A stretch of DNA of 64,000 nt. Source: Pseudonocardiaceae bacterium (lineage in GTDB: Bacteria; Actinomycetota; Actinomycetes; Mycobacteriales; Pseudonocardiaceae). Shown in pieces: positions 1 through 64,000 of the stretch; the stretch's first letter is position 1; the number at the start of each line of letters is the position of its first letter. A model generated the notes under the pieces. It was not told the DNA's origin. It searched no databases and saw nothing but the letters and a program-made list of their open reading frames with translations. Where the stretch lies: contig JBDTAX010000045.1 of assembly GCA_039924425.1 (NCBI GenBank), positions 5,064 through 69,063 of the forward strand, in the 5' to 3' direction. Both the position numbers and the translations under genes were made by a program.

Positions 1-49
1 CCGCGACCCCGGCGGCGATACCCAGGCTGAACCAGAGCATCCGCTTCAC
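1..49 (-). CDS. 5' end of a small hydrophobic protein gene running off the window (partial)
   Basis: Minus-strand GTG at 49 overlaps the TGA of the upstream DUF948 gene (GTGA). An in-frame ATG lies at 40. Translation V-K-R-M-L-W-F-S-L-G-I-A-A-G-V-A looks like a TM N-terminus. Only about 16 codons are visible. Confidence 0.3.
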   Translation of the reverse strand, partial: MKRMLWFSLGIAAGVA

Positions 50-453
50 CGCGTGCTCCCTTTCGCTCGCCGCCCCCGTGACCGACGCCTGGACGCCTCG
101 TCCTTGTCGCGGCGGCTACGCATCGCTTTGCTCACGCCATAGGATAGCGCCGCCACCCGCACCAACGGCCCGCCGAGGGTCGCGGTGAACAGCGAGGTCA
201 GCGCCGAGACGTTGCCGGTCACCGCTTGGGCGCTGGCGGTGATCCCGTCTATCCGTTCCAACTGGGCGTTGACCTGCGTGACGGTCGTGTTCGCGCCGCG
301 CAGCAGCGGATCGGAATCCTCGCTGGCCTTGCGGATCGCCAGCGTCGCCTGATCCAGCGTGCGACCCAGCTTGACCAACGGCCCGGCCAACAAACCAACT
401 AGGATGACAAACGCGCCAGCGGCAATCAGCGCGGCAATCTGACCTGCCGACAC
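46..453 (-). CDS. DUF948-like membrane protein
   Basis: 135-aa ORF. N-terminal TM helix (IAALIAAGAFVILVGLLAG) is followed by an Ala/Thr/Gln-rich helical region and a basic tail, as I remember for DUF948/YtxH-like actinobacterial proteins. GTG start is preceded by GAGGAGGG. Confidence 0.7.
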   Translation of the reverse strand: MSAGQIAALIAAGAFVILVGLLAGPLVKLGRTLDQATLAIRKASEDSDPLLRGANTTVTQVNAQLERIDGITASAQAVTGNVSALTSLFTATLGGPLVRVAALSYGVSKAMRSRRDKDEASRRRSRGRRAKGSTR

Positions 454-624
454 GTGCCCTCCTCACCGATCGTGGTCGACCGGTCGCGGCGGGCTACGCC
501 ACGCCGGTGATGGGCGGTCAGGCTACCGGACAGCGCCCCAGACTGAGCACGCAGCCTGGGCACGCGGGACCGATCACACACGACCGAGCACACAGGATGC
601 CATTGACGACAGATCGTCATCCAT

Positions 625-643
625 TATGGTTAGCCTGTCCTAA
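625..643. promoter_or_regulatory. IdeR/DmdR-type iron box upstream of the NIS siderophore operon
   Basis: TATGGTTAGCCTGTCCTAA matches the 19-bp consensus TTAGGTTAGGCTAACCTAA at 14 of 19 positions (my hand alignment). It lies about 35 nt upstream of the proposed GTG start at 679. Confidence 0.6.
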
Positions 644-678
644 AAGTGAGGCGAGCTCATCAGGGGGAGGCAAGCACG

Positions 679-2592
679 GTGAGCGTTGCGGCCCAGACGG
701 ATCCGTCCTGTTCTCTACGGCCCGCTTGGGCCGTGCGCCAAGCGCGAGCGGCGGCGCTGGGCAAGCTGTGGATCGCGCTGTCGCGGGAGCGGATCGAGGG
801 TCTCGTCCCGAGCGCCAGCGCCGGCCGCGCGCTGCTCCTGCTCTCCGACGGCAGCCGGCTGTCCGCCCCACCCGCGATCGCTGACGCCTTCGCCGAGCAC
901 CCGGCTGGCCTGACCGTCGCCCTGTATCCAACCACCCCGCATCCGGCGCCGCCGCAGCTGATCGACCACCCGGTCGCGCTGCTCAGCGCGGTCCTGGCGG
1001 CCCGGCCCCACGGTGGCGACACTGGCGACACCGACCGGTGGTGCCAACTGTCCGCCGAGCTCGATGACAGCGTCGCCAACCACGCGCTGGCGCTCGTCGG
1101 CGAGTCCCGGCGGCGGGAACGACTGGGTGCTGACTATGCCCCCAGGGACAACTCGCTGCGCTGGGCGGCGCGCCGCGCCGCCGCCGACCCAGGTTTCAGC
1201 CCACTCGCCCTGTTCGAACAGGCCGTCGTCGATGGGCATCCGCTGCACCCGTGCGCGCGGGTGCGCGGCGGGATGACCGTGGCGGAGCTGTTCGCCTACG
1301 CGCCGGAGTTAGCCGACGAGGTCGACGTCCGGATCGTCGCCATCGCCAGGTCGTCCTTCACCCAGGCAGCGTTCGCGCAGGTGTCATCCAAACGGCGCGG
1401 GATGACCGAGCTGCTGCGCCGCTGGCACCCGGCGGTCGCGCGGGCCGCCGACGCGCACCTGCGCGGCCTTCGGCGGGATCCGGCCGACTACGAGTTGCTA
1501 CCGGTCCACCCGTGGCAGCTAAGCCGCACGGTGCTCGACCACACGGTGCTCGACCGCTATGGCGACGCGCTCGCCGAAGGGCGCGTCATCGTCATTACCC
1601 GAGCGGGCATCCGCGCTCGGCCGCTGCTGTCGCTGCGCACCCTCGCCCCCGCGACGAACCGGCGGGCAGCTCACCTCAAGACCGCGGTCGACATCCGGCT
1701 GACCACCGCGATCCGCGTCGTGTCGCCCGCAACCGCGCACAACGGCCCGGTGGTGTCCGCGCTGCTGACCGAGATCGGCCGGCGCGAGCACGGCTTCGGC
1801 GGGCGGTTCGTCAGTCTCGCCGAGTTGGCCAGCGGGAGCTACCGGCCAGCGCCGGGTGAACCCCTCGACGGCGCGGCCAGTCTCGCCGCGATCGCCCGGG
1901 AGTCCCCGGAGCGGCACGTCGGCGACGGCGAGCTCGCGCTTCCGGTCGCCGCGCTGGCCGCCCGCTCGCCGCGCTGCGGCCGGCCGATGTTTGGCGAAGT
2001 GCTCGATGAACTGGCGTCGGCGCACCAACGCGCACGCTCCGACACCGCCGAGCGCTTCCTCGCCAGTTACTGCGACTGCGCGCTGCCCGCACTGTTCACC
2101 TTGTTGTCCCGCTGGGGGGTCGCGCTGGAGCCACACGGGCAGAACGCGGTCGTGGTGCTGCGGGACGGCCTGCCGGTACGGCTGCTCTACCGCGACTTCG
2201 GCGGCATCCGGGTCAGCGCGGCGCGCCTGGCGCGCGGCGGCCTGCGCCCACCGGCCCTGCTCGGCGCACTGGCGACCGAGGACGAAGACCAGCTCCGGGC
2301 CGCCTTGTTCTTCCCCTTGGTCGTCACCAACCTCAGCCAGGTCGTCGCCGCGCTCGCCAGGGTGAGCCAGACCGATGGCGAACGCTTGTGGCGGCTGGTT
2401 GCCCGGTGCTGCCGATCGGCCTACGCGACGCTCACCGCGGACCCCGCCATCGCACGGCAAGCCGGCCGAGACGAGGCCGCCCTGTTCGGCCCCACCCTCC
2501 CCGCCAAGTCCATGTTGCGGGTTCAGATGGCCGCCGACCCGCATGTCCCCCAGTGGGTGGCGGTACCCAATCCGCTGGTGGCAGCCGAATGA
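679..2592 (+). CDS. IucA/IucC-family NIS siderophore synthetase (1 of 2)
   Basis: ORF 646..2592. Likely start is GTG 679, 9 nt after GGGGGAGG (663-670). Family hallmarks are DGHPLHPCARVRGGM and LEPHGQNAVVVLRDGLPVRLLYRDFGGIRV. The stop overlaps the next start (ATGA at 2589-2592). Confidence 0.9.
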   Translation: MSVAAQTDPSCSLRPAWAVRQARAAALGKLWIALSRERIEGLVPSASAGRALLLLSDGSRLSAPPAIADAFAEHPAGLTVALYPTTPHPAPPQLIDHPVALLSAVLAARPHGGDTGDTDRWCQLSAELDDSVANHALALVGESRRRERLGADYAPRDNSLRWAARRAAADPGFSPLALFEQAVVDGHPLHPCARVRGGMTVAELFAYAPELADEVDVRIVAIARSSFTQAAFAQVSSKRRGMTELLRRWHPAVARAADAHLRGLRRDPADYELLPVHPWQLSRTVLDHTVLDRYGDALAEGRVIVITRAGIRARPLLSLRTLAPATNRRAAHLKTAVDIRLTTAIRVVSPATAHNGPVVSALLTEIGRREHGFGGRFVSLAELASGSYRPAPGEPLDGAASLAAIARESPERHVGDGELALPVAALAARSPRCGRPMFGEVLDELASAHQRARSDTAERFLASYCDCALPALFTLLSRWGVALEPHGQNAVVVLRDGLPVRLLYRDFGGIRVSAARLARGGLRPPALLGALATEDEDQLRAALFFPLVVTNLSQVVAALARVSQTDGERLWRLVARCCRSAYATLTADPAIARQAGRDEAALFGPTLPAKSMLRVQMAADPHVPQWVAVPNPLVAAE

Positions 2593-4607
2593 GCAGCTAC
2601 GGCATCATCCCAGAACATCCGCAACTCCACACGATCGAGGAGCTGCGGATGTATGAGACGCTGGCGGCGACCGCGCCGCGGTACGCCAGCGCGTTCCTCA
2701 AGCACCTGCCCAGGGCGCGGAGCGTGGTTTTGCGCCGGCTGCTCGCGGCCCTGTGGCGAGAGGACGTTGGCGGGATCCGGACAGCCAGCCGCCGTCTCGA
2801 CGCCCACCCGGGCCACCGCGCGGACTTGCTGGCGCTGGCGTCACTGCTGGGCGGTGTTCAGGCCGGTGGCTGGCACGCCCACGAGCTGGACGCCGCGACG
2901 GTGCTGGCTTTCCCGATCCGCGCCGAACACGCCTTCGACAACATCACGCTGGGCCACCCGGTGCTGTGCCTGCGGGACGGCGAGACGACCGTGATCGCCG
3001 CACCGCACGATCTCGTCGAGCTGCTGGCCGGCCGCGCTCCCGCCCCGGTTTGGTGGTCGTTCGCCACCGAGCTCGTGGACGCCGTGACCAACCTCGCCCT
3101 GGCCTACGCCCGAGCCGAGGAGCAGCGGCTGGCCCTACTCCGGCGCGACGCGCCGGACACGGCGGGTCGCGCGCGGATGCTCGGCGAGCGGGAGACGCCC
3201 GGAGAGGTGCTGGTGTTCTTCGAGCGACTCAACACCGAGGGGCACAACCTGCACCCGTGCGGGCGCGGCCGGTTGGGGATGTCACCAGCCGCCGTGCTGC
3301 GCCACGACCTGGAGTCCGACACGCCCACCGATTTGATCATGGTGGGCGTCCGCCGTGAGCGCGTCGAGTCCACACCCGATGCGCGCGGCCGCGACATCGG
3401 GCAGCTGCTGTGCGCCGAGTACCCGAGACTCGCCACCGCCATCGGTGCACAGCTCGACCCCACCGGTTATGTGTTCCTGCCCGTGCACGCCTGGCAGCTC
3501 GAGCAGGTCGTCGTCCCGCTGTTCGCCGAGGAGATCGCGGTGGGCACGGTGGTTCCCGTGCCCACCGCCCGGCTGGCTGGGGTGCCGACGTCCAGCCTGC
3601 GGACGTTGCTCACCGAGCGCTCCCCCGCGGGCCGGCGCCTGCTCGTCAAGACCGCGCTCGACACGCTGATCGGCTCGACCCAGCGGTCCATCTCCGCGCA
3701 CACGACGAACAACGGCCCGGTGTACAGCCGGCTGCTCCAGCGGGCCATTGCCCGTGAGCCGGTGCTGGCCGAGCGGATCGTCCTGCTCGAGGAGCTCACT
3801 GGGGCCAGTTACCTGCCGCCGGCCCACGCTCCGGATCCCGACGGCCGCTCCCGCGCGCTATCCGCGCTCGTCCGCCGCGACATCAGCGACTACCTGCACC
3901 CCGACGAGCTGCCGGTGCCCGGCTGCGCGCTGCCCGCCCGCGCGCCGCTGACGGAGTCCAGCGTTCTAGTCGAGCTCGTCACCCGCTACGGCACGACACG
4001 CGGCGAGCCAGACCTGGGCACGGCCGGGCTGGGCTTCGCGCAGGAGTACGCCGCGCTGCTGCTGCCGGTGAGCGTGATTCTGATGACCAAATACGGCATC
4101 GCGCTGGAGGCCCACCTGCAGAACTGCATCGTCACCTTCGTCGACGCCGTGCCCACCCGGTTGGTGTTGCGGGACTGGGGCGGGATGCGAATCTACCCGC
4201 CGCGGCTGCGCCGGCAGGGGCTGCCCTTCACCCCCCGGCCGGGAGCGGTCACGGTGACCGACGACGTGCACGTGATGCGGGCCAAGATGCTGTACACCGT
4301 GCTGTCGAACCACCTCGGGGAGATCGTGGCCCACCTGGTCGCGCGGTGCGGCGTCGACCCGCACGCGGCGTGGCGGCGCGTGCGGGCGATCCTGGAGGAG
4401 CTCCTCACCGGCTTGGACGCCGATCCGGCGCTGCGCGAGGACGTCGCCGCTGATCGCGCCGCGCTGTTCGCGCCGACGGTGCCCGTCAAGGCGTTCGCCC
4501 GAATGCGGCTGGATCCAGCCGGCGGCGACCAGTACGCGCAGGTGCGCAACCCGCTGCACGAGCACGCGTGGGCACCATGTCTTGCGCTGAGCACGCGGCG
4601 GCGTTGA
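2589..4607 (+). CDS. IucA/IucC-family NIS siderophore synthetase (2 of 2)
   Basis: In-frame ATG at 2589 within ORF 2388..4607, translationally coupled to the upstream gene. Motifs are NTEGHNLHPCGRGRLGM and LEAHLQNCIVTFVDAVPTRLVLRDWGGMRI. The upstream 67 codons are Arg/Pro-rich shadow sequence overlapping the previous gene. Confidence 0.9.
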   Translation: MSSYGIIPEHPQLHTIEELRMYETLAATAPRYASAFLKHLPRARSVVLRRLLAALWREDVGGIRTASRRLDAHPGHRADLLALASLLGGVQAGGWHAHELDAATVLAFPIRAEHAFDNITLGHPVLCLRDGETTVIAAPHDLVELLAGRAPAPVWWSFATELVDAVTNLALAYARAEEQRLALLRRDAPDTAGRARMLGERETPGEVLVFFERLNTEGHNLHPCGRGRLGMSPAAVLRHDLESDTPTDLIMVGVRRERVESTPDARGRDIGQLLCAEYPRLATAIGAQLDPTGYVFLPVHAWQLEQVVVPLFAEEIAVGTVVPVPTARLAGVPTSSLRTLLTERSPAGRRLLVKTALDTLIGSTQRSISAHTTNNGPVYSRLLQRAIAREPVLAERIVLLEELTGASYLPPAHAPDPDGRSRALSALVRRDISDYLHPDELPVPGCALPARAPLTESSVLVELVTRYGTTRGEPDLGTAGLGFAQEYAALLLPVSVILMTKYGIALEAHLQNCIVTFVDAVPTRLVLRDWGGMRIYPPRLRRQGLPFTPRPGAVTVTDDVHVMRAKMLYTVLSNHLGEIVAHLVARCGVDPHAAWRRVRAILEELLTGLDADPALREDVAADRAALFAPTVPVKAFARMRLDPAGGDQYAQVRNPLHEHAWAPCLALSTRRR

Positions 4608-5974
4608 CCGCCCAAGCTTTGCGACCGCGAGGGCCCGCCTGGGACCGGGTGCGCGAGGTGCTGCGCGGGCAGGCAGCCGGCGAGCAGCCGGTGTGCGCGT
4701 ACGTCTACGACCTCGATGCGCTCCTCGAGCGGGCCGAGGCGGTCCGCGTAGCGCTGCCGGGGCGGTGCGAGCTGTACTACGCGGTCAAGGCCAACAGTCA
4801 TCCCGCGGTGCTGAGCACGCTGGCGAAGCACGTCACGGGGTTCGAGGTGGCCTCGCTGGGCGAGATCGACAAGGCGCTCGCCGCGGGCGCGTCGCGGCTG
4901 GCGTTCAGCGGCCCGGCCAAGACCGACGCGGAGATCGCCGGCGCGCTGCGGGCCGGCCTGGGCCTGCTCAACGTGGAGAGCCTGCACGAGCTGCGCCGGG
5001 TGGGACTGATCGGGGCGCGGCTGGGTGTCCAGGTGCCGGTTGCGCTGCGAGTGAACCGGCGCTCCAGCGGCCTGGCGGGCGAGCTGCGGCGGATGGCCGG
5101 AACCGCCACCCAGTTCGGGATCGACGAGACCCTGCTAACGCAGGCGGTGGAGCTGGCCCGCTCACTGGCGGCAGCGGTGCGGCTGCGCGGTTTTCACCTG
5201 CACGCGGCCTCGAACAACCTCGACGCGGCCGCGCACGCCCGCTTCGTGGCCGACAGCGTGGCATGGTGCGTCCAGCAGGCGGCCCGACACCACATCGACC
5301 TGGACGTCATCGACGTCGGCGGCGGCATCGGCGTGCCCTACACCGGTGGTGCGGGCTTCGACCTGCCCCGCTTCGCCGCCGGGCTCAGCGCCGTGATGGA
5401 CCAGCTACCTCCCGGCGTGCGGTTGATCTTCGAGCTGGGTCGGTTCCTGGTGGCCGAGGCTGGTTGGTACGCCGCCGAGGTGCTCGACCTCAAGTACACC
5501 CACGGCCGTCATTTCGCGGTGCTGCGCGGCGGGACCCACCACTTCCGGCTGCCGGCCGCCTGGGGATACAGTCACCCGTTCGCGGTGCTACCGATCGAGA
5601 CGTGGCGCTACCCGTTCGTCCGGCCGGAGATACGCGCGGTGTGTGTCGACGTCGCCGGTGAGCTGTGCACCCCCCGGGACGTGCTCGCCCGGGGAGTCTG
5701 GGTCGAGCGGCTGCGCGTCGGTGACATTGTGGTGTTCCCGCTGGCTGGGGCATACGGCTGGGAGATCTCCCACCACGACTTCCTCAGCCATCCCCACCCC
5801 ACCCAACTCGTCCTGGCGCCGGCGTTACGAGCGCCCCACGCTCGCCCCGAAGTCAAAAACGATCCTGAAACGACCCGTGGGACGGGAGTGACTGCTGAGC
5901 TTTCTGGGAGCCTTGCACTACGGGAGCAGCGATCACCCCACGCTACCCGCCGACTTTCTCTAAAGAGTGAATAG
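4568..5974 (+). CDS. PLP-dependent fold-type III decarboxylase (Orn/DAP/Arg decarboxylase family; SbnH/PvsE-like by context)
   Basis: YAVKANSHPAV contains the PLP-binding Lys motif. HLHAASN, IDVGGGIGVPY, AGELCTPRDVL and AGAYGWE are also present. An alternative start ATG lies at 4577. The last ~50 codons look non-conserved, and the stop (TAG 5972-5974) lies inside the first tandem-repeat unit. Confidence 0.85.
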   Translation: MGTMSCAEHAAALTAQALRPRGPAWDRVREVLRGQAAGEQPVCAYVYDLDALLERAEAVRVALPGRCELYYAVKANSHPAVLSTLAKHVTGFEVASLGEIDKALAAGASRLAFSGPAKTDAEIAGALRAGLGLLNVESLHELRRVGLIGARLGVQVPVALRVNRRSSGLAGELRRMAGTATQFGIDETLLTQAVELARSLAAAVRLRGFHLHAASNNLDAAAHARFVADSVAWCVQQAARHHIDLDVIDVGGGIGVPYTGGAGFDLPRFAAGLSAVMDQLPPGVRLIFELGRFLVAEAGWYAAEVLDLKYTHGRHFAVLRGGTHHFRLPAAWGYSHPFAVLPIETWRYPFVRPEIRAVCVDVAGELCTPRDVLARGVWVERLRVGDIVVFPLAGAYGWEISHHDFLSHPHPTQLVLAPALRAPHARPEVKNDPETTRGTGVTAELSGSLALREQRSPHATRRLSLKSE

Positions 5975-6177
5975 TCAACATTGTTGGAGACGCTGGCCAA
6001 TGGTCCGAAATTTCGTTCAACCTGTTCACTCTCTGAATACAAATGATCGCCCCATGTCATCGGCCAACTTGCTCTAACGAGTGAATAGTCAACATTGTTG
6101 GAGATACGGGGCAATGGTCCGATATTCGGTTTGATCGGTTCACTCTCCGAGCACGAATAGTCGCCACGTGTTACCTG
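5957..6177. repeat. Two tandem imperfect direct repeats of about 115 bp, each with an internal 8-bp inverted repeat
   Basis: Unit 1 runs from about 5957 to 6071 and unit 2 from about 6072 to 6177. The shared core is GAGTGAATAGTCAACATTGTTGGAGA...GGCCAATGGTCCGA.ATTTCG.TT.A.C.GTTCACTCTC. AGAGTGAA and TTCACTCT arms lie about 60 nt apart in each unit. The tract is visibly lower in G+C than its flanks. Confidence 0.85.
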
Positions 6178-6208
6178 TTGATCCGCTTGAATAATTTTAG
6201 ATAAAACC

Positions 6209-6237
6209 TTGACGACAAGGGTGGCCGAGCGGATAGT
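6209..6237 (+). promoter_or_regulatory. Candidate housekeeping-sigma promoter for the peptide/S74 gene
   Basis: TTGACG (6209-6214), a 17-nt spacer, then GATAGT (6232-6237). It lies about 70 nt upstream of ATG 6309. This is pattern matching only. Confidence 0.35.
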
Positions 6238-6308
6238 TACTGGAACCAGTTGGGTGTACCGCAAGAGACCAACTGCTCCCATCAGGTTGACGAAAGGACT
6301 GATTCAAC

Positions 6309-6784
6309 ATGTTTAGCTTCGCTAGTCTTTTTTCTGCCATCACAGGTCTCCTCGGCGGGACGAGTGGCCTCACCAGTCTCGCCAGTACCGGGCTGAGTCT
6401 TGCCACCAGCGCGTTGAGCACTGCCACCGCCGCGTTGGGTTTGGGCACCAGTGCTCTTAGCGACCGCCGGCTCAAGTCCGATATTGTGGCGGTGGGTTGG
6501 AGTCGATGAACGACACCGGACCGGTCAACGGTTGCGAAGTTCTTGCCAAGCTCGATGCGTTGCCAGTGGCGACGTGGCGTTACCGGTGGGAGGCCACCGG
6601 TGTGCGCCATCTGGGCCCGATGGCCCAGGACTGGCATGCCGCATTCGGTTTAGGAAAGGGCGATACCACCATCCCGATGGTGGATTCCCACGGTGTGCTG
6701 GTGGTTGCGATACAGGCTCTACACCGTCAGCTGATCGAGCTGCGCGCCGAGGTTGACCAGATACATCAGCAGTTGGCTGACTGA
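6309..6784 (+). pseudogene. Uncharged Gly/Ser/Thr/Leu-rich N-terminal peptide joined to a peptidase-S74 intramolecular-chaperone autoprocessing domain; frame interrupted near 6490-6510
   Basis: ORF 6309..6509 encodes 50 uncharged residues followed by S-D-R-R-L-K-S-D-I, the S74 Ser/Lys dyad motif with 5-residue spacing. It stops after 66 aa. ORF 6497..6784, in a different frame, encodes the rest of an S74-like domain (LAKLDALPVATWRYRW, HLGPMAQDW, VLVVAIQALHRQLIELRAEV). Together they look like one gene split by a 1-nt frame change. Confidence 0.65.
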
Positions 6785-6805
6785 CTTCTCAGCTCGCCAC
6801 TGACC

Positions 6806-6846
6806 GCTCGGTTCGCCCGGCACGTTGCTCGCCGGGCGAACCGAGC
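6806..6846 (+). terminator. Hairpin between the S74 gene and the permease gene
   Basis: Perfect 16-bp arms GCTCGGTTCGCCCGGC (6806-6821) and GCCGGGCGAACCGAGC (6831-6846) with a 9-nt loop. There is no U-tract. Confidence 0.45.
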
Positions 6847-6952
6847 GCGCCCGCATACGGCACACGGCAGCGATCAAAGAATTGTGATGGCATTGCGATG
6901 ACAATGAGAAAATTCACTGGACACCTGCGCGGAATTGAGAACGGGTCGGCAC

Positions 6953-8194
6953 ATGAAATTACGAGAGGCGGTGCTCATCGCGCTACGCGCGGTGCGCGCC
7001 CACCGGCTGCGCTCCGCGCTGACCATGCTCGGCCTCATCATCGGAATCTCGGCGGTGATCCTGCTGGTCGCCATCGGCGACGGGGTGCAGAAATCGGTCG
7101 ATGCGCGCATTGAGCCACTGGCCGATCTGATCACTATCGTGGCCACGACCGGGGACCTCCCCGGCGGCCCCGCCCCGAAAAATCTGACCGATGCCGATGT
7201 CGAGGCATTGCGAAAAGCACCGGACGTCGTCGCCGTCACCCCGGTGGTTACCGGCCCATCCCTGATTGGAACCGATGCCGCCCAGTCGACCCTCCCCTCA
7301 CGGGTAACCGTGGTCGGCTCCACTGACCACTGGTTCGAAGTGGCTGACCGGGATATTCAGACTGGATCCTTCTTTGACCAGGCCCAGGTTCGCTCCGCCG
7401 CGAGAGTGGTGGTGCTGGGGCCCACCGCGGTGACCAACCTGTTCGGCGGCGACTCCACTACCGCCCTGGGCAGCACCGTCCGGATCAACCGCCAGACCTT
7501 CACCGTCATCGGGGTGATGCAGACCGTCGGCCTGCCAGGCGACAACATCGTGGTCATGCCGCTGAGCACCGCACGCAGCTATGTCTTCGGTCACGGCGAC
7601 ATCGTCAACGAGGTCACTGCGCAAGCAACTCGCTCGGCCGCTGTGCCCGCCGCCGAAGAACAGGTCACCAACATCCTCGACAACCGACACCGCATCAGAA
7701 ACCCAGCATCCCGAGATTTCGAAGTCCAGACCCTGACAACCGCCATCTCCAGGTTCAACCAGATCCTGCAGATCCTCACCTTGTTCACCGCCGCTGTCGC
7801 CACGGTCTCCCTGGTCGTCGGCTCGATCGGCGTCCTGAACATCATGCTGGTCTCAGTCACCGAACGAACCCGAGAGATCGGGATCCGCAAAGCGATCGGC
7901 GCCACCAAGCGCGCCATCCTCGAACAGTTCCTCATCGAATCCATCGTCCTGGCCAGCCTCGGCGGGCTCATCGGCATTGGCGTCGGAATCGGACTGTCCC
8001 TGCTCAGCGGCGTCATCGCGGCCGCCTTCGCGAGCCACCTCGGCCCCGTCCTCGCCGGGTTCACCCCCGTCGTGAGCGTCCTGCCCGTGGTGGTGTCCTT
8101 CACGATCAGCCTCGCGATCGGGCTCATCGCCGGCGGCTACCCGGCTTATCGCGCCGCCCGGTTGCGCCCGGTGGAAGCCCTCAGATACGAGTAA
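6953..8194 (+). CDS. MacB/FtsX-type ABC transporter permease (no adjacent ATPase gene)
   Basis: In-frame ATG at 6953 (MKLREAVLIALRAV). N-terminal TM (LRSALTMLGLIIGISAVILLVAIG), a ~250-aa extracytoplasmic domain, and a C-terminal FtsX region (GVLNIMLVSVTERTREIGIRKAIGA plus 3 TM segments). The downstream neighbour is convergent rarA. Confidence 0.9.
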   Translation: MKLREAVLIALRAVRAHRLRSALTMLGLIIGISAVILLVAIGDGVQKSVDARIEPLADLITIVATTGDLPGGPAPKNLTDADVEALRKAPDVVAVTPVVTGPSLIGTDAAQSTLPSRVTVVGSTDHWFEVADRDIQTGSFFDQAQVRSAARVVVLGPTAVTNLFGGDSTTALGSTVRINRQTFTVIGVMQTVGLPGDNIVVMPLSTARSYVFGHGDIVNEVTAQATRSAAVPAAEEQVTNILDNRHRIRNPASRDFEVQTLTTAISRFNQILQILTLFTAAVATVSLVVGSIGVLNIMLVSVTERTREIGIRKAIGATKRAILEQFLIESIVLASLGGLIGIGVGIGLSLLSGVIAAAFASHLGPVLAGFTPVVSVLPVVVSFTISLAIGLIAGGYPAYRAARLRPVEALRYE

Positions 8195-8222
8195 GAGAGC
8201 GCACGCACCCCGCGTCACAGCA

Positions 8223-9608
8223 TCAGCGGCCGCGGATGATCTGGCGCAGCCGGGGCAGCCGCTGAGCCAGCGCCCGTTCCGCGCCGTGGCCGCTCGGCTG
8301 GTAGTAGTCCCGGCTGACCAGGGCGTCCGGCGGGTATTGCTGAGCCAGCACGCCCTCAGGCGCGTCGTGCGGGTAGCGGTAGCCCAGCGCGTGACCGAGC
8401 TGGGCGGAGCCGGCGTAGTGCCCGTCGCGCAGGTGAGCCGGGACCGCTCCGGTGGCGCCGGCCCGGACGTCGGCCAGCGCCGAGTCGATTGCGGTGAGCA
8501 CCGCGTTGGATTTCGGCGCGGTGGCCAGGTGCACGGTGGCCTGGGCCAGCGCCAACCGGCCCTCGGGCATCCCGATGAGCGCCACGGCATGGGCGGCGGC
8601 CACCGCGGCCTGCAGCGCGCTCGGATCGGCCATGCCGATGTCCTCGCTGGCGTGCACCACCAGCCGCCGGGCGATGAACCGGGGGTCCTCGCCCGCCTCC
8701 ACCATGCGCGCCAGGTAGTGCAGCGCCGCGTCCACATCGGAGCCCCGGATGGCCTTGATGAACGCGCTGATCACGTCGTAGTGCTGGTCCCCGGCCCGGT
8801 CGTAGCGCACCGCGGCCCGGTCCACCACGGACTCGACGCGGGCCAGGTCCACCTCGCGGGCACCCACCGAGGCCACCGCCTCGGCGGCGGTCTCCAGCGC
8901 GGTCAACGCCCGCCGGGCGTCCCCGCCGGCCAGGCGCACCAGATGGTCCTCCGCCGCGGGCACCAGCGTGATCGACCCGTCCAGACCCCTCGGGTCGGCC
9001 AGCGCACGCCGGATCAGGGTCCGCACGTCATCGTCAGGCAACGGGTGCAGTTGCAGCACCAGCGAGCGGGACAGCAGCGGCGAGACCATCGAGAAGAACG
9101 GGTTCTCCGTGGTCGCGGCGACCAGCAGCACGACCCGGTCCTCCACCGCGCCGAGCAGCGCGTCCTGCTGAGTGCGGGAGAAGCGGTGCACCTCGTCGAT
9201 GAACAGCACCGTGGCGTCCCCACCCTCACGGCCCAACCGGCGGCGCGCGGCGTCAATCACCGCGCGGACTTCCTTGACCCCGGCCGACAGCGCCGACAGC
9301 GCCTCGAAGCGCCGCCCGGTCACCCGCGAGACCAGCCGGGCCAGCGTCGTCTTCCCGGTCCCCGGTGGCCCGTACAAGATCACCGACGCCGCGTGGCCGC
9401 CTTCGACCAGCCTGCGCAGGGGGCTGCCGGGCGCCAGCAGGTGGTCTTGCCCGAGGACCTCCTCCAGGGTGGCCGGCCGCATCCGCACCGCCAGCGGCGC
9501 CGAGGCGGACAGCCGTCGCTGTGCGAGGTGCTCGGCCCGCGCGGCGAACAGTCCCTCGTCGAACAGCGCCGCCCCGTCGTTATCTGCTGCCACTCCGTTA
9601 TCGACCAC
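8223..9608 (-). CDS. rarA: Replication-associated recombination protein A (AAA+ ATPase)
   Basis: Walker [14 protein letters not shown], Walker [11 protein letters not shown], and an MgsA C-terminal region ([27 protein letters not shown]). The ORF extends to 9668. GTG at 9608 reduces the overlap with the upstream SGNH gene to 11 nt, so the start is uncertain. Confidence 0.9.
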
Positions 9609-10428
9609 ATCGCGACGGTACCGCCGCCGGCCGACCGACCAGGTCCCGCAGCACCAGCTTGGCGGCATACGGCACCAGGTCCCGGCCGCGCCGAGCCAGC
9701 CACGGCACGCCGTAGAAGACGAGCCAGCCGACGTGGTGGGCGGTGGTCAGCCGCCGACCCCCCGCGCAGGTCAGATCGACGGGATGGGGCACCGCGACGC
9801 CGGCACCCGCGAGCAGCTCAGCGAAGCCGGCGGCGAGCATCCGGTGCCCGAGCTCAGAGGGGTGCAGCCGGTCCACGCTCCACGCCGCGGGGTCACCGGC
9901 ACCGGGCATCAAATGCAGGTCCAGGCACAGCGCGCCGCGCCGGGCCACCACCTGATCAGTGGCGTCGTTGAGCTGCCCGATCCGCTGGTGCAAGGCACGG
10001 CGCAGGGGCCCAGGCAACCGGAACACCCGTCCGTGATCGTGAAACCGGGTGGTCAGCACCGCGGCCCCGCTGGCCCGCAGCGCGGTGACCGTGACGTCAA
10101 GGTCCTCGCGCAGCGCGGCGGGATCGAAATCCGAGCGCAGCGTGTCGTTCATCCCAGCCATGATCACCACTGTGTCGGGGCGCGCCGCCAGCGCGCCGGG
10201 CAGCTGCCGGCGCCGCAGGTCGGCCAGCCGCGCGCCGACAGCGGACAGGTTGGTGTAGCGGACCTCGCCCGGGGCACCGAGTGCCGCCGCCAGCAGCGGG
10301 CCGAAACCACGCCAACCCCCAGCGGGCAGCGGGTCGCCCAGCCCGACCGAGGTGGAATCACCGAGCACAGTCAGGCTCGCGACGCGACGACTCAGCGGAC
10401 GAACAACGGGGAGCGTTTCCACGGTCAC
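9598..10428 (-). CDS. SGNH/GDSL-family hydrolase
   Basis: Block [15 protein letters not shown], block [10 protein letters not shown], block V DRLHPS. Confidence 0.85.
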
Positions 10429-10885
10429 TCAACGATGATCACCCGACTGGGCTCACTGCTGGTGAGCGCACGGTGACATGTCGGCGACAGCCTCACGAAT
10501 TATCCGTGTCACGACTCACCGCGCGATCCAGACTTCATAGGCGGATCGGTCAGTAACAGGCAGGGGCTCGTCATGTCGACGAAGTCGGTCCCCGGCGACG
10601 GGGAGCACGGCAAGGACAGCAAAGGCATGCCGCTGGGTGAGCCGCGCCGCCACGCGATGGCATTCGTCCGCGAGTTGATCCGAGGGCTGTGGGTATTGCG
10701 GCGGCGGTGAACGGACTTGTGCCGCTGTTCCGCGACGGGGCCGGAGGGACGTCCGGGGATCCGTTGGAGCTGGCTGGTCCCACGCCGACGGTCGACCTGA
10801 CGGCGCTGGGTCTGCTGCTGGCCCCGCCGGCTCTGCTGGGCGAGTTCATTCCCCGCGCACTGTGGTTGAACGTTGACCGTATTGA

Positions 10886-11350
10886 GCCCGCTCTACCGAG
10901 GGCGCAACCCGGCTCGTTGCCGCGCGCATTCCGTCCGCCGTTGAGGATCTCATCGCCGACGTCGAGGTGATCAGAGTGAAGGTTTCTGGGGGCCTGGCCG
11001 CGCTGGCGCATGTGGTGCGCGCCGCGTCTGGGCGGCGGGTTATCGCTTTCACCACGGACCTGACCTGTGACGCGGGGATCAGCACGGCCGCCGTGGTGCG
11101 CCGTCTACTGATCGACCTCGATCTGAATGCTGAACTGGTGGTGATCGATCTGCACCGTGAGCGAACCGAGCCGATTTGGTCGTCGGTCGGGCCCAGGCTT
11201 GATGCCCTGCCCGAGGTGAACGCCGCGACGGCTGAAATCGCCGCCCGGCTCGGTGTGGGGCTCTTGCTGTCCGGCGATGGCGCGGATGAGCTTCTCGGTG
11301 TCCCGCGCTTCGCCACCGCTCATATCGCCGCCCGCCGTGGGCCGTGGGCG
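10886..11350 (+). pseudogene. Asparagine-synthetase-like (PP-loop ATP-pyrophosphatase, lasso-cyclase-like) gene remnant
   Basis: The frame reads ...AVEDLIADVEVIRVKVSGGLAALAHVV (a degenerate SGGLDS PP-loop) ... LLLSGDGADELLG, which resembles AsnB LLSGEGADELFGG. In-frame stops lie just upstream. A possible N-terminal piece sits in another frame (10689..10970). Sequence after about 11350 loses protein-like character. Confidence 0.5.
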
Positions 11351-11904
11351 GCCGTACGGTATGATCCCGTCGATCGGCTGGCCGATGATCGCCTCCCCCA
11401 GCGTTGTCCCGTCATCCTCGCGCAAGGTCAGCCGCCACCCGGCCGGGTCCACGCTGGGAAAGACTTCCGCCAGTGGCGACACCGGGCATGGCACGGGAGT
11501 AGCCAACCGCTGGTGGATGTAGCGCCACAAATCCCGACCCGAGAACCCGGCGGCCTCCAAATACCGTGCGGGTCACCGGGCAGTGCCGTACCGGCAGTCC
11601 CTCCAGCCCAAGAGTGAGCGCGGAAGCGAACTCGAACGCATACACCGCACGCGGTCCAAGCTGAGCGAGCGCATGGATGATCAGGTCCTCAGCGGACGTT
11701 GGTGCGGGGCGCAGCCAGCCCAGCCCAGCAACCACCATCCACCATCCACTGGGGAACGCCCGGCCAGGGCCGCACCGAGCATGCCCGACGTCGTCTCCGG
11801 TTGACCGGGCAACCGGTCAGCATTGACCAGCCTCAGAACAGTGGGCTCATCCGCGACCGCGTACGGGCGCGCGAACCAGGGTCGCCGCCCCGATGGCCGT
11901 GATC

Positions 11905-12010
11905 TCCACGCTTAAGTCCTCGCTGCCCCGCCTGGCGCATGCTTGTTGCGGCTGAACTCAGCATACCTGGATGTCGACCCGACCTGTTGTAGGCGCGCCC
12001 CCAGCCCTCG
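11905..12010 (-). mobile_element. Possible remnant of an IS3-family transposase C-terminus
   Basis: Minus-strand translation PLAEGWGRAYNRSGRHPGMLSSAAT weakly resembles the OrfB end motif IEGFYNRRRRHSxLGYLSPA. No intact ORF or terminal repeats were identified. Confidence 0.2.
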
Positions 12011-12160
12011 GCGAGTGGGCGGCGTCGCGGCTTGACATCCATAGGAACATCAGCGCCGTCTGCATGACTTTGTTCAACTATGCTATACTGACAAGTCAAG
12101 TCGTCCTAACCGTAACACTGCCTTGAAATGGCACAATCCGGCATTGGAGGGTGGTATGTG

Positions 12161-12472
12161 ATGCGCGCGAAGGAGAGGGAAGTTCTTCTAGAAAAACTGC
12201 GGCGCGTTGAAAAAGACCACGGCGACAGCTTTGATCTTTTTGTGCGGGCGTGCCGCAACAGAGCAACCAAATTTGATCCAAATCTGCCAATTTGGGGCGC
12301 GCTTAAAGAAATGGGCATCATTATCGACCTCAGTCCGGATGGAATTCCGCAAATCGATGAAGAAATTCGAGATTTCGTGCGGCACAGTGGCGAAGTTGTC
12401 GCTATGCCCAGGCGACCCAACGAGTCGGGAGAATACGAAACGAGCAAACACCGCGTGAAGCCGAAGGAGTAA
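12161..12472 (+). CDS. Hypothetical protein in a low-GC islet
   Basis: ATG 12161 lies 9 nt after GGAGGG (12146-12151), within ORF 12128..12472. Lys/Glu/Asp-rich 103-aa product with no motif I recognise. An extended -10 like element TGCTATACT lies at 12081-12089. G+C is clearly lower than the flanks. Confidence 0.55.
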   Translation: MRAKEREVLLEKLRRVEKDHGDSFDLFVRACRNRATKFDPNLPIWGALKEMGIIIDLSPDGIPQIDEEIRDFVRHSGEVVAMPRRPNESGEYETSKHRVKPKE

Positions 12473-12503
12473 CGGCAGAGATTAATCCTTGCGTTGGCGC
12501 CCG

Positions 12504-13254
12504 CTAGCCCGCGAGCGACTTCGGCAACGATTGGGGGAGCTGGTCGATGAGCATCCGGTCGAGTGCGACTCGGTCGTGGGAGGCGGCGGCCTCGGCTTGG
12601 ATGCGCATCTTCTCCGCATCAGCCCGAGCGAGGATGCGGACTCGTTCGGCGTCGGCTTCGGCGGGTTTGATGATCTCGACGACGAGCTGCTGCTGGCATA
12701 GCTCAGCCTCGCGTTGGGCCAGTTCGGTTTGCGCCGCGATCACCTCGCGTTGCGCCTGGGCCTGCGCGAGCGGGCCGACCTGCCGGGTTGGGCTTGGGCC
12801 TTGTCGACCTCGGCTTTGTACTGAGCCTGCACCATCGCGCTCCGCCGGGTGTATTCGGCCTGCTTGCGCTGCGACTCCTGCTGTGCCTGAGCGGCGACCT
12901 GGTCGGCCTGTGCCTGAGCGATCTTCGCTTGACGTTGAATGGCGGCGGTATGGGGCGCGGCCATCGCGGCGATGTAGCCGATGTCCCGGTCGTCAATCGA
13001 TTGGATCTGCAGCGAGTCCACCGTGAGCCCGATGGTGGCCATTTCCGTCTTCGACACGTCCAGCACCTCGGTGGCCAGTTTCTGTCGCTCGGTGACGATA
13101 TTGCCGACCTTGAACGCGATCACCGCCCACACGTTCACCGCGATCCCCTGCCGAGCCACGCACGTCTCGCCACCTCGGCCTCGCGCATCGCCAAGGTCAG
13201 AAACCGCACTTTGCGAAGGAACGGCGGCACGAATGCGCCGTGCCCGGTCACCAC
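12504..13254 (-). pseudogene. Flotillin/SPFH (band 7) family gene, degraded
   Basis: Flotillin-like segments sit in three frames: VVTGHGAFVPPFLRKVRFLTLAMREAEV; QGIAVNVWAVIAFKVG...SLQIQSIDDRDIGYIAAMAAPHTAAIQRQAKIAQA; and REVIAAQTELAQREAEL...RIQAEAAASHDRVALDRMLIDQLPQ. The N-terminal TM region and the C-terminal end are missing. Confidence 0.75.
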
Positions 13255-13463
13255 CCGAAACGGGGCGCCGCCCCGACAGTGCGTGAACCACGGGCCTCGA
13301 CCACCAGCACGGACGCTCCCTTGGGCAATGGGTCATCCGACCACGCCAAGTAGGGCTCAGTCCCGCCCCGAATCTTTACCCGGACCTCGCCGGGGCCATC
13401 CGCACCCCGCGTGCCGACAACCAGCACGCCGATGCGGCCCACTACCGCCGCATCCCCGCGCAC
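13248..13463 (-). pseudogene. NfeD-like OB-fold C-terminal fragment
   Basis: GEVRVKIRGGTEPYLAWSDDPLPKGASVLVVEARGSRTV matches the NfeD C-terminal soluble domain. The membrane N-terminus is absent. It sits immediately upstream of the flotillin remnant, the usual NfeD-flotillin pairing. Confidence 0.55.
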
Positions 13464-13579
13464 CCGGCGACCCTTCCTGGCTACCTCTACCGATGACTAA
13501 TCTGGGTTTCACCCCAGTCCGGGAGGCATGCTCTGGGGTGCGTGGGGCTCTCCCCGATTTTACCCGCCGTCAAGTACCG

Positions 13580-15355
13580 TTAGCTCTTCGCGGGAGGCCT
13601 CGCGTCCACTCCGGCCTCGGCGCGCTGCGCCGGGGTGATCGGGGCGGGAGCGCCGGTGAGCGGGTCGTGGCCGCCGCCGGACTTGGGGAACGCGATGACC
13701 TCGCGCAGCGAGTCGGCACCGGCGAGCAGCATGCAGACCCGGTCCCAGCCGAAGGCGATCCCCCCGTGCGGCGGCGGGCCATAGCGCAGCGCCTCCAGCA
13801 GGAAACCGAACTTCTCCCGCGCCTGCTCCGCAGAAATCCCGAGCACCCCGAACACCCGTTGCTGCATCTCGGGCTGGTGAATGCGGATCGAGCCCCCACC
13901 GATCTCGTTGCCGTTGCAGACCAGGTCATAGGCGTAGCCCAACGCCGAGACCGGATCTTGGTCGAACCGGTCGGCCCACTGCGCCATGGGCGCGGTGAAC
14001 GGGTGATGCACCGCGGTCCAGCCGCCGGAGCCGATCGCGACGTCCTCGCTGCGCTCGGCCGGCTCGAACAGGGGCGCGTCCACCACCCAGACGAACGACC
14101 AGGCCGACTCGTCGATCAACTCGCAGCGCCGGCCGATCTCCACCCGGGCCGCGCCCAGCAGCGAGCGCGCGTCACGGGGATCACCGGCGGCGAAGAACAC
14201 GCAGTCACCAGGGCTGGCGCCGACCACTTTGGCCAGCCCGTCGCGCTCGTGCTCGGCGAGGTTGCGGGCCACCGGGCCGGACAGCTCGCCATCCTCGCTG
14301 ATCAGCACGTAGGCCAGGCCCTTGGCACCGCGCTGCTTGGCCCATTCCTGCCAAGCGTCCAGCGCCCGGCGTGGCTGGTCGGCTCCGCCGGGCATCACGA
14401 CCGCCCCCACGTAGGGCGCCTGGAACACCCGGAACGGCGTGTCGCTGAAGTAGCTGGTGAGCTCGGTGAGCTCGAGGCCGAAGCGCAGGTCCGGTTTGTC
14501 GGTGCCGTAGCGGGCCATCGCGTCGAGGTAACACAGCCGCGGGATCGGCCGCTCGATGTGGTGGCTGGCCAGCTCCGACCACAGCGTGGCCACCACCAGC
14601 TCGCTCAGCTCGATCACCTCGTCCTGCTCGACGAAGCTCATCTCGATGTCGAGTTGGGTGAACTCGGGTTGCCGGTCGGCCCGGAAGTCCTCGTCCCGGT
14701 AGCAGCGGGCGATCTGGTAGTAGCGCTCGATTCCGCTGACCATCAGCAGCTGCTTGAACAGCTGCGGCGACTGCGGCAGCGCGTACCAGCAGCCGGGCCG
14801 CAGCCGGGCGGGCACCAGGAAGTCCCGCGCGCCCTCGGGGGTGGAGCGGGTCAGGGTCGGGGTCTCCACTTCGAGGAAACCCTGCCGGTCCAGCACCTCG
14901 CGGGTGATCCGGTTGGCGTCGCTGCGCAGCCGCAGCATCGCCGCCGGGCCGGCACGGCGCAGGTCCAGGTACCGGTAGCGCAGCCGCACCTCCTCGCCGA
15001 CCGCCAGGTGCTCATCAAGCTGGAACGGCAGCGGGGCGCACTCGCCGAGCACCGTCAGCTCCTCGGCGATGACCTCCAGAGTGCCGGTGGGCAGATCCGG
15101 GTTCTCGCTGCCCGGGGGGCGCAGCGCCACGGTGCCGGTGACCTGGATGCAGAACTCGACGCGCAGCCGGTGCGCCCGCTGGGCCATCTCGCCCTCACGG
15201 AACACCACCTGCGCCACCCCGAGTTCGTCGCGCAGATCGATGAAGATCACGCCGCCGTGGTCGCGGCGGCGGTCGACCCACCCGGCGAGAGTGACTCTGT
15301 GCCCCAGGTGGTAGGGCTCGGGCTCCAGCGCGCCGGCATGCTCGGTGCGGATCAC
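13580..15355 (-). CDS. aspS: Aspartate--tRNA ligase
   Basis: GTG 15355 lies 9 nt after GAGGAG. OB-fold ([26 protein letters not shown]), class II motifs ([39 protein letters not shown]). Confidence 0.95.
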
Positions 15356-15431
15356 GGAAGCGGGCTCCTCGGCTCTGTTCGGTGGACTGCGACTGCGCAC
15401 AGGCTAGCCGCGACCCCCGACAGTCCCGAGG

Positions 15432-15638
15432 TCAGCCGCAGTCGAAGCCGCTGTGCCGCACATCCCCCACGAACGCCCGCCACGCGGACGGGGCGAACAC
15501 CAGCGCGGGACCGGACCGGTCCTTCGAGTCCCGCACGCCCACGCGACCCGGCACCACCGCCACCTCGACGCAGGCCTGCTGGCCGTTGCTGCGACTGCTC
15601 GTGCGCCAAGCGACACCAAAGGGCTCGGGGGTGCTCAT
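15432..15638 (-). CDS. DUF397 domain protein
   Basis: 68 aa with WRTSSRSNGQQACVEVA...VGVRDSKDRSGPALVF, the typical DUF397 signature. It lies directly downstream of an XRE/DUF5753-like regulator. Confidence 0.85.
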   Translation of the reverse strand: MSTPEPFGVAWRTSSRSNGQQACVEVAVVPGRVGVRDSKDRSGPALVFAPSAWRAFVGDVRHSGFDCG

Positions 15639-15653
15639 CTCGCTCGCTCCTGT

Positions 15654-16523
15654 CTACCTGCCCTCCACGAGCCCACCGATCAGCTCTGCGGACTCGCTCG
15701 GGCCCAGAGCCTGCTGCTTCAGGCCATCGAAGACCAGGATAAACCCCTCGACATCCTTGGCGTCCTCGACGTACACGTGACCGCCCGGGTACTCGACACA
15801 CACCACTGCGGGGTCTTCCGGGTCGGGGAAGCTCAGCATCCGGAACGGGCAGTTCTGCGACGGGTAGGCCCCCGCCGCGAACGGCATGACCTGCACCGAG
15901 ACGTGCGGCAGCTCGGTCACGTCCAGCAGGTGCCGCAACTGCTCACGCATCACCTCCGGGCCGCCGACCTGCTGGCGCAGCGCAGCCTCGGTGAGCACGC
16001 AGTCCAGCCGCAGCGGGGTTCCCGCATGCAGCTGCTCTTGCCGGGCCATCCGCAACCGAACCTGCTCGTCCACAGCATGGTCGCTGACCCCAGGTAACCA
16101 GGCGCGGACCAGCGCGGTGGCGTAGGCCTCGGTCTGCAGCAGACCAGTCACCACCATGTCCTCGTAGCTGCGCATCCAACTCGCCTCGGACTCCAAGCCA
16201 ACGAATTCCTCGAACTCCGCGGGGACGTCGTCCCAGGCGTTGAAGGTGGTCCACCAGCCTTTCTGACGGGACTGCAGGGCGAGCGCCATGTAGCGTTCCC
16301 GCTCCCGCTCACTGATGCCGTAGACGGTGGCCAGCGCGATCACCTCGGCCGGGCCGATCGCCTGCTCGGCGCGCTCCATCCGGCTGAGCTTCGAGGTCGC
16401 CCAGCCCAGCGGCGTGCAGATGTCCTCCAGCCGTAAGCCAGCCTCGGTGCGCCACCGGCGCAGGCCTCGCGCCACCTTGCGCCAGCGCACCGTGGGGCTG
16501 ATGCGTTCACTCACCTGAGTCAC
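15654..16523 (-). CDS. XRE-family helix-turn-helix regulator with DUF5753-like C-terminal domain (WhiJ-like)
   Basis: N-terminal HTH (LEDICTPLGWATSKLSRMERAEQ), a long C-terminal domain, and the canonical pairing with DUF397. Confidence 0.85.
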   Translation of the reverse strand: MTQVSERISPTVRWRKVARGLRRWRTEAGLRLEDICTPLGWATSKLSRMERAEQAIGPAEVIALATVYGISERERERYMALALQSRQKGWWTTFNAWDDVPAEFEEFVGLESEASWMRSYEDMVVTGLLQTEAYATALVRAWLPGVSDHAVDEQVRLRMARQEQLHAGTPLRLDCVLTEAALRQQVGGPEVMREQLRHLLDVTELPHVSVQVMPFAAGAYPSQNCPFRMLSFPDPEDPAVVCVEYPGGHVYVEDAKDVEGFILVFDGLKQQALGPSESAELIGGLVEGR

Positions 16524-16687
16524 CCTCCGTCCAGTTCAGCCGGCACCCACCGTCACCGGCGCACCACAGCATATTGCAAACTTGGACAGAGTAGCAATCA
16601 CGAACAGATGTAACATGATTTGCTCTATCGCAAGTTGCGTGACATCCTGGGTGCGTCCACACCGAGTACCACTGGGAGGAGCAACCC

Positions 16688-16909
16688 ATGACCATGCCCA
16701 CACAGCGGGGGCGCCACGCCCGCCGGATCGTCTGCCAAGACGCGTCCACCCGGCGGCAGTCCGTCGGGCTGTGGGCGGTGCCTTCGCAGGGCGTCATCGT
16801 CCTGGTGGCGCCGGTCGCGGACTCGGCCCGGTTCACCCGGGATCAGGCCATCGCCCTGCGCGCCGCCCTCGACGAGGCGATCGCCGAGCTGCCCTCCCCC
16901 GGCCTGTGA
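16688..16909 (+). CDS. Hypothetical protein
   Basis: ATG preceded by GGGAGGAG, high GC3, divergent from the XRE regulator. I recognise no motif. Confidence 0.5.
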   Translation: MTMPTQRGRHARRIVCQDASTRRQSVGLWAVPSQGVIVLVAPVADSARFTRDQAIALRAALDEAIAELPSPGL

Positions 16910-16915
16910 CGACCG

Positions 16916-17302
16916 GTGTTTCCGCGCAGCGGCGACGTCCGGTTCTACCGAGTGCTCGCCGCTTACATCCCGGGAGTGGGACGGTGCACCACCCAGGTCG
17001 AGCTCGTCGAGGACCAGCTGATCCTGCGGCCGGACACGACAACCTGGTTCGAGATCCCGCTCGACCACGCCAACGCCTGCCGCCTGCTCGACGCCCTCAC
17101 CGGCGAGGTCCCGGGGATCGTCCGGACACAGCACCCGCACAACGGCGCGACCACGGTCGCCGTGGCGCTGCACGGCCCATCAGCGGCGTCCCTGCGGGTG
17201 GAGAACGTGGCGAAAGGCGTGCTGCACGTCGTGTTCGACGAGACCCAACTACCTGAGCTGATCATGCACCTGGAAGACGGCGCCACCTGGCTCCCCCACT
17301 GA
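16916..17302 (+). CDS. Hypothetical protein
   Basis: GTG start 6 nt after the previous stop, very high GC3, balanced amino-acid composition. I recognise no motif. Confidence 0.55.
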   Translation: MFPRSGDVRFYRVLAAYIPGVGRCTTQVELVEDQLILRPDTTTWFEIPLDHANACRLLDALTGEVPGIVRTQHPHNGATTVAVALHGPSAASLRVENVAKGVLHVVFDETQLPELIMHLEDGATWLPH

Positions 17303-17312
17303 CGCCCGCGAT

Positions 17313-17357
17313 CGGCACGACGAGGCCGCCCGGCCCCTGGTGATCAACGTCGTGCCG
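17313..17357 (+). terminator. Hairpin downstream of the two-gene hypothetical operon
   Basis: Perfect 10-bp arms CGGCACGACG (17313-17322) and CGTCGTGCCG (17348-17357) with a GC-rich 25-nt loop. There is no U-tract. Confidence 0.3.
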
Positions 17358-17551
17358 GAGGCTTTCCCGTGGCGCGGAGACCGAGTAGCTCCGCCGGCTG
17401 GCGACGACGGGCCTCCCCTATTCACAGGAATGATCATCTGATCGGGGCCCCGGCTCATCCTCTTGCGGATCTTGTTTTTGGGTGGTGGGCGTGGTGTGGT
17501 GGTGCCCGGCTGTCATGTCGAGTGATCTCTACTTGCGCTTCGCCAGTGGAC

Positions 17552-18007
17552 TCACGGCGCACTTGGGTGCTGGGCACTGCGGACCACGACGACGGGGCAG
17601 GTGGCGTGCTGGAGACAGTGCTGGCTGACCGACCCCAGCAGCGCGCCGACGAATCCACCGTGGCCTCGGTTGCCGACCACCAGCAGCTCGGCTCCGGCAG
17701 ATGCGTCGAGCAGCGCTTGGACTGCGTTGGCCATCACGACATGGGGGTGGATCCCCGCCTGCCCGGGGAAGCCAGACATCTCGGTGATGGTGTCCGCGAT
17801 GACCTGGTCGGCGATGCTCTGGAAATCCACATCTCCAAGCGATGCCAGGCCGTAGGTGCTGGGGAACTCCCAGGCGATGACCGCATCCACTACAGCGTGG
17901 GTCAGCTCGGCCTGCCGCACCGCCCAGGCCAGCGCGGCCTTCGAGGGACCTGAACCGTCCACGCCGACCACGATCCGTCGTTGCGGCTGGTCCTGCGGCT
18001 GGGTCAT
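17552..18007 (-). CDS. Universal stress protein (UspA family)
   Basis: ATG 18007 lies 5 nt after GGAGGAGG. RIVVGVDGSGPSKAALAWAV and LLVVGNRGHGGFVGALLGSVSQHCLQHATCPVVVV are present. Confidence 0.85.
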   Translation of the reverse strand: MTQPQDQPQRRIVVGVDGSGPSKAALAWAVRQAELTHAVVDAVIAWEFPSTYGLASLGDVDFQSIADQVIADTITEMSGFPGQAGIHPHVVMANAVQALLDASAGAELLVVGNRGHGGFVGALLGSVSQHCLQHATCPVVVVRSAQHPSAP

Positions 18008-18052
18008 GTCAGCCTCCTCCGCCACTGACCGCATAGATTCGGGAGACACGCT

Positions 18053-18667
18053 CTAGATCCAGCCGTTGTTGTCGGCGATGCGGGCGGCGTCCGCTCCGTT
18101 CACCGCGTTGGTCTTGCCGATCGCCGAGGACAGGTGGTTGCGCACCGTTCCGTTGGACAGGTGCAGCACCTTGGCGATCTCGGTGGCGGTGTGCCCCTTC
18201 CGGGCGGTGCGCAGCACCTCACGCTCCCGGTCGGTGAGTGGGTTAACCCCGATGGCCAGCGACTCGGCGGCCAGCTCGGGGTCCACCACGCGCAGCCCGG
18301 CGTGCACCCGCCGGATGGCGTCCACCAGGTGCTCGGGCGGGGCGTCCTTGAGGAGGAAGCCGGTGGCGCCGGTGGCCATCGCCCTGGCGAAGTAGCCGGG
18401 TCGGCCGAAGGTGGTACAGATGATGACCCGGCAGCTGGGCAGCCCGGTGCGCAGCTCGGCGGCGGCGGTGAGCCCGTCCTTGCCGGGCATCTGCACGTCC
18501 AGTAGGGCGACGTCGGCCTGGGTGCCGGTCGCCGCCAGCAGCACCTCCTCGCCGGAGGCCACCTCCGCGACGACATGCAGGTCGGTCTCCAGGTTGAGCA
18601 TCGCGACCAGCCCGCCCCGGACCAGAGCCTGGTCGTCGGCCACCAGCACCCTGATCACATCAGTCAC
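18053..18667 (-). CDS. LuxR/NarL-family response regulator
   Basis: Receiver domain (VLVADDQALVRGGL, DVALLDVQMPGKDG) and LuxR HTH (LTDREREVLRTARKGHTATEIAKVLHLSNGTVRNHLSSAIGKT). GTGA overlap with the kinase gene. Confidence 0.9.
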   Translation of the reverse strand: MTDVIRVLVADDQALVRGGLVAMLNLETDLHVVAEVASGEEVLLAATGTQADVALLDVQMPGKDGLTAAAELRTGLPSCRVIICTTFGRPGYFARAMATGATGFLLKDAPPEHLVDAIRRVHAGLRVVDPELAAESLAIGVNPLTDREREVLRTARKGHTATEIAKVLHLSNGTVRNHLSSAIGKTNAVNGADAARIADNNGWI

Positions 18668-19806
18668 GCGGGTACCTCCGCCCGGAGTTGGTAGCCGCCG
18701 GTGGGCAGCGGCCCGGCGGTGAGAGTGCCGTGCACCGCGGCCAGCCGCTCGGAAAGCCCGGAAAGCCCATTACCGGGCGTACCGAGCGGGGCCACCCCGT
18801 TGTCGCGGATTTCCAGCCAGCGCGCGCCGAGGCGCACCGTGCAGCGGGCGGCACCGCTGTGCCGGACCACATTGGTGACGCCCTCGCGCAACACGTAGGC
18901 CAGTGGTTCCTCCAGGCTGGCCACCACGTCGTCGACGGCGTGCGGCAGGTCGGCGTCGATCCCGGCGGCCCGCAGCGCGGCCCTGGCCGAGACCAGTTCG
19001 GCGGCCAACGACATCCGCCGCTGCCCGGACACGGTGGAGCGGATGTCGGCCAGCGCGCGGCGGGACAGATCCTCGGTGTCGCGGATCTCCTCCAGCACCC
19101 GGTCCTTCGGTGCGTCGCCCTCCAACAGCCGCCGGGCCAGCGAGGTCTTCACTGTGATCGTGGTGAGGCTGTGCCCGAGCACGTCGTGCAGGTCCCTGGC
19201 CAGTCTGGCACGTTCGCCGGCCACCGCCAGCGTGCGGACCTCGGACCGGGCCTGGCGCAGTTTGCCGAGGAGGCGGGCCGACCGGCTCAGGCTCAGCGTG
19301 ATGACCGCGATCAGCGCCAGGATCAAGGTGGCATCGAGGTCTACCCGGCCGTCGACCCACCAGGTGGCCAGCGCGCAGCCGGCGACACAGACCACACCGA
19401 TCCACGGCGCCCAACCCAGGGGCAGCAATAGGATGGAGGCACTCAATGCGTAGCCGAGAACGCTTGGTGAGCTGGCCGAACCGGCGACGACCAGGTAGCC
19501 CAGGCCCACCACGAACAGCAGGCAGACCAGGGCGATCCGCCCGGGCGGCGACCAGCCCGGCGCGAGCCACCAGACGCAGAGGAAGCTCGCCGCGTAGACC
19601 ACGGTCAGGACCAGCGAGAGCGCGGCCGGGCGGCCCATGTGCAACGCCGAGATCGTGGTCGGCAGCAGCCAGAACAGGAACAACGAGGCGCCGATCCGGT
19701 CGCGGCGGCGCCCCCGCGACCAGGAGTGGCCCAACTCGGGCCACTCCCACGGCTCGACCCGGAGATCGTCCGGGTCGAGCTCGGCTCCGCTGTTCACGGT
19801 GCTCAC
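18664..19806 (-). CDS. Sensor histidine kinase (HisKA_3/DesK-like)
   Basis: Multi-TM N-terminus, H-box RLARDLHDVLGHSLTTITVK, and an HATPase region (EGVTNVVRHSGA, DNGV, GNGLSGLSERL). Confidence 0.85.
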   Translation of the reverse strand: MSTVNSGAELDPDDLRVEPWEWPELGHSWSRGRRRDRIGASLFLFWLLPTTISALHMGRPAALSLVLTVVYAASFLCVWWLAPGWSPPGRIALVCLLFVVGLGYLVVAGSASSPSVLGYALSASILLLPLGWAPWIGVVCVAGCALATWWVDGRVDLDATLILALIAVITLSLSRSARLLGKLRQARSEVRTLAVAGERARLARDLHDVLGHSLTTITVKTSLARRLLEGDAPKDRVLEEIRDTEDLSRRALADIRSTVSGQRRMSLAAELVSARAALRAAGIDADLPHAVDDVVASLEEPLAYVLREGVTNVVRHSGAARCTVRLGARWLEIRDNGVAPLGTPGNGLSGLSERLAAVHGTLTAGPLPTGGYQLRAEVPA

Positions 19807-19831
19807 CTTACGGTCGATGGGTGCCGCGCGC

Positions 19832-20485
19832 TCAGATGCTGGCGGCCATCGCCCGCTTGGTGGACCGGATCGACCAGGTGATCAACACGGAGTAGGCGGC
19901 GATCATCAGCACATTCGAGGCGGCCACCGCGACGTCGATCGGCAGCACGAACACCATCGGGATACGCAGCAAGGACTCCACCGCCAGCCCGGCGCCCCAA
20001 ACCAGCGAGCTGATGAAGAACCGCCGGCGCACCACCGGGTCGGCGTACTTCGCCCGCAGCTCCGCCTGCCCGACCGGACCGGTGAACCGCTGCGCCGCGT
20101 AGTAGGTCAACGGCCGGCGCACCGCGCAGCTGCCGAGGAAGAACAACCCGGCCAGGAAACTGGTCAGCGAATCCTTGACCAGTATGAAGCGAGCGTCGCC
20201 GGTAACGAAGGTAAGAGCCAGACCCACCCCGAACAGGATCATCAGGAACATCGCGAACGGGTCCACGCAGCGGTCGCGCACCGCTACCCAGGCCAGCCGC
20301 GCCGCGGCGGCGAGGGTGCCGGCCAGCAGCGAGACGTACTCCGAGCAGCCCAACGCCCGGGCCCCGTAGTAGACGGCCACCGACGGTCCGACGTCCCAGA
20401 CCAACGACGCCACCATTCGGCGCGCGGCGGTGGTCGCGCCTCTCTTGGTGTCCGGCGCGGGGGTGGTGTCCAGGGTGATGCTCAT
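19832..20485 (-). CDS. Polytopic membrane protein co-transcribed with the two-component system
   Basis: ATG 20485 lies 5 nt after GAGGAG. Several hydrophobic segments. It lies 25 nt upstream of the kinase gene. My family assignment (VC0807/septation-protein-A-like) is only an impression. Confidence 0.6.
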   Translation of the reverse strand: MSITLDTTPAPDTKRGATTAARRMVASLVWDVGPSVAVYYGARALGCSEYVSLLAGTLAAAARLAWVAVRDRCVDPFAMFLMILFGVGLALTFVTGDARFILVKDSLTSFLAGLFFLGSCAVRRPLTYYAAQRFTGPVGQAELRAKYADPVVRRRFFISSLVWGAGLAVESLLRIPMVFVLPIDVAVAASNVLMIAAYSVLITWSIRSTKRAMAASI

Positions 20486-20822
20486 GGCGTCTCCTCGGTG
20501 CTGCTTGCCGTTGGCGTCCGTGCTCACCCAAGAAGCATCCCGCCGGTCGGCCGACGGAACCCCCGACAACAGTCACGAGATCGGCATGACAGATGTCATC
20601 CGGCCATCCAGACCGCGGCCAACACCCGGCTCACATCGCCCAGGTCGTTGAACACCAATTCGGCGCCAGCCGCAGCAGTCCCGACCCCACGTGCGACACC
20701 ACACCACGCCCGCCCACTTCCACGGACACCCTGCCGGTGGAGAACGCGGCGAACGGTCAGCCGATCCCTGACCGAGACGGGCGTGGTGTGGTGCGGGAGC
20801 CGGCGAGTAAGTTCGAGGCGGG

Positions 20823-21581
20823 ATGGACGACGAGCGAGCGCAACGCGGACGGAGCTTCGGGCAGGTCGCCGAGCTTTATGACCGGTGGCGTCCTGGCTAC
20901 CCGGAGGCCCTCTACGCCGACGTCTGCGCGCTGGGAGTCGAGGGACGCGTTCTGGAGGCTGGCGCCGGGACAGGTCGGACGACGTTGGCGCTCGCGCAGC
21001 GCGGGGCGACGGTCGTCGCGGTCGAACCGGAAGCGGCGATGGCCGCCGTCGCACGGCGGCGCACGCGGGGGATGGCGGTCGAGGTGCGGGAATCGGCCTT
21101 CGAGGACTGCGCCGCAGCGACCGGCGCGTTCGATCTTGTCGTCGCCGCGCAGTCGTGGCACTGGGTAGACCCTGATCGCGGCGCACACGTTGCCGCCCGC
21201 GCGCTGCGTCCAGGCGGGGCCTTGTGTCTGTGGTGGAACCGTCCCCGTGACCTCGCCAGCCCGGTGTGGGATGCGGTCCACGATGCCTACGCCGAGCACG
21301 CCCCCTCCTTGGAGCGCCGCACCGATCTCCAGCAGCCCGAACAGCGGATCGAGCCCGCCGCGGGCTTCACGCCGTGGACCGCGCGCACCTACGACTGGTC
21401 CGCTCACTACAACGTCGAGAGTTACAGCGGGCTTATTCAGACCCATTCCGACCATTTACAGCTACCCACGGCGCAGCGTGAACGGCTGATCGACGCGGTC
21501 CGAACGGCTATCACCGACGCGGGCGCCGGCCAGGTGGAATACAACTACCGCACCATCTTGCTGACCGCGCACGTACACTGA
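20823..21581 (+). CDS. Class I SAM-dependent methyltransferase
   Basis: Motif I VLEAGAGTGRTTLALAQRGATVVAVE, plus downstream FDLVVAAQSWHW. Confidence 0.85.
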   Translation: MDDERAQRGRSFGQVAELYDRWRPGYPEALYADVCALGVEGRVLEAGAGTGRTTLALAQRGATVVAVEPEAAMAAVARRRTRGMAVEVRESAFEDCAAATGAFDLVVAAQSWHWVDPDRGAHVAARALRPGGALCLWWNRPRDLASPVWDAVHDAYAEHAPSLERRTDLQQPEQRIEPAAGFTPWTARTYDWSAHYNVESYSGLIQTHSDHLQLPTAQRERLIDAVRTAITDAGAGQVEYNYRTILLTAHVH

Positions 21582-21584
21582 GCG

Positions 21585-22505
21585 CTACTCCGACTCGTCC
21601 ACTGGCACGACGTCAACGGTCACGCGCAGGTCGTGTTTCTCGGCCTGGCTAAAGATCACGCCCTTGAGGGGGGGCACGTCGGTGTAGTCGCGGCCCCAGG
21701 CGGTCGTGACGTAACGGTCGTTGACCAGTTGGTCGTTCGTGGGGTCGAGGTCGACCCAGCCGGCGTCGGGCACGAAGGCCGACGCCCAGGCGTGCGACAC
21801 GTCGGCGCCAGCCACCCGCGCCTTCCCCGGTGGCGGCCTGGTTTCCAGGTACCCGCTGACATAACGGGCAGCCAGCCCGAGCGAGCGCAGGCAGCCGATC
21901 GCGACGTGCGCGAAGTCCTGGCACACTCCCGCCCGGCGCTCGAGCACCTCTTCGATCGTCGTCTTGACGTCGGTGGCACCCGGGGAGAAGTCGAAGTCGC
22001 AGTAAATCCGCGACGTCAGATCGCTCAACGCGGCCAGTATCGGCGCTCCGGGGGAAAACGACGGCGACGCGTACTCGGCGAGCTGTTCGGAGGTCGTCAC
22101 CAGCGGTGAGTCGAGCACGAACTGCCGGGCATCGAACACAGCGGCGTCGAACACGGCGGTATCGAACACGGCGGCATTAGGGCTGGCCTGGATGCGGTCA
22201 CGGACCTGCTCCCACGGGGTCTCACCGAGACCGGCTAGCTCCACGCGCCGCCCGCTGACCCGCACCAGGCTCGTGACGGTGACAGACAACCGGGTGTGCG
22301 GGGTCAGCAGAGCGAAGTACGCGGTCCGATTGCCGAAGAAGTCGAGCCGCTCACGCAGATCCTGCGGCCGCGGCTCGATCGTGAGCTGGCTGCGCACACA
22401 CACCTGGCCGGGCAGGTCGCGCGGCAGCATGATGATCTCGCCGAAGCTCGAGGACACCGCCGAGGAATAACGGTACTCAGTGTGGTGGGTGACCTGGTAC
22501 GTCAT
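21585..22505 (-). CDS. Transglutaminase-family protein (Bact_transglu_N plus TGase core)
   Basis: N-terminus YQVTHHTEYRYSSAV. Cys-His-Asp core: GVCQDFAHVAIGCLRSLGLAARYVSGY, DVSHAWASAFVP, WVDLDPTN. ATGA overlap with the upstream gene. Confidence 0.85.
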   Translation of the reverse strand: MTYQVTHHTEYRYSSAVSSSFGEIIMLPRDLPGQVCVRSQLTIEPRPQDLRERLDFFGNRTAYFALLTPHTRLSVTVTSLVRVSGRRVELAGLGETPWEQVRDRIQASPNAAVFDTAVFDAAVFDARQFVLDSPLVTTSEQLAEYASPSFSPGAPILAALSDLTSRIYCDFDFSPGATDVKTTIEEVLERRAGVCQDFAHVAIGCLRSLGLAARYVSGYLETRPPPGKARVAGADVSHAWASAFVPDAGWVDLDPTNDQLVNDRYVTTAWGRDYTDVPPLKGVIFSQAEKHDLRVTVDVVPVDESE

Positions 22506-25093
22506 GGCGAGTCCGGGATCAGCAGCGACTGCTGTGGGGGCAGGTGAGTGAAGTGCGCGGCGTCCAGCGCATCGCTGACCCGCTCCAGCATGCTGATGAG
22601 GTGGTCCAGGAAGACCTCGACTCCGGGGCGCCGGCCGTCGCGATCGACCTCGGCCAAACCGGTGGGCTCCGGGAGCCGCAGCGCGGTCGAGGTCTCCAGC
22701 ACCAGCCGCTCGGCCTCCGTCAGCCGACTGAGCCCATCCCGGCGGGCGACCGCGCTCACGTCCTCCCCCAGCTGGTTGATCTGGTAGCCGACCGAGCGGG
22801 GGTTGTCGGGATCGAGCAGCAGCAGGTCCAGCAGGGTGGCAAGCTGGGCATGCGACCGGTAGCGGCGCCGGTAGGTGATGATGCTCTCGGCCGCGGTGAG
22901 CACTGATTCCAGCAGCAGGCTGTCGGTGGCCGTGTCGTGGGCGACGGTGACGGTGGAGCGCAGCAGCGCGCAGACCTGGATGCCTCGCTCCAGGCGCCGC
23001 CCAGCGTCCATGAACCGCCAGCCGTGGTCGCGCACCATGCTCTCGCTGGCCAGGCCACCGAGAGCGAGCAGGCTGGTCAACACCCGAGGCAGGGTGCCCG
23101 GCGCCAGCGTGGTACCAGCCGCGGCGGGCTCCAGCAGCTCCCGCTCCAGCGCCCCGATGACCAGCCAGGTGTCGGCGGAGAGCTGGTCGCGCACCGGGTA
23201 GGCCGCATCACGCAGGCAGCGCACCGCGAAGGCGAGCGTGCCGGGACGCTTCGCGTCGATCATCAGGGCGAGCAGCTCGCGGTCGACGTCGGTGTCGATA
23301 TCGATATCGATGTCGACACCGACATCGGGGGCGTGCGCGTCCAAGCCGGGATGTGTCCTGGCGAGGTCCGTCACCGCAGTCAGCAGTGACCGCAGGCACG
23401 CGCTGCCGGCGGGGTTGACCCGGTCCGGGAAGTCGTTGCGCCGGTCGCCGACCACCCGCAGCAGGCGGGCCATCGCCTCGGCGCGCTCCGCGTAGCGACC
23501 CAGCCAGAACAGGTTCTCGGCGGCGCGGGCGGACATCGCGCGCTCCAAGAAGACCGGCGCGGCAGGTTGCAGCCAGAAGCCGCCGAGATCCTCCGGCTCG
23601 GAGGCCAGCACCCAGATGTCCTTGCTCATCGCTCCGGATTGGTTCGCGATGAACGCGCTGCCCAGCGCGCTGTCGAAGGGGTTGTCGGAGCTCGCCGCGA
23701 CCCTGGCGAGGCCTCCCGGCATCGCGGCGTAGGACTCATGGCGGGCGACCAGGAAGGCCCGCAGCACGGCCCGGCGCGGCACCAGCCCGTCCTCGGTCAG
23801 CGTGGGCACGGTGCTCAGGTCCAGCCGTTCCTGGCCGACCCAGTCGTGTGGGCGGGCCTCGATCCGGCGGCGCAGCTCGTCGCGCTGGGCGACACTGAGC
23901 TCCCAGCCGAGCAGGGTCTGCGCGCCCGGATCGCGCGAGATCGACTTCACCACCAGCGTCTCCAGGCGCCCGAGCACGTACCGCCGCCCGTCCGGCTCGC
24001 CGCACCACCACGTCGGCACCGACGCCAGCTCCAGCGGCTGGCCGAGCAGGTGCTCGCACAGCCGCGGCAGCAACGGCAGCAGGCCCGGGTTCTCCAGCAC
24101 CCCGCTGCCCAGGGTGTTCACCACCGACACGCTGCCCAACCGGCAGGCCTCCACCAGGCCGGGCACTCCGAGGCGGGACTCTGAGCGCAGCTCCAGGGGG
24201 TCGCAGTAGGAACTGTCGACCCGGCGCAGGATCACATCTACCGTCTCCAGTCGCCCGAGCGAGCGCAACCACACCCGGCCCTCGCGCACTGTGAGATCGG
24301 CGCCTTCGACCAGTGGGTAACCCAGGTGGGACGCGAGGAACGCGTGCTCGAACGCTGACTCGCTCCACGGGCCCGGCGTCAGCACCACGATCCGGGGTTC
24401 GGTCGCGCTCGGTGGCGCCGCCGCCTGCAGCGCCGAGCGCAGCGTGCGGAAGAACGGGGCGAGCCGGTGCACGTGCGCATCGCGGTACATGCTGGGGAGC
24501 ACCCGCGAGACGACCAGCCGGTTCTCCAGCGCGTATCCCGCGCCGGTCGGTGCCTGGGTGCGGTCGGACAGCACCCAGTACCCACCGGTGGCGTCCCGGG
24601 TGAGGTCCACCGCGCAGGCGAACAACTGCTGAGAACCGGGAATCCGGACCTGGTCGGCCTCCCGCAGGAAGCCCGGGTGGCCGAACACCAGCTCGGGTGG
24701 CACGAGACCCCGGCGCAGCAGCTCGCGCGGGCCGTAGAGGTCTGCCAGGACAAGGTTCAGCAGCTCCGCGCGCTGGATGACACCGCGCTCGATGTCACCC
24801 CACTGCTGGCTGGTCAGCAGCATCGGGACCGGGTCCAGCTCCCATCGCTGCCCGGTGCCGGTCGTGTCGGCGGCGACGTGGTAGGTGACGCCGTCGCCCG
24901 CGAGCAGGCGAGCCGCCTCAGCGCGGCGCCGGGTCAGCTCGTGGCGGCCCAGAGCGTCGAGCACCCGGCCAACGTGCGTCCACTGCTCGCGCAACTCGCC
25001 GGTGCCATCGACCATCTCGTCATGGACCGCGCTCAGCGGGTGGTAGCCGTCGAGGAGTCCGATCGGGGTGGCGCTCGCCAGCTCGGAGGGCAC
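22502..25093 (-). CDS. Fusion of circularly permuted type 2 ATP-grasp and alpha-E (DUF403-like) domains
   Basis: 863 aa. The N-terminal half parallels the 511-aa ATP-grasp paralog in this window (VTYHV, YALENRLV, AFEHAFLA, VDVILRRVD, NTLGSGVLENP). The C-terminal half parallels the alpha-E paralog (NLFWLGRYAERAEA). An acidic DIDIDIDTDVD linker lies within the alpha-E-like half, about 50 residues after that motif. Confidence 0.85.
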   Translation of the reverse strand: MPSELASATPIGLLDGYHPLSAVHDEMVDGTGELREQWTHVGRVLDALGRHELTRRRAEAARLLAGDGVTYHVAADTTGTGQRWELDPVPMLLTSQQWGDIERGVIQRAELLNLVLADLYGPRELLRRGLVPPELVFGHPGFLREADQVRIPGSQQLFACAVDLTRDATGGYWVLSDRTQAPTGAGYALENRLVVSRVLPSMYRDAHVHRLAPFFRTLRSALQAAAPPSATEPRIVVLTPGPWSESAFEHAFLASHLGYPLVEGADLTVREGRVWLRSLGRLETVDVILRRVDSSYCDPLELRSESRLGVPGLVEACRLGSVSVVNTLGSGVLENPGLLPLLPRLCEHLLGQPLELASVPTWWCGEPDGRRYVLGRLETLVVKSISRDPGAQTLLGWELSVAQRDELRRRIEARPHDWVGQERLDLSTVPTLTEDGLVPRRAVLRAFLVARHESYAAMPGGLARVAASSDNPFDSALGSAFIANQSGAMSKDIWVLASEPEDLGGFWLQPAAPVFLERAMSARAAENLFWLGRYAERAEAMARLLRVVGDRRNDFPDRVNPAGSACLRSLLTAVTDLARTHPGLDAHAPDVGVDIDIDIDTDVDRELLALMIDAKRPGTLAFAVRCLRDAAYPVRDQLSADTWLVIGALERELLEPAAAGTTLAPGTLPRVLTSLLALGGLASESMVRDHGWRFMDAGRRLERGIQVCALLRSTVTVAHDTATDSLLLESVLTAAESIITYRRRYRSHAQLATLLDLLLLDPDNPRSVGYQINQLGEDVSAVARRDGLSRLTEAERLVLETSTALRLPEPTGLAEVDRDGRRPGVEVFLDHLISMLERVSDALDAAHFTHLPPQQSLLIPDSP

Positions 25094-25094
25094 G

Positions 25095-28000
25095 TCATCT
25101 CACTCGGCGCAGGTCCACCGTGTAAGGGTACTCAGCATCCGCGAGCGGCGGCGCGTGGTCGGCGAGATCGACGGGCCCCGGCGTGTGGCCATCCGGCCGG
25201 AACCGGCTGGCGCGGCGGGTCTCGGCTTCGCTGGCGTTCACCGGCACCCGGTCGTAACTCAAGCCGCCGGGGTGCGACACGTAGTAGGTGCAGCCGCCCA
25301 GCGAGCGCCCGTTCCAGCGGTCCATCAGGTCGAACACCAGCGGGGCGTGCACGCCGATCGTCGGGTGCAAGGCGGAGTGCGGCTGCCAGGCGCGGTAGCG
25401 CACTCCGGCCACGCCCTCGCCGCGAGTCTTGGTGGGCCGCAGTGGCACGACAGCGCCGTTGCAGGTCACCAGATGGCGGCCCTCGGTCATCCCGGTGGCG
25501 CGCACCTGGAGTCGCTCGACCGAGGAGTCGACGTAGCGAGCGGGGGCGGTGGCCGAGACCTCCTCGCCCAGCACCGGCCACGGTTCGATGGCACTGCGCA
25601 GCTCGATCGTGGTGCCGGCCACCTGGACCGACCCGATCAGCGGGAAGCGGAACTCCAGGAATGGCGCCAGCCAGTCCCACTCGAACGGGTAGCCGTGCTG
25701 GCGAAGATCCTCGGTGACCTCCGCGATGTCGGCCGCCACGAAGGCGGGCAGCAGGAACCGGTCGTGCAGCTCGGTGCCCCAGCGAACCAGCGGCCCCGTG
25801 TAGGGCTGGCGCCAGCAGCGGGCCACCAGCGCACGCACCAGCAGCGCCTGCACCAGCGCCATTCTCGGGTGCGGCGGCATCTCGAACGCCCGCAGTTCCA
25901 GCAAACCCTGGCGGCCATGCTCGCCACCGGGGCTGAACAGCTTGTCGATGCAGAACTCCGCGCGGTGGGTGTTGCCGGTGATGTCGACGAGCAGGTGGCG
26001 CAGCAGCCGGTCAGGTAGCCACGGCCGGGGGTCCTGCGCGTGGCGCTCCAGCTCGGCGAAGGCGATCTCGAGCTCGTAGAGCGCCTCGTCCCGCCCCTCA
26101 TCGACCCTGGGCGCCTGGCTGGTCGGCCCGATGAAACGACCCGAGAACAGGTAGGACAGCGACGGGTGGTGCTGCCAGTAGGTGATCAAGCTACGCAGCA
26201 GGTCGGGGCGGCGCAGCAGCGGGCTGTCCGCAGCGGTCGGCCCGCCGAGGGTGAGGTGGTTGCCACCCCCGGTCCCGGTGTGCGTGCCGTCCAGGTCGAA
26301 CTTCTCGGTGCCGAGGCCGACCTGGCGCGCCTGGTCGTACAGCCCACCCACGATGTCGGCAAGTTGGCGCCAGCTCGCCGCGGGGTGCATGTTCACCTCG
26401 ATCACCCCGGGATCGGTGCCCACGACGAGGCGGTGCAACCGCGGGTCGACCGGCGGCGGATAGCCCTCGATCACCACCAGCTCGCCCACCTCGGTGACCG
26501 CGGCCTCGACGCGCGCCAGCAGCTCGACGGCGTGCTCCAGGTACTCCAGCGGGGGCAGGAACACGTGCAACCGGCCCTCGCGCCGCTCCACACACAGCGC
26601 GGTGGGGGGAGACTGGTCCGGCGGGCGGACGCTGGCGGGCGCGGGGTCGCCCCCCGGCGCCAGCAACCCGGCGGGCAACGGGCCGCGCTCCTCGAACGGG
26701 GAGCGCGCGGGGTCGCTGGGCGCCGTGCGCCAGGTCAGTGAGGACAGCGGCAGCCGCAGACCCAACGGTGAGTCGCCCGGACGGAGCATGAGGTGCTTGC
26801 GGCGCAGCGCCCACCGGGTGGTGGCCCACGCACCGCCGTCCCGGTGCGTCCTGTGCACCGGGATGACCCAGCCCCGCGGCGTGCCGGGGTCGCTGTCGAG
26901 CTCAGCGATGATGCGCGCCCTGACCTGGGCGTCGGCCAGGGCCGGGTCGGTCGGGTCCACGTCGCAAGCCGGTGGCGGCCCGTCGGGCAGCAGCGCTTCG
27001 GCCGCCAACCGGTCCAGCGGGTCCTCGTAGGCGGGCACGCAGCACTCCGGCGGGATGTCCAACCGCGCGGCGATGGCCAACGCCAGCCGCTGGGCGTCGG
27101 CGTCGCCGCTCTTGCCGGCCGCCCAGGGGTCCGCCAGCAGCTCCGCCGCTCGCCACAGCGGCTCGCCGTCGGCTCGCCACAGGATCCCGATCTGCCAGCG
27201 CGGCAGGGGCTCCCCCGGATACCACTTGCCCTGCCCGAACTGCGTCAGCCCGCCGGGGGCGAACCGGTCAGCGAGCCGGCCGGCGAGGCGCCAGGCGAGC
27301 TCGCGCTTGCTGGGGCCGTCGGGCTCGACGGTCCACTCCGGGGCTTCCATGTCCTCGACCGAGACGAACGTCGGCTCCCCGCCCTGGGTGAGCCGGACGT
27401 CCCCGGCTGCCAGCTCAGCGTCCACCGCCGTGCCGAGCGCGTCGATGCCGGCCCACTGCGCGTCGGTGTAGGGCAGGGTGACTCGCGGGCTCTCGTGCAC
27501 CCGAGTCACCCGGTTGGAGTAGGAGAACGTGACCTCGCACGGGTCGAGAGCCCCGGTGACCGGCGCCGCGCTGGCGGGCTCCGGGGTGCCGGCCAGCGGC
27601 AGGTGACCCTCGCCGGCGAACAACCCGGACGTCGGGTCCAGCCCGATCCACCCGGCCCCGGGCACGTAGACCTCGGCCCAGGCGTGCAGGTCGGTGAAGT
27701 CCTCGCTGGGTCCGGCCGGGCCGTGCAGCGGCGGCTGGTCGGCGACGAGCTGGATGAGGTACCCGGAGACGAACCGCGCCGCGAGGCCCAACTGACGCAT
27801 GATCGCGACCAGCAGCCACGCGCTGTCCCGGCACGAGCCGCGGCGCAGTCGCAACGTCTCTTCCGGGCTCTGCACGCCGACCTCCATCCGGGTGAGGTAG
27901 TCGACGTCGTCCCGCAACCGCTGGTTGATCCGGACCAGGAAGTCGTTGATCGGAATGTCGTGGGTGAGCCGGGGACCCAGCCCGGCGAGCCACTCGCTCA

Positions 28001-28379
28001 GCAGCGGCCCCGGGGGCTCGCCGGCCAGGTAGGGCGCGAGGTCCCGGAGCATGGCCGGCTCGTAGTGAAACGGGTAGCGCTGCGCCGCCGGGTCAACGAA
28101 GAAATCGAACGGGTTGATCACGGTCAGGTCCGCGACGAGGTCGACAGTGATCGTCAGGTAGCGCACCGGCTCGGGGAACACCAGCCTGGCCAGGTAGTTG
28201 CCGAACGGGTCCTGTTGCCAATTCAGGAAGTGCTCGCCGGGTTCAACCCGCAACGCGTAGGACAGCACCGGGGTGCGGCAGTGCGGCGCCGGGCGCAGCC
28301 GCACGACGTGCGGCGCCACCCGGACCGCACGGTCGAAGTGGTAGGACGTCCGGTGCTCGACGGCGACATGAATGGACAA
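25095..28379 (-). CDS. Large transglutaminase-family protein (TGase N-terminal module plus long DUF2126-like C-terminal region)
   Basis: 1094 aa. N-terminus [16 protein letters not shown]. Core [49 protein letters not shown]. The DUF2126 assignment is from memory of this architecture. Confidence 0.85.
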
Positions 28380-28390
28380 TTCGGCTCCTG

Positions 28391-29392
28391 TCAGGACAAC
28401 TCAAGCATCGCCGGCTCGGCCTTTGCCGGCTCGACCTTTGCCGGCTCGACCGTGTCCCGCGCCGCCAATCGGAAGTATGCCTCCGCCAGCACCTCGTGCA
28501 ATTCGTTGATGCCGGACTGCAGGTGTGTGACGAGCTCGTGCAGCTCCTGCGGCGTCGCGAGATCAGTGATCGTGAGGTCACGCAGCCTCGCCTGGACCTT
28601 CGCGCAGCTGGCCACCGGCAGGGTGGCTCGGGGCAGCCGCAGCAGCGAGCGGCAGGTCGTGGTCAGGCAGAACTCCACCGATCTCGGGAACTGCTCGGCC
28701 TGCAGCAGGAAGCGCAGCGCCGCTGGCCCGGACACCCCGCATCCCGCGCTGCGGCGGAACATCTGGTGGGCCGACAGCGACCGCAGCACGCTCATCCAGG
28801 TCACATCGCGGTAGGGCGCGCCGTCATCGGGCTGGCTGACCAGGACGCTGGCCTGGACGTCAAGGACCCGAGTGGTCATGTCCGCGCGTTCGAGGTGCCG
28901 GCCGATCTGGAGGAACGCGTAGGCCTCGTCGTCGCACATCGTGCCGGCCAACAGCCCGGTCAGCCGCTGGCAGTGGGAGATCACGCTGTCCATCCACCGC
29001 AGGCGGGTCCGCCGGTCGATCGCCTCCGCCGAGCTGGCGGTGACCCACTCGTGCAGATCGTTGAGCACTTCCCAGGCTGAACTCGGCAGCATGACCCGGC
29101 TCACTCCCAGGCTCACCCGGGCCCGCGCGATGCTGGCCAGGATCGAGCCCAGACTCTTCGGGTCGGTGGCCAGGAACGCCACCACGTCGTCCTCCCCGGC
29201 CTCGGCATGCCGGTCGAGGAACTCCGCGCTGCCACCGGTCACCGCGAGCAGCGGCGACCAGCCCACACCCGCACAGCGGGGCAGGTCGAGGAACAGCTCG
29301 GTATGGACCTTGACCATCCGTGAGGTCGCCTCGGCGCGCTCCAGATACCGTCCGGCCCAGTACAGTGACTCGGCGAACCGTGAGAGCAACAT
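28391..29392 (-). CDS. Alpha-E domain protein (DUF403-like)
   Basis: ATG 29392 lies 7 nt after GGGAGGG. N-terminus MLLSRFAESLYWAGRYLERAEATSR is typical of alpha-E proteins. Confidence 0.85.
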   Translation of the reverse strand: MLLSRFAESLYWAGRYLERAEATSRMVKVHTELFLDLPRCAGVGWSPLLAVTGGSAEFLDRHAEAGEDDVVAFLATDPKSLGSILASIARARVSLGVSRVMLPSSAWEVLNDLHEWVTASSAEAIDRRTRLRWMDSVISHCQRLTGLLAGTMCDDEAYAFLQIGRHLERADMTTRVLDVQASVLVSQPDDGAPYRDVTWMSVLRSLSAHQMFRRSAGCGVSGPAALRFLLQAEQFPRSVEFCLTTTCRSLLRLPRATLPVASCAKVQARLRDLTITDLATPQELHELVTHLQSGINELHEVLAEAYFRLAARDTVEPAKVEPAKAEPAMLELS

Positions 29393-29433
29393 CGTGATTC
29401 CCTCCCTATTCCGGGTCTGCTCGTGGCCGTCGT

Positions 29434-30969
29434 CTAGCTGAACTCCCTCCACGGTGGGGGATCCGGGACCGTGGGATCCAGAACCCAGGTGTCCTTGCTG
29501 CCGCCGCCCCGCGAGCTGTTCACCACCAGCGAGCCCGCTTCCAGCGCGACGCGGGTGAGCCCGCCCTGGGTCACGTAGGACCGCTCGCCGGAGAGGATGA
29601 AGGGCCGCAGATCGACGTGGCGCGGCACGACCCGGCCGGCGCGCAGCGTCGGGGCCGTCGACAGCGCCAGGATCGGTTGGGCGACGTAGTTGCGCGGGTC
29701 GGCCTCGATCCGGGCCCGCACGTCTTCCTTCTCCGCGCGGGTCGCCACCGACCCCACGAAGATCCCGCAGCCACCCGATTCGTTCGCGGGCTTGACCACC
29801 AGCGAATCAAGGTTGGCCAGGACGTGGCTGCGCTGCGCGCTGTCATAGCACAGGTAGGTGGGCACATTCGCGATCTTCGGATCCTCGCCCAGGTAGTACC
29901 GGATTAGCTCGGGAACGAAGGCGTAGACGACCTTGTCGTCAGCCACCCCGGCGCCGGGCGCGTTGGCGATGGCGACGTTGCCGGCCCGCCAGGCCCGCAT
30001 CAGGCCGGGCACCCCGACCAGCGAGTCCGCCCGGAACGCCTCGGGGTCCAGCCACAGGTCATCGAGCCTGCGATAGATCACATCAACCCGGACCGGCCCA
30101 CCGACGGTGCTGAGGTAGACACAGTCGTCGCTCTCGACCACGAGATCGCTGCCCTCGACCAGATAGGCGCCCATCCCCCTGGCCAGGAAGACATGCTCGA
30201 AATACGCCGCGTTGTGGACACCCGGGGTGAGCACCGCGATGGTCGGCCACTGCGTGTCTCGCGGTGACAGCGCGGCGAGCAGCTCATGCAACCGGTTCGG
30301 GTAACCGTCGACCGGGTGAATGTCCAGGTTGCGGAACAAATCAGCGAACACCCGCTTGGTGACCAGCCGGTTTTCCAGCATGTAAGACACCCCGGAGGGT
30401 ACCCGCAGGTTGTCCTCCAACACGTAGACCGTGCCTTGCGCATCGCGGACCAGGTCGCTGCCGCAGACATGCGCCCACACCCCACCCGCCGGGCGCACCC
30501 CCACACACTGCGGCCGGAAGTTCGCCGAGCTGGCCAGCACCTCCACCGGTAACACCCCGTCGGTGACGACCCGGCCCCGCCCGTATACGTCAGCGATGAA
30601 CATGTTCAACGCGGTCAGGCGCTGCACCAGCCCCGCCCGGATCCCGCTCCACTCCTGGGCGGAGATCACCCGGGGGATCACGTCGAAGGGCCATGCGCGG
30701 TCGTGGTTCTCGGCGTCGGCGTAGACGGTGAACGTGATGCCCATCGCCTTGATCGCCAGCTCCGCCGCTCGCTGGCGCTCGAGCAACCCATCGCCCAGGG
30801 AGCTGAGGTAACGCACGACGCCGCCGCTGGCCTCGCGCGCTCGCCCATCCACGAGCATCTCATCCCAGCAGCCTGGGCTGCGATAATCTTCCCAGCAACC
30901 CGTCGCTGGAGGTGAGACGGGAACAGGAGCGCGCATGCGTCGATCTCGGGTGGGCATCCTGCGGATCAC
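29434..30969 (-). CDS. Circularly permuted type 2 ATP-grasp protein
   Basis: 511 aa with ITFTVY, YMLENRLV, YFEHVFLARGMG, VDVIYRRLDD, NAPGAGVADDK. The start is uncertain (Met at codons 1, 5 and 12). Confidence 0.85.
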   Translation of the reverse strand: MIRRMPTRDRRMRAPVPVSPPATGCWEDYRSPGCWDEMLVDGRAREASGGVVRYLSSLGDGLLERQRAAELAIKAMGITFTVYADAENHDRAWPFDVIPRVISAQEWSGIRAGLVQRLTALNMFIADVYGRGRVVTDGVLPVEVLASSANFRPQCVGVRPAGGVWAHVCGSDLVRDAQGTVYVLEDNLRVPSGVSYMLENRLVTKRVFADLFRNLDIHPVDGYPNRLHELLAALSPRDTQWPTIAVLTPGVHNAAYFEHVFLARGMGAYLVEGSDLVVESDDCVYLSTVGGPVRVDVIYRRLDDLWLDPEAFRADSLVGVPGLMRAWRAGNVAIANAPGAGVADDKVVYAFVPELIRYYLGEDPKIANVPTYLCYDSAQRSHVLANLDSLVVKPANESGGCGIFVGSVATRAEKEDVRARIEADPRNYVAQPILALSTAPTLRAGRVVPRHVDLRPFILSGERSYVTQGGLTRVALEAGSLVVNSSRGGGSKDTWVLDPTVPDPPPWREFS

Positions 30970-31040
30970 CTCCTAACCTAGCATCGAACAGCGCTGTATC
31001 AGGCAGGTTTCGGGGCGGTCACATTGCGCTCGCGCTCCGC

Positions 31041-31883
31041 CTAGCTGAGCTCCTCCTCGGCGTGCACGACCATCGTTTCCAGATACGGGGCGCCGAACGT
31101 GGTTGCCATGGCCACATCGGAGGCGTCGCGCCCCCGGCCGATCACGATGCGTCCTTTGCGTCGCATGTTGTTGCGGGGGTCGAAGGTCCACCAGCGCTGC
31201 CCGAGCCAGACCTCCATCCAGGCCGCGAAGTCCATCGGCGCCGGGTCCGGGGGAACATCCATATCGGGCAGGTAGCCGAAGACGTACCGCGCGGGAATGT
31301 TCAGCGCCCGGCAGAATGAGATCGCCAGGTGGGTGAAGTCCCGGCAGACCCCCCGCCCGGCGGCGTTCACGTCCACGGCCGTCGACCACGCGGTGGTGCT
31401 CCCGTACTGAAACATCAAATGATCATGAACGTAGTCGCAGATCGCCTGCACGCGGCGGTACCCCGGAGCAAGCCCGCCGAAGCGGGACCACGCCTCGTTC
31501 CCCAGCACGTCAGGCAAGCAGTAACGACTCGGCAGCAGGTAGATCAGAGTGTCATCCGGCAGAGCGTCCGGCGCCAACTCCGGGGCCTGCTCATCGGCGT
31601 CCTCGGTGGCGTCCGGGCACGCGGCCACCGCGTCGTAGCCAAAGCTCGACCGCCCCGCTGGCAGCACAGCCCGCACACACGGGTTGCCATACAGATCGGT
31701 GTAGTCACGGAACGCTATCAACGGCTCCGACGACCACCGCGGCGCCTCGATCGTGATCAGCCGTGACTCGCCCGGCCGCACCTGGAAGATCACCGGAGTG
31801 TCCACTGCGGCTACATAGGTGAAATTGCACCCGATCCGAATTCGGCGCACGACCATCACCGCATCATCCCCGCCCGGGGTCAC
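31041..31883 (-). CDS. Transglutaminase-like protein, first gene of the operon (catalytic His apparently substituted)
   Basis: Core Cys is present (GRGVCRDFTHLAISFCRALNIPARYVFGY). The position aligned with HAW of the two paralogs reads FAAWMEV. Asp is retained (WWTFDPRN). Confidence 0.8.
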   Translation of the reverse strand: MTPGGDDAVMVVRRIRIGCNFTYVAAVDTPVIFQVRPGESRLITIEAPRWSSEPLIAFRDYTDLYGNPCVRAVLPAGRSSFGYDAVAACPDATEDADEQAPELAPDALPDDTLIYLLPSRYCLPDVLGNEAWSRFGGLAPGYRRVQAICDYVHDHLMFQYGSTTAWSTAVDVNAAGRGVCRDFTHLAISFCRALNIPARYVFGYLPDMDVPPDPAPMDFAAWMEVWLGQRWWTFDPRNNMRRKGRIVIGRGRDASDVAMATTFGAPYLETMVVHAEEELS

Positions 31884-32099
31884 CGACGGTAGGGGAAGAC
31901 AGGTGCGTGGTGGATATCACCACCGACCGGGCACCAGCACCCCCACAAGCGCACGATGAGTCGCCGTCCACGGCCCGCAACGTCACCCAACGGTTACGCG
32001 AACGTCGGCGTTACGGTGTTACAATCGCCCTGCACAACCGTTGGCGGTGGGTGACCTTGGCCACCTTAGAACTCCTTAAGCCCGGTATCCATGCATGCG

Positions 32100-32381
32100 C
32101 TAGGGCAAGCGCTCGATTTCGATCGAGGGTGAGCAGCGGGAGCGCTCCGACTGCGCCCGCGCCGTGTCAAAGACGTCGATGACAGTGCACGGCAGGCCCA
32201 GAAGAACGTCCAGGCCGAGTTCGTGGCCACCGGGGACCAGCGCGCAAGCACGAGCGACCGCTATGGCGGGGACCGCGAGCACGATGTTCTCTTCGATCGC
32301 GGTCATCACCAAGGCTTCGGCATACACTGATCGTCCGGTCGAAAAGCCGACGACCGCAGTCACGTCCAAGAACTCGCCCAC
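32100..32381 (-). CDS. PIN-like (VapC-like) toxin candidate, apparently C-terminally truncated
   Basis: 93 aa. FLDVTAVVGFSTG...AVPAIAVARA...VIDVFD resembles the N-terminal two thirds of VapC-type PIN domains. The usual C-terminal acidic motif is not seen. The start lies 4 nt after the upstream small ORF. Confidence 0.4.
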   Translation of the reverse strand: MGEFLDVTAVVGFSTGRSVYAEALVMTAIEENIVLAVPAIAVARACALVPGGHELGLDVLLGLPCTVIDVFDTARAQSERSRCSPSIEIERLP

Positions 32382-32384
32382 CGA

Positions 32385-32627
32385 TCATGAAACGGCGCAG
32401 CGCGGCGGGAGGCCTGCCCGCTGCCGGACCAGTGCTAGGACGTCCTTAGGCGGCGGTCCACCGAAAAGTCTTGTGACCCGTGCAAGTGCACGGTCCTTGG
32501 CCAGACGAAGCCGCAGAGCCTCCGCAACGTGGTCAGCCACGCTGTCCACCGCGCCGCTGCGGGCGGCATCGCGCGCTTCGCCGAGGAACTCTGCCGGCAG
32601 GTTCACCGACTCCAGCTCGCTGCTCAT
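32385..32627 (-). CDS. Antitoxin candidate (RHH-like)
   Basis: 80 aa. N-terminus VNLPAEFLGEARDAA resembles ribbon-helix-helix antitoxins. It is tightly coupled to the PIN-like ORF. Confidence 0.4.
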   Translation of the reverse strand: MSSELESVNLPAEFLGEARDAARSGAVDSVADHVAEALRLRLAKDRALARVTRLFGGPPPKDVLALVRQRAGLPPRCAVS

Positions 32628-32832
32628 GGATGAAGGGTAGCGGAGCTGTCACGGTCACCCAATTGACGGCGGCAAACTGGTGTTGGCCGTCGTCAATTGG
32701 GAGCGTGCTGGGTAGGCTCTGGCCGCGCTCCCCGCGCTGACCCAACCTCGGGTACGGCGTCCACCCGCTCAAGCTCCCCCTATGTCGGTCTGCGCTTCGC
32801 TCGGGAGAAATACACGTCGCCCCGGCACGCGA

Positions 32833-35558
32833 TCAATCACTATCGGTGGCCATGTTCGGCAGCGCAGAATCGCGCATTGCAATCTGTTCAATGAGCATCC
32901 GTTGGTTGCTTAGCTCTTGCGCGTTGATTGGTGAGAGCTCGTACGCCTCCAGCGCTGCCATCTCATCGCGGGCAGCATCGACTTCACCACACCAAGCCAA
33001 CACGACGGCGTACTGCGCCCGAACCGGTACCAATAGATCGGACAGCTCGAATCTCTTCACAATTGGCAGAAGATCGAATTCGGCGAGGTGTCGAGCTTTT
33101 TTCAGATCATGAAGATCGAGCAGCTCGCCGATCACTTCTTGGCCGGTGAGGACAACCGATCGCCATGCCGAAGCGGCGTTGTAGAATTTTAAGGCATGGA
33201 GGAGTGCGACTAGAGCGGGCTGCCCTATCTGCTGGTGGGCCATCGCCAGGAGTTTCAGACTGTCGGCGACATGGCGAAGGTCGTCATGTCGGTCGGGTGT
33301 GGCAGGCCCCGCAGCCCTAATACCAAAGGCATCAGTGGCGGCAATTTCAAGGATGTCGAGGCCAAGGTGATCGTAGTAGTCCCTGACGAGATGAAGGACC
33401 TCCGACACTACATCTTCATAGGCGCCGAGACGGAACAGTGAAGAGGCTTTATTGTACCGCAGAATCCGGTTCACGCTTGGATTGTCGTGGGTGTATTCAG
33501 CGCCAGTGGTGTAGGCTGCGTCGACCCCCGCGCGGTCACCGGACAGCGCTGCGGCAAGCATCTGCTTCATGCACAGTTCGATCCCTGCTCTAGCGCCGAG
33601 ATCGCCCACCTCCGCCAAGCTGGCCATTCGCTCTACCAGGTACGCAATACGGTCATAGGACCCTCTGGTGTACTCCCAATAGGCCAGCGCACCGAGCACC
33701 CAGAACTGATCCTGAACGCTAAACTCCGGCGACTCGATCACCTCTTCGAGAGTGGCCTTAAGTTCCTGCGGGTCACCGACCTGGTGGAGCTCCTCGTATG
33801 TGGCGAAGTCAAGCAGGGTGTCAATGCGGCCGGTCTCGGGCAGCAACCGAAGCCAGAGACCGAACCGTGCGACAGTCCATCGAGCCAGAAGAGAACGCTC
33901 CAACATGACGACGAGTGACTCAAGCGCCGCATTTACCATGACCGAGGGAAGTGTTTCTCGACCACCACAGGCAAGAATTCGATACGCATCGTGGAGTTTG
34001 ATTTGGCCACCCTGGAAGAGTTGCACAATTCCTAGCCTGCTCAGCTCCCGAATTTCTGTCGAGATCAACGTCGGGGACGAACCCGCGGCGCTGACGAGCT
34101 CCAATGCCTCCTCATGCTCAAGCGATACATCCGAAAGATCGAGCAGTGCGGCAGCTATCCGTGCTCCCGGCGACAGTTGTTCGAAGGTCTCGGTTAGGAT
34201 CATTTCCTGCGCGGTGGGCACAAGATTGAGCCGCTGCCGCACGGCGCCCAGGAAGCGGTTGACGTCGCCACCATAGGCGTCGACGACGAGCTGCGCAGCA
34301 TTCTTGACATAGAGCGGCACACCAGCAGTGATTCCGATAATGCGCTTCCCTGTGGGGCGTCGACTGGACAACCGGCCGAGGCGAACGCAGCAACGACCGC
34401 GTCCAGAGACCAACCGCTGAGTGTTTCCGCCCTGATGCCGAGGCGTCCTTCAACCTCCGCCTGACCGGTCCAGTGCTGACCGATCATAACAAAACGGATG
34501 TCAGTGGTAGCCTCGACCAACCGCCGCAACGTCCCGGCCGACATACCGTGGACGTTATCGAGCACGACGATGACATCCACCCCCTCGCCCCTGAGCCGCT
34601 GAGAGATCGCGGCGAGCAACTCCAATCCGCTTGCCGATGGCAACGCCGCACCGCTCGCTCCAGCGGTAAGTTCGCTAAGAAATCGAGCAGTCACCTCGCG
34701 GGCCAAGGAGGAAGCCAACGCGGAGGCCGGGAGTTCTCCGACGTCGAAATACATGACAGGTGACGGGTGTAGAAGTGCCATTCGCGATGCCCAGGCAGTC
34801 TTACCAGCTCCCGAGACGCCGACGATCAGCCGGGCCCGGCCCGGGGCATCCAGATCCGGTTCGTCCGCGTGCGGGCGGTAGTTGGTTGGTGCTTCCGGGA
34901 ACTCCTGGAGCTGGACCACGAGCTGTTCAAAGAACTCGGTCACCTGTTTGCTGGTCACCGCGTGCCCCATGTGGCCTGCGGCGAGATACTGAACATGCCC
35001 GGAGAGCTTGAATACCAACGTCTCTGGAGCCAGACTCCCAAATGGTACAAGCGTCGCCTGAGCTATGCACGCTTGCAGCGCAGCTACGAGGTCCGGCGAC
35101 GCAGCCGGAAGCTGCAGATTTACTTCAGGGTCGGGATAATCGGGCCACTGCAGCACCATATCCCCAGGCCGCTCTTCCCCAACCAGCCAAGCACGCAATG
35201 CGGGACCAGGCTCGACATTGCTGACCACGGCAAACCACGCCGCGCCCGATCGCCGCCCCTGGGCGTGCTCGTCGCGCAAGACCGCGAATCGTTGTAGCGC
35301 TGCATCCACATCGCTTGGTCGCAAGGGATGATTGCGCGTCTTCACCTGAATGTAGATGTGCGTGTCAGCCCGCACGAGTTCGATATCCTCATCATGCTCA
35401 ATGATCACAAGATCGGTGAAGGTTGCACCCATACTCAGCAGACACGCCACCCCGTAGAGGTGTTGATATCCGTATCCACCATGCATGGCTTCAATCCGCA
35501 CGAGCTGCTGCGGATCTAGGACTGGGTCGAACAGAGCACCGTCTGTCGTTGGCCGCAT
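32833..35558 (-). pseudogene. Avs-like antiviral STAND protein (Cap4/DUF4297-type nuclease, P-loop NTPase, TPR-like sensor), split by a 1-nt frameshift near 34345-34352
   Basis: ORF 34200..35558 has a nuclease motif (HGGYGYQHLYGVACLL...VIIEHDEDIELV...IYIQVKTRN), Walker A GVSGAGKTAW and Walker B VIVVLDNVH. ORF 32833..34413, in another frame, continues with IIGITAGVPLYV (a GxP-like NB-ARC motif) and about 480 aa of helical repeats. G+C is lower than the flanks. Confidence 0.7.
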
Positions 35559-35705
35559 GACTACCAGTGTAAACTGATTCGCCCGGCCTTGGTACGTCGT
35601 TGGTATCGGATGAGGATGGGCGCCATGACTAGGTGGCCGTGAGCAGCCTGTCCTATCAACGATCCTTGATCGTTAGTTCCGTGCGAACCAGACCAGCGGT
35701 GGGGC

Positions 35706-36377
35706 TTAGCGCTCTTTGAGTGACGTCGCGTACTTGTCGACGTACTCCTGGCCGGAAAGCTCCATCAAGACGTACATGATCTCGTCAACCATGGCCCGCT
35801 CGACAAAGCGGTCACCGTCCAGACCCGCGTAGCGCGAGAAGTCCAACGGGGCGCCGAATCGTATTTCCACCGGATGTGGCCGCCACATTCTGGTCCCCAT
35901 GGGGCTGACTTTGTCGGTGCCCACCATCACGACCGGGATCACTGGGACACCGGCTTCCAGCGCCATCCTGGCGACGCCGGTCTTGCCCTTGTACAACCGG
36001 CCATCCGGAGACCGCGTGCCTTCCGGATAGATGCCCAGCAACTTGCCCTGTGCCAGCAACCGTGTCCCGGTGTCCAGAGCGGCCTGCGCGGCCGATGCGC
36101 TGGAGCGGTCGATGGGGACCTGGCCGGCGGCGCTGAAGAACTGCCTGGTGAGCCATCCGCGCAGGCCAGGAGCGGTGAAGTACTCCCGCTTGGCCAGGAA
36201 CGTGACCCTGCGACGAACCATCAGCGGCAGGAAGAACGAGTCGGCGACCGCGAGGTGGTTGCTGGCCAGAATGGCGCCACCGCGCCCCGGGACATGCTCA
36301 GCGCCTCGGACCCGCGGGTGGCATGCCAGCCGCATCAGCGGGCCGAGCAGCAGGTGTTTGAGCAGCCAGTAGAACAC
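35706..36377 (-). CDS. 1-acyl-sn-glycerol-3-phosphate acyltransferase family protein
   Basis: HX4D motif (ASNHLAVADSFF), FLAKRE, and the IYPEGTRS block. Confidence 0.85.
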   Translation of the reverse strand: MFYWLLKHLLLGPLMRLACHPRVRGAEHVPGRGGAILASNHLAVADSFFLPLMVRRRVTFLAKREYFTAPGLRGWLTRQFFSAAGQVPIDRSSASAAQAALDTGTRLLAQGKLLGIYPEGTRSPDGRLYKGKTGVARMALEAGVPVIPVVMVGTDKVSPMGTRMWRPHPVEIRFGAPLDFSRYAGLDGDRFVERAMVDEIMYVLMELSGQEYVDKYATSLKER

Positions 36378-36476
36378 CGCCTACCGATCCTTCCTGATGA
36401 CTCTCCGGCCAACTCGCGAGCCGCTTATCACCCAGCGTACGGAGTACGCCAGCGGGGACACAACGCTCCCGGTGGC

Positions 36477-36911
36477 TCAGAGCTCCACGCGGCGCTTGAG
36501 TTCCTTCAGCGCGGTATCCATGATGACCTTCTCGGCCTTTCGCCTGATCATCGCGATCATGGGGATCACGAGGTCAACCGCCAGGCTGTAGGTTACCCTG
36601 GTTTCCGCGCCGACAGGTTCCAGGACGTAGGAGCCATGCTGCGCCTTTTGAATCTGGCCTTCGACCAGTTCCCAGGCCACCGTCAGGCCATCCACCGACC
36701 AGACGTACTCGAGCACGTACTCGTCCTTCACCAGGCCAGCGTCCAACCAGAACCGCACCCGCTCCGCGCGACCACCAACGCCGGGGACGAGCACCTCCGC
36801 GTTCTTCACCGTCGACGCCCACCGCGGGTAGCCGGAAAAGTCGGCGATGACGTCCATGATCGCCTGCGGATCGGCGTTGATGACGATGGACTGGGTGGAC
36901 TTCTCGGCCAT
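36477..36911 (-). CDS. SRPBCC (START/polyketide cyclase-like) family protein
   Basis: ATG 36911 (MAEKSTQSIVINADPQAIMDVIADFSGYPRW). The size and pattern match SRPBCC ligand-binding proteins found at this conserved position. Confidence 0.8.
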   Translation of the reverse strand: MAEKSTQSIVINADPQAIMDVIADFSGYPRWASTVKNAEVLVPGVGGRAERVRFWLDAGLVKDEYVLEYVWSVDGLTVAWELVEGQIQKAQHGSYVLEPVGAETRVTYSLAVDLVIPMIAMIRRKAEKVIMDTALKELKRRVEL

Positions 36912-36941
36912 GGCGCGCAGGCTACTCGCGACGACGGGACT

Positions 36942-37020
36942 GTGAGTGGCGATACGAATGATCACTTGTATCGCCACTCACACGCCGGGCGAAGCAGCTC
37001 GCCGAGCTGCTTCGCCCGGC
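36942..37020. repeat. Two adjacent perfect hairpins at the GT4/SRPBCC gene junction
   Basis: Hairpin 1: GTGAGTGGCGATA (36942-36954) and TATCGCCACTCAC (36969-36981). Hairpin 2: GCCGGGCGAAGCAGCTC (36984-37000) and GAGCTGCTTCGCCCGGC (37004-37020). The GT4 ORF reads through both and stops inside the loop of hairpin 1. Confidence 0.8.
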
Positions 37021-38152
37021 AAGCCCAGTCCCAGTCCCGTAGCATCCAGCGCCGTCCGCGCTGGCCCATCGCGGCGGCACGCTCGGGATCGGCCAGCAGT
37101 GCGGCAACGGCCCCCGCCACCGCCGCCACGTCACGACCGTCCACCAGCTCGCCGGTGTCGCCCGCGCGCACCGTCTCCCGCGCCCCGCCAGCGTCACCCA
37201 CCACGACCGGCAAGCCGGTCGCCGAAGCCTCAAGGAACACCAGACCGAGCCCTTCGACGTCCAGCCCGTGCCCACGGGTCCGGCAGGGCATCGCGAAGAC
37301 GTCACCAGCGGCGTAGTAGGCGGGCAACTCGGACCACGGCACCGTTCCGGTGCACACCATGGCATCGGATACCCCACACGAGCGCGCCAGCCGACGCAAC
37401 GCCACTGCCCCGGGCCCGTCTCCGACGAGCAGCAGTCTGGCCCCCGGAACTTGACGCGCAATCGCGGGCAACGCCCGCACCAGTGTGTCCTGCCCCTTGC
37501 GAGCCACCAACCGGGACACACACAGCACCACCGGGGCATCCCCCAGCCGGTGGCGGCGGCGGATCTCCGCGCGCGCGCTGGGATCTGGGCGCAAAGCCGC
37601 GCAGTCCACACCCGGTGGAAGCAGTTCCAGAGCAGCGCGGGGACCGAATGCCGAGGAGATCCGGCGGCGGGTGTACTGGCTCACCGCGGTGACCACGTCG
37701 GCATCCGCGCCGATCCGGCGCAGCGCCATGCGCCCTGGGGGCAGCATGGACCAACCCACCTCGTGTCCATGACTGCTGGCCACCACGCGTCGCACCCCGG
37801 CGCGGCGCAATGCCGGACCGAGCAGGGCCAGCGGGGCGGCCGCGCCGAACCACGCGGTGTCACAACGCAGTTCCCGCAGGAAACCGACAGCCCGGCGCAG
37901 TACGGACGGCGTGGGAAGCATGAGGGATCCGGGATGCCGGAGCACCGGGAAGGGCAACCTGGCATCGAAGGCCGCCGCTCCCGGCCAGTCCGGTGCGTAG
38001 ACGGCGATGTCACCCTCGGGCAGCGCCAGAGCCAGTTGGTGCAGGTAAGCCTGGATGCCACCGGGTCGGGGCGGGAAGTCGTTGCTGACCAGCAGGATCC
38101 GTGGCACCCGTGGTTTCAGCCGATCCGACTCAGTGCGGTGACTTGGCTCCAC
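36962..38152 (-). CDS. GT4-family glycosyltransferase (PimB-like mannosyltransferase by context)
   Basis: N-terminus RILLVSNDFPPRPGGIQAYLHQL. C-terminal GT1/GT4 EX7E region (GLGLVFLEASATGLPVVVGDAGGARETV). An alternative GTG start at 38107 avoids overlap with the upstream NlpC/P60 gene. Confidence 0.85.
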   Translation of the reverse strand: MEPSHRTESDRLKPRVPRILLVSNDFPPRPGGIQAYLHQLALALPEGDIAVYAPDWPGAAAFDARLPFPVLRHPGSLMLPTPSVLRRAVGFLRELRCDTAWFGAAAPLALLGPALRRAGVRRVVASSHGHEVGWSMLPPGRMALRRIGADADVVTAVSQYTRRRISSAFGPRAALELLPPGVDCAALRPDPSARAEIRRRHRLGDAPVVLCVSRLVARKGQDTLVRALPAIARQVPGARLLLVGDGPGAVALRRLARSCGVSDAMVCTGTVPWSELPAYYAAGDVFAMPCRTRGHGLDVEGLGLVFLEASATGLPVVVGDAGGARETVRAGDTGELVDGRDVAAVAGAVAALLADPERAAAMGQRGRRWMLRDWDWACRAKQLGELLRPACEWRYK

Positions 38153-39207
38153 GGCACCATGACGACCTTCACCACGTCCCCGCTCTGTGGGGCGTTCACG
38201 TACAAGCCTTCACCGACGTAGATCCCGATGTGGCTGATCGGGGAGTACAACGCGATGAGATCGCCTGGCTGCAGCTGGGAGCGGCTGACGCTGCGACCCA
38301 TCCGGGCCTGCTCCTCGGCTGAGTGCGGCAGACCCGGCATCCCGGCCTGCGCGAAGGCCCACTTCACCAACCCTGAGCAGTCAAATGTTATCGGGCCGGC
38401 GCCGCCCCAGACGTATGCCGAGCCCTGCTTGCTCAACGCGGCGCGCGTCGCCTCGACCGCGACACCACTGCCGAGCAAGTTGGTGATCGGGAAGTCGATT
38501 TTCCCGACGGACGTGTAGGCGGCTCGCTCTTGGCGGGTCAGCTCCGCGAGGCTCTTGGTGACCAACTGGATCTGACGGTCCATCTCGGCTCGGGAACGGG
38601 ACAGGTCGCCTTCGAGCTGCGCCGCGTCCTGCTCAGCTTGGGCGGCCCGCGCCGCCGCGTCGTTGGCCGACCGCTGCGCCTGCTGGGTTTGCGCGACGGC
38701 ACCGGTGAGCCGGTCCAGAGCCTGCTTGTTGTCCACCGCGAGCATGTCCAGCGCCGACATCTGGTCCAGGAAGTCCTGGGGGGAGTCACTGACCAGCAGA
38801 GCGGACAGCCGGGACAGCCGCGCGCCCTGGAACGAGGCATAAGTCAGCTTGTCGACTTGACCGCGGTACTGACCTTGCACAACCTTGGCTCGCTGCCCGG
38901 CCGCGGCGGCGGCGTTGACATCAGCCTTGGCGCGCTCCAGCTCGGCACGGCGCGCACCCAATTGGTCCAGGGTGTAATGCCACCTTTCGGTGAGCACTTC
39001 AGCCTGCCGATTCAGGTCGGCAAGCCGCTGCGCGGCGGTGGTGGCATCCCCGGGCGGGGCGGGGTCAGCGCTCGCCGGAGTGGGCAGCACAGCCACCAGG
39101 ACAACCACCGCCGCAGCGGTCACCGCCGCCGAGACACAGCGTCTGACAACACCAGGTGTGACAACACCCGGCTTGGCGGCATCGGGCCTCAGATGATGCG
39201 ACGACAC
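38116..39207 (-). CDS. NlpC/P60 peptidoglycan endopeptidase with coiled-coil N-terminal region (RipC-like)
   Basis: Signal/TM segment (AAVVVLVAVLPTPASA), a long Ala/Gln/Arg-rich coiled-coil, and a C-terminal NlpC/P60 domain (YVWGGAGPITFDCSGLVKWAF, ISHIGIYVGEGLYVNAP). The ORF extends to 39312. The proposed GTG 39207 follows the riboswitch-like leader. Confidence 0.85.
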   Translation of the reverse strand: MSSHHLRPDAAKPGVVTPGVVRRCVSAAVTAAAVVVLVAVLPTPASADPAPPGDATTAAQRLADLNRQAEVLTERWHYTLDQLGARRAELERAKADVNAAAAAGQRAKVVQGQYRGQVDKLTYASFQGARLSRLSALLVSDSPQDFLDQMSALDMLAVDNKQALDRLTGAVAQTQQAQRSANDAAARAAQAEQDAAQLEGDLSRSRAEMDRQIQLVTKSLAELTRQERAAYTSVGKIDFPITNLLGSGVAVEATRAALSKQGSAYVWGGAGPITFDCSGLVKWAFAQAGMPGLPHSAEEQARMGRSVSRSQLQPGDLIALYSPISHIGIYVGEGLYVNAPQSGDVVKVVMVPWSQVTALSRIG

Positions 39208-39229
39208 GTCGCGGCTGTCCCCTCTATCC

Positions 39230-39385
39230 CCTAGACCACCACACCGGGTTTCACTGAGGGGTTCGGGCCCAGCGCGGACGCAAGCCCTATCTGGGTGAGC
39301 ACGAGTGCTCACCCAGATTCACCCAAGAAAAGGAATCCCCGGCTCGGCTGCCCAACGCAGCCGATTCGGCAGCGGCCCGCGCTGC
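39230..39385 (-). promoter_or_regulatory. ydaO/yuaA-type (cyclic-di-AMP) riboswitch candidate
   Basis: The minus strand reads GCCGAATCGG...GAGCCGGGGATTCC...TGGGTGAATCT...CCCGAACCCCTCAGTGAAACCCGGTG. As I remember it, the B. subtilis ydaO element has AAUC...GAGCGGGGGACCCA...GGGGUGAAUCC...CCCGAACCCGUCAGCUAACCUCGU. It sits in the 5' leader of a cell-wall hydrolase gene. Confidence 0.55.
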
Positions 39386-39534
39386 CGCCCAGTCTGGGAG
39401 GCATCTACCGCAAGGCCTCGGGAAGAATATGAAAAGCCAGCGACGCTGTCACCACCTGTACGCGACGATGGGCCGAAGTGACCGCTGGGCACGATGAACG
39501 CCACCGCATCCCAGAACAACACCGCCCTCGCCGA

Positions 39535-39819
39535 TCAGCATACCTGTCGCCTAGACCGCTCATCGTCGAGCGCACACCGCTCAGCGCCCTTTCGCAGGAG
39601 GACTCCGGTGTCGGTCGTCGCCAAAGGGACCGCGCAGGTCTGGTGACGATCAACCAGTCGCAGCCGGGGCACCATGCCAACCTCGGCCAAGGTGTGCAAC
39701 GCTTGCCGTTCGGTGGCGTCCAACTCGACGCCAGCCGGCGGGGCTCCAAGTAGCAGGGTGATGACGCAGTCCTGACAGGCGCCGCCACGTACCTCACACC
39801 GGTCGCAATCCACTATCAT
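39535..39819 (-). CDS. Small Cys-rich hypothetical protein
   Basis: ATG lies 6 nt after GGAG. N-terminus MIVDCDRCEVRGGACQDCVITLLLG has a CxxC-x6-CxxC pattern. The C-terminal third looks less protein-like. Confidence 0.45.
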   Translation of the reverse strand: MIVDCDRCEVRGGACQDCVITLLLGAPPAGVELDATERQALHTLAEVGMVPRLRLVDRHQTCAVPLATTDTGVLLRKGAERCALDDERSRRQVC

Positions 39820-39907
39820 TTCGGCTCCGTCTCGCTGGTGAGCTGGTCACTGCGGACGCTAGACCGCGACACTGACAATTTCGGGAGAGTGTTCCGGAGA
39901 GTGCCGA

Positions 39908-40990
39908 TCATCCGATCCGGCGGATCGCCGCGACGTCATGCCACGGGACTCGAGAGACCTTGACCACGTCACCGCTCTGCGGGGCGTTGATGTACAGACC
40001 GTTGCCCACGTACATGCCGATGTGACTCACCGGCGAGTACAGCGCGATGAGGTCTCCCGGCAACAGGCCGGACACCACCGGGGTGCCCACTCTGGACTGG
40101 TCGAAGGCCACCCTCGGCAAGCTCACTCCGGCCTGGCGGTAAGCCCACATCACCAGACCTGAGCAATCGAAGGTGCTCGGGCCTTCAGCGCCCCAGATGT
40201 ACGGTGCCCCCTGCCGGGTCAGCGCGGCCCGCAAGGCCCTGATCCCGAGGGTGTCACCGACCAGGTTGATCGGATAGTCGGTGAATCCCTCGGAGGCATA
40301 GTGGGAGAACTCCTCGGGGGTCAGCTTGCCGAGGCGCTCCTGCACGAGAGTGATCTGGCGGCCCATCTCAAGCCGGGCCTGGGCCACATCCCCCGCTATC
40401 CGCTCGGCGTCGAGCTCAGCCACGGCCGCTCGCGTCTCGGCGTCGGTGGCGACAAGCTCCGCCTGGCCGGCCCGGGAGACGGCGGCCGCCAGCTTGTCCA
40501 TCGCCGCCCGATTGCTCACCGCCAGCACGTCCAGCGCGGACATTTGATCCATGAAGTGTTGCGGCGAGTCGCTGATCAGCATCGCCGTCAAACTGCTGAC
40601 CCGCACACCCTCGAAGGTTGCGCTGGTCAGCCGATCCACCTGAGCGCGGAACGCGCTCTGCGACGTGCGAGCCTGGTCGGCGGTGGCCCTTGCGGCCGCC
40701 GCGTCGGCATGCGCCCGGTCCGCATCAGCACGACGAGCCAGCAGCCGGTCGGTCGCCAGCTTCCACTGCTCGGTGATTACCTCGGCTTGACGGCTCAATG
40801 CTCGAGCCTGCGCCACACTCGCCATCGGATCAGGCGCGGGCGGATGCACGGCGGCGGGATCGGCGGCGGGGGGATTGGGAGCGGGGGCTGGTTCGGCCGC
40901 CGCGAGCGCTGGTGGCATGCTCAGCACAGCAACGAACGCCACCCCGGCCGCCACGCTCCCCAGGACGCGGTTCTGACGATGGGACACCAC
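39908..40990 (-). CDS. NlpC/P60 peptidoglycan endopeptidase with coiled-coil region (second RipC-like paralog)
   Basis: Signal peptide (VAFVAVLSMPPALAAAEP), a coiled-coil, and YIWGAEGPSTFDCSGLVMWAY, VSHIGMYVGNGLYINAP. Confidence 0.85.
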   Translation of the reverse strand: MVSHRQNRVLGSVAAGVAFVAVLSMPPALAAAEPAPAPNPPAADPAAVHPPAPDPMASVAQARALSRQAEVITEQWKLATDRLLARRADADRAHADAAAARATADQARTSQSAFRAQVDRLTSATFEGVRVSSLTAMLISDSPQHFMDQMSALDVLAVSNRAAMDKLAAAVSRAGQAELVATDAETRAAVAELDAERIAGDVAQARLEMGRQITLVQERLGKLTPEEFSHYASEGFTDYPINLVGDTLGIRALRAALTRQGAPYIWGAEGPSTFDCSGLVMWAYRQAGVSLPRVAFDQSRVGTPVVSGLLPGDLIALYSPVSHIGMYVGNGLYINAPQSGDVVKVSRVPWHDVAAIRRIG

Positions 40991-41156
40991 TCGCAGCTAT
41001 CCCCCATTCCCGGACCTGAACGCCCGGATGCGTGATCACTGGTAGCGGGAGATCATCCCGCGCATGTCGCCTAACGTCCGTTTGTGCGATTGGGCGCGGA
41101 CCATCACCCAAAAGGCGGAGTTACGCCATTCGGTAGTGGCGTTTTGTGATCGGTGG

Positions 41157-42227
41157 TTACTGTCCGTAGGACAAGGGCGCAGTCGCGGACAGCTCGACAG
41201 TCAGCCTCGCCCAGCGTTCCAGCAGCGCCGCCGCGGCGCCCGAGTCCACCGCCGTGGCCGCACGTTGGGTCATCGCCGCGAGTTCGCCGACGAGGTCTCC
41301 GGCCCAGCCGCGGTGCGCGGCAAGCGCCGCGGCGGCATTGAGGAGCACGGCGTCGCGAACCGGACCAGGCTCACCGGCGAGCAGGTGACGCACCGCATCG
41401 GCATTGGTCGCGGCGTCCCCACCGCGCAGATCCTCCCGGCGGGCCAGGGGCACGCCCAGGGAAACCGGGTCCACCTGCGCACTCCGCACGGCGGCGCCGT
41501 CGACCACCCACACCGAGGTGGTGGTCGTGGTGGTGAGCTCGTCGAGCCCGTCGTCGCCGCGTACCACCAGCGCGCTGACACCGCGGTCGGCGAGCACCTG
41601 AGCCAGCACCGGCGCTAACCGTGGATCCGCGCAACCCACCAGCGCGGCAGCCGGCTGCGCGGGGTTGACCAGCGGGCCGAGGACGTTGAAGGCGGTGGGG
41701 ATCCCGATCTCCGAGCGCATCGCCGCCGCGTGTCGCATCGCCGGATGAAACAGGGGCGCGAAGCAGAAACCGATTCCCACCTCCGTGACGCACCGCGCCA
41801 CCTGCTCCGGACCGAGATCGATCGCCACGCCGAGCGCCTCGAGCACGTCGGCGGCGCCGCACTGTGAGGACGCCGCACGGTTGCCGTGCTTGACCACCGG
41901 CGCGCCAGCCGCGGCGGCCACCAGCGCCGCCATCGTGGAGATGTTGACGGTGTGCGCGCGGTCACCCCCGGTGCCCACGACATCGAGCACCCGCTGCGGG
42001 ACGTCCACTCGGCGGGCGTGGGCGAGCATGCCATCGGCCAAGCCGGCGATCTCCGCCGGAGTTTCACCCTTGGCCCGAAGCGCCACCACGAACGCGGCCA
42101 TCTGGGCCTGGGTGGCGACACCGGACATCACTTGGTCCATCGCCCACGTCGCGTCCTGGGCGTCCAGGTCAGTGCCCGCGATCAGCTGGCTCAGCAGGGC
42201 TGGCCAGCCGGTCAACCCCCCTATCAA
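41157..42227 (-). CDS. trpD: Anthranilate phosphoribosyltransferase
   Basis: [50 protein letters not shown] start overlaps the upstream stop. Confidence 0.92.
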
Positions 42228-42640
42228 CCCTTCGCCGCCCGAGACCGCGACGAGCGCAGCACCTCGGCCACGGTCTCGGCGGCGACCAACGGATCCAGCG
42301 GGTGCACGATCACGGCATCAGCCTGCGACCAGACCGCCAGCCACCGGTCGTCCCTGCGCCGCACGGCAACGATCACCGGCGGGCACCGCGTGATCTCGTT
42401 CTTGAGCTGGCGGGACAACCCCATCCCGCCGGTGGGCTGCGCCTCACCGTCCAGGATCGCCAGGTCCACGCCACCCGCATCGACCTCGGCCAGCACCTCG
42501 GCGATCGTCCCGGCCTCCACGTAGCGCACGCGGCCGACGTCGACCGAGGGCCGCGGTCCGAGCGCGTTGATGATGGCCTCGCGCACTTCCGGCCGGTGGC
42601 TGAAGACCAGCACCGTGCTGGCGTCGCCCGAAGCGTTCAT
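42224..42640 (-). CDS. Stand-alone receiver-like (CheY-fold) protein without an output domain
   Basis: 138 aa. [14 protein letters not shown]...[25 protein letters not shown]...PPVIVAV follows the REC-domain strand/helix pattern. It is translationally coupled to trpD. Confidence 0.6.
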
Positions 42641-42742
42641 CGTGCGGATCCTATACGGTCAAGCGCCTCGGAGATACCGGGCTGTCACTCTTTGCGGCAT
42701 CTGTCGGCCCCGGTCCGGCATACGGCGGCAGCTTTCGCCATA

Positions 42743-43381
42743 ATGCTGAGCGTGACCTCGTCCAGCCTGGCAGGGCCCGCGATCAGCCAACGGGTGCACT
42801 CGCTGAACCGGCCCAACATGGTCAGCGTCGGAACGATCGTATGGCTGTCCAGCGAGCTGATGTTCTTCGCTGGTCTGTTCGCCATGTTCTTCACGGTGAA
42901 GGCCCAGCACGACGGTCCGTGGCCGCCGGTCAACGCGGTGACCGGGCAGCCGATCCGCCTCGACATTCCCTACGCCCTGGTGATCACGATCATCCTGGTG
43001 GCCTCGTCGTTCACCTGTCAGTTGGGGGTGTTCAAGGCCGAGCAGGGAGATGTTTTCGGGCTGCGACTATGGTACTCGATCACGTTCGTTATGGGTTTGC
43101 TGTTCGTGCTGGGGGCGCTGAACGAATACCACAACCTCGTCACGGAGCAGGGTGTCACGATCCAGTCGGGCGCCTACGGCACTGTGTTCTACCTCACCAC
43201 CGGATTCCACGCCATGCACGTGACCGGAGGCCTGATCGCGTTCATCTTCCTCATCGTCCGGACCAAGCTGAGCAAGTTCACTCCGGCCCAAGCCACCGCC
43301 GCGATCGTCGTGTCGTACTACTGGCACTTCGTCGACGTGGTGTGGATTGGCCTGTTCGCCACCATCTACTTCTTGCCCTGA
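42743..43381 (+). CDS. ctaE: Cytochrome c oxidase subunit III
   Basis: In-frame ATG 42743 within ORF 42302..43381. Five TM segments. [49 protein letters not shown]. Confidence 0.9.
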
Positions 43382-43446
43382 GCACCCCCAAAAAAGACAA
43401 CCGCAAAGACAACCGCCGAACAAGACAGCAAGGGTAGCCGAGACTG

Positions 43447-44298
43447 ATGACTAATCAGGCACCGCAGCGGGCAGGGCGGCGGGCGGGACACAACCGCTTG
43501 CGTCGTCGGTTGTCCGGGACGCTCGCGCTCGGCGTGGCATTGCTGGCTCTCGGCGGGCTGTACACGGTGTTCGCCCCCCAGCCACAGACCGCGCGCGCCC
43601 AGGAGAATCTGGACCAACAGACTTCGACCCATCCGATGCAGACCGACCCAGCGCTGGTGCGTCAGGGCGAGCAGCTCTACAACAACGCCTGCATCACCTG
43701 CCACGGCACGAACCTGCAGGGCGTACTGGACCGCGGGCCCAGTCTGATCGGTGTCGGTGAGGCCGCGGTCTACTTCCAGGTCTCCACCGGGCGGATGCCC
43801 GCGGTGCGTCAGGAAGCGCAGGAGCCCGAGAAGCCATCCAGGTTCACCCCTGAGCAGACCGACGCGCTGGGTGCCTTCGTGCAGGCTAACGGCGGCGGTC
43901 CGGTGGTGCCATCGCGTAGCAGCCTCATCGGCGGCGATCCGGCTGAGGGCGGTGATTTGTTCCGACTCAACTGCGCTTCCTGCCACAACTTCACTGGACG
44001 CGGCATCGCACTGTCCTCTGGCCAGTTCGCGCCTGAGATCAGGAACGTGGACCCGCAGCAGATTTACTCCGCGATGATCAGCGGACCGCAGAGTATGCCC
44101 AGGTTCTCCAACGGGCAGCTCACCGTGGCGCAGAAGCGGGACATCATCGCCTACGTGGAATCGTTCGCCAGGGCACCCAACAATCCGGGTGGCTACGCGC
44201 TCGGGGGTTTCGGGCCAGTCCCAGAAGGTGCCGTCTCGTGGCTCATTGGTATCTCAGCACTGGTCGGTATCACGCTGTGGATTGGATCGAGGGCATGA
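43447..44298 (+). CDS. qcrC: Cytochrome bc1 complex dihaem cytochrome c subunit
   Basis: Two CxxCH motifs (CITCHG, CASCHN) and a C-terminal TM anchor. Confidence 0.92.
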
Positions 44299-45440
44299 GC
44301 GGGCACGGGAGGCCCATTGGGCAGCGACAGCCGCCCAATGATGCGGACCTCAGTGCCGCGGAGCTGGCGAAGTTGACCCCCGAAGAGCTGGTCCGGGTGG
44401 GTTTGGCGCTGGACGAGGTGACCATCACCCACCGGGAGGATCCGTTCCCGGTGCCGGGAACCCGGGCGGAGAAGCGCACCGAACGCATGGTGGCGGGGTG
44501 GTTCGTCCTCGCGGCGCTGGCCGGGCTGGGTTTCCTGGCGGCCTACCTGTTCCTGCCTTTCGAGTATGCCCCGCCCGGCACCCCCGGCGATCGCCACCTG
44601 CTCTACCAACTCTATACGCCGATAATCGGGGTGCTGCTCGGGTTGGCGGTGTTCGCCATCGGCGGCGGAACGATCGCCTACGCCAAGAACCTGCTACCAC
44701 ACGAGACCGCGGTACAGCAGCGCCACATCGGCGGTTCCTCGGAAGTGGACCGGGTGACCACGGGCGCGATCCTGGCCGACACCGGGGCCCGCAGCGGCAT
44801 CGGTCGGAGATCCCTGATCACGCGATCGGCCGGGTTCGGCGCCGGCGTGCTCGGTGCTGGGGTGGGCGTCTTCGCCCTGGGCGGCCTGATCCGCAACCCA
44901 TGGAAGGGCGGGGACCACGCCGCGCTGTGGGTAACACCCTGGGCCTCGTACAACGGCGAGCCGGTATTCCTGCGCTATGACGCCGAGCAACTCAGCCTTG
45001 CTCGCCCTGAAGATCTTGCCGCTGGCAGCATCGCGACCGTCTTCCCGTACAAGCGCTCCTGGTCGGCACAGGAAGCACACGATGTGATGACCGCCTCCAA
45101 CAGTCCGGTGATACTCATCCGGTTGTACCCAGAGCAGGCGGCGCGGGTGACCCAGCGCAGGGACCAAGTCGACTTCCACTACGGCGACTTCTACGCGTAC
45201 TCGAAGATCTGCACCCATCTGGGTTGCCCCGCTTCGCTGTACGAGGCCCAGGACGCTCGGGTGCTGTGTCCCTGCCATCAGTCCCAGTTCGACATGCTGG
45301 CGTACGCCAAGCCGGTCTTCGGCCCGGCCACCAGACCCTTGCCTCAGCTGCACATCAGCGTGAACGATGAGGGATACTTCTACGCCAAGGGTGACTTCAG
45401 CGAACCCGTGGGACCAGCGTTCTGGGAGCGGAGGTCATGA
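44295..45440 (+). CDS. qcrA: Cytochrome bc1 complex Rieske iron-sulfur subunit
   Basis: ATG 44295 overlaps the qcrC stop (ATGA). Rieske boxes CTHLGCP and CPCHQSQF, with N-terminal TM helices. Confidence 0.92.
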
Positions 45441-47086
45441 GCGCGATGACGACGCCGACCACAGCCGGATCCGGAGGCTTGGCCACCAAGGCAGGCGAGG
45501 CAGCCGACCAGCTTGACCAGCGGTTTCACCTGGCAGCCGGCATGCGCCGGCAGATCAACAAGGTCTTCCCGACGCACTGGTCGTTCATGCTCGGTGAGAT
45601 CGCGCTGAACAGCTTCATCGTGCTGCTGCTGTCGGGGACGTACCTGACGCTGTTCTTCGACCCCTCCATGCAGGACGTCACGTACAACGGTGTCTACCAA
45701 AACCTCCGCGGGATCGAGATGTCCCGGGCGTTCGAGTCGACGCTGCAGATCTCCTTCGATGTCCGCGGTGGGCTGTTCGTCCGGCAGGTGCACCACTGGG
45801 CAGCGCTGCTGTTCGTCGCCGCCATCATCATCCACATGTTCCGTGTCTTCTTCACCGGCGCCTTCCGCAAGCCGAGGGACACGAACTGGACGATCGGCGT
45901 GACCCTCGTGCTGCTGGCCGGTCTGGAGGGCCTCACCGGCTACTCACTGCCCGACGACCTGCTCTCCGGAACCGGGCTCCGCATCATCTCGTCGATCATC
46001 ATGTCGCCACCGGTGATCGGCACCTGGTTGCAGTGGGCGATCTTCGGGGGTCTGTTCCCCGGCACTGTGATCATTCCCCGATTCTTCATCGTGCACGTGC
46101 TGATCATCCCGGGCATCCTGGTCGCTCTCATCGCCGTACATCTCGGGCTGGTCTGGTACCAGAAGCACACACAGTTCCCCGGGCCCGGGCGCACCGAGCG
46201 CAATGTGGTCGGCATCCGCATCCTGCCGATCTTCGCGACGAAGGCCGGCGGCTTCGCCATGACGAACATCGGTGTGATCTGCATCTTGGCCGGGTTGTTC
46301 CAGATCAACCCGATATGGAACTTCGGCCCGTACAACCCGTCCCAGGTTTCGGCGGCCTCGCAGCCCGACTGGTACGTCGGTTGGTTGGACGGCTCCACTC
46401 GGCTGTGGCCCGCCTGGGAGCTCTACCTGGGCAATTACATGATCCCCGCGTCGTTCTGGCCGACGATGGTGCTCCCCGGGATCATGTTCGGCCTTACCTT
46501 TGGATACCCCGCCATCGAGCGCAAGCTCACCAAAGATTTCGCCTCGCACAACCTGTTGCAACGCCCCCGGGACGCCCCGGTGCGAACCGGTTTGGGCATG
46601 ATGGCTATCTCGTTCATGTTCGTGCTACTACTCTCGGGCGGCAACGACGTCATCGCGTACGCCTTCAACATCTCGCTGAACGCCACCACGTGGGCCGGAC
46701 GCATCGGCCTGCTGCTGTTGCCACCAATCTCGTACTACGTCTCCTACCGGATCTGCCTCGGCCTGCAGCGCGCCGACCTGTCGATTCTGGAGCACGGAAT
46801 TGAGACCGGCATCGTCAAGCGGCTGCCCCACGGTGAGTTCATTGAGGTGCACCAGCCCCTCGGTGGTGCCGACGGGCACGGCCATCCCATCCCGCTGGAG
46901 TACCAGGGTGCCCGGGTACCCAAGCGGATGAACCAGCTTGGCTCCGCCGGTTCCCCCATGCCCGGTTCCCTGTTCAAGCCAGACCCCGCGGATCAGACGA
47001 GCGCTCTGGAGAATGCCCGGCGGGAAGCCGCTGGCAACGGAGTCGGCCGAGAGTTGGCTGGCCGGCCGCAGCAGCCCAGGGAATAG
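45437..47086 (+). CDS. qcrB: Cytochrome bc1 complex cytochrome b subunit
   Basis: ATGA overlap with qcrA. Multi-TM cytochrome b pattern ([50 protein letters not shown]). Confidence 0.95.
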
Positions 47087-47126
47087 AACCCCAACGGAAT
47101 AATTCCTGCTTCAGCGACAGCGGTGG

Positions 47127-47525
47127 TCACTCCGCCTTGGGACCGACGTGGTATTCGAAGATCAACCCGGCGACTGTGCCGAGGACACTCAGGACACCGA
47201 GCACCACCATCCACCATTGATCGAAGGCCAGCCCGAGCCCGATCACGCTCGCCGCTCCCGCCATCCCGATGGGCCAGTAACTGCCTGGCGAGAAGAAACC
47301 CATCTCACCAGCGCCGTCAGAGATCTCCGCCTCGGAGTTGTCCTCAGGACGCATCTGGACTCGCCGGGCGACGAACCGCAAGTAGGTGCCGAGGATGAGA
47401 GCCAGCCCACCGGACAGCGTCAGCCCCGCAGTCCCGGCCGGATCATGCGACCAGAGTCCATAGACCACGTCGGACAAGAAGAAGAACACCGCCAGGAACT
47501 CGAAGATCCGTGCTTCGATCTTCAT
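47127..47525 (-). CDS. ctaF: Cytochrome c oxidase subunit IV (actinobacterial CtaF)
   Basis: 132 aa, four hydrophobic helices. MKIEARIFEFLAVFFFLSDVVYGLWS resembles CtaF. It occupies the conserved position next to ctaC. Confidence 0.8.
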   Translation of the reverse strand: MKIEARIFEFLAVFFFLSDVVYGLWSHDPAGTAGLTLSGGLALILGTYLRFVARRVQMRPEDNSEAEISDGAGEMGFFSPGSYWPIGMAGAASVIGLGLAFDQWWMVVLGVLSVLGTVAGLIFEYHVGPKAE

Positions 47526-47579
47526 CGTGCGCCTCGCTCTCGAACCTGCCGGAGGGACTCTCGCTCGACATACTGAAGG

Positions 47580-48587
47580 TTAGCTGCCACCACGGGCCTG
47601 CTGCGCGTCGCGAGCGGTGCGATCGGTGTTGAACGGCGAGGTCGTCACGGCCTCGGGGGCGCACAGCTCACCGCAGTTCAGCTGCGCGAGCGCCTCACCC
47701 GCCGTGTAGGAACGTTGCGTTCGCGGGTTGATCTGAGCTCGCACGGCCAGGTACCGGTCGAACAGATCCGGTGGCAACGCACGGAGCTCGAAGTTCATCA
47801 TCGAGTGGTAGGTGCCACACAACTCGGCGCAGCGACCGACAAAAGCACCCGGGCGCTCCACGGTGGTCTGGAAGACGTTGTCGGTGTTGTTCTTCTCCGG
47901 GCGCGGGAAGACATCGCGCTTGAAGAGAAAATCCGGAATGTAGAACGAGTGCAGGACATCTCTGGAAAAAAGCTGGTATTCCACTACCCGATTGGTTGGC
48001 ACCACCAGGAGCGGAATGACGGCCGATGATCCTATCGTGGACAGTGGTTCGCCGTCTTCGGTAAGCCGGACGGGGTAGCTGCCACCTGCACCCGGCTTGT
48101 CCTGCAGATATTCGAAGTCCCAGTTCCACTGGAAGGCGACTACCCGCACCCGCAGCGCCGGATTATCGACTTTAGCGAGGACGAAGTCCTGAGTCGTCAC
48201 AGTGAAGTAAAAAAGCACCACGACGATCACGAACGGGATGACCGTGTAGATGATCTCCAGCGGCAGGTTATACTGGGTCTGACGGGGTATCTCATCGGAT
48301 TTTTTCCGACAGAAGACAACCGTCCCTACGATCAGTACTGCGACAATCAACCCGATCGCCAACGCCGCCACCGTCGACCAGATCCACAGGTCGCGCATCC
48401 GCTCGGCTTGGGGGGTGATCCCCTCCGGCCAACCAAACGCGAAAGCCTGATACACCGAACATCCGCTGGACAGGACGGCAACCATTCCGGCCAGCCCGGC
48501 CACCTTCAGCAGCCGAACCGCTCGGCAACGGTCCACAGCGATCACCCCTCGCTCCCCCTCGTCGCCCGATGCCGCCAGGAAGCCCAC
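47580..48587 (-). CDS. ctaC: Cytochrome c oxidase subunit II
   Basis: Lipobox-like LSSGC, two TM helices, and the CuA site (HSFYIPDF...CAELCGTYHSMM). The GTG start is uncertain. Confidence 0.9.
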   Translation of the reverse strand: MGFLAASGDEGERGVIAVDRCRAVRLLKVAGLAGMVAVLSSGCSVYQAFAFGWPEGITPQAERMRDLWIWSTVAALAIGLIVAVLIVGTVVFCRKKSDEIPRQTQYNLPLEIIYTVIPFVIVVVLFYFTVTTQDFVLAKVDNPALRVRVVAFQWNWDFEYLQDKPGAGGSYPVRLTEDGEPLSTIGSSAVIPLLVVPTNRVVEYQLFSRDVLHSFYIPDFLFKRDVFPRPEKNNTDNVFQTTVERPGAFVGRCAELCGTYHSMMNFELRALPPDLFDRYLAVRAQINPRTQRSYTAGEALAQLNCGELCAPEAVTTSPFNTDRTARDAQQARGGS

Positions 48588-48655
48588 CGCTAGGAGCCTA
48601 AACCAAAGCGGGCCCCAGAGTGCGCCCAGGGCGCACGTAGCCCGGCACCCGGCGT

Positions 48656-48740
48656 CATACTGGGCCGCTGCGGATGTCGGGTCGATGACGATACTGGGTC
48701 ACTGCGGATACTGGGTCACTGCGGATACTGGGTCACTGAG
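48656..48740. repeat. Five tandem copies of a 17-bp unit (three near-perfect, two degenerate) upstream of asnB
   Basis: GATACTGGGTCACTGCG at 48690-48706 and 48707-48723, GATACTGGGTCACTGAG at 48724-40, and degenerate copies at 48656-48672 and 48673-48689. The last unit overlaps the GAGGAG RBS of asnB (GTG 48755). Confidence 0.85.
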
Positions 48741-48754
48741 GAGAGGGCGGGTAC

Positions 48755-50683
48755 GTGTGCGGGTTGCTGGGACTGCTGACCGCGCGGCAGGACGCCGAGC
48801 GGCGAGTGGCGGACGTGACCTCGGCGCTGCGATGCCAGCGCCATCGCGGACCCGATGAGACGGGGACCTGGCACGACGCTGACATGGTGCTCGGCTTCAA
48901 CCGGCTGTCCATCATCGATCTGGCGCACTCCCACCAGCCGCTACGCTGGGGGCCACCGGGCATGCCGGAGCGCTATACGATCCTGTGCAACGGGGAGATC
49001 TACAACTATCTGGAGCTCCGGGAGGAGCTTCGTCGTGATCCGTACGGCGCGGCCTTCGCGACCGACGGTGACACCGAGGTCGTCGTCGCGGCATACCATC
49101 ACCTCGGGCCGGCTGCTGTGGGGCGGCTGCGGGGAATGTTCGCGTTCGTCATCTGGGACGCGAAGCTTCGGGTCGCCTTCGGGGCCCGTGATCCCTTCGG
49201 CATCAAGCCGTTGTACAGCTGCGCCGGGCCCGCCGGAGTGGCGTTCGCCAGCGAGAAGAAGAGCCTGCTTGAGCTGGCGCCGTCGCTGGGAGTGGCCCCA
49301 GAGCTGGACCGCCGCGCGCTGCAGCATTACCTGACCTTGCAGTACGTCCCGGAACCGGCGTCCCTGCACACCGGGATCACCCGCATCGAGTCCGGCACCT
49401 CCTTCACCCTGTCCCCTGGTGGCACACCGGTCACCGAGCGGTACTTCCATCCCCATTTCCGGCCCCGCCAGCTCAGCTCCGACGCCGACGCGCGGGTCCT
49501 GCACGACGAGATCAGCGCGGCGTTGCGGGACTCGGTCGCCAAGCACATGCGGGCCGACGTCACCGTCGGGGCGTTCCTGTCTGGTGGGATCGACTCCACC
49601 GCCATCGCGGCGCTGGCCCGCGAGCACAACCCGGATCTGATCACCTTCACCACCGGCTTCGAGCGGGAGGGTTACTCCGAGGTGGACGTGGCCGCGGAGT
49701 CGGCGGCCGCGATCGGCGTCCGGCACGTGGTCCGCACCGTCTCGGCCACCGAACTGGCCGACGCGCTGCCGCTGATCGTGTGGTATCTCGACGATCCGGT
49801 GGCCGACCCCGCGCTGGTGCCGCTGTGGTTCATCGCCCGGGAGGCGCGGGAACACGTCAAGGTGGTGCTGTCCGGGGAGGGCGCCGATGAGCTCTTCGGC
49901 GGGTACACCATCTACCGGGAACCGCTGTCGCTGGCCGCGTTCGAGAAGGTCCCCGGCGGGCTGCGCCGCGCGCTGGGCCGGATCTCTACCCGGATCCCGG
50001 AGGGAGTGCGCGGCAAGGATTTGCTTCGGCGCGGCGCATTGACGCTGGAGCAGCGCTACTACGGGAACGCTCGGATCTTCCGGGACGACCAGCTACGCGC
50101 GGTGCTGCCCGGATACGATCCAGCTGTCTCGCACGCCGACGTCACGGCGGCTGCCTACGACGCCTCCACCGGCTGGGATCCGATCGCTCGCATGCAGCAC
50201 GTGGACCTGTTCACCTGGCTGCGTGGTGACATCCTGGTCAAGGCCGACAAGATGACCATGGCCAACTCACTGGAGCTCCGGGTGCCCTTCCTCGACCCAG
50301 AGGTGTTTCGGGTGGCATCGACCATCCCGTTCACCGAGAAGATCACCCGTGTCACTACCAAGCACGCACTGCGCCAGGCGCTGCGCGACATCGTGCCCGC
50401 GCATGTGCTGAACCGGCGCAAGCTCGGATTCCCGGTTCCGATCCGGCACTGGCTACGCGAGGATCTGCACGACTGGGCCCGCGGCATCATCAATGACTCG
50501 CTCACCGCGGAGTTCCTGGACCTCGCGGCGGTACACCGGATGCTCGACGAGCACCGCCGCGGACCACGAGATCACAGCAGGCGAATCTGGGCGGTACTGG
50601 TCTTCATGCTGTGGCACGGCATCTTCTTCGAGCAGCGCATCATCCCCGCAGTACCCGAACCGCGCTACCCGGTCCAGGTCTAA
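48755..50683 (+). CDS. asnB: Asparagine synthase (glutamine-hydrolysing)
   Basis: N-terminal nucleophile Cys (M-CGLLGLL), PP-loop FLSGGIDSTAIAAL, VLSGEGADELFGGY. Confidence 0.92.
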   Translation: MCGLLGLLTARQDAERRVADVTSALRCQRHRGPDETGTWHDADMVLGFNRLSIIDLAHSHQPLRWGPPGMPERYTILCNGEIYNYLELREELRRDPYGAAFATDGDTEVVVAAYHHLGPAAVGRLRGMFAFVIWDAKLRVAFGARDPFGIKPLYSCAGPAGVAFASEKKSLLELAPSLGVAPELDRRALQHYLTLQYVPEPASLHTGITRIESGTSFTLSPGGTPVTERYFHPHFRPRQLSSDADARVLHDEISAALRDSVAKHMRADVTVGAFLSGGIDSTAIAALAREHNPDLITFTTGFEREGYSEVDVAAESAAAIGVRHVVRTVSATELADALPLIVWYLDDPVADPALVPLWFIAREAREHVKVVLSGEGADELFGGYTIYREPLSLAAFEKVPGGLRRALGRISTRIPEGVRGKDLLRRGALTLEQRYYGNARIFRDDQLRAVLPGYDPAVSHADVTAAAYDASTGWDPIARMQHVDLFTWLRGDILVKADKMTMANSLELRVPFLDPEVFRVASTIPFTEKITRVTTKHALRQALRDIVPAHVLNRRKLGFPVPIRHWLREDLHDWARGIINDSLTAEFLDLAAVHRMLDEHRRGPRDHSRRIWAVLVFMLWHGIFFEQRIIPAVPEPRYPVQV

Positions 50684-50741
50684 GCCTGCGCAGTTTTAAC
50701 GCCGCGCAGGTCCAAGCCGCGCAGATCCAACCAGCGGTGGG

Positions 50742-51104
50742 TTAGTTGAAGGAGTCCCCACAGGCGCACGAACCACCCGCGTTGGGGTTGTCGATCGTGA
50801 AGCCTTGCTTCTCGATCGTGTCCACGAAATCGATCACAGCGCCTTGCAGGTAGGGCACGCTCATCCGGTCGACGATCACGCCGAGGCCATTGAAGTCCCG
50901 CTTGGCATCTCCGTCCAGCGTGCGCTCATCGAAAAAGAGCTGGTAGCGCAACCCGGCACAACCACCTGGCTGCACGGCGATGCGCAGGTGCATGTCGTCC
51001 CGACCTTCTTGGTCGAGCAGCGCCTTCGCCTTGGCGGCAGCGGCAGCGGTGAGCTCGACACCGTGCGTGCTCACTTCGGTGTCGGCGATGTTCTCGACGC
51101 TCAT
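50742..51104 (-). CDS. erpA: HesB/IscA/ErpA-family iron-sulfur cluster insertion protein
   Basis: ATG 51104 follows GGGGGAG. GGCAGLRYQLFFD and the C-terminal GGSCACGDSF cysteine motif. Confidence 0.85.
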   Translation of the reverse strand: MSVENIADTEVSTHGVELTAAAAAKAKALLDQEGRDDMHLRIAVQPGGCAGLRYQLFFDERTLDGDAKRDFNGLGVIVDRMSVPYLQGAVIDFVDTIEKQGFTIDNPNAGGSCACGDSFN

Positions 51105-51237
51105 TGGCTCCCCCTGGGGATCGACGCTCAGCACGGATAAATCTCTACTGTACGCGAACGCCCTAGGCCGACGAGCGATTCCCCCACCGGCACCCACAGA
51201 TCGCCCACCTGCCCGGCCGGTGCCCTAGGCTGGCCAG

Positions 51238-51873
51238 GTGAGGTTCCTGCGCGGAAACACCGGCCCCGGAGCCACCGAACCGGAGCCGGCGGTGGTGCGG
51301 GAGCCCAATCCGGACGAGATGAGCCATCGAGCCCGGGGCGGTGGCAAGGGCAGGCCCACGCCGAGCCGCCGGGAGGCCCAGGGCCACAAGCGAGGCCCCG
51401 CGCCACCCCCACCGCGGACCCAGCGGGAAGCATTGCGCCGGATGCGCGGGTCCAAGGCCCAACGCCGCGACGCGACGGCGCAACGCCGGGAGCGCATGCT
51501 GGCGGGAGACCCGAAGTACCTACTGCCCCGAGACAGGGGCCCGGTGAAAGCCTATGTGCGGGATCTGGTGGATTCTCGGCGGAACCTCGCTGGGGCGTTC
51601 ATGCCGCTGGCCCTGCTGGTGATCGTGGTGACCCTGGTGCGATCGCCGTTCGTGCAACAGTATGCGACGCTCGTGTCGATGGTGATGCTTGTCGCGATCA
51701 TTGTCGAGGGGGTGCTGCTGGGCCGGACCGTCAAGCGTCGCGTCCGCGAGCGGTTCCCCGAAGCGGCGGAGTCCGGGAGGGGACTGGGGTTCTACGCGAT
51801 GACCCGGGCGACCCAGCTGCGCAGAATGCGGGTGCCCAAGCCCCGCGTCGGTCCCGGCGACCCGATCCCCTAA
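51238..51873 (+). CDS. DUF3043-like membrane protein
   Basis: Basic N-terminal region (GKGRPTPSRREAQ), two TM helices (AFMPLALLVIVVTLV, LVSMVMLVAIIVEGVLLG), and the conserved position next to erpA. Confidence 0.7.
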   Translation: MRFLRGNTGPGATEPEPAVVREPNPDEMSHRARGGGKGRPTPSRREAQGHKRGPAPPPPRTQREALRRMRGSKAQRRDATAQRRERMLAGDPKYLLPRDRGPVKAYVRDLVDSRRNLAGAFMPLALLVIVVTLVRSPFVQQYATLVSMVMLVAIIVEGVLLGRTVKRRVRERFPEAAESGRGLGFYAMTRATQLRRMRVPKPRVGPGDPIP

Positions 51874-51918
51874 CCGGGCCTGGCCCAGCTCTAACCACGC
51901 CAGCGCAGCGCGGGCTGG

Positions 51919-52113
51919 CTACGGCCGCAGGCTCATCGGGCCGTACACCACGGACATCCCGTCAAGCAGGGTGACCGCCGCCACGCCGCCCTCGAGCAGT
52001 CCCGGCCATTCGAGGGAGAGCCAATCCTCGGCGTCGGCCTGGTCGTCAAAGACAACGTCTGGTCCGCTCACCTGGCCACCGTCCAGATCCTGGTAGCGCC
52101 ACCGCAGAGCCAT
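51919..52113 (-). CDS. Small conserved-looking hypothetical protein
   Basis: ATG 52113 follows GGAAGGGGAG. 64 aa (MALRWRYQDLDGGQVSGPDVVFDDQADAEDWLSLEWPGLLEGG). Confidence 0.45.
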   Translation of the reverse strand: MALRWRYQDLDGGQVSGPDVVFDDQADAEDWLSLEWPGLLEGGVAAVTLLDGMSVVYGPMSLRP

Positions 52114-52200
52114 CTGGCTACTCCCCTTCCACCGCCAACTCTTCACTGCCGTCCTCGCACCGCCGCTCGCACCCGGTGCACCTGACGGTAGCCTCAGCGG

Positions 52201-52725
52201 GTGCGGACGCTGGTGCTCGGAGGTGCCCGCTCGGGCAAGTCCGCCCACGCCGAGGGATTACTGAGTGTTACGCGGGTGGACTACCTGGCGACCGCCCGGT
52301 CAGTGCCCGGCGACGCGGAATGGGAAGCGCGGATCGCCGCGCATGTGGCGCGGCGGCCACTGGGCTGGCGCACCGCCACGCCAGCCGACCTCCCAGCCGC
52401 GCTGCGCGCATCGGGGCCGGTCCCCGTGCTCGTCGACGACATCGCCACCTGGCTGACCGGGGAATTGGATGACGCCGACGCCTGGGCGGGTAACACGACC
52501 GCGTTACGCGACTGTCGCGCGCGGTGCGCTGAGCTGGTCTCGGCGGTGGCGGCCTGCCCGGCCCGGCTGGTGCTGGTGAGCGCGGAGGTTGGGCTTGGCG
52601 TTGTACCGCCGACGCGCGCGGGGCGGCTGCTGCGCGACGAGCTCGGTGCGCTCAACGCCGCGCTCGCCGCAGTGTGCGATGAGGTGCTGCTGCTGGTGGC
52701 GGGGCTGCCTGTCACGCTGCGTTGA
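52201..52725 (+). CDS. cobU: Adenosylcobinamide kinase / adenosylcobinamide-phosphate guanylyltransferase
   Basis: P-loop VLGGARSGKSAHAE, the size (174 aa), and its position ahead of cobT-cobS. Confidence 0.85.
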   Translation: MRTLVLGGARSGKSAHAEGLLSVTRVDYLATARSVPGDAEWEARIAAHVARRPLGWRTATPADLPAALRASGPVPVLVDDIATWLTGELDDADAWAGNTTALRDCRARCAELVSAVAACPARLVLVSAEVGLGVVPPTRAGRLLRDELGALNAALAAVCDEVLLLVAGLPVTLR

Positions 52726-52770
52726 TATTGCGGGATCGTTGTATGGAGATGTCACGGACGGTGATATTTG

Positions 52771-53928
52771 ATGGACAGGGAGCACGAGCTGAGCCACGTG
52801 GAGTTCCCCGAGATCACGCCACCCGACCAGCAAGCCCACCGGGAAGCGGTGGCCCGCCATGAGCAACTGACCAAGCCGGCGGGCTCCTTGGGCCGCCTGG
52901 AGGAGCTGGGAGTGTGGGCGAGCTCCTGCCAAGGGGCCTGCCCACCACATCCGTTCGCCCACCCACAGCTTGTCGTGTTCGCCGGAGATCACGGTGTCGC
53001 CGCGCACGGGGTTTCCGCCTATCCCAGCGAGGTCACCCAGCAGATGGTGGGCAACTTCCTGAGCGGGCGGGCGGCGGTGAACGTGCTCGCCGCGGCGGCC
53101 GGGGCGGCGGTACGAGTGGTCGATGTGGCCGTGGACTGCGATCCGGACTCGGTCACCGGGCCACCGCTGGTCACCAGGCACAAGGTTCGCCGAGGCAGCG
53201 GCGCGATCCACCGGCGGGACGCGCTGACCGACACGGAAGTGATCCAGGCGCTAACCGCTGGGGTGACGATCGCCGACGAGGAAGTCGACCGGGGCGCTGA
53301 CCTGCTGATCGCGGGCGACATGGGGATCGGCAACACCACCCCCGCCGCGGTGCTGGTGGCGGCCCTCACCGGGGCGGAACCGGTGGCGGTCGTGGGCCGT
53401 GGCAGCGGGATCGACGACGCCGGCTGGATGCGCAAAGCGGCGGTGATCCGCGACGCGTTGCGCCGGGCCCGCCCGGTCGTCGGTGATCCGCTCGCGCTGG
53501 TCCGCACCGCGGGCGGTGCCGACATCGCCGCGATGGCCGGGTTCCTGGCCCAGGCCGCGGTGCGGCGCACCCCGGTGATTCTCGACGGTGTGGTCGTCAC
53601 GGCGGCGGCGATGCTCGCCGAGGAGCTCGCGCCAGGAGCACGGCGGTGGTGGGTGGCCGGGCACCGCTCGGCGGAGCCCGCGCACACCCTGGCGCTGGAG
53701 CATCTGGAGCTGGAGCCAATCCTGGAGCTGGGGATGCGGCTGGGTGAGGGCTCGGGCGCGGTGGCCGCGCTGCCGCTGGTGCAGATGTCGGTGCGGGTGC
53801 TCGCCGAGATGGCCACCTTCGCCGACGCGGGCGTCTCCGGGCCAGCGGCTGCCCCGTCGCCGTTTGTGGCTCTTCAAGGCCGGCCAACCGAGGGGTTGGC
53901 CGGCCTTGAAGAGCCACCCATCAGATGA
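52771..53928 (+). CDS. cobT: Nicotinate-nucleotide--dimethylbenzimidazole phosphoribosyltransferase
   Basis: [38 protein letters not shown] 52771 is preferred over TTG 52768. The 3' end contains a 44-bp palindrome. Confidence 0.9.
53870..53913. repeat. Perfect 20-bp-stem palindrome inside the cobT 3' end
   Basis: CTCTTCAAGGCCGGCCAACC (53870-53889), loop GAGG, GGTTGGCCGGCCTTGAAGAG (53894-53913). It is translated as [16 protein letters not shown] and ends 11 nt before the cobS ATG. Confidence 0.9.
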
Positions 53929-54674
53929 GCCAAGGACTGCGGTTGGCGCTGTCCTGGTTGACCGTCGTGCCGGTGGGCACACCAGTCAAGGTGGATCGGA
54001 CCCTCGCCCGCCAGGCGCTGTACTGGGCGCCCGTGGTTGGCGCCGGGTTGGGTGTGCTGATCGCTGGGCTGCTGGCCGCGCTGCACGCGCTGGGCACTCC
54101 GGCTCCGCTGACCGGGTTGGCTGGAGTGGCGGCGCTGGCCGGGCTGACTCGCGGGATGCACCTGGACGGGCTGGCCGACACCGCCGACGGGCTCGGCTGC
54201 TACGGCGGGCCGAGCCGCGCGCTGGAGGTGATGCGCGACGGGGCGAGCGGGCCGTTCGGCGTGACCGCGCTGGTGCTGGTGCTGGCCACGCAGGCGGCCG
54301 CGCTGGGAGCGCTCACCGCGGCCGGCCGGTTGGTGCCCGTGGTGTTGGCGATGGTCGCGGGACGGGCCGCCTACAGCTGGTGCGCCCGGGTGGGTGTGCC
54401 TCCGGCCCGGCCAGCCGGCATGGGGGCGCTGGTGGCCGGCAGCCAACGACCCGCGGTCGCGGTGGCCTGGGCGGTGGTCCTGCTGGCTGGCGGCCTACTG
54501 GCGGTCCCCGGACGCCCCTGGCAGGGCCCACTAGCCGTCACCGCAGCCGCCCTAGCGGTGCTAGCCCTCTCAAAGCACACCACCCGCCGCCTAGGAGGAC
54601 TAACCGGCGACACCCTAGGCGCCACCACAGAACTAACCACCACCCTAATCCTAGCCGCCTGCGCGACAGGTTGA
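53925..54674 (+). CDS. cobS: Adenosylcobinamide-GDP ribazoletransferase (cobalamin synthase)
   Basis: ATGA overlap with cobT. Polytopic membrane protein with LSWLTVVPV and [13 protein letters not shown] motifs. Confidence 0.88.
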
Positions 54675-54677
54675 TCT

Positions 54678-54739
54678 CCGACATGGAGACATATCGGGGC
54701 TATACGGGCCGTATTGACCCCGATATGTCTCCATGTCGG
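54678..54739. terminator. Long perfect hairpin between convergent cobS and ilvE (bidirectional terminator candidate)
   Basis: 22-bp arms CCGACATGGAGACATATCGGGG (54678-54699) and CCCCGATATGTCTCCATGTCGG (54718-54739) with an 18-nt loop. Confidence 0.65.
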
Positions 54740-54749
54740 GGAGGGGGGG

Positions 54750-55862
54750 TTAAGAAAGGGGGGTCATCCAGTGGTGGGGGTCGGGGGTGGTGCCTTGTTG
54801 GAGGGCGGTGAGGGATGCGCGCAGGTGGGTGGTTACGGGGCCGGGGGCGCCGGTGGCTATGGTGAATTCGCCTTCGGCGTGGGCGACTTGGCCGACGGGG
54901 GTGATCACGGCCGCAGTGCCGCAGGCGAAGACTTCCGAGATGTCCCCGGACCGCACGCCCTTCTCCCATTCCTCGGTGCAGATCCGTCGCTCCTCGACGG
55001 TGAGTCCATGATCTCGGGCCAGGGTGAGCAGTGAGTCACGGGTGATACCGGGCAGCAAGGCTCCGGTGAGCTCCGGAGTCACCAGGCGGGCCTGCTTCCC
55101 CTCTCCGAAGACGAAGTAGAGGTTCATCCCGCCCATTTCCTCCACCCAGCGCCGCTCAACCGCGTCCAGCCACACGACCTGGTCGCAGCCCTTCTCGGCG
55201 GCTTGTTGCTGGGCCAGCAGCGAGGCGGCGTAGTTCCCGGCGAACTTGGCGGCCCCGGTGCCGCCGGGTGCGGCCCGGACATATTCGGTGCACAGCCACA
55301 CGCGGACCGGCTTGAGCCCACCGCAAAAATACGGACCGGCGGGGGACGCGATCACCAGGTACTGGTAAGCCGTCGCCGCGCGCACCCCGAGGCTCACCTC
55401 GGTGGCGAACAGCATCGGCCGCAAGTACAAGGTGTCTTCTCCACCGGCGGCGGGCACCCAGCCGTTGTCGGCGCGCACCAATTCGCGCAGCGAACCGAAG
55501 AACAGCTCATCGGGCAACTCTGGCATCGCCAGCCGACGAGCTGAGGCGCGCAGCCGGGCGGCATTGGCCAGCGGGCGGAACGCGGACACCGCCCCGTCCG
55601 GCTGGCGATAGGCCTTGAGGCCTTCGAAGATCGCCTGCCCGTAGTGCAGCACCATACTGGCCGGGTCCATCTCGAGCTGCCGGTAGGGGCCGATCCGCGG
55701 ATCGTGCCAACCGCGGCCGGCGGTCCAGGAGATCTCCACCATGTGGTCGGTGAAGTAACGGCCGAAGCCCGGCTCGGCCAGGATCTCCGCTCGCCGCCGC
55801 GGCGTCACCGGAGAAGGGTGCGGCAACCGGGTGAACAGCGGCTCGGGGCTCATGCCCAGCAC
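54750..55862 (-). CDS. ilvE: Branched-chain amino acid aminotransferase
   Basis: Class IV aminotransferase pattern ([43 protein letters not shown]). Confidence 0.92.
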
Positions 55863-55966
55863 GGTAGCCGGTCATACGCAAAAATGGTAGGACGTCCCAC
55901 TACTTTTACCGTGCGTCACACTTGCCCACCCGACGATGGCCCATCAACGATGGCCCGACTCGCCAG

Positions 55967-57067
55967 CTAGCGCACGTGGGAGGGCACGAAAGGGGGTGTG
56001 AGCACCTCACACGGCAGCGCCCGACCACGGACGTCGACCTCGACGCGCTCCCCTGGCCGCACGGCGGGATCGAGCAGCGCCAGCGCGATGCCGGTGCGCA
56101 GCGTGGGGGAGAACGTGCCCGAGGTGGTCTCCCCCAGCGGCGCCCCCGCCGTGGACCGCACCGTCATGTGCGGTCGCGGCACCCCGCGCCCGAGGGCGCG
56201 CAGCCCGCGCAATCGCCGGGACGGGCCGGCGCCGCGCTCGGCGAGCAGCGCCTGGCGTCCCCAGAAAGCCGGCTTGTCCCAGCCGATCGCCCAGGACAGG
56301 CCAGCCTGCGGCGGAGTGATGTCCGGACCCAGATCCTGGCCGTGCAACGGGTAGCCCATCTCGGTGCGCAGGGTGTCCCGGGCACCGAGCCCGCAGGCGC
56401 GGCCACCGAGCGGGCCGGCGGCGGCCAGCAGCTCAGTCCACAATGCGGGCGCGTGCTCCCAGGGCGCCAACAGCTCATAACCACGCTCGCCGGTGTAGCC
56501 GGTGCGCCCCACCCGCACCGATACGCCCTGATGCTGGGTGTCAGCGAAGGCCATGTAACCGATGTCAGCGACGTTCACGACAGTAGCGAGCAGCTCGGCC
56601 GAGCGTGGCCCCTGGACCGCGAGCACGGCGTACTCGTCCCGCTGATCGGCCACCGTCACCCCCGGCGGCGCCGCGGCGGCCAGCAGGCGAGCGACGTGCG
56701 CGGCGTTGGCGGCATTGGGCACGCAGAACACCTCCTCCGGGCTGACCAGGTAGGCGATCAGGTCGTCCAGCACTCCGCCGTCCTCGGCGCAGCACAGGGT
56801 GTACTGGGCCTGCCCCGGGCCGATCTTGGCCAGCTCCGCGGTGAAGCAGGAGTTGACGAGCGCCGCCGCACCCGGACCGGTGATGCTGAGCTTGCCCAGG
56901 TGTGTGACGTCGAACACACCGACGGTCTCACGCACCGCGGTGTGCTCGGCGACGATGCCTCCACCGGGATAGCTGATCGGCATCTCCCACCCGCCGAACA
57001 GCCCGAGGGTGGCGCCGGCGTCGACGTGGTGGGTGTGCAGGGGTCCGCGGTGCGGATCGGTACTCAC
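55967..57067 (-). CDS. gcvT: Glycine cleavage system aminomethyltransferase T
   Basis: GGWEMPISY, VGVFDVTHLGKLSITG, RTGYTGERGYELL, and a C-terminal barrel. Confidence 0.92.
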   Translation of the reverse strand: MSTDPHRGPLHTHHVDAGATLGLFGGWEMPISYPGGGIVAEHTAVRETVGVFDVTHLGKLSITGPGAAALVNSCFTAELAKIGPGQAQYTLCCAEDGGVLDDLIAYLVSPEEVFCVPNAANAAHVARLLAAAAPPGVTVADQRDEYAVLAVQGPRSAELLATVVNVADIGYMAFADTQHQGVSVRVGRTGYTGERGYELLAPWEHAPALWTELLAAAGPLGGRACGLGARDTLRTEMGYPLHGQDLGPDITPPQAGLSWAIGWDKPAFWGRQALLAERGAGPSRRLRGLRALGRGVPRPHMTVRSTAGAPLGETTSGTFSPTLRTGIALALLDPAVRPGERVEVDVRGRALPCEVLTPPFVPSHVR

Positions 57068-57153
57068 GGCTGTGGAACGCTACCTCTCGTGGCCACAGAC
57101 CCAGCCACCGCACCCACGCCTCGAAACATTCCAGATCAGCGAGGAGATCACCC

Positions 57154-58641
57154 GTGACCACCCCGACGCTGCGCCTCACCGATGCCGAGGTGACCACCGC
57201 GACCGTCGATGCCCTCGTGGTGGGGACCATGTCCACCGATGACGGTCCCCGGCTGCTCCCCGGCGCCGAGGTGGTCGATGCGGCGTTCGGCGGCACGCTC
57301 ACCACGCTGTTGGCCCTGCTGGGGGCCAAAGGCAAGGCCGACGAGGTGATCAAAGTGCCCACCGGCGACGCCATCAGCGCCCCACTGCTGATCGCCACTG
57401 GTCTCGGCGCCGTCGAGCACCAGCCCACCAGCGAGCAGGTGCGCCGAGCCGCGGGCGCGGCCTCCCGGGCGCTGTCGGGCACCTCTCGGGCGCTCACCAC
57501 GTTGTCCCGGATCGACCTGGCCGCCACCGCGGAGGGCACCGCGCTGGGCGGCTACGCCTTCACCGCCTACCGATCCCGCAACGGCGACGGGCCGCTGGGC
57601 CAGATGGATTTGTCGGTGCCCTCAGCCGACGACGCTGGAGCACGACGGGACCTGGCCCGGGCCATCGCCATCACCGAAGCGGTCACCGCCGCGCGTGACC
57701 TGGTGAACACCCCGCCCAACGACCTCTACCCGGCCTCGTTCGCGGACCGCGCCGTCACGCTGGCACAGGCGGCCGGGCTGCGCACCGAAGTGCTCGACGA
57801 GGTGGCGCTGCGGCGCGAGGGTTACGGCGGCATCCTCGGCGTCGGCGGCGGTTCGTCGCGCCCGCCGCGGCTGGTCCGGCTGCATTACACCCCACCCGCG
57901 CCGCGAGCGAAGGTCGCGCTGGTCGGCAAGGGGGTCACCTTCGACACCGGCGGGATCTCGATCAAACCAGCGGCCAAGATGGAAGAGATGACCATGGACA
58001 TGGCGGGTGCGGCCGCCATGGTCGTCACCGCGGTGCTCGCCGCCCGGCTCGAGCTCCCAGTGGAGGTGATCGCCACCATTCCGATGGCCGAGAACATGCC
58101 CTCGGCCACCGCGTACCGGCCCGGGGACGTCCTGACGATGTACGGCGGCAGCACCGTCGAGGTGCTCAACACCGACGCCGAGGGGCGGCTGATTCTGGCC
58201 GACGCGCTGGTCCGCGCGGCGCAGGACGCCCCGGACTACATCATCGACACCGCCACCCTGACCGGCGCCCAGGTCGTCGCGCTGGGCCACCGCACCCCGG
58301 GAATCATGGGCACCCCCGAGTTCCGCGACCGGGTCACCGCGATCTCCCAGCAAGTCGGGGAGAACGGGTGGGCCATGCCGCTGCCCGAGCACCTGCGCTC
58401 CGATCTGGACTCCGCGCTCGCTGACATCGCCAACGTGGCGAACCACCGCTACGGCGGAATGCTCATGGCCGGGGTGTTCCTGTCTGAGTTCGTCCCCGCC
58501 GACGTCGCCTGGGCGCATCTGGACATCGCGGGCCCGGCCTACAACACCGGCGCACCGTGGGGATACACCAGCAAGGGCGGCACCGGAGTGCCGGTCCGCA
58601 CGCTGGCCGCGGTCCTCACCGACATCGCCGAGCGGGGCTGA
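57154..58641 (+). CDS. pepA: Leucyl aminopeptidase (M17)
   Basis: VGKGVTFDTGGISIKP, NTDAEGRLILADAL and DIAG metal-ligand blocks. GTG start. Confidence 0.9.
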   Translation: MTTPTLRLTDAEVTTATVDALVVGTMSTDDGPRLLPGAEVVDAAFGGTLTTLLALLGAKGKADEVIKVPTGDAISAPLLIATGLGAVEHQPTSEQVRRAAGAASRALSGTSRALTTLSRIDLAATAEGTALGGYAFTAYRSRNGDGPLGQMDLSVPSADDAGARRDLARAIAITEAVTAARDLVNTPPNDLYPASFADRAVTLAQAAGLRTEVLDEVALRREGYGGILGVGGGSSRPPRLVRLHYTPPAPRAKVALVGKGVTFDTGGISIKPAAKMEEMTMDMAGAAAMVVTAVLAARLELPVEVIATIPMAENMPSATAYRPGDVLTMYGGSTVEVLNTDAEGRLILADALVRAAQDAPDYIIDTATLTGAQVVALGHRTPGIMGTPEFRDRVTAISQQVGENGWAMPLPEHLRSDLDSALADIANVANHRYGGMLMAGVFLSEFVPADVAWAHLDIAGPAYNTGAPWGYTSKGGTGVPVRTLAAVLTDIAERG

Positions 58642-58663
58642 GGGTTCACACGGGGCTGAAAGT

Positions 58664-58993
58664 TCAGTCGCGCTCGCGGAGAATGCGCTGGCGTGCGGTG
58701 TAGTCCCGCATTCGCTGCGGATATCCGACCTGACGCACGTCATAGACCGGGATCCGCAGCCGCTTGCCCAGCCGCCGAGCGCCCTGGCCGCCATCGATCC
58801 GGCGGCGGGTCCACTCACCGTCGTGCGCGACCAGCACCACGGTGGTCTCGGTGAACGTGGTGCGGGGCTCGACGAACGCCTCCACTCCCCGACGGGCCGC
58901 GGCCCACTGCTCGAGATAGTCGGCGTCCGCCTCAGTTGCGGCGCGCCTGGTTCCAGGACGGCGCCTGCCCAGGAGCCGATCCAGCACACCCAC
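58664..58993 (-). CDS. Hypothetical protein
   Basis: 109-aa ORF with balanced composition and high GC3. I recognise no motif. Confidence 0.5.
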   Translation of the reverse strand: MGVLDRLLGRRRPGTRRAATEADADYLEQWAAARRGVEAFVEPRTTFTETTVVLVAHDGEWTRRRIDGGQGARRLGKRLRIPVYDVRQVGYPQRMRDYTARQRILRERD

Positions 58994-59107
58994 CTGGGTA
59001 CCTCCTTACGCGTGCTCGCCCACGTCGCCGACACGCCAGGCGTGATGACAAGATGACCCTGGCGTCCAACTCCACGTTACCGACGTTTGCTTGAGGAGCG
59101 TCTTGTC

Positions 59108-60493
59108 GTGACCAGCACTCCAGCCACGGATGCCGCCGCCGATCTGGTGATCCTCGGCGGCGGCTCAGGCGGTTACGCCTGCGCGCTGCGCGCCGCGCAA
59201 CTGGGCCTGTCGGTCACCCTGGTGGAGCAGGACAAGCTGGGCGGCACCTGCCTGCACCGGGGCTGCATCCCGACCAAGGCGCTGCTGCAGGCCGCCGAGG
59301 TGGCCGACGCCGCGCGGGACGGCCACCAGTTCGGGGTGAAAACCGCGCTCGAGGGCATCGACATGGGTGGGGTGAACAAGTACAAGGACGGCATCGTCGC
59401 CAAGATGTTCAAGGGCCTGCAGGGGTTGGTGGCCTCCCGCGGCATCAACTACGTCGAGGGCACCGGCCGGTTCGTCGCCCCGAACGCCGTCGACGTCGAC
59501 GGGCGGCGTTACACCGGGCGCTCTGTCGTGCTGGCGACCGGTTCCTACGCCAAGTCCCTGCCCGGGCTGGAGATCGGTGGCCGGTTCATCACCAGCGATC
59601 AGGCGCTGACCCTGGACTACCTGCCCGAGCGCGTGGTGGTGCTGGGCGGCGGCGTGATCGGAGTCGAGTTCGCCAGCGTGTGGCGCTCCTTCGGGGCCGA
59701 GGTGACCATCATCGAGGCGCTGCCCCGGCTGGTCCCAGCCGAGGACGAGTTCTGCTCCAAGCAACTGGAGCGGGCCTTCCGCCGGCGCGGGATCACGTTC
59801 AAAACCGGGGTGCGGTTCACCGGCGCGGACCAGTCCGACTCCGGGGTCATGGTGAGTGTGGAGTCCGGTGAGCGGTTCGAGGCCGATCTGCTGCTGGTCG
59901 CCGTTGGCCGGGGGCCGAACACCGCGACCGCCGGGTACGCCGAGTCCGGCGTGCGGATGGAGCGCGGCTTCGTGCTCACCGACGATCGGCTGCGCACCAA
60001 CCTTCCGGGAGTGTACGCGCTCGGGGACATCGTGCCCGGTTTGCAGCTCGCGCACCGCGGCTTCGCCCAGGGCATCTTCCTCGCCGAGGACATCGCGGGT
60101 CGCAACCCGACCCCGATCGACGAGGACGGCATCCCGCGGGTGACCTACTGCGAGCCGCAGGTGGCTTCGGTCGGGCTGACCGAGGCGCGAGCCCGGGAAC
60201 GCCACGGCGAGATCGACACACTCACCTACGACCTGGCCGGCAACGGCAAGAGCGTCATCCTGCAGACCCGGGGCGCGATCAAGCTGGTGCGCGCCCGCAA
60301 CGGCCCGGTCGTGGGGGTGCACCTGGTCGGCGACCGGGTCGGCGAACTGGTCGGCGAGGCCCAGCTGATCGTCAACTGGGAGGCTTACCCGGAGGACGTC
60401 GCCGCGCTGGTACACGCCCACCCGACACAGAACGAGGCGCTCGGCGAGGCGCACCTCGCCCTGGCCGGCAAGCCGCTGCACATGCACGGTTGA
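59108..60493 (+). CDS. lpdA: Dihydrolipoyl dehydrogenase
   Basis: GTG 59108 lies 9 nt after GAGGAG. FAD fold [21 protein letters not shown], redox disulfide [13 protein letters not shown], and the NAD fold [14 protein letters not shown]. Confidence 0.92.
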
Positions 60494-60527
60494 TCGAACA
60501 CACAAAGACGAGGGGTCGGAGAACCAG

Positions 60528-62288
60528 ATGGCGCACTCCGTGGCGATGCCAGCGCTCGGCGAAAGTGTCACCGAGGGAACGGTGACGCGCTGGCTCAAGC
60601 GGGAGGGTGACACCGTCGAGGTCGACGAACCACTGGTCGAGGTGTCCACCGACAAGGTCGACACCGAGATCCCCTCCCCCGCGGCCGGCGTGCTGCAGCG
60701 GATCGTGGTGGCCGAAGACCAGACCGTCGCGGTCGGCGCCGAGCTCGCGGTGATCGGTGACGCCAATGACCGCACCGCGCCAGCGGAGCCTCCGCCAGCG
60801 AAGCCCCAGCCAGTGGCGCCTCAACCGGTGGAGCCCCAGTGGGTGGAGCCCCAGCGCGTGGAGCCCACCCCACGGCCGGCCGCCCCATCGGCACCGCGCG
60901 CCGGGGGCTCGGGGACACCCGTAGTGATGCCAGCACTAGGTGAGAGCGTCACGGAGGGAACAGTGACGCGGTGGCTCAAGCAGGTCGGTGACACCGTCGC
61001 CGTGGACGAGCCGCTCGTCGAGGTGTCCACCGACAAGGTCGACACCGAGATCCCCTCCCCGGTGGCCGGCACCGTGCTGGAGATCGCCGTCGCCCAGGAC
61101 GAGACCGCTGCGGTCGGCGCCACGCTGGCCACCGTCGGTGACCGCGACCGGGCAACGACAGAGGCCGCCCCGGAACGGCCCGAGCCACCCGCCGAGCCGG
61201 AGCGGGCCGCCGAGCCCGAGCAACCCGCCGAGCGTGGCTCGGCATCCGTGTTCGCTGGACCCGACGCGGCGGCCGGCGGCGCGCCGTACGTGACACCCCT
61301 GGTGCGCAAGCTCGCGGCCGAGCACGGCATCGACCTGTCGATCGTGCAAGGCACCGGGGTTGGCGGCCGGATCCGCAAGCAGGACGTGCTCGCCGCCGTC
61401 GAAGCGCCCGAACCAGAGCCGGCTCAACCAGCGGCCGCCGCAGCGCCGACGCCGCCAGCGACCCCTGTGGCGCCAGCCACCCCCGCGCCGTCAGCCCCCC
61501 CTGGGGCGCCGGTGCCGTCGCCAACCACCGCCGCTCCGCGCGCGGCCCAGTCACCGTCCGCCGCCGAGCCGCGCGGCAGGACCGAGAAGATGTCCCGGAT
61601 GCGCAGCGTCATCGCCAAGCGGATGGTCGAGTCGCTCCAGATCTCCGCGCAGCTCACCACCGTGGTGGAGGCCGACATCACCCGGCTCGCGCGGCTGCGG
61701 GATCGGGCCAAGCGGGACTTCGAGGCCCGCGAAGGCGTCAAGCTGTCGTTCCTGCCGTTCTTCGCGCACGCCACCGTGGAGGCGCTCAAGCAGCACCCGA
61801 AGGTAAACGCCTCGATCGACACCGACCGGGGTGAGGTCACCTACCACGGCGCGGAGCACCTGGGCATCGCCGTGGACACCGAGCGGGGCCTGCTGGTTCC
61901 GGTGATCCACGACGCGGGTGACCTCAACATCGCCGGTCTGGCCCGGCGGATCGCCGACCTCGCCGAGCGGACCAGGACTAACAAGATCACCCCGGACGAG
62001 ATGAGCGGCGGCACGTTCACCCTCAGCAACACCGGCTCACGCGGGGCCCTGTTCGATACTCCGATCATCCTGCAGCCGCAGGTCGGGATCCTCGGCACCG
62101 GCACCGTGGTCAAGCGACCGGTGGTGACCTCCGGCGAGGACGGCGACGCCGTCGCGATCCGCTCAATCATCTACCTGGCGCTGTCCTACGACCACCGGCT
62201 GGTGGACGGCGCCGACGCGGCGCGCTTCCTCAACACCGTCGCGGCGCGCCTCACCGACGCCGTGTTCGAGCGCGACCTCGGACTGTAA
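60528..62288 (+). CDS. sucB: Dihydrolipoamide acyl(succinyl)transferase E2 with two lipoyl domains
   Basis: Two lipoyl domains, each with [13 protein letters not shown]. Pro/Ala-rich linkers, a peripheral-subunit-binding domain ([18 protein letters not shown]), and a catalytic domain with DHRLVDG. Confidence 0.92.
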
Positions 62289-62316
62289 CACGCAATCCAG
62301 CCAGCTGGATTGCGTG
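62289..62316 (+). terminator. Hairpin immediately after sucB
   Basis: CACGCAATCCAGC (62289-62301) and GCTGGATTGCGTG (62304-62316). There is no clear U-tract. Confidence 0.5.
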
Positions 62317-62500
62317 ATCTCCCGCGCGTAACGGAACATTGACGCCCGCTTGACGCGGTCCCAGCGCCACGGAAAAAACTGTTTCGCTCTTCGATCACGC
62401 TGCCGATTTACTTGCGCTCAGTTTTTATTCCACCACGTCGCGCTCTTTTCTCACCGCTGGCTTCCTCCCGTTTACGGAGAGTCAATTCTTGAACCCGTTG

Positions 62501-62529
62501 TTGACAACAGCTTCGGCGTGCGCTTAACT
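62501..62529 (+). promoter_or_regulatory. Near-consensus promoter candidate for the small peptide gene
   Basis: TTGACA (62501-62506), a 17-nt spacer, then TTAACT (62524-62529), in an AT-richer intergenic tract. It implies a leader of about 240 nt. Confidence 0.45.
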
Positions 62530-62776
62530 CTCCAATGCACCAAGAACCACCCGAAATCGGCACTACGGAAATGTTGGGGAAATGTCGCGTCGCTAACCCG
62601 ATAGTTTCTTCTCCCCTCCCGTTTATCACCACGGGACGCAACGCCACGACCACGCCAGCAAATTCGTTGAGTCATCATCTAAAAAAACGTTCCAACGGAG
62701 GAGATTTCGGGTGGCGAAATACAACCACCTCAAATTCGAGGTGGAGTCAACAACAACAGATTCAGAAGGAGATATC

Positions 62777-62896
62777 ATGGGACTCGCGGGAATCTTTACT
62801 GGCATCAGTACTGTTGTGGGTGGCGTCACCGGTATTCTGGGCGGCGCGGTCAGCTTGGTGAATGGGCTTCTGGGTGCCGTTCTGGGCGCCCTGTAG
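62777..62896 (+). CDS. 39-aa completely uncharged Gly-rich hydrophobic peptide
   Basis: ATG 62777 lies 5 nt after AAGGAG. Product is MGLAGIFTGISTVVGGVTGILGGAVSLVNGLLGAVLGAL. Composition and the VTGILGG/ITGLLGG segment resemble the N-terminus of the 6309 gene. A terminator-like hairpin and a paralogous permease follow. Confidence 0.55.
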   Translation: MGLAGIFTGISTVVGGVTGILGGAVSLVNGLLGAVLGAL

Positions 62897-62924
62897 TCGC
62901 AGCCTTGAGGTGATGTGACGCGAT

Positions 62925-62988
62925 GGCCCCCTCCTGCGACGGAGATGTCCCCGAAACATTTCTCGCAGTAGGAGGGGCCGTTGTTTTC
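62925..62988 (+). terminator. Intrinsic-terminator-like hairpin between the peptide gene and the permease gene
   Basis: Long imperfect stem: GGCCCCCTCCTGCGA (62925-62939) pairs with TCGCAGTAGGAGGGGCC (62963-62979), with inner GAGATGT/ACATTTC pairing. The U-rich GTTGTTTTCC follows. Confidence 0.55.
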
Positions 62989-63038
62989 CAGCGAAAACTC
63001 TTGCGCTCGACGCCGGGGAATCAAGCGAAGGACGGTAC

Positions 63039-64000
63039 ATGAGTTTGCGGGAAGCGTTTCTCATCGCGCTGCGCGGGGTGCGTGCGCACCGGCTGCGCTC
63101 CGCGCTGACCATGCTCGGCCTCATCATCGGAATCTCTGCGGTGATCTTCCTGGTCGCCATCGGCGACGGGGTGCAGAAATCGATCGACGCGCGCATCGAA
63201 CCGCTGGCCAATCTGATCACCGTCGTGGCCTCGACCGGGGACCTCCCCGGCGGCCCGGCCCCGAAAAACCTGATCGATGCCGACGTCTCGGCATTGCAGA
63301 AGGCACCCGACGTCATGGCCGTCACCCCGGTAGTCGCCGGCGCGTCATTGATCAAGGCTGACGTCGCCCAGTCCATCGCCGCGTCCCGGACGACCGTCGT
63401 CGGCTCCACCGAAGACTGGTTCGATGTGAACAACCGCGACATCGCGGCCGGGTCGTTCTTTGACTCCGACCAGGTCAGCTCCGCCGCCAGAGTCGTCGTG
63501 CTGGGGCCCACCCCGGTGGCCAACCTGTTTGGTGGCAACACCGCCGCCGCCATGGGCAGCACTGTCCAGATCAACCGGCAGAACTTCACAGTCGTCGGGG
63601 TGATGCAGTCTGTTGGCATGCCGGGTGACGACATGGTGGTCATGCCGCTGAAAACCGCACGCAACTATGTCTTCGGTCTCGGCGACGTTGTCAACGAGGC
63701 CACAGTGCAAGCCGCCTCGGTGGCCGCCGTACCGGCGGCGACAAACGAGGTGACCAACATTCTGGACACCCGGCACAACATCAGCACTCCCGCAGCCCGG
63801 GATTTCCAGGTCCAGTCTCTGACTTCCAAGATCACTCAGTTCAACCAGATTCTTCGTATTCTTACCTTGTTCACCGCCGCTGTCGCCGCGATCTCCTTGA
63901 TGGTCGGTGCGGTTGGCGTCTTGAACATCATGCTGGTCTCAGTGACGGAGCGAACCCGGGAAATCGGCATCCGCAAAGCGATCGGGGCCACCAGCCGCGC
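63039..64000 (+). CDS. MacB/FtsX-type ABC transporter permease, paralog of 6953..8194 (3' end beyond window)
   Basis: My translation from ATG 63039 is MSLREAFLIALRGVRAHRLRSALTMLGLIIGISAVIFLVAIGDGVQKS...GVLNIMLVSVTERTREIGIRKAIGATSR. It is colinear with the first permease, roughly 70% amino-acid identity by eye. There is no stop before the window end, so it is absent from the ORF track. Confidence 0.9.
   Translation, partial: MSLREAFLIALRGVRAHRLRSALTMLGLIIGISAVIFLVAIGDGVQKSIDARIEPLANLITVVASTGDLPGGPAPKNLIDADVSALQKAPDVMAVTPVVAGASLIKADVAQSIAASRTTVVGSTEDWFDVNNRDIAAGSFFDSDQVSSAARVVVLGPTPVANLFGGNTAAAMGSTVQINRQNFTVVGVMQSVGMPGDDMVVMPLKTARNYVFGLGDVVNEATVQAASVAAVPAATNEVTNILDTRHNISTPAARDFQVQSLTSKITQFNQILRILTLFTAAVAAISLMVGAVGVLNIMLVSVTERTREIGIRKAIGATSR

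What the first reader, a model, noticed from the sequence alone, without database searches (positions are those of the whole stretch)
6190..8194. Uncharged 50-aa Gly/Ser/Thr/Leu peptide joined to a self-cleaving S74 chaperone domain, followed by an orphan MacB-type permease
The 6309 ORF starts with 50 residues that contain no charged side chain (MFSFASLFSAITGLLGGTSGLTSLASTGLSLATSALSTATAALGLGTSAL). Then comes S-D-R-R-L-K. That is the Ser/Lys dyad, with 5-residue spacing, used by peptidase-S74 intramolecular chaperone domains of phage tail spikes to cleave themselves off after assisting trimer assembly. The rest of an S74-like domain follows in the adjacent frame.

The implied product is a tiny assembled and released hydrophobic peptide rather than a tail fibre. 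No phage genes are nearby. Directly downstream lie a hairpin and a MacB/FtsX permease with no ATPase partner. A paralogous peptide+permease module exists at 62.5-64 kb.

This looks like a peptide production/export or immunity module (bacteriocin-like, surfactant-like or envelope peptide). I cannot match it to a described system.
Basis: partly seen in the sequence, partly recalled or inferred. Interest (0 to 1): 0.75.

Follow-up and report, generated by a model that had tools for sequence, protein, structure and literature searches.

The report
Split self-cleaving domain matures hydrophobic peptide
A phage-tail "self-cutting chaperone" domain (S74/ICA) is here divided between two coupled genes: a tiny uncharged peptide carries the 16-residue cutting strand and a 92-residue partner carries the rest. 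The same arrangement recurs across Actinomycetota, next to exporters and peptide-antibiotic enzymes, so it looks like an undescribed way of maturing small exported peptides.

Summary
ORF1 (6309-6509) encodes 50 uncharged residues followed by SDRRLKSDIVAVGWSR. The next frame (ORF2, 6506-6784) is a significant Peptidase_S74 match, and a hairpin and a MacB-type permease with no ATPase follow.

The "adjacent frame" is not an error or pseudogene. ORF1's TGA overlaps ORF2's ATG (ATGA), and this two-gene split is conserved. Essentially every one of about 90 related loci with enough upstream sequence has an ORF1 ending in a fixed 16-residue tail, S-D-R-x-[LIV]-K-x-D-[VI]-x-x-V-x-W-x-R-stop, directly before a coupled ORF2. 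The loci include Pseudonocardiaceae, Nocardia, Streptomyces and Kitasatospora.

The cargo in front of the tail varies:
- leaderless Gly-rich hydrophobic helices (this window);
- peptides in AmcB radical-SAM/MFS-exporter operons;
- one precursor with a lasso-peptide leader;
- signal-peptide proteins.

Three unrelated exporter families follow the cassette in Pseudonocardiaceae-type loci: MacB-type permease, MFS_3 and RND.

Best reading: the S74 "cable" (the Ser/Lys strand on ORF1) and "cutter" (ORF2) have been separated. Together they release a roughly 4.67 kDa hydrophobic peptide that the permease exports or protects against. Cleavage and the permease's role are inferred, not shown. I found no literature describing this arrangement.

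The parts
5931..6158 (+). Two tandem 114-nt repeats upstream of the cassette promoter; function unknown (possibly a regulator-binding array).
   Evidence: the repeat finder D1, 79% identity. An nhmmer profile of the two copies finds 2-3 copies at the same position upstream of the cassette in L004/L005 and L001, and a partial copy in L097. L166 shows three similar copies by eye only; it was not in the nhmmer search.
6209..6237 (+). Sigma-70-type promoter-like site, TTGACG-17-GATAGT.
   Evidence: Consensus scan. TTGACR-N17-TAGTWW is conserved at the same distance from ORF1 in L001, L003, L004, L008, L010, L097 and L166.
6238..6308 (+). Conserved 5' leader with a small hairpin (6248-6253 paired with 6269-6274) and the Shine-Dalgarno sequence GAAAGGA (6292-6298).
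   Evidence: Alignment of 10 leaders: a 6-bp stem with one position varying U-G/U-A/C-G, so covariation support is weak. The SD block is nearly invariant.
6309..6458 (+). ORF1 cargo: 50 uncharged residues (Gly/Ser/Thr/Ala/Leu-rich), predicted helical. This is the putative released peptide (average mass 4667.3 Da unmodified).
   Evidence: Periodicity of Gly and of bulky residues is 3.4-3.6 residues across the peptide class. dN/dS against L166 is 0.32; against the closest relative L004 there are 9 nonsynonymous and 1 synonymous changes.
6459..6509 (+). ORF1 tail SDRRLKSDIVAVGWSR plus TGA: the N-terminal 'cable' strand of the S74/ICA domain, carrying Ser51 and Lys56. The W-S-R codons (TGGAGTCGA) contain the GGAG Shine-Dalgarno sequence for ORF2.
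   Evidence: The tail adds Pfam profile positions 1-10 and 8 bits to the ORF2 hit. A fixed 16-residue tail is conserved in 50 unique sequences from about 90 loci: S 46/50, K 46/50, V 47/50, R 46/50. dN/dS is 0.09-0.14.
6506..6784 (+). ORF2, 92 aa: the body of the S74/ICA domain without the Ser/Lys strand. Its ATG overlaps the ORF1 stop (ATGA).
   Evidence: PF13884 at E=1.8e-6, above the cut-off. AF2 pLDDT is above 90 for this part. Foldseek best hits are the MyRF ICA domain 7DC3 (prob 1.00, E=5e-3), then 3GW6 and 3GUD. dN/dS is 0.14-0.16. 109 homologs were found; the closest are 74-94% identical small proteins from Pseudonocardiaceae.
6805..6847 (+). Perfect 17-bp-stem hairpin after ORF2 (terminator or attenuator; no U-tract).
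   Evidence: -39.3 kcal/mol, z=-4.9. An equivalent hairpin follows ORF2 in L001, L003 and L166.
6953..8194 (+). MacB-type permease (MacB_PCD + FtsX, 413 aa) with no ATPase partner in the window. It has its own conserved 5' region (about 6885-6952).
   Evidence: Orthologs at 78-81% identity follow the cassette in L003/L006/L171, L097/L168 and L166, within different flanking genes.
62476..62504 (+). GGAGAGTCAA...GTTGTTGA motif upstream of module 2. It is related to a motif inside each 114-nt repeat of module 1.
   Evidence: GTCAA-N(1-14)-TTGTTGR occurs only three times in the window (5974, 6088, 62481), and twice upstream of the syntenic permease in L092.
62777..62896 (+). pep2: a 39-aa uncharged Gly-rich peptide, MGLAGIFTGISTVVGGVTGILGGAVSLVNGLLGAVLGAL, preceded by the strong Shine-Dalgarno sequence AAGGAG. 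It has no S74 tail.
   Evidence: Gly at positions 2, 9, 16, 23, 30 and 37. Similar to ORF1 cargo peptides beyond composition, z=3.3-5.1 in 6 of 7 comparisons. No homologs in the protein database. Absent from the syntenic L092.
62920..62984 (+). Long hairpin followed by a GUUGUUUUCC tail, between pep2 and the second permease (terminator-like).
   Evidence: -40 kcal/mol, z=-5.3.
63039..64000 (+). Second MacB-type permease (paralog); runs off the window end.
   Evidence: 76.6% identical to the first permease over 320 aa. L092 shows the same sucB-to-permease synteny.

Best explanation
The region 6209-6847 is a self-contained two-gene cassette in which a Peptidase-S74 / intramolecular-chaperone-autoprocessing (ICA) domain has been split at a gene boundary.

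ORF1 is a precursor peptide. It has a 50-residue uncharged, helical, Gly/small-faced hydrophobic cargo, followed by a 16-residue C-terminal tail that is the N-terminal strand of S74 and carries both catalytic residues (Ser51, Lys56).

ORF2 is translated by coupling, through the ATGA overlap and a Shine-Dalgarno sequence inside the W-S-R codons. It supplies the rest of the fold: the beta 'donut' and the C-terminal coiled-coil helix.

Proposed mechanism:
1. ORF2 trimerises through its C-terminal helix.
2. The ORF1 tails thread into it, as the cleavage-site 'cable' does between neighbouring subunits of a normal ICA trimer.
3. The Ser/Lys dyad cuts Leu50|Ser51.
4. This frees the 50-residue peptide (4667 Da), possibly pre-assembled as a three-helix bundle.
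5. The peptide acts in or beyond the membrane. The downstream MacB-type permease, working with an ATPase encoded elsewhere, exports it or protects the producer.

Shown here: the split architecture, its conservation, purifying selection, the S74 fold of ORF2, and the association with exporters and RiPP genes.

Inferred: assembly of the two chains, cleavage, trimer stoichiometry, and the function of the peptide and the permease.
For: S74 identity:
- Pfam hit above the cut-off; the tail extends it to profile position 1.
- The confident AF2 model of ORF2 matches the MyRF ICA domain and the endosialidase chaperone.
- PHROG hits fall on the C-terminal ends of tail-fibre and virion proteins.

The split is the native state:
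- 80 of 82 matches have the tail-bearing ORF1; one more is recovered, and the remainder lack enough upstream sequence.
- The ORF2 start lies at -1 (RTGA) or +5 relative to the ORF1 stop.
- All three stop codons are used.
- In L057 the two ORFs are in the same frame, separated by TAG.
- The tail logo is fixed at 16 residues with S, D, R, K, V, W and R nearly invariant.

Both ORFs are under purifying selection.

Structural plausibility: in MyRF ICA the cleavage-site 'cable' of one subunit threads through the 'donut' of the neighbouring subunit. S587 and K592 are essential and trimerisation is required (PMC8326128; PMC3742443). Against single-chain relatives, the split falls exactly between the cable and helix alpha-1.

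The cargo is the product:
- Sister cassettes lie in an AmcB radical-SAM -> ORF1 -> ORF2 -> MFS_3 operon in five loci.
- One ORF1 (L170) carries a lasso leader, NF033521 above its cut-off, 1.4 kb from lasso genes.
- Single-chain small S74 proteins with lasso-like leaders exist.

Exporters: a MacB-type permease follows in four lineages with different flanks, RND in L008 and MFS_3 in the AmcB type.

The design promoter - peptide gene(s) - hairpin - permease is repeated at 62.5-64 kb.
Against: - No experiment shows that the two chains associate or that cleavage occurs.
- AF2 did not place the ORF1 tail confidently (pLDDT below 50 at residues 55-65). That was a monomer model of an artificial fusion.
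- ORF2 proteins lack signal peptides even where ORF1 looks secreted, as in Streptomyces and Nocardia. Compartment logic is therefore unresolved for part of the family.
- Cassettes in Streptomyces, Nocardia and Microtetraspora have no consistent neighbours.
- Hydrophobic-type cassettes L001 and L009 have no exporter nearby.
- A strong hairpin separates ORF2 from the permease.
- The permease has no ATPase in 64 kb, and most of its relatives have no peptide gene.
- pep2 works without any S74 tail, so the tail is not needed for every peptide of this class.
- One tail (L173) has Glu in place of the catalytic Lys.
Confidence: 0.6

Rival explanations
1. Sequencing or assembly frameshift, or a decaying pseudogene of an ordinary single-chain S74 protein.
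For: The two halves of one Pfam domain lie in adjacent frames. Single-chain small relatives exist.
Against: The same boundary, with a start codon and Shine-Dalgarno sequence, occurs in about 90 independent loci from many genera and assemblies, with TGA, TAG and TAA stops. Both ORFs show dN/dS of 0.1-0.3. The promoter, leader and terminator are conserved.
Confidence: 0.02
2. Programmed -1 ribosomal frameshifting or stop-codon readthrough makes a fused ORF1-ORF2 protein, that is, a normal cis-acting S74 protein.
For: ORF2 is in the -1 frame of ORF1 in nearly all loci. In many loci the ORF2 frame is open for 40 nt or more upstream of the ORF1 stop. P0158 is a natural in-frame fusion that keeps the '...PVRWS + linker' insert.
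Against: There is no conserved slippery heptamer. A start codon sits at -1 or +5, with GGAG 8-13 nt upstream. The -1 frame relation is what a 4-nt overlap produces. In L057 and L060 the ORF2 frame is closed until after the ORF1 stop, and in L057 the two ORFs share a frame separated by TAG. The region between the stop and the conserved body varies from 33 to 122 codons.
Confidence: 0.05
3. No cleavage takes place. ORF1 is a single-pass membrane anchor whose tail docks the ORF2 trimer at the membrane as a structural or signalling complex. Alternatively, cleavage serves to release ORF2 rather than the peptide (a MYRF-like switch).
For: The cargo is a TM-like helix followed by a basic tail, which fits the positive-inside rule. 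ORF2 has no signal peptide. ICA cleavage is used as a membrane-release switch in MYRF (PMC3742443).
Against: Ser, Lys and the Asp-Arg between them are nearly invariant in the tail. ORF2 carries no effector domain that release could activate. In sister loci the cargo is soluble and RiPP-like (lasso leader, radical-SAM operon), not an anchor.
Confidence: 0.15
4. The permeases are unrelated neighbours. The cassette is autonomous and its peptide stays in the producer's membrane, for example as a small membrane-active regulator or type I toxin-like peptide, with ORF2 as its sequestering or processing partner.
For: There is a hairpin between ORF2 and the permease, and the permease has a separately conserved 5' region. 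Many cassettes lack a permease and many permeases lack a cassette. L092 has the sucB-permease synteny without pep2. No ATPase is present.
Against: The cassette and its permease ortholog travel together in four lineages with unrelated flanking genes. The other cassette subtypes are followed by other exporter families. A second same-class peptide sits in front of the paralogous permease in the same window.
Confidence: 0.25
5. A remnant of a prophage tail-fibre gene with no present function.
For: S74 is typical of phage tail spikes. RefSeq names ORF2 homologs 'tail fiber domain-containing protein'.
Against: No phage genes flank it. The nearest phage homologs are only 36-40% identical and come from proteobacterial phages. 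It shows purifying selection, has its own promoter and terminator, and is conserved across the phylum.
Confidence: 0.02

Closest known systems
Peptidase S74 / C-terminal intramolecular chaperone (ICA) domain of phage endosialidases, tail spikes and tail fibres (endoNF CIMCD, PDB 3GW6; phi29 gp12, 3GUD)
   Same: It matches the same Pfam family. It has the same Ser-x4-Lys dyad at the start of the domain, the same body with an 'hLGpmAQD' core and a long C-terminal helix, and the closest structural matches. The expected chemistry is cleavage immediately N-terminal to the Ser after trimer assembly.
   Different: Here the dyad-bearing strand and the body are two polypeptides. The cargo is a 25-50-residue uncharged helix (or RiPP-like peptides in sister loci) rather than a large triple-beta-helix fibre. 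There is no phage context. The extended 'tentacle' loop of endoNF is absent, as it is in MyRF.
MYRF/MrfA ICA domain (eukaryotic membrane-bound transcription factors; PDB 7DC3)
   Same: It is the best structural match (Foldseek prob 1.00). It is a compact ICA lacking the phage tentacle. In MyRF, cleavage is independent of the upstream stalk, and the cleavage-site 'cable' of one subunit threads through the neighbour's 'donut', which is what makes a trans arrangement plausible.
   Different: MYRF is a single chain. Its ICA releases a DNA-binding trimer from a membrane anchor located C-terminal to the domain. Here any membrane segment lies N-terminal, and the body is a separate soluble protein.
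RiPP and bacteriocin gene clusters (precursor peptide + maturation protease + exporter/immunity), for example lasso peptides and radical-SAM cyclophane (triceptide-type) peptides
   Same: There is a small precursor gene with a removable recognition segment, a dedicated proteolytic function and an adjacent exporter. Sister cassettes really are embedded with an AmcB-family radical SAM maturase and an MFS exporter, or carry a lasso leader. From my own knowledge of lantibiotic operons such as nisA: a hairpin after the structural gene, ahead of the transport genes.
   Different: The removable segment is a C-terminal follower that is itself the catalytic strand of the protease. The protease is an S74 body, not a C39, S8, S9 or M16 enzyme. 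The window's cassette has no modifying enzyme, no leader and no charged residue in the cargo.
MacB-type tripartite/ABC exporters and peptide-immunity systems (MacAB, YknXYZ, LolCDE, DevCA)
   Same: The topology is the same: 4 TM helices plus a large extracytoplasmic MacB_PCD domain. The best NCBIfam match is the permease half of MacB. From my own knowledge, this family handles peptides and lipid-anchored substrates from the outer face of the membrane.
   Different: No ATPase and no membrane-fusion protein are adjacent or anywhere in the 64 kb. Relatives at 59-64% identity do have the ATPase immediately upstream.
Split inteins and other naturally split autoprocessing domains
   Same: An autocatalytic fold is divided between two genes and must reassemble non-covalently to act. 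This is an analogy only.
   Different: The fold and the chemistry are unrelated, and there is no ligation.

Membership tests
Peptidase S74 / ICA domain (PF13884) | Significant match to the family profile above Pfam's gathering score | tested here: met
   ORF2 alone scores 28.6 bits (cut-off 22), E=1.8e-6. ORF1 tail plus ORF2 scores 36.8 bits and covers profile positions 1-53 of 58.
Peptidase S74 / ICA domain (PF13884) | Ser and Lys catalytic dyad five residues apart at the N-terminal edge of the domain | tested here: met
   S51 and K56 in ORF1. Conserved in 46 of 50 unique tails. Equivalent to S911/K916 of endoNF and S587/K592 of MyRF (PMC8326128).
Peptidase S74 / ICA domain (PF13884) | ICA fold: beta-strand 'donut' plus a C-terminal helix that forms the trimeric coiled coil | tested here: met
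   AF2 model with pLDDT above 90 for residues 70-158, including helix 124-157. Foldseek hits 7DC3 (prob 1.00, E=5e-3), then 3GW6 and 3GUD. Trimer formation itself was not testable.
Peptidase S74 / ICA domain (PF13884) | Intramolecular: the domain is one contiguous segment at the C-terminus of the protein it folds and leaves | tested here: not met
   The domain is divided between two ORFs with a stop and a restart. This is conserved in about 90 loci.
Peptidase S74 / ICA domain (PF13884) | Autocatalytic cleavage N-terminal to the Ser after trimerisation | not testable with these tools
   Needs expression plus mass spectrometry. Expected fragments are 4667.3 Da and 1845.1 Da, from a 6494.3 Da precursor.
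MacB-type ABC transporter | Permease with MacB_PCD periplasmic domain and FtsX C-terminal TM domain | tested here: met
   PF12704 at E=5e-44 and PF02687 at E=3e-19. NF007826 (MacB), permease half, at E=1e-61 but below its equivalog cut-off.
MacB-type ABC transporter | Cognate ABC ATPase, fused or encoded adjacently | tested here: not met
   The window has no Walker-A...LSGGQ ORF. tblastn with the ATPase of relative L089 gave nothing better than E=0.25.
RiPP biosynthetic cluster | Precursor peptide next to a peptide-modifying enzyme | tested here: not met
   No maturase flanks the window's cassette. The feature is met only in sister loci: AmcB radical SAM NF041718 at 491.7 bits against a cut-off of 425, overlapping the ORF1 start in L012, and a lasso-leader ORF1 in L170.
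RiPP biosynthetic cluster | Dedicated protease and exporter in the cluster | tested here: inconclusive
   The S74 body and the MacB-type permease are present, but their activity and linkage are inferred.
Known bacteriocin / small-peptide families (Pfam, NCBIfam) | Profile match of the cargo peptide or of pep2 | tested here: not met
   No family matched at E<=1 beyond noise, such as SseD at E=1.5. pep2 has no homolog among 5.8 billion proteins.
Programmed -1 frameshift gene | Conserved slippery heptamer (X XXY YYZ) before the ORF1 stop, and no independent start for the downstream frame | tested here: not met
   Junction alignment of 76 unique loci shows no slippery site and a start codon at -1 or +5 with an upstream GGAG. 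In L057 the two ORFs are in the same frame.

The most novel reading that the evidence does not exclude
The split S74 'cable and cutter' pair is a general, previously unrecognised maturation device for ribosomal peptides in Actinomycetota. A 16-residue C-terminal follower, carrying its own catalytic Ser/Lys, is captured by a free trimeric S74 body that cuts it off. In doing so the body may assemble three cargo peptides into a defined trimer. The device has been attached to very different cargos: leaderless membrane-active glycine-faced helices (this window), radical-SAM-modified peptides, lasso peptides and secreted proteins. In this window it yields a new class of uncharged trimeric membrane peptide (a bacteriocin-, surfactant- or pore-like agent) handled by an ATPase-less MacB-type permease.
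Probability: 0.35. Interest if true: 0.85.

Novelty: new variant of a known kind. Interest (0 to 1): 0.75.

Why it matters
S74/ICA domains are known only as cis-acting, single-turnover folding sensors of phage fibres and of the eukaryotic transcription factor MYRF. A naturally split version would have several consequences.

- It would show that the Ser/Lys strand can be delivered in trans.
- It would give hundreds of actinobacterial 'tail fiber domain-containing proteins' and their unannotated upstream partners a function.
- It would add a follower-peptide and protease logic to RiPP and bacteriocin biosynthesis. This is useful for genome mining: search for ...SDRxLKxD[IV]xxVxWxR-stop.
- It would offer a compact 16-residue self-cleaving tag plus a 92-residue partner for biotechnology.
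- For this organism, it points to an abundant, unusually hydrophobic 4.7 kDa peptide and a related 3.5 kDa one, whose roles (antagonism, envelope or aerial-growth surfactant, membrane pore) can be tested.

Tried and rejected
- Rfam (gathering thresholds) and a tRNA scan of the window found nothing.
- phmmer of the fused sequence against PDB sequences gave no hit. Only the fold search found ICA structures.
- The single-sequence AF2 model was poor (pLDDT 48.6). It was replaced by an alignment-based model.
- Searches for the cargo peptides in Pfam and NCBIfam gave no family.
- pep2 as a 39-mer was too short for the homology tool. As the 61-aa ORF it found nothing.
- The ORF1 homology search returned only two near-identical peptides, because small ORFs are rarely called.
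- My first permease tblastn used a wrong reading frame and was redone. The perm2 query was also one base off; I use only for its identity.
- RNA-structure reading of the 114-nt repeats: the inverted GAGTGAA/TTCACTC arms are not kept in L166 or L001, so I do not claim a structured RNA.
- The leader hairpin is conserved but covariation support is weak.
- A triple-beta-helix reading of the cargo (8-residue Gly spacing in L003) was rejected in favour of a helix, because the class-wide periodicity is 3.4-3.6.
- PADLOC gave only generic LolE-like TM hits.
- Literature searches for S74 with Streptomyces/actinobacteria, RiPP, lasso or AmcB found no description of this arrangement.

Full report
**1. 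What is in the sequence**

ORF1 (6309-6509, +) encodes 66 residues. The first 50 contain no charged side chain and are followed by SDRRLKSDIVAVGWSR. The stop TGA (6507-6509) overlaps an ATG at 6506, which opens a 92-codon ORF2 (6506-6784) in the -1 frame.

ORF2 alone matches Pfam PF13884 (Peptidase_S74, 'chaperone of endosialidase') at 28.6 bits (cut-off 22, E=1.8e-6). The match covers only profile positions 11-53. Adding the ORF1 tail extends it to positions 1-53 and 36.8 bits.

Downstream lie:
- a perfect 17-bp-stem hairpin at 6805-6847 (-39.3 kcal/mol, z=-4.9);
- a 413-residue MacB_PCD + FtsX permease at 6953-8194.

The window contains no ABC ATPase. The flanking genes are two IucA/IucC synthetases, a PLP decarboxylase, RarA and a GDSL lipase. 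None is a phage gene. A promoter-like TTGACG-17-GATAGT lies at 6209-6237.

**2. The 'adjacent frame' is a conserved gene boundary**

The closest ORF2 homologs (74-94% identity; Pseudonocardiaceae MAGs and soil metagenomes) are all small proteins that begin after the position where the Ser/Lys motif would be. On their contigs a small ORF precedes and overlaps them. Examples:
- L001: MAITSFLTGLLNSVGGLGGVTSFVTGVFGSLGLL-SDRRLKSDIVVVSWSQ
- L003: MGLFASIGSLVSGAVGFAGGLVSGVFSSLGSFL-SNRRLKSDIVAVDWSR

The best 80 are all Actinomycetota: Pseudonocardiaceae, Nocardia, Streptomyces, Kitasatospora, Embleya, Microtetraspora, Nonomuraea, Catenulispora, Nocardiopsis and others.

In 80 of 82 matches an upstream ORF ends in the S74 tail immediately before ORF2. 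One further locus (L072) also has it once my pattern is relaxed, and the rest lack enough upstream sequence.

Fifty unique tails give a fixed 16-residue logo:

| Position | Residue | Count of 50 |
|---|---|---|
| 1 | S | 46 |
| 2 | D | 44 |
| 3 | R | 41 |
| 5 | L/I/V | 47 |
| 6 | K | 46 |
| 8 | D | 40 |
| 9 | V/I | 46 |
| 11 | P/A | 43 |
| 12 | V | 47 |
| 14 | W | used to set the register |
| 15 | S/D/E | 46 |
| 16 | R, then stop | 46 |

The junction has these properties:
- The ORF2 start is at -1 (RTGA overlap) or 2 nt after the stop (+5).
- A GGAG sits inside the W-S-R codons.
- TGA, TAG and TAA are all used (55, 18 and 3 loci).
- No slippery heptamer is conserved.
- In L057 the two ORFs are in the same frame, separated by TAG.

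This is translational coupling of two polypeptides. It is not a sequencing error, a pseudogene or a programmed frameshift.

Both ORFs are under purifying selection. For ORF1 against L166, dN/dS is 0.29 overall and 0.09 for the tail. For ORF2 it is 0.14-0.16.

RefSeq annotates the pair as 'hypothetical protein' plus 'tail fiber domain-containing protein'.

**3. Where the domain is cut, and why that can work**

I aligned the window against single-chain relatives that keep SDRxxK in the same protein. The split falls between '...K-x-D-F-x-A-V' and 'D-P-x-E-V-L-A-K-V' (helix alpha-1). The window has an 11-residue insertion there, GWSR|MNDTGPV, and the linker varies from 33 to 122 codons elsewhere.

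An alignment-based AF2 model gives pLDDT above 90 for the ORF2 part, including a long C-terminal helix. Its best structural matches are the MyRF ICA domain (7DC3, probability 1.00, E=5e-3), followed by the endosialidase and gp12 chaperones (3GW6, 3GUD).

The MyRF structure paper (PMC8326128; also PMC3742443) reports that:
- the cleavage-site 'cable' of one subunit threads through a beta 'donut' of the neighbouring subunit;
- S587 and K592 are indispensable;
- the C-terminal coiled coil drives trimerisation;
- cleavage needs the trimer.

The strand now carried by ORF1 is therefore one that already acts between subunits in the intact domain. Moving it to a separate chain is structurally natural. 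P0158 is an unsplit protein that keeps the '...PVRWS + linker + GF..L' insert, which looks like an intermediate form.

**4. What the cargo is**

Cargo in front of the tail is diverse:

| Cargo type | Loci |
|---|---|
| Leaderless, uncharged, Gly-rich 25-50-mers | window, L001, L003, L008-L010, L097/L168, L166 |
| Acidic peptides with a conserved LDxRVHDHREELxxLMADxGRCDDISSG head and a variable 12-20 residues | L012, L018, L173-L175 |
| A peptide with a lasso leader | L170 |
| Hydrophobic N-terminus or signal-peptide proteins | Nocardia, Microtetraspora, Streptomyces |

The second type lies in a conserved operon: radical SAM -> ORF1 -> ORF2 -> MFS_3 exporter. The radical SAM enzyme scores above the NCBIfam equivalog cut-off for the cyclophane-forming peptide maturase AmcB (491.7 bits against 425). 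Its end overlaps the ORF1 start.

L170's ORF1 matches NF033521, 'lasso RiPP family leader', above its cut-off. It sits 1.4 kb from Asn-synthase, PqqD and transglutaminase-core lasso genes.

Short single-chain S74 proteins with lasso-like YxxPxLxxxGxxxxxT heads also exist: P0174, P0237 and P0254.

These contexts indicate that the part in front of the Ser is the product, and that the S74 tail is a removable follower.

In the hydrophobic class, both Gly and bulky residues recur with a period of 3.4-3.6 residues. That describes a helix with one small face and one bulky face, suited to tight helix-helix packing. The window's peptide differs from its closest relative (L004) by 9 nonsynonymous and 1 synonymous changes, all keeping it uncharged. 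The numbers are small, so this is only a hint of diversification.

**5. The permease link**

Orthologs of the first permease (78-81% identity) follow the cassette in three other lineages: L003/L006/L171, L097/L168 and L166. Where flanks are known (L003, L168) they encode unrelated genes, and none of the three lineages' flanks matches the window's decarboxylase or RarA. The unit therefore travels together.

L008's cassette is followed by an RND transporter, and the AmcB-type cassettes by MFS_3. Three exporter families behind one cassette type argue for an exported or expelled product.

Against a strict link:
- L001 and L009 have no exporter.
- Streptomyces- and Nocardia-type cassettes have no consistent neighbours.
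- Most permease relatives have no peptide gene, and at 59-64% identity they have an ordinary ABC ATPase upstream.
- A strong hairpin and a separately conserved 5' block precede the permease.

**6. The second module**

pep2 (62777-62896) has a strong Shine-Dalgarno sequence and Gly at positions 2, 9, 16, 23, 30 and 37. It resembles ORF1 cargo peptides beyond composition (z=3.3-5.1 in 6 of 7 comparisons). It is followed by a -40 kcal/mol hairpin with a U-rich tail, and then by a permease 76.6% identical to the first.

It has no S74 tail and no partner ORF2. It has no homolog in the protein database. It is absent from the syntenic sucB-permease locus L092.

A GTCAA...TTGTTGR motif occurs only upstream of both modules in the window, and upstream of the L092 permease. 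This hints at shared regulation.

**7. Comparison with known systems, and verdict**

The cassette belongs to S74/ICA by sequence, catalytic dyad and fold. It fails the family's 'intramolecular' criterion.

It works like a RiPP or bacteriocin precursor-protease-exporter set. However, it has a C-terminal follower that is itself the catalytic strand, and in this window there is no modifying enzyme.

I found no paper describing split S74 domains, or S74 in peptide natural-product loci. The existence of a curated 'AmcB' model shows that the radical SAM family has been noticed, and its curators may know the partners.

I rate it a new variant of a known kind, with high interest. The architecture is solid. 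Cleavage, stoichiometry, the peptide's activity and the permease's role are inferred.

Noticed in passing
window 5931-6158: Two tandem 114-nt repeats lie just upstream of the cassette promoter. The same element, in 2-3 copies, sits upstream of the cassette in L004/L005 and L001 and partly in L097 (nhmmer), and by eye in L166. The conserved core is GATATTCGGTTCGAYCnGTTCACTCTCYGAG. Not an Rfam family; function unknown.
   Followed up: partly
window 5974, 6088 and 62481; L092 1480-1569: The motif GTCAA-N(1-14)-TTGTTGR occurs only three times in 64 kb, all upstream of the two peptide/permease modules. It occurs twice upstream of the syntenic permease in L092. It may be a shared operator.
   Followed up: partly
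L012 4621-7559; L018 190-2742; L173, L174, L175: A conserved operon: AmcB-family cyclophane-forming radical SAM/SPASM maturase -> S74-tailed 64-71-aa peptide -> S74 body -> MFS_3 exporter. It looks like an uncharacterised RiPP pathway whose precursor carries the S74 tail. L173's tail has Glu in place of the catalytic Lys.
   Followed up: partly
L170 4765-5306 (JGI Ga0376645_0000896): This ORF1 has a lasso-peptide leader (NF033521 above its cut-off) and a 14-residue core, then the S74 tail and a coupled S74 body. It lies 1.4 kb from lasso cyclase, PqqD and protease genes, which have their own second precursor (3199-3357, minus strand).
   Followed up: partly
P0174, P0237, P0254, P0158: P0174, P0237 and P0254 are small single-chain S74 proteins from other bacteria with lasso-like YxxPxLxxxGxxxxxT heads directly before SDRxLK. 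P0158 is an unsplit protein that keeps the '...PVRWS + linker' insert typical of the split forms.
   Followed up: no
L003 6489-6700, minus strand: A degenerate second cassette lies convergent to the first. Its ORF is MGGFLPDFFGLLSELVRGLLNDPRLKHDIVAGYRRNWSR (Asn in place of the Ser), overlapping a truncated ORF2 start, MESVTSHIRVGG...
   Followed up: partly
window 6309-6458 vs L004 1761-1910: The cargo peptide differs from its closest relative by 9 nonsynonymous and 1 synonymous changes. ORF2 and the flanking decarboxylase show dS of about 0.17-0.19 with dN/dS of 0.16-0.30. This may indicate diversifying selection on the peptide, but the counts are small.
   Followed up: partly
window 646-5974: An NRPS-independent siderophore-type gene set (two IucA/IucC + FhuF-like synthetases and a PLP-dependent decarboxylase) lies immediately upstream of the cassette. 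The decarboxylase ORF as listed runs into the first 114-nt repeat, so its true stop may lie earlier.
   Followed up: no
(P0112, P0116, P0133, P0145): Very large proteins (1701-4928 aa) contain two or three copies of the same S74-body subfamily at internal positions. This is unusual for a domain described as C-terminal.
   Followed up: no
ORF2 N-termini across loci: ORF2 proteins start with Arg-rich, non-hydrophobic stretches of variable length (MTSHIRGRRARRD..., MRIFRRRSRAADRG...) and have no signal peptide. This holds even where ORF1 begins with a signal-peptide-like segment, so the compartment in which the two meet is unclear for the Streptomyces- and Nocardia-type cassettes.
   Followed up: no

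What the first reader, a model, noticed from the sequence alone, without database searches (positions are those of the whole stretch)
32833..35558. Lower-GC Avs-like defence gene: Cap4-type nuclease + STAND NTPase + TPR-like sensor, interrupted by one frameshift
The N-terminus carries the DUF4297/Cap4 endonuclease signature (GGYGYQ...IIEHDEDIELV...IYIQVKTRN). It is followed by Walker A (GVSGAGKT) and Walker B (VIVVLDNVH). After a 1-nt frame change near 34345-34352, the sequence continues with a GxP-like NB-ARC motif (ITAGVPLYV) and about 480 aa of helical repeats.

This tripartite effector-NTPase-sensor layout is that of antiviral STAND (Avs) proteins, which recognise phage proteins and then degrade DNA. 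The gene sits in a visibly lower-GC segment next to a TA-like pair, so it looks horizontally acquired. As written it is inactivated within the NTPase domain, unless the frameshift is a sequencing artefact. The sensor domain may define a distinct specificity.
Basis: partly seen in the sequence, partly recalled or inferred. Interest (0 to 1): 0.65.

Follow-up and report, generated by a model that had tools for sequence, protein, structure and literature searches.

The report
Broken Avs-like phage-defence gene
This is a dead copy, killed by the loss of one DNA base, of a horizontally acquired bacterial immune gene (DNA-cutting domain + ATP switch + helical sensor) from a widespread but untested family resembling antiviral STAND (Avs) proteins; the kind is known and this copy is a relic.

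Summary
Two overlapping minus-strand ORFs (35558-34200 and 34413-32833) are one 908-codon gene broken by loss of a single base at 34350-34357.

More than 500 intact single-chain homologues of 880-960 aa cover 97-99 % of the read-through. The two-gene reading is therefore refuted.

The same junction, without any gap, appears in contigs of five metagenome runs from three studies. This includes SNP-distinct variants, so an artefact of this one assembly is excluded.

The gene is evolving like a pseudogene. SNP density is 4.2 times that of the flanks, N:S is 8:2 against 4:8, and a minority allele carries a further 283-bp deletion.

The read-through folds with confidence (pLDDT 90.9) into four parts: a Cap4/DUF4297-type PD-(D/E)xK nuclease, a STAND NTPase (Walker A/B, GxP, MHD-like His), a winged helix, and about 360 aa of TPR-like repeats. 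The best whole-length PDB match is SeAvs3.

No Avs/AVAST model in PADLOC matches, so it is Avs-like in architecture but not a shown member of Avs1-5.

The family is a single-gene module found in defence islands, on plasmids and beside transposases. In the window it sits in a variable hotspot after plsC of a soil Pseudonocardiaceae genome, with low GC3.

Verdict: a new, inactivated member of a known kind, of modest interest.

The parts
32833..35558 (-). Whole pseudogene: 908-codon Cap4-nuclease / STAND NTPase / TPR-like sensor gene with one frameshift
   Evidence: ORFs. Read-through. Full-length intact homologues. Model with pLDDT 90.9.
34914..35513 (-). Cap4/DUF4297-type PD-(D/E)xK nuclease domain (aa 16-215). 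The catalytic motif is IIEHDEDIELV..YIQVKTR, with E57, D58, Q71 and K73.
   Evidence: Pfam Cap4_nuclease E = 3.5e-5, below the cut-off in the window but above it in P0009. PADLOC LmuA N-terminus E = 4e-7. Catalytic residues invariant in A2. Foldseek matches to HamA, AbCap4, LmuA and HerA-DUF4297 at TM 0.47-0.57.
34419..34835 (-). P-loop nucleotide-binding domain (aa 242-380). Walker A GVSGAGKT lies at 34797-34820 and Walker B VIVVLDNVH at 34548-34574.
   Evidence: Pfam AAA_22 E = 5.5e-9, 36.9 bits against a cut-off of 27. G250, G252, K253, D334 and N335 are invariant. Fold.
34350..34357 (-). Frameshift site: one base lost, leaving an incomplete codon CA at 34352-34351, between CCA (Pro) and GGG (Gly)
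   Evidence: Protein alignment. Codon alignment to L085, L086 and L001. The same sequence without gaps appears in contigs of runs X1-X5.
34200..34202 (-). Premature stop of the upstream frame. The product would be 403 native residues plus 49 out-of-frame residues.
34135..34406 (-). STAND helical subdomain HD1 (aa 385-475), split by the frameshift. The GxP motif ITAGVPLYV lies at 34306-34332.
   Evidence: G413 and P415 are invariant. Helices 385-475 in the model.
33955..34116 (-). Winged-helix subdomain (aa 482-535) with an MHD-like KLHD motif (H523, D524)
   Evidence: H523 is invariant. Strands 512-515 and 519-522 in the model. Weak HTH_Crp_2 and CRP-family matches.
32878..33945 (-). All-helical TPR-like sensor (aa 539-894). 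This copy has no SEC-C tail.
   Evidence: Model. TPR proteins (LGN, TTC7B) among the Foldseek matches. Weak TPR_MalT hit in P0054. Family mean pairwise identity is 0.37.
33907..34189 (.). 283-bp segment deleted in a minority allele of population X4 (depth 3.8 against 11)
32730..35700 (.). Lineage-specific insert (GC 59.6 %) between the 3' end of plsC and the small gene pair. It is absent from close relatives.
   Evidence: blastn against L081-L084. Gene maps. Composition.
32100..32627 (-). Adjacent small gene pair: an 80-aa putative antitoxin (32385-32627) and a PIN/VapC-like gene (32100-32381) carrying an in-frame deletion of about 39 aa
   Evidence: 81 % DNA identity to L083/L084. Alignment A3. 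No curated family hit.

Best explanation
The region is a pseudogene of a single-gene, NLR-like (Avs-type) anti-phage module.

**How intact family members probably work.** These steps are inferred from the solved Avs3, Avs4 and Avs7 mechanisms.
1. An ADP-bound, auto-inhibited monomer uses its C-terminal TPR-like solenoid to bind a phage-derived ligand.
2. Binding releases the STAND NTPase (NBD-HD1-WHD), which takes up ATP and oligomerises.
3. Oligomerisation brings the N-terminal Cap4-type PD-(D/E)xK nuclease domains together.
4. The assembled nucleases cut double-stranded DNA and abort the infection.

**What happened in this genome (shown).**
- The gene was acquired horizontally into a variable hotspot just downstream of plsC in a soil Pseudonocardiaceae lineage.
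- It then lost one base at 34350-34357, inside the helical subdomain of the NTPase.
- Translation now ends after 403 native residues plus 49 out-of-frame residues. The GxP motif, the winged helix and the whole sensor are no longer joined to the nuclease and P-loop.

**Consequence.**
- Inferred: the protein can neither sense nor oligomerise.
- Shown: the locus is decaying neutrally.
For: **One gene, not two.** 579 hits are single chains of 880-960 aa covering 97-99 % of the read-through. There are 448 clusters (at 50 % identity) with E <= 1e-30. The junction is colinear with no residue lost.

**A real mutation.** Contigs of X1, X2, X3, X4 and X5, from three studies, cross the site with 0 gaps. 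X4 and X6 are SNP-distinct variants.

**Decay.**
- X4 carries 10 SNPs in 2726 bp of the gene against 15 in 17265 bp of the flanks (Poisson P = 1.8e-4).
- N:S is 8:2 in the gene against 4:8 in the flanks (Fisher one-sided p = 0.038).
- A minority allele has a 283-bp deletion.
- The window copy deviates at 9 of 137 family-conserved columns, against a median of 4.

**Domains.**
- Pfam AAA_22 scores above its cut-off.
- The Cap4 motif residues E57, D58, Q71 and K73 are invariant.
- So are Walker A, Walker B, the GxP motif and H523.

**Fold.**
- The AF2 model has pLDDT 90.9.
- The whole-chain Foldseek search ranks SeAvs3 (8dgc) first at E = 3.5e-13. A TPR-STAND (6mfv), NRC4, CED-4 and plant resistosomes follow.
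- The N-terminal domain matches HamA, AbCap4, LmuA and HerA-DUF4297.

**Defence context.**
- No partner gene is conserved across loci; the best candidate is present in 10 of 80.
- The nearest neighbours in 28 genus-dereplicated loci include GajA (E = 2e-223) with GajB, AriA, type IIG R-M, Old, PtuA and NsnB.
- The family is found on 25 plasmids, 10 of them conjugative.
- Integrase and transposase genes lie beside P0001 and P0004.

**Foreign origin.**
- Relatives with 96 % identical PlsC have no gene at this spot. Relatives at 91 % carry different cargo there.
- GC3 is 64-66 % against 79-93 % in flanking core genes.

**Mechanistic analogy.** Avs3 and Avs7 as described in PMC13581612.
Against: - No member of this family has been tested experimentally, as far as the held literature shows.
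- No AVAST/Avs HMM in PADLOC matches, even for intact homologues.
- The PDB profile search found no significant sequence match.
- The mechanism is an analogy drawn from a fold match with low global TM (0.25).
- The read evidence consists of assembled contigs, which drop rare variants. A minority intact allele cannot be excluded (caveat).
- X1 or X2 may be the sample the window itself came from.
- The N:S contrast rests on 22 SNPs. Eight of the gene's SNPs cluster within 386 bp and could reflect a recombination tract.
Confidence: 0.87

Rival explanations
1. The frameshift is a sequencing or assembly artefact and the gene is intact and functional.
For: - The lesion is a single base next to short C and G runs.
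- Runs X1 and X2 match 100 % of words and could be the window's own source.
Against: - Five runs from three studies give the same junction with 0 gaps. Among them are contigs carrying other SNPs (X4) and a moss-metagenome contig (X5).
- The runs flanking the lesion are only 3-4 bases long, too short for typical homopolymer errors.
- Raised SNP density and N:S, together with a 283-bp deletion allele, show relaxed constraint.
Confidence: 0.03
2. The frame change is programmed (ribosomal -1 slippage) or a reversible phase-variation switch, so full-length protein is still made in some cells.
For: - A -1 slip of tRNA-Pro on C-CCA would yield DAPTGK, matching P0001's APTGQ.
- Switching a toxic defence gene on and off is a known strategy (general knowledge).
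- Contigs cannot exclude minority alleles.
Against: - There is no X_XXY_YYZ slippery heptamer at the junction.
- None of more than 500 homologues needs a frameshift.
- Runs of 3-4 bases are far shorter than known phase-variable tracts.
- N:S of 8:2 and a further frame-destroying 283-bp deletion indicate no purifying selection on the downstream part.
Confidence: 0.04
3. The two ORFs are a functional split system: a nuclease-NBD protein plus a separate HD1-WHD-sensor protein that reassemble.
For: - Both ORFs are long and otherwise undisrupted.
- All strictly invariant family residues are retained.
Against: - No split homologue is conserved anywhere. Short hits are contig fragments.
- The break falls inside the HD1 subdomain, not at a domain boundary.
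- ORF2 begins at a TTG inside out-of-frame sequence with no recognisable signals.
- Relaxed-selection signals are present.
Confidence: 0.03
4. The family is not an anti-phage sensor but a STAND-type regulator or housekeeping nuclease, for example MalT/AfsR-like signalling or DNA repair.
For: - Defence and non-defence STAND clades are interspersed (PMC13581612).
- The second-best fold match is a non-immune TPR-STAND, 6mfv.
- No defence HMM covers the NTPase or the sensor.
- The role of the SEC-C tail is unknown.
Against: - The effector fold is the one shared by Cap4, LmuA, HamA and the Avs3/7 nucleases.
- Distribution is patchy across phyla, on plasmids and next to integrases and transposases.
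- The nearest neighbours are rich in Gabija, PARIS, R-M, Septu and Old genes.
- The gene is readily lost or broken (window, P0001), as is typical of accessory defence genes.
Confidence: 0.1

Closest known systems
Avs3 (SeAvs3, PDB 8dgc) and Avs7 (SeAvs7): Cap4-nuclease antiviral STAND proteins
   Same: - The order of parts is the same: an N-terminal Cap4-type PD-(D/E)xK nuclease, a STAND NTPase with Walker A/B and a WHD histidine, then a C-terminal TPR-like sensor.
- Both are single-gene systems.
- SeAvs3 is the best whole-chain fold match, at E = 3.5e-13.
- The domain logic is as described in PMC13581612.
   Different: - It is about half the size: 908 aa against 2028 for SeAvs3.
- The sensor is about 360 aa, below the 400-aa cut-off used for sensor clustering in PMC13581612.
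- No AVAST HMM matches and there is no significant sequence match to any PDB chain.
- Most non-actinobacterial members end in a SEC-C zinc motif.
- The trigger is unknown.
- The window copy is frameshifted.
Cap4 / LmuA / HamA / HerA-DUF4297 nuclease domains (Pfam PF14130)
   Same: - The N-terminal fold is shared, at TM 0.47-0.57.
- The GxxYQ ... E-DED-E ... QVK motif aligns with LmuA.
   Different: Those nucleases are controlled by SAVED/cyclic oligonucleotides, SMC-like LmuB, the HamB helicase or HerA. Here the nuclease is fused to a STAND switch.
TPR-containing STAND PH0952 (PDB 6mfv) and MalT-type STANDs
   Same: - NBD-HD1-WHD followed directly by a compact TPR solenoid. It is the second-best fold match, at E = 5.3e-13.
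- P0054 gives a weak TPR_MalT hit.
   Different: These proteins have no nuclease effector, and they act as regulators rather than in a defence-island context.
Eukaryotic NB-ARC proteins (CED-4, plant NRC4/ZAR1/RPP1 resistosomes)
   Same: NB-ARC-type core with GxP and MHD-like motifs, and a fold match at E = 1e-7 to 1e-5.
   Different: The effector and sensor domains differ. The similarity is limited to the NTPase module.

Membership tests
STAND NTPase superfamily | P-loop NBD with Walker A (GxxxxGK[ST]) and Walker B | tested here: met
   GVSGAGKT and VVLDN are present. G250, G252, K253, D334 and N335 are invariant in 116 sequences. Pfam AAA_22 scores 36.9 bits against a cut-off of 27.
STAND NTPase superfamily | Helical subdomain with a GxP motif, followed by a winged helix with a conserved His (MHD-like) | tested here: met
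   G413-V-P415 and the KLH523D motif are invariant. The model shows helices 385-475 and a winged helix at 482-535.
STAND NTPase superfamily | Fold similarity to solved STAND/NLR structures | tested here: met
   Foldseek matches: SeAvs3 8dgc, 6mfv, NRC4, CED-4 and plant resistosomes, at E = 3.5e-13 to 1e-5.
Cap4/DUF4297 nuclease (PF14130) | Pfam model above the gathering score | tested here: not met
   The window copy scores 23.3-24.5 bits against a cut-off of 26.2, and only aa 27-84 match. Family members do pass: P0009 scores 35.1 bits, and many hits carry a precomputed PF14130 assignment.
Cap4/DUF4297 nuclease (PF14130) | PD-(D/E)xK catalytic residues and fold | tested here: met
   E57, D58, Q71 and K73 are invariant. 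The N-terminal model (pLDDT 88.8) matches HamA, AbCap4, LmuA and HerA-DUF4297.
Cap4/DUF4297 nuclease (PF14130) | dsDNA endonuclease activity | not testable with these tools
   This needs purified protein from an intact homologue.
Avs1-5 (AVAST types I-V) | Match to the family HMMs used by PADLOC | tested here: not met
   No AVAST/Avs model matched at E <= 1 for the split ORFs, the read-through or five intact homologues. That PADLOC 2.0 contains AVAST I-V models is my own knowledge.
Avs (antiviral STAND) in the broad sense, Avs1-24 and the 198 defence-associated clades of PMC13581612 | NTPase domain falls in a defence-associated STAND clade, by effector domain or by defence-gene neighbourhood | tested here: inconclusive
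   Both criteria are met qualitatively: a Cap4 effector and neighbours rich in Gabija, PARIS, R-M and Septu genes. The paper's clade tables are not held, so the family could not be mapped to a named clade.
Avs (antiviral STAND) in the broad sense | Phage protection and activation by a phage protein | not testable with these tools
   No experimental report was found.
Functional gene (any family) | Uninterrupted reading frame | tested here: not met
   One base is lost at 34350-34357. This is reproduced in five runs.

The most novel reading that the evidence does not exclude
The family this relic belongs to may be a distinct Avs-type clade that nobody has tested. It combines a Cap4 nuclease, a STAND NTPase, an unusually compact sensor of about 360 aa and, outside Actinomycetota, a C-terminal SEC-C zinc motif. 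It comprises about 450 clusters at 50 % identity. Its short sensor and SEC-C tail might recognise a trigger different from those assigned to Avs1-24, possibly through a host factor as EF-Tu serves Avs7. The window copy would then be a naturally inactivated example showing how quickly such genes are shed.
Probability: 0.3. Interest if true: 0.5.

Novelty: new member of a known kind. Interest (0 to 1): 0.28.

Why it matters
For this genome the result is an annotation. The locus should be marked as one frameshifted pseudogene of an NLR-like defence nuclease, not as two hypothetical proteins. It is part of a small graveyard of accessory genes, alongside a decayed PIN-like toxin, in a variable hotspot after plsC.

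The family is more useful than this copy. It is a compact (about 100 kDa), single-gene, Cap4-armed STAND protein that the 2023 PADLOC models do not capture. It occurs on conjugative E. coli, Klebsiella and Pseudomonas plasmids, so an intact member could be tested directly in E. coli for phage protection and for its trigger.

If the family proves active, its short sensor would help define the minimal sensor an Avs-type receptor needs.

Tried and rejected
- **First homologue search.** It timed out and was repeated successfully.
- **Sequence searches that gave nothing useful.**
  - A single-sequence search and a profile search of PDB sequences gave nothing significant.
  - NCBIfam gave only a 12-bit DUF4297 hit.
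- **Mapping to named Avs clades.** This was not possible because the supplements of PMC13581612 are not held.
- **Literature.**
  - The lactococcal SEC-C protein Rugutis is unrelated in architecture.
  - Searches for DUF4297, STAND, TPR and SEC-C together, and for accession WP_038989307, found no description of this family.
- **Island borders.**
  - No tRNA.
  - No integrase in the insert.
  - Flanking direct repeats are no better than chance; the best is a 21-nt pair at 90 % identity, 32073/36502, one copy of which lies inside a core gene.
- **Expression signals.** The promoter and terminator scan found nothing above the shuffled expectation.
- **Programmed frameshifting.** Considered and rejected: there is no slippery heptamer, no homologue needs a frameshift, and selection is relaxed.
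- **Conserved partner gene.** Looked for and not found.
- **The genome itself.** The window's genome is not among the GTDB representative genomes; the best match is 60 % identity.
- **Phages.** The phage collection gave one full-length hit, in an unannotated 8.3-kb contig. The family is therefore not typically phage-borne.
Full report
**Observation**

On the minus strand there are two long overlapping ORFs, 35558..34200 (452 aa) and 34413..32833 (526 aa). Joining frame 0 up to ..CPVDAPQ to frame 2 from GKRIIGITAG.. gives a 908-aa read-through.

**One gene or two**

A search of 5.8 billion proteins with the read-through found 579 relatives. The 120 best are almost all single chains of 880-960 aa covering 94-99 % of the query. 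They are 69-54 % identical in Actinomycetota and 37-42 % in Proteobacteria, Bacillota, Chloroflexi and others.

A profile search of 1.84 billion representatives found 448 clusters at E <= 1e-30. The top hits were again full-length.

The alignment is colinear through the junction with no residue missing. At codon level the window reads GCC CCA CA- GGG AAG CGC, where the nearest homologue reads GCC CCA ACC GGG CAG CGC. The two ORFs are therefore one gene that has lost a single base at 34350-34357.

**Artefact or real**

Near-identical sequence is held by soil, rhizosphere and moss metagenome runs from three studies.

- Their assembled contigs cross the junction without any gap in X1, X2, X3, X4 and X5.
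- X4 and X6 carry SNPs of their own, so they are not the same molecule population.
- These are contigs, not reads, and contigs drop rare variants. A minority intact allele cannot be excluded, but an artefact of the window's own assembly can.

**Age and selection**

- Against population X4, the gene has 10 fixed differences in 2726 bp. The surrounding 17.3 kb has 15, a 4.2-fold lower density (Poisson P = 1.8e-4).
- Eight of the gene's ten differences are non-synonymous, against four of twelve coding differences in the flanking core genes (one-sided Fisher p = 0.038).
- X4 also contains a minority allele lacking 283 bp (33907-34189) inside the gene.
- The window copy departs from the family consensus at 9 of 137 columns that are at least 90 % conserved, where the median member departs at 4. 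The departures include P362H, R618Q, D623G and D811G.
- There is no X_XXY_YYZ slippery site.

Together these findings indicate a true pseudogene that has been drifting for some time. They do not fit a programmed frameshift.

**What the gene was**

Sequence evidence:

- Pfam gives AAA_22 above its cut-off.
- Pfam gives Cap4_nuclease just below its cut-off in the window, but above it in relatives.
- PADLOC matches only the N-terminal 55-90 residues, to LmuA. In relatives it also matches the SEC-C tail.
- No AVAST/Avs or other STAND defence model matches.

Whole-chain model:

- An AlphaFold2 model built on 116 sequences is confident (pLDDT 90.9, pTM 0.79).
- It shows an alpha/beta domain (aa 16-215), a P-loop domain (242-380), a helical subdomain (385-475), a winged helix (482-535) and an all-helical solenoid (539-894).
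- The whole-chain Foldseek search ranks SeAvs3 bound to terminase first (8dgc, E = 3.5e-13, 1148 aligned columns). A TPR-STAND (6mfv), NRC4, CED-4, plant resistosomes and ORC/Cdc6 follow.

N-terminal domain:

- A separate model of aa 1-225 (pLDDT 88.8) matches only the defence-type Cap4/DUF4297 nuclease fold.
- The matches are HamA, AbCap4, LmuA, HerA-DUF4297 and MoCap4.

Invariant residues across 116 sequences:

- the nuclease motif (E57, D58, Q71, K73);
- Walker A (G250, G252, K253);
- Walker B (D334, N335);
- P415 of the GxP motif;
- H523 of an MHD-like KLHD motif.

The sensor is colinear and 37 % identical on average across phyla. It is family-specific rather than hypervariable. Most non-actinobacterial members end in a SEC-C zinc motif (CxCGSGxKxKxCHG). 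The window's clade lacks it.

**Family biology**

- In 80 loci from GTDB representative genomes, no neighbouring gene is conserved; the best candidate is present in 10 of 80, all in one Sphingopyxis-type context. The family is therefore a stand-alone module.
- The two nearest genes on each side in 28 genus-dereplicated loci include Gabija (GajA E = 2e-223, with GajB). They also include PARIS AriA, type IIG restriction-modification, Old, Septu PtuA, Menshen NsnB and AbiL.
- This is far above the 1.5 % background quoted in PMC13581612. My count is of HMM hits, not of complete systems.
- Members lie on 25 plasmids, 10 of them conjugative. They include an E. coli IncHI1B plasmid and Pseudomonas megaplasmids.
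- The window's closest relative, P0001, is itself 5'-truncated beside a transposase fragment and an integrase. Another STAND gene lies nearby.

**Local context**

The host is an uncultured soil Pseudonocardiaceae lineage; its PlsC is 99-91 % identical to MAG proteins so named.

- Relatives with 96 % identical PlsC go straight from plsC to the Rv2179c-like, PFK and DAHP-synthase genes.
- Relatives at 91 % carry a different cargo there (an XRE-HTH gene plus unknowns), followed by a small gene pair.
- DNA homology between the window and these relatives stops at 35701, in the last codons of plsC. It resumes only at 32729-32140, which is the small pair.
- The insert 32730-35700 is therefore lineage-specific cargo in a variable hotspot. 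Its GC is 59.6 % and its GC3 is 64-66 %, against 79-93 % in the neighbours.
- The small pair is plausibly toxin-antitoxin-like. The relatives' 124-132-aa second gene looks like a PIN domain to my eye, although no curated model matches. The window's copy has an in-frame deletion of about 39 aa.

**Mechanism**

Shown: the domain composition and order, conservation of the catalytic and nucleotide-binding residues, the defence-island context, and the inactivating lesion.

Inferred by analogy with Avs3, Avs4 and Avs7 (PMC13581612):

1. The sensor binds a phage ligand.
2. The NTPase exchanges nucleotide and oligomerises.
3. The Cap4 domains assemble and cleave dsDNA.
4. The infection is aborted.

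In the window the break lies inside the helical subdomain. The product has the nuclease and P-loop but no GxP motif, winged helix or sensor, and should be inert.

**Comparison and novelty**

The gene works like an Avs and is an NLR-like STAND protein by every structural criterion tested. I do not file it under Avs1-5, because their HMMs do not match. I could not map it to the 198 defence-associated clades or to Avs6-24, because the tables are not held.

The kind is known. The family is annotated only generically, as 'dsDNA nuclease domain-containing' or 'SEC-C metal-binding domain-containing' protein, and appears untested. This copy is dead. Interest is therefore modest for the window, and moderate for the family as an experimental target.

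Noticed in passing
window 32100-32627 (-): The small gene pair next to the pseudogene is shared at 81 % DNA identity with relatives L083/L084. The second gene is 124-132 aa there and looks PIN/VapC-like. The window copy (93 aa) has an in-frame internal deletion of about 39 aa. Both genes carry non-synonymous population SNPs (32371 F>S, 32588 F>L). No curated family model matches either gene.
   Followed up: partly
window 35701-35706 (3' end of plsC, 35706-36377 -): PlsC is 223 aa here but 234-239 aa in all close relatives. DNA homology ends at 35701, so the insertion replaced the last codons of this core gene.
   Followed up: partly
window ~32100 and the whole 64 kb: There is a second synteny break. 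Relatives continue after the hotspot with the Rv2179c-like, PFK, DAHP-synthase, PknL-like and Rv2175c genes. The window continues with a transglutaminase and circularly permuted ATP-grasp cluster and lacks those genes entirely.
   Followed up: partly
window 36936-36942: Relatives carry a 604-aa AMP-binding (FadD-like) gene between the GT4 glycosyltransferase and the SRPBCC gene. The window has none.
   Followed up: no
window 33907-34189 and 37301-37411: Population X4 holds two minority deletion alleles. One removes 283 bp inside the pseudogene (depth 3.8 against 11). The other is an in-frame 111-bp deletion in the GT4 gene region (depth 3.9 against about 17).
   Followed up: partly
window 32658-32701: A strong hairpin (20-nt arms, 90 % complementary, 4-nt loop) lies in the spacer between the pseudogene's stop and the small gene pair. 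It could be a terminator or an operator. It has no T-tract.
   Followed up: no
L085 7442-17364: The closest homologue, P0001, starts 29 bp after an rve transposase fragment and lacks its first ~50 residues, so it too is damaged. A phage-type integrase lies upstream and a 1270-aa nSTAND1-WD40 protein lies 3 kb downstream.
   Followed up: partly
L023 / L024 (Streptomyces sp. NBC_01538 chromosome, 106744-129374 and 10176746-10199376): The same family gene is present at both chromosome ends in mirror orientation, that is, within the terminal inverted repeats of a linear Streptomyces chromosome.
   Followed up: no
L087 (E. coli plasmid pEC2_1-4, NZ_CP016183.1, 171112-173910): An intact family member, WP_038989307.1, is annotated as a SEC-C metal-binding domain-containing protein. 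It sits on a conjugative IncHI1B plasmid among integrases, IS elements, an Xre/MbcA antitoxin and a group II intron. It is a convenient candidate for experiments.
   Followed up: partly
family alignment A1/A2, C-terminus: Most non-actinobacterial members end in a SEC-C zinc motif (CxCGSGxKxKxCHG). The same tail produces spurious PADLOC hits to E2 and PDC-S12 models. Its role in a STAND nuclease is unexplained.
   Followed up: partly

What the first reader, a model, noticed from the sequence alone, without database searches (positions are those of the whole stretch)
62330..63038. Stand-alone 39-aa uncharged Gly-rich peptide gene with strong expression signals and a leaky-terminator layout ahead of the paralogous permease
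The ORF from ATG 62777 (AAGGAG RBS at ideal spacing) encodes MGLAGIFTGISTVVGGVTGILGGAVSLVNGLLGAVLGAL. It has no charged residue and several small-xxx-small (GxxxG-like) spacings.

It sits in an AT-richer 490-bp intergenic tract. A near-consensus TTGACA-17-TTAACT promoter candidate implies a leader of about 240 nt. An intrinsic-terminator-like hairpin with a U-rich tail precedes the permease. That layout is classic for a highly expressed structural peptide with read-through into transport or immunity genes.

The leader also contains two overlapping alternative hairpins sharing CCACC (62710-62729 versus 62725-62744). These are weak.
Basis: partly seen in the sequence, partly recalled or inferred. 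Interest (0 to 1): 0.7.

Follow-up and report, generated by a model that had tools for sequence, protein, structure and literature searches.

The report
Tail-less hydrophobic peptide gene beside permease
A 39-codon gene for a completely uncharged, glycine-rich peptide sits in front of a membrane permease; it appears to be a ready-made version of peptides that neighbouring loci make with a self-cutting tail borrowed from phage tail fibres, which would be a previously undescribed way of maturing small bacterial peptides.

Summary
The ORF is real as a sequence feature: ATG 62777 to TAG 62896, AAGGAG five bases upstream, 39 residues, no charged residue. Shuffles never reach this length (0 of 2000). 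A long hairpin with a U-run follows it.

The promoter call is weaker. The -35 is perfect, but the -10 matches only 3 of 6 positions.

No sequence homologue exists outside the same species. The orthologous sucB–permease locus of a related species (L011) lacks the ORF.

The window's own paralogous permease (6953-8194) is preceded by a related peptide gene. That gene encodes an uncharged Gly/Ser/Leu-rich core followed by a 16-residue tail, SDRRLKSDIVAVGWSR. An overlapping gene B supplies the rest of a Peptidase_S74 self-cleaving domain. This split arrangement recurs in Pseudonocardiaceae, Streptomyces and Thermomonospora.

The 39-mer resembles these cores (z 3.7-4.9). It ends exactly where they would be cut. 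Its permease belongs to the one clade that is linked to such peptides.

Best reading: a leaderless, tail-less member of this peptide class, handled by the MacB-type permease. Function and expression are untested.

The parts
62777..62896 (+). 39-codon ORF (with stop) for an uncharged Gly-rich hydrophobic peptide, MGLAGIFTGISTVVGGVTGILGGAVSLVNGLLGAVLGAL
   Evidence: Shuffle test 0 of 2000. AF2 predicts a single helix, residues 2-38, pLDDT 94. Exact copies occur on two same-species contigs.
62766..62771 (+). Shine-Dalgarno AAGGAG, 5 nt before ATG 62777
   Evidence: read directly from the sequence.
62697..62713 (+). Alternative start: GGAGGAG (62697-62703) followed by an in-frame GTG at 62711, which would give a 61-aa product with a charged 22-residue extension
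   Evidence: The GTG lies in the weak stem 62710-62729.
62476..62534 (+). Conserved upstream block GGAGAGTCAATT..GTTGTTGACA-N17-TTAACTCTCC, which holds the promoter-like TTGACA (62501-62506) and TTAACT (62524-62529)
   Evidence: The block is conserved in the orthologous locus L011, where it reads TTGACA-18-TAGTAT and is present twice. The promoter scan did not call it.
62725..62744 (.). Perfect 7-bp hairpin CCACCTC-AAATTC-GAGGTGG in the leader. On the minus strand it is followed by a T-rich run and so looks like a terminator.
62920..62990 (+). Long imperfect hairpin plus U-run after the ORF (terminator-like)
62625..63008 (+). Approximate extent of the ~390-nt segment (leader hairpins, ORF, terminator) that is absent from the orthologous locus L011
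   Evidence: alignment. The boundaries are approximate.
63039..64000 (+). MacB_PCD/FtsX permease, cut off by the end of the window
   Evidence: PF12704 E 4e-41; PF02687..
6309..6509 (+). Paralogous locus, gene A: a 50-residue uncharged core followed by the S74 tail SDRRLKSDIVAVGWSR
   Evidence: Relatives P0121 and P0122.
6506..6784 (+). Paralogous locus, gene B: the remainder of the Peptidase_S74 domain. Its start overlaps the gene A stop (ATGA).
   Evidence: PF13884; B alone covers profile positions 11-53, A+B covers 1-53. (259 homologues).
6953..8194 (+). Paralogous MacB-type permease

Best explanation
The 39-codon ORF is a genuine small gene. It encodes a leaderless, tail-less member of a class of uncharged Gly/Ser/Leu-rich hydrophobic peptides found in Pseudonocardiaceae.

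In sister loci, including window 6309-8194, such peptides are made as precursors. The core is followed by a 16-residue tail that carries the Ser-x4-Lys dyad of the Peptidase_S74 (intramolecular chaperone) domain. A small partner protein, gene B, supplies the rest of that domain in trans. By analogy with MyRF and endoNF, the chain is cut just before the Ser.

The 39-mer stops exactly at that point (…GAL*), so it corresponds to the mature product and needs no processing.

The peptide is predicted to be one long hydrophobic helix that partitions into the membrane. The adjacent orphan MacB-type permease would extract or expel it, either for export or for self-protection. Permeases of this kind act on substrates in the outer leaflet or the periplasmic side.

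Transcription would come from the conserved block upstream and be partly stopped at the hairpin.

Shown: the ORF, its Shine-Dalgarno sequence and the hairpin; the split S74 arrangement in relatives; the similarity to their cores; the association with one permease clade.

Inferred: cleavage of the relatives' precursors, membrane insertion, the role of the permease, and read-through of the hairpin.
For: 1. The ORF is far beyond chance and has a well-placed AAGGAG.

2. Window gene A plus gene B together match PF13884 over profile positions 1-53 (E 5e-9). Gene B alone matches only positions 11-53.

3. The same A/B split recurs in many loci:
   - with a 4-nt ATGA/GTGA overlap between A and B in L001, L007, L092 and L116;
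   - without an overlap in Streptomyces L004-6 (2-nt gap) and Thermomonospora L100 (95-nt gap);
   - also in L012/L093 (A and B in different frames, overlapping as called in L093), L097 and L099.

4. MyRF is cut between P586 and the catalytic S587. The S587/K592 dyad equals endoNF S911/K916, and the strand bearing the site comes from a neighbouring subunit (PMC8326128). A split is therefore structurally natural, and the predicted cores end at ...AL|S...FL|S and ...LL|S.

5. The 39-mer aligns with the cores of L001, L007 and L012 at z 4.9, 3.7 and 4.2 against composition-preserving shuffles. Bona fide cores align with each other no better than this. These cores were also its best non-self tblastn hits in 660 kb of loci.

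6. GC3 is 0.64, close to gene A of the paralogous locus (0.65) and unlike sucB (0.88).

7. The permease tree places the 39-mer's permease in the clade that holds all A/B-linked permeases: 5 of 8 against 0 of 18, p = 8.5e-4.

8. The A-B-permease order is kept at 74% identity in gene A (L116).

9. Other cargo types of the A/B module also sit next to transporters, for example radical SAM + A + B + MFS.
Against: - No homologue of the 39-mer was found in 5.8 billion proteins or 1.84 billion representatives. Exact copies occur only on contigs that are 99.7-99.8% identical to the window, so purifying selection cannot be measured.
- The orthologous locus L011 lacks the ORF.
- There is no detectable DNA homology between the two window loci upstream of the permease. 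There is no remnant of the tail or of gene B after the stop codon.
- Similarity among short low-complexity peptides could be convergent.
- No ATPase partner is known.
- The -10 element is poor.
- The true start could be GTG 62711.
- Cleavage by the split S74 has not been demonstrated anywhere.
Confidence: 0.5

Rival explanations
1. The ORF is a non-functional relic or a lineage-specific accident. A ~390-nt segment inserted into, or left behind in, the permease leader happens to keep an open frame. It might be a decaying fragment of a former peptide locus with no present role.
For: The segment is absent from the orthologous locus L011, which keeps the promoter block and the permease. There are no homologues beyond the same species. 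Decayed or interrupted copies of such peptide genes exist elsewhere: L001 5220-5500 on the minus strand, L094 and L095.
Against: The frame is intact, with ATG and AAGGAG at ideal spacing. It contains no charged codon in 39, which no shuffle reached. A terminator-like hairpin is placed just behind it. No trace of a lost tail or gene B is present.
Confidence: 0.2
2. The peptide is a small membrane subunit or modulator of the adjacent permease, in the manner of AcrZ, KdpF or MgtS. It would be neither an exported nor a toxic product.
For: It is a single long hydrophobic helix. It is co-oriented with the permease and lies 142 nt upstream of it. The permease is an orphan without an adjacent ATPase. 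The clade-specific association holds.
Against: Related permeases L011, L013 and L014 have no such partner. Related cores are hypervariable while their tail is conserved, which is unlike a subunit that co-evolves with a 74-84% conserved partner. L007 has the peptide module but no permease.
Confidence: 0.13
3. The ORF is a cis-acting leader peptide. Its translation would control formation of the downstream terminator and so set permease expression.
For: The ORF lies between the conserved promoter block and the permease and is followed by a terminator-like hairpin. The leader has alternative hairpins.
Against: The stop codon lies 24 nt before the terminator stem, and no antiterminator pairing that overlaps the ORF is evident. 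The orthologue does without it. The peptide resembles a class of peptides that carry a processing tail, which points to a peptide product. There is no Rfam match.
Confidence: 0.08
4. The ORF is a type I toxin-like small membrane toxin, repressed by an antisense RNA that covers its ribosome-binding site.
For: It is a small hydrophobic ORF. The only terminator-like site called in the region is on the minus strand at 62744-62725, just upstream of the Shine-Dalgarno sequence. A weak TTCACC-17-CAGAAT lies on the minus strand inside the ORF (read by eye; 8 of 12 matches).
Against: One terminator-like site is what chance gives (expected 1.2). The minus-strand promoter match is below the scan threshold. 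No charged C-terminus is present, unlike many type I toxins. There is no Rfam hit.
Confidence: 0.05
5. Translation starts at GTG 62711. The product would be a 61-residue precursor with a 22-residue acidic or charged N-terminal leader that is removed on export, as in class II bacteriocins or RiPPs.
For: A strong GGAGGAG lies 7 nt before GTG 62711 and the frame is open to the same stop. The layout of a charged leader plus a hydrophobic core is typical of exported peptides.
Against: Related cores start directly at their Met. In-frame stops lie 9-12 nt upstream in window 6309 and in L007. The GTG is buried in a stem. No double-glycine or other known cleavage motif is seen. No homologue of the extension was found.
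Confidence: 0.12

Closest known systems
Peptidase S74 / intramolecular chaperone autoprocessing (ICA, CIMCD) domain of phage endosialidases and tail fibres, and of MyRF (Pfam PF13884)
   Same: The paralogous peptide at 6309-6784 carries the Ser-x4-Lys motif (SDRRLK) and, together with gene B, matches the Pfam profile. Phage proteins in IMG/VR have the same domain, often preceded by a Gly-rich uncharged stretch.
   Different: The 39-mer has no such tail and no gene B. In the actinomycete relatives the domain is split between two genes. The cargo is a 24-100-residue peptide rather than a trimeric fibre or a transcription factor.
Leaderless class II bacteriocins (such as aureocin A53 and lacticin Q; named from my own knowledge)
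   Same: Small ribosomal peptides made without a leader or modification, helical, membrane-active, and encoded beside ABC-type transport or immunity genes.
   Different: Those peptides are strongly cationic and Trp/Lys-rich, whereas the 39-mer has no charge at all. There is no sequence or profile similarity. Only a permease lies nearby, with no ATPase. Activity is untested.
Glycine-zipper membrane peptides (the GxxxGxxxG motif, for example the CdzC/CdzD bacteriocins of Caulobacter; named from my own knowledge)
   Same: Three (G/A/S)xxxGxxx(G/A/S) motifs and a very hydrophobic helix.
   Different: The motif count is no more than the composition predicts. There is no Pfam glycine-zipper hit. No type I secretion genes are present.
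MacB / LolCDE-type (type VII) ABC permeases that act on peptides or lipoproteins
   Same: The downstream gene has the MacB periplasmic core and FtsX domains.
   Different: It is an orphan: no ATPase lies beside it, its paralogue or its relatives. Its substrate is unknown.
RiPP precursors with conserved recognition sequences and hypervariable cores
   Same: In the A/B relatives the tail is 69-94% conserved while the cores are barely alignable. Some loci add a radical SAM enzyme and transporters.
   Different: The conserved part is C-terminal and belongs to a self-cleaving phage domain rather than a leader bound by a RiPP recognition element. The 39-mer has neither a leader nor a follower.

Membership tests
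Peptidase S74 / ICA domain (PF13884) | Catalytic Ser-x4-Lys dyad at the cleavage site | tested here: not met
   The 39-mer ends at ...GAL*. No S-x4-K tail or remnant follows it in any frame. The motif is present in the paralogue at 6459-6476 as SDRRLK.
Peptidase S74 / ICA domain (PF13884) | Match to the Pfam profile | tested here: not met
   There is no Pfam hit for the 39-mer or the 61-mer at E <= 1. Paralogue A+B gives E 5e-9 over profile positions 1-53 of 58.
Peptidase S74 / ICA domain (PF13884) | Trimerising C-terminal coiled coil and autocleavage | not testable with these tools
   Gene B has a confidently predicted C-terminal helix, residues 59-91. The overall model is poor (pLDDT 66.7) and Foldseek found nothing.
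Leaderless class II bacteriocins | Small unmodified peptide translated without a leader | tested here: inconclusive
   ATG 62777 with AAGGAG gives a leaderless 39-mer. GTG 62711, with its own Shine-Dalgarno sequence, would add a 22-residue extension.
Leaderless class II bacteriocins | Cationic, amphipathic sequence; homology to a known family | tested here: not met
   The peptide has zero charged residues. There is no Pfam or NCBIfam match.
Leaderless class II bacteriocins | Antimicrobial activity and a dedicated immunity or export system | not testable with these tools
   Only an orphan MacB-type permease is adjacent.
Glycine-zipper membrane peptides | GxxxGxxxG-type motif above expectation, or a profile match | tested here: inconclusive
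   Three zipper motifs are present, but small-xxx-small pairs number 9 against 6.6 ± 1.5 in shuffles (p = 0.10). There is no Pfam hit.
Type I toxin-antitoxin | Antisense or overlapping small RNA with its own promoter and terminator | tested here: inconclusive
   A minus-strand terminator-like hairpin lies at 62744-62725, at the frequency chance predicts. Only an 8-of-12 promoter-like match is seen on the minus strand. There is no Rfam family.
Leader-peptide transcription attenuator | ORF overlapping alternative terminator/antiterminator pairings, conserved with the regulated gene | tested here: not met
   The stop codon is 24 nt before the terminator stem and no competing pairing is seen. The orthologue L011 lacks the ORF and the hairpin.
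MacB-type (type VII) ABC transporter | MacB periplasmic core and FtsX transmembrane domains | tested here: met
   PF12704 E 4e-41 and PF02687 E 1e-7 on the 320 residues in the window.
MacB-type (type VII) ABC transporter | Cognate ATPase, fused or adjacent | tested here: not met
   No ABC signature occurs in the window. No ATPase is adjacent in the paralogue or in relatives. The sequence beyond 64000 was not available.

The most novel reading that the evidence does not exclude
The 39-mer may be the naturally 'pre-cut' form of an undescribed class of actinomycete peptides. Their usual precursors would be matured by a phage-derived Ser-Lys autoprotease split between two genes: the cleavage strand forms a 16-residue follower on the peptide, and the body of the domain is a separate small protein.

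This module has been attached to very different cargos. These include uncharged glycine-rich helices linked to MacB-type permeases, radical-SAM-associated cores, signal-peptide-bearing peptides and 100-residue domains in Streptomyces. It would be a new general route of peptide maturation and release.
Probability: 0.3. Interest if true: 0.8.

Novelty: new variant of a known kind. Interest (0 to 1): 0.6.

Why it matters
If the reading holds, three things follow.

First, actinomycetes, the main source of peptide natural products, would have a widespread and unannotated family of tiny precursor genes. These genes are mostly missed by gene callers. Their partner proteins are labelled only 'tail fiber domain-containing protein'.

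Second, a phage tail-fibre self-cleaving chaperone would have been split and reused as a trans-acting device for removing a follower peptide. No such mechanism turned up in the paper library searched.

Third, the window offers a natural comparison within one genome. One locus makes the peptide with a tail and a partner protein. The other makes a tail-less peptide. Each sits beside its own copy of the same orphan permease. Both the need for processing and the role of the permease therefore become directly testable.

If instead the ORF is a relic, the finding is ordinary. The split S74 family stands on its own in either case.

Tried and rejected
- Homologue searches for the 39-mer or the 61-mer found nothing. 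These were the word-indexed search, exhaustive phmmer against 1.84 billion representatives, and tblastn against phage and plasmid collections. Pfam, NCBIfam and PADLOC gave no hit, and Rfam gave none on the spacer.
- I tested whether the bases after the stop codon are a decayed S74 tail or gene B. By eye, 'SQP*GDVTRW' looks a little like SDRRLKSDIVAVGW. Local DNA alignment to four tail/gene-B sequences scored no better than shuffles, so I rejected this.
- I tested for DNA homology between the two window loci upstream of the permeases. None exists until 9 nt before the ATG.
- I tested whether the upstream block at 62476-62534 is the same unit as the tandem repeats at 5950-6172. The similarity is marginal: z 2.9 to one copy and not significant to the other. 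I left this open.
- SNPs among the three same-species copies do not help, because none falls in the ORF.
- The structure of gene B came out at low confidence, and Foldseek against the PDB gave nothing. A PDB sequence search also gave nothing.
- I considered an anti-phage defence reading, with gene B acting as a poison subunit for phage fibres. There is no PADLOC support, and I did not pursue it.
- The sucB protein could not be used to reach sequence beyond 64000, because it is not on record.
Full report
**Setting.** The window comes from a high-GC actinomycete with GC about 0.70. Its closest relatives in public data are Pseudonocardiales/Pseudonocardiaceae metagenome bins. The finding lies in the 750-bp spacer between the stop codon of the sucB-like gene (60528-62288) and a permease gene that starts at ATG 63039 and runs off the window. 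GC falls to 0.49-0.56 in this spacer. The permease has the MacB periplasmic core and FtsX domains.

**The observation.**
- The ORF is exactly as described: ATG 62777 to TAG 62896, 39 residues, 11 of them Gly, none charged, GRAVY 1.68.
- AAGGAG lies at 62766-62771, five bases before the ATG.
- In 2000 dinucleotide shuffles of the spacer, the longest fully uncharged start-to-stop ORF had 28 codons.
- In the whole window it is the only complete ORF of this kind.
- After the stop codon a 65-nt imperfect hairpin (62920-62984) is followed by a U-run. The region's MFE is -56.8 kcal/mol and z is -2.4.
- The leader hairpin 62725-62744 is real.

Three points are weaker or were missed.
- The promoter candidate has a perfect -35 (TTGACA, 62501-62506). 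Its -10, TTAACT, matches at 3 of 6 positions and lacks the conserved A2. The scan called no promoter.
- The small-xxx-small spacings are what the composition predicts (p = 0.10).
- GTG 62711 is preceded by its own strong GGAGGAG (62697-62703). A 61-residue product with a charged 22-residue extension cannot be excluded.

**Conservation.**
- The exact peptide is called on two Logan contigs. These are 99.7-99.8% identical to the window and have no SNP in the ORF, so they say nothing about selection.
- No other homologue was found by the indexed search, by exhaustive phmmer against 1.84 billion representatives, or in phage and plasmid collections.
- The orthologous locus of a related species is L011, with sucB, a spacer and a permease that is 80-81% identical. 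It keeps an upstream block, GGAG(A/G)GTCAATT…GTTGTTGACA, with a better -10 (TTGACA-18-TAGTAT). It also keeps about 80 nt of leader and the last 25 nt before the permease ATG.
- L011 lacks a segment of roughly 390 nt (about 62625-63008) that in the window holds the leader hairpins, the ORF and the terminator.
- The ORF is therefore not a constant companion of this permease.

**The clue in the same window.**
- A paralogous permease lies at 6953-8194, 76.6% identical. It is preceded by ORF 6309-6509, which encodes MFSFASLFSAITGLLGGTSGLTSLASTGLSLATSALSTATAALGLGTSAL-SDRRLKSDIVAVGWSR.
- A second ORF, 6506-6784, starts at an ATG that overlaps the first ORF's TGA.
- The second ORF alone matches Pfam Peptidase_S74 ('chaperone of endosialidase') over profile positions 11-53. 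The two ORFs joined match positions 1-53 with E 5e-9.
- The domain is therefore divided. The first gene (A) ends with the strand that carries the Ser-x4-Lys motif. The second gene (B) supplies the rest.

This is not a sequencing error, because the same division recurs in other loci.
- With a 4-nt ATGA or GTGA overlap between A and B: L001/L097, L007/L008, L092, L099 and L116.
- In L012/L093, A and B also lie in different frames and overlap as called in L093.
- With a 2-nt gap in Streptomyces (L004-6), and with a 95-nt gap in Thermomonospora (L100).
- Sources.

Gene B has at least 259 homologues. They are annotated at best as 'tail fiber domain-containing protein' and occur in Pseudonocardiaceae, Streptomyces, Kitasatospora and others.

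In phage contigs the homologous domain is intact and sits at the end of 250-2000-residue tail-fibre or virion proteins. Several of these have a Gly-rich uncharged stretch immediately before SDRxxK.

**What the tail implies.** In MyRF the chain is cut between P586 and the catalytic S587. S587 and K592 correspond to S911 and K916 of the phage endosialidase. The strand bearing the site comes from a neighbouring subunit and threads through a ring formed by the rest of the domain (PMC8326128). A gene A tail that docks into gene B and is cut just before its Ser is therefore a reasonable inference, but it has not been demonstrated. It predicts mature cores ending …SAL (window), …SFL (L001), …GLL (L007) and …SIT (L012).

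**Relation of the 39-mer to these cores.**
- The cores are 33-50 residues long, start at their Met with no leader, are uncharged, and are rich in Gly/Ser/Leu/Thr/Phe/Val.
- They stay uncharged as they diverge (P0121 and P0122).
- The 39-mer has the same character and ends …GAL followed by a stop, exactly where the others have the cleavage-site Ser.
- Smith-Waterman scores against L001, L007 and L012 exceed composition-preserving shuffles at z 4.9, 3.7 and 4.2, with 1-2 of 2000 shuffles as good. This is at least as strong as the similarity among the bona fide cores themselves.
- In a tblastn of 660 kb of collected loci, these cores were its best non-self hits.
- Its GC3 (0.64) matches gene A of the paralogous locus (0.65) rather than the host genes (0.83-0.88).
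- Against common descent: there is no DNA similarity between the two loci upstream of the permeases, and no vestige of a tail or gene B after the stop. The relation could be old or convergent.

**Link to the permease.**
- A tree of the first 320 residues shows one tight clade at 74-84% identity. It contains every peptide-linked permease: the window paralogue, L001, L012 and L116 with A/B, and the window copy with the 39-mer. It also contains three without a peptide (L011, L013, L014).
- The sister clade, at 50-60% identity, has no such ORF upstream in 18 loci. Fisher p = 8.5e-4, uncorrected for phylogeny.
- The order A-B-hairpin-permease is retained at 74% identity in gene A (L116).
- One hydrophobic-core locus (L007) has no permease.
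- None of these permeases has an adjacent ATPase, and the window has no ABC signature.
- Other cargo types of the A/B module sit beside other transporters, for example radical SAM + A + B + MFS with an ABC-2 pair. This fits exported peptides in general.

**Mechanism proposed.** The 39-mer is a leaderless, tail-less member of this peptide class. AlphaFold predicts a single helix, residues 2-38, with pLDDT 94 from a single sequence, so this carries limited weight. The helix is too hydrophobic to stay soluble and should enter the membrane. MacB-type permeases act on substrates at the outer face of the membrane (established knowledge of MacB and LolCDE). The adjacent permease is therefore most simply an extractor, exporter or self-protection device for the peptide, energised by an ATPase encoded elsewhere. 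Transcription would start at the conserved block and be partly stopped at the hairpin. The 55 nt between the hairpin and the permease ATG show no promoter, so the permease probably depends on read-through. I put this at about 0.5.

**Rivals.**
- A relic or accidental ORF (0.2).
- A membrane subunit of the permease (0.13).
- A 61-residue precursor starting at GTG 62711 (0.12; this is compatible with the main reading apart from the start site).
- A leader-peptide attenuator (0.08).
- A type I toxin with an antisense RNA (0.05). The only support is a minus-strand terminator-like hairpin at chance frequency and an 8-of-12 promoter match.

**Comparison with known systems.**
- The 39-mer is not a member of Peptidase S74. 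It has no dyad and no profile match.
- It is not a member of any bacteriocin, glycine-zipper or defence family in Pfam, NCBIfam or PADLOC.
- It works most like a leaderless membrane-active peptide with a dedicated permease, but it differs in having no charge and no ATPase.
- Five searches of the paper library found no description of a split S74 domain on small peptides. That library is incomplete, so this is not proof of novelty.

**Verdict.** The sequence observation is sound. The 'structural peptide with read-through into a transporter' reading is partly supported. The main value of the finding is that it leads to a recurrent, apparently undescribed peptide-maturation module, of which the 39-mer looks like a naturally tail-less variant. 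I rate its interest at 0.6 and classify it as a new variant of a known kind.

Noticed in passing
window 6309-6784; also L001 4626-5146, L007 4852-5360, L012 3117-3637, L116 1097-1644, L004 4642-5381, L100 2693-3285: The Peptidase_S74 domain is split between two genes. A small gene ends in S[DN]RxLKxD[IV]xxVxW[SD][RQ]. A partner gene, often overlapping by ATGA/GTGA, supplies the rest. Cargos are very diverse and gene B has at least 259 homologues in actinomycetes.
   Followed up: partly
L092 2693-5684; L099 1717-4698; L095 1499-3068: Radical SAM enzyme + gene A (Cys/Asp-rich core ending ...STT|SDRRLKCD.VAVDWSR) + gene B + MFS transporter, with an ABC-2 pair upstream. This looks like a RiPP-type cluster. 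In L095/L096 gene A is frameshifted.
   Followed up: no
L094 3747-4013: The gene A seen intact in L012/L093 is interrupted here by an insertion of about 105 nt between ...SLLSGL and VSGALGSIT.
   Followed up: no
L001 5220-5500, minus strand: A decayed second A/B copy in inverted orientation. It has a short frameshifted core, the tail NDPRLKHDIVAGYRRNWSR*, a GTGA overlap and a truncated gene B.
   Followed up: no
window 5950-6172; L007 4500-4725: Two tandem units of about 110 bp with inverted arms GAGTGAA...TTCACTC lie upstream of the paralogous peptide gene's promoter-like TTGACG-17-GATAGT. The block at 62476-62534 resembles them only marginally (z 2.9 to one copy, not significant to the other).
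   Followed up: partly
L106, L108, L110, L113 (IMG/VR contigs), just upstream of position 3001: Phage tail-fibre or virion proteins with an intact S74 domain have a Gly-rich uncharged stretch immediately before the SDRxxK site, for example STIGGLAGAFAGGMTGLGAIGVGAKAAT|SDRTLK. This resembles the actinomycete cores.
   Followed up: partly
window 63116 (ends of L009 and L010): Both same-species Logan contigs stop at the same base, where the sequence shared with the paralogous permease (88.8% DNA identity from 63030) begins. This is probably an assembly break at a repeat.
   Followed up: no
window 646-5974: A siderophore-type cluster (two IucA/IucC+FhuF synthetases and a PLP-dependent decarboxylase) lies directly upstream of the paralogous peptide locus, and rarA/mgsA lies downstream. 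Both peptide-permease loci are AT-richer inserts between housekeeping genes.
   Followed up: partly
L100 2693-2905 (Thermomonospora cellulosilytica): Gene A here begins with a Sec-type signal peptide (…AAPAHA|QAPV…) ahead of a 24-residue core and the S74 tail. Gene B has no signal peptide, which raises the question of where cleavage takes place.
   Followed up: no
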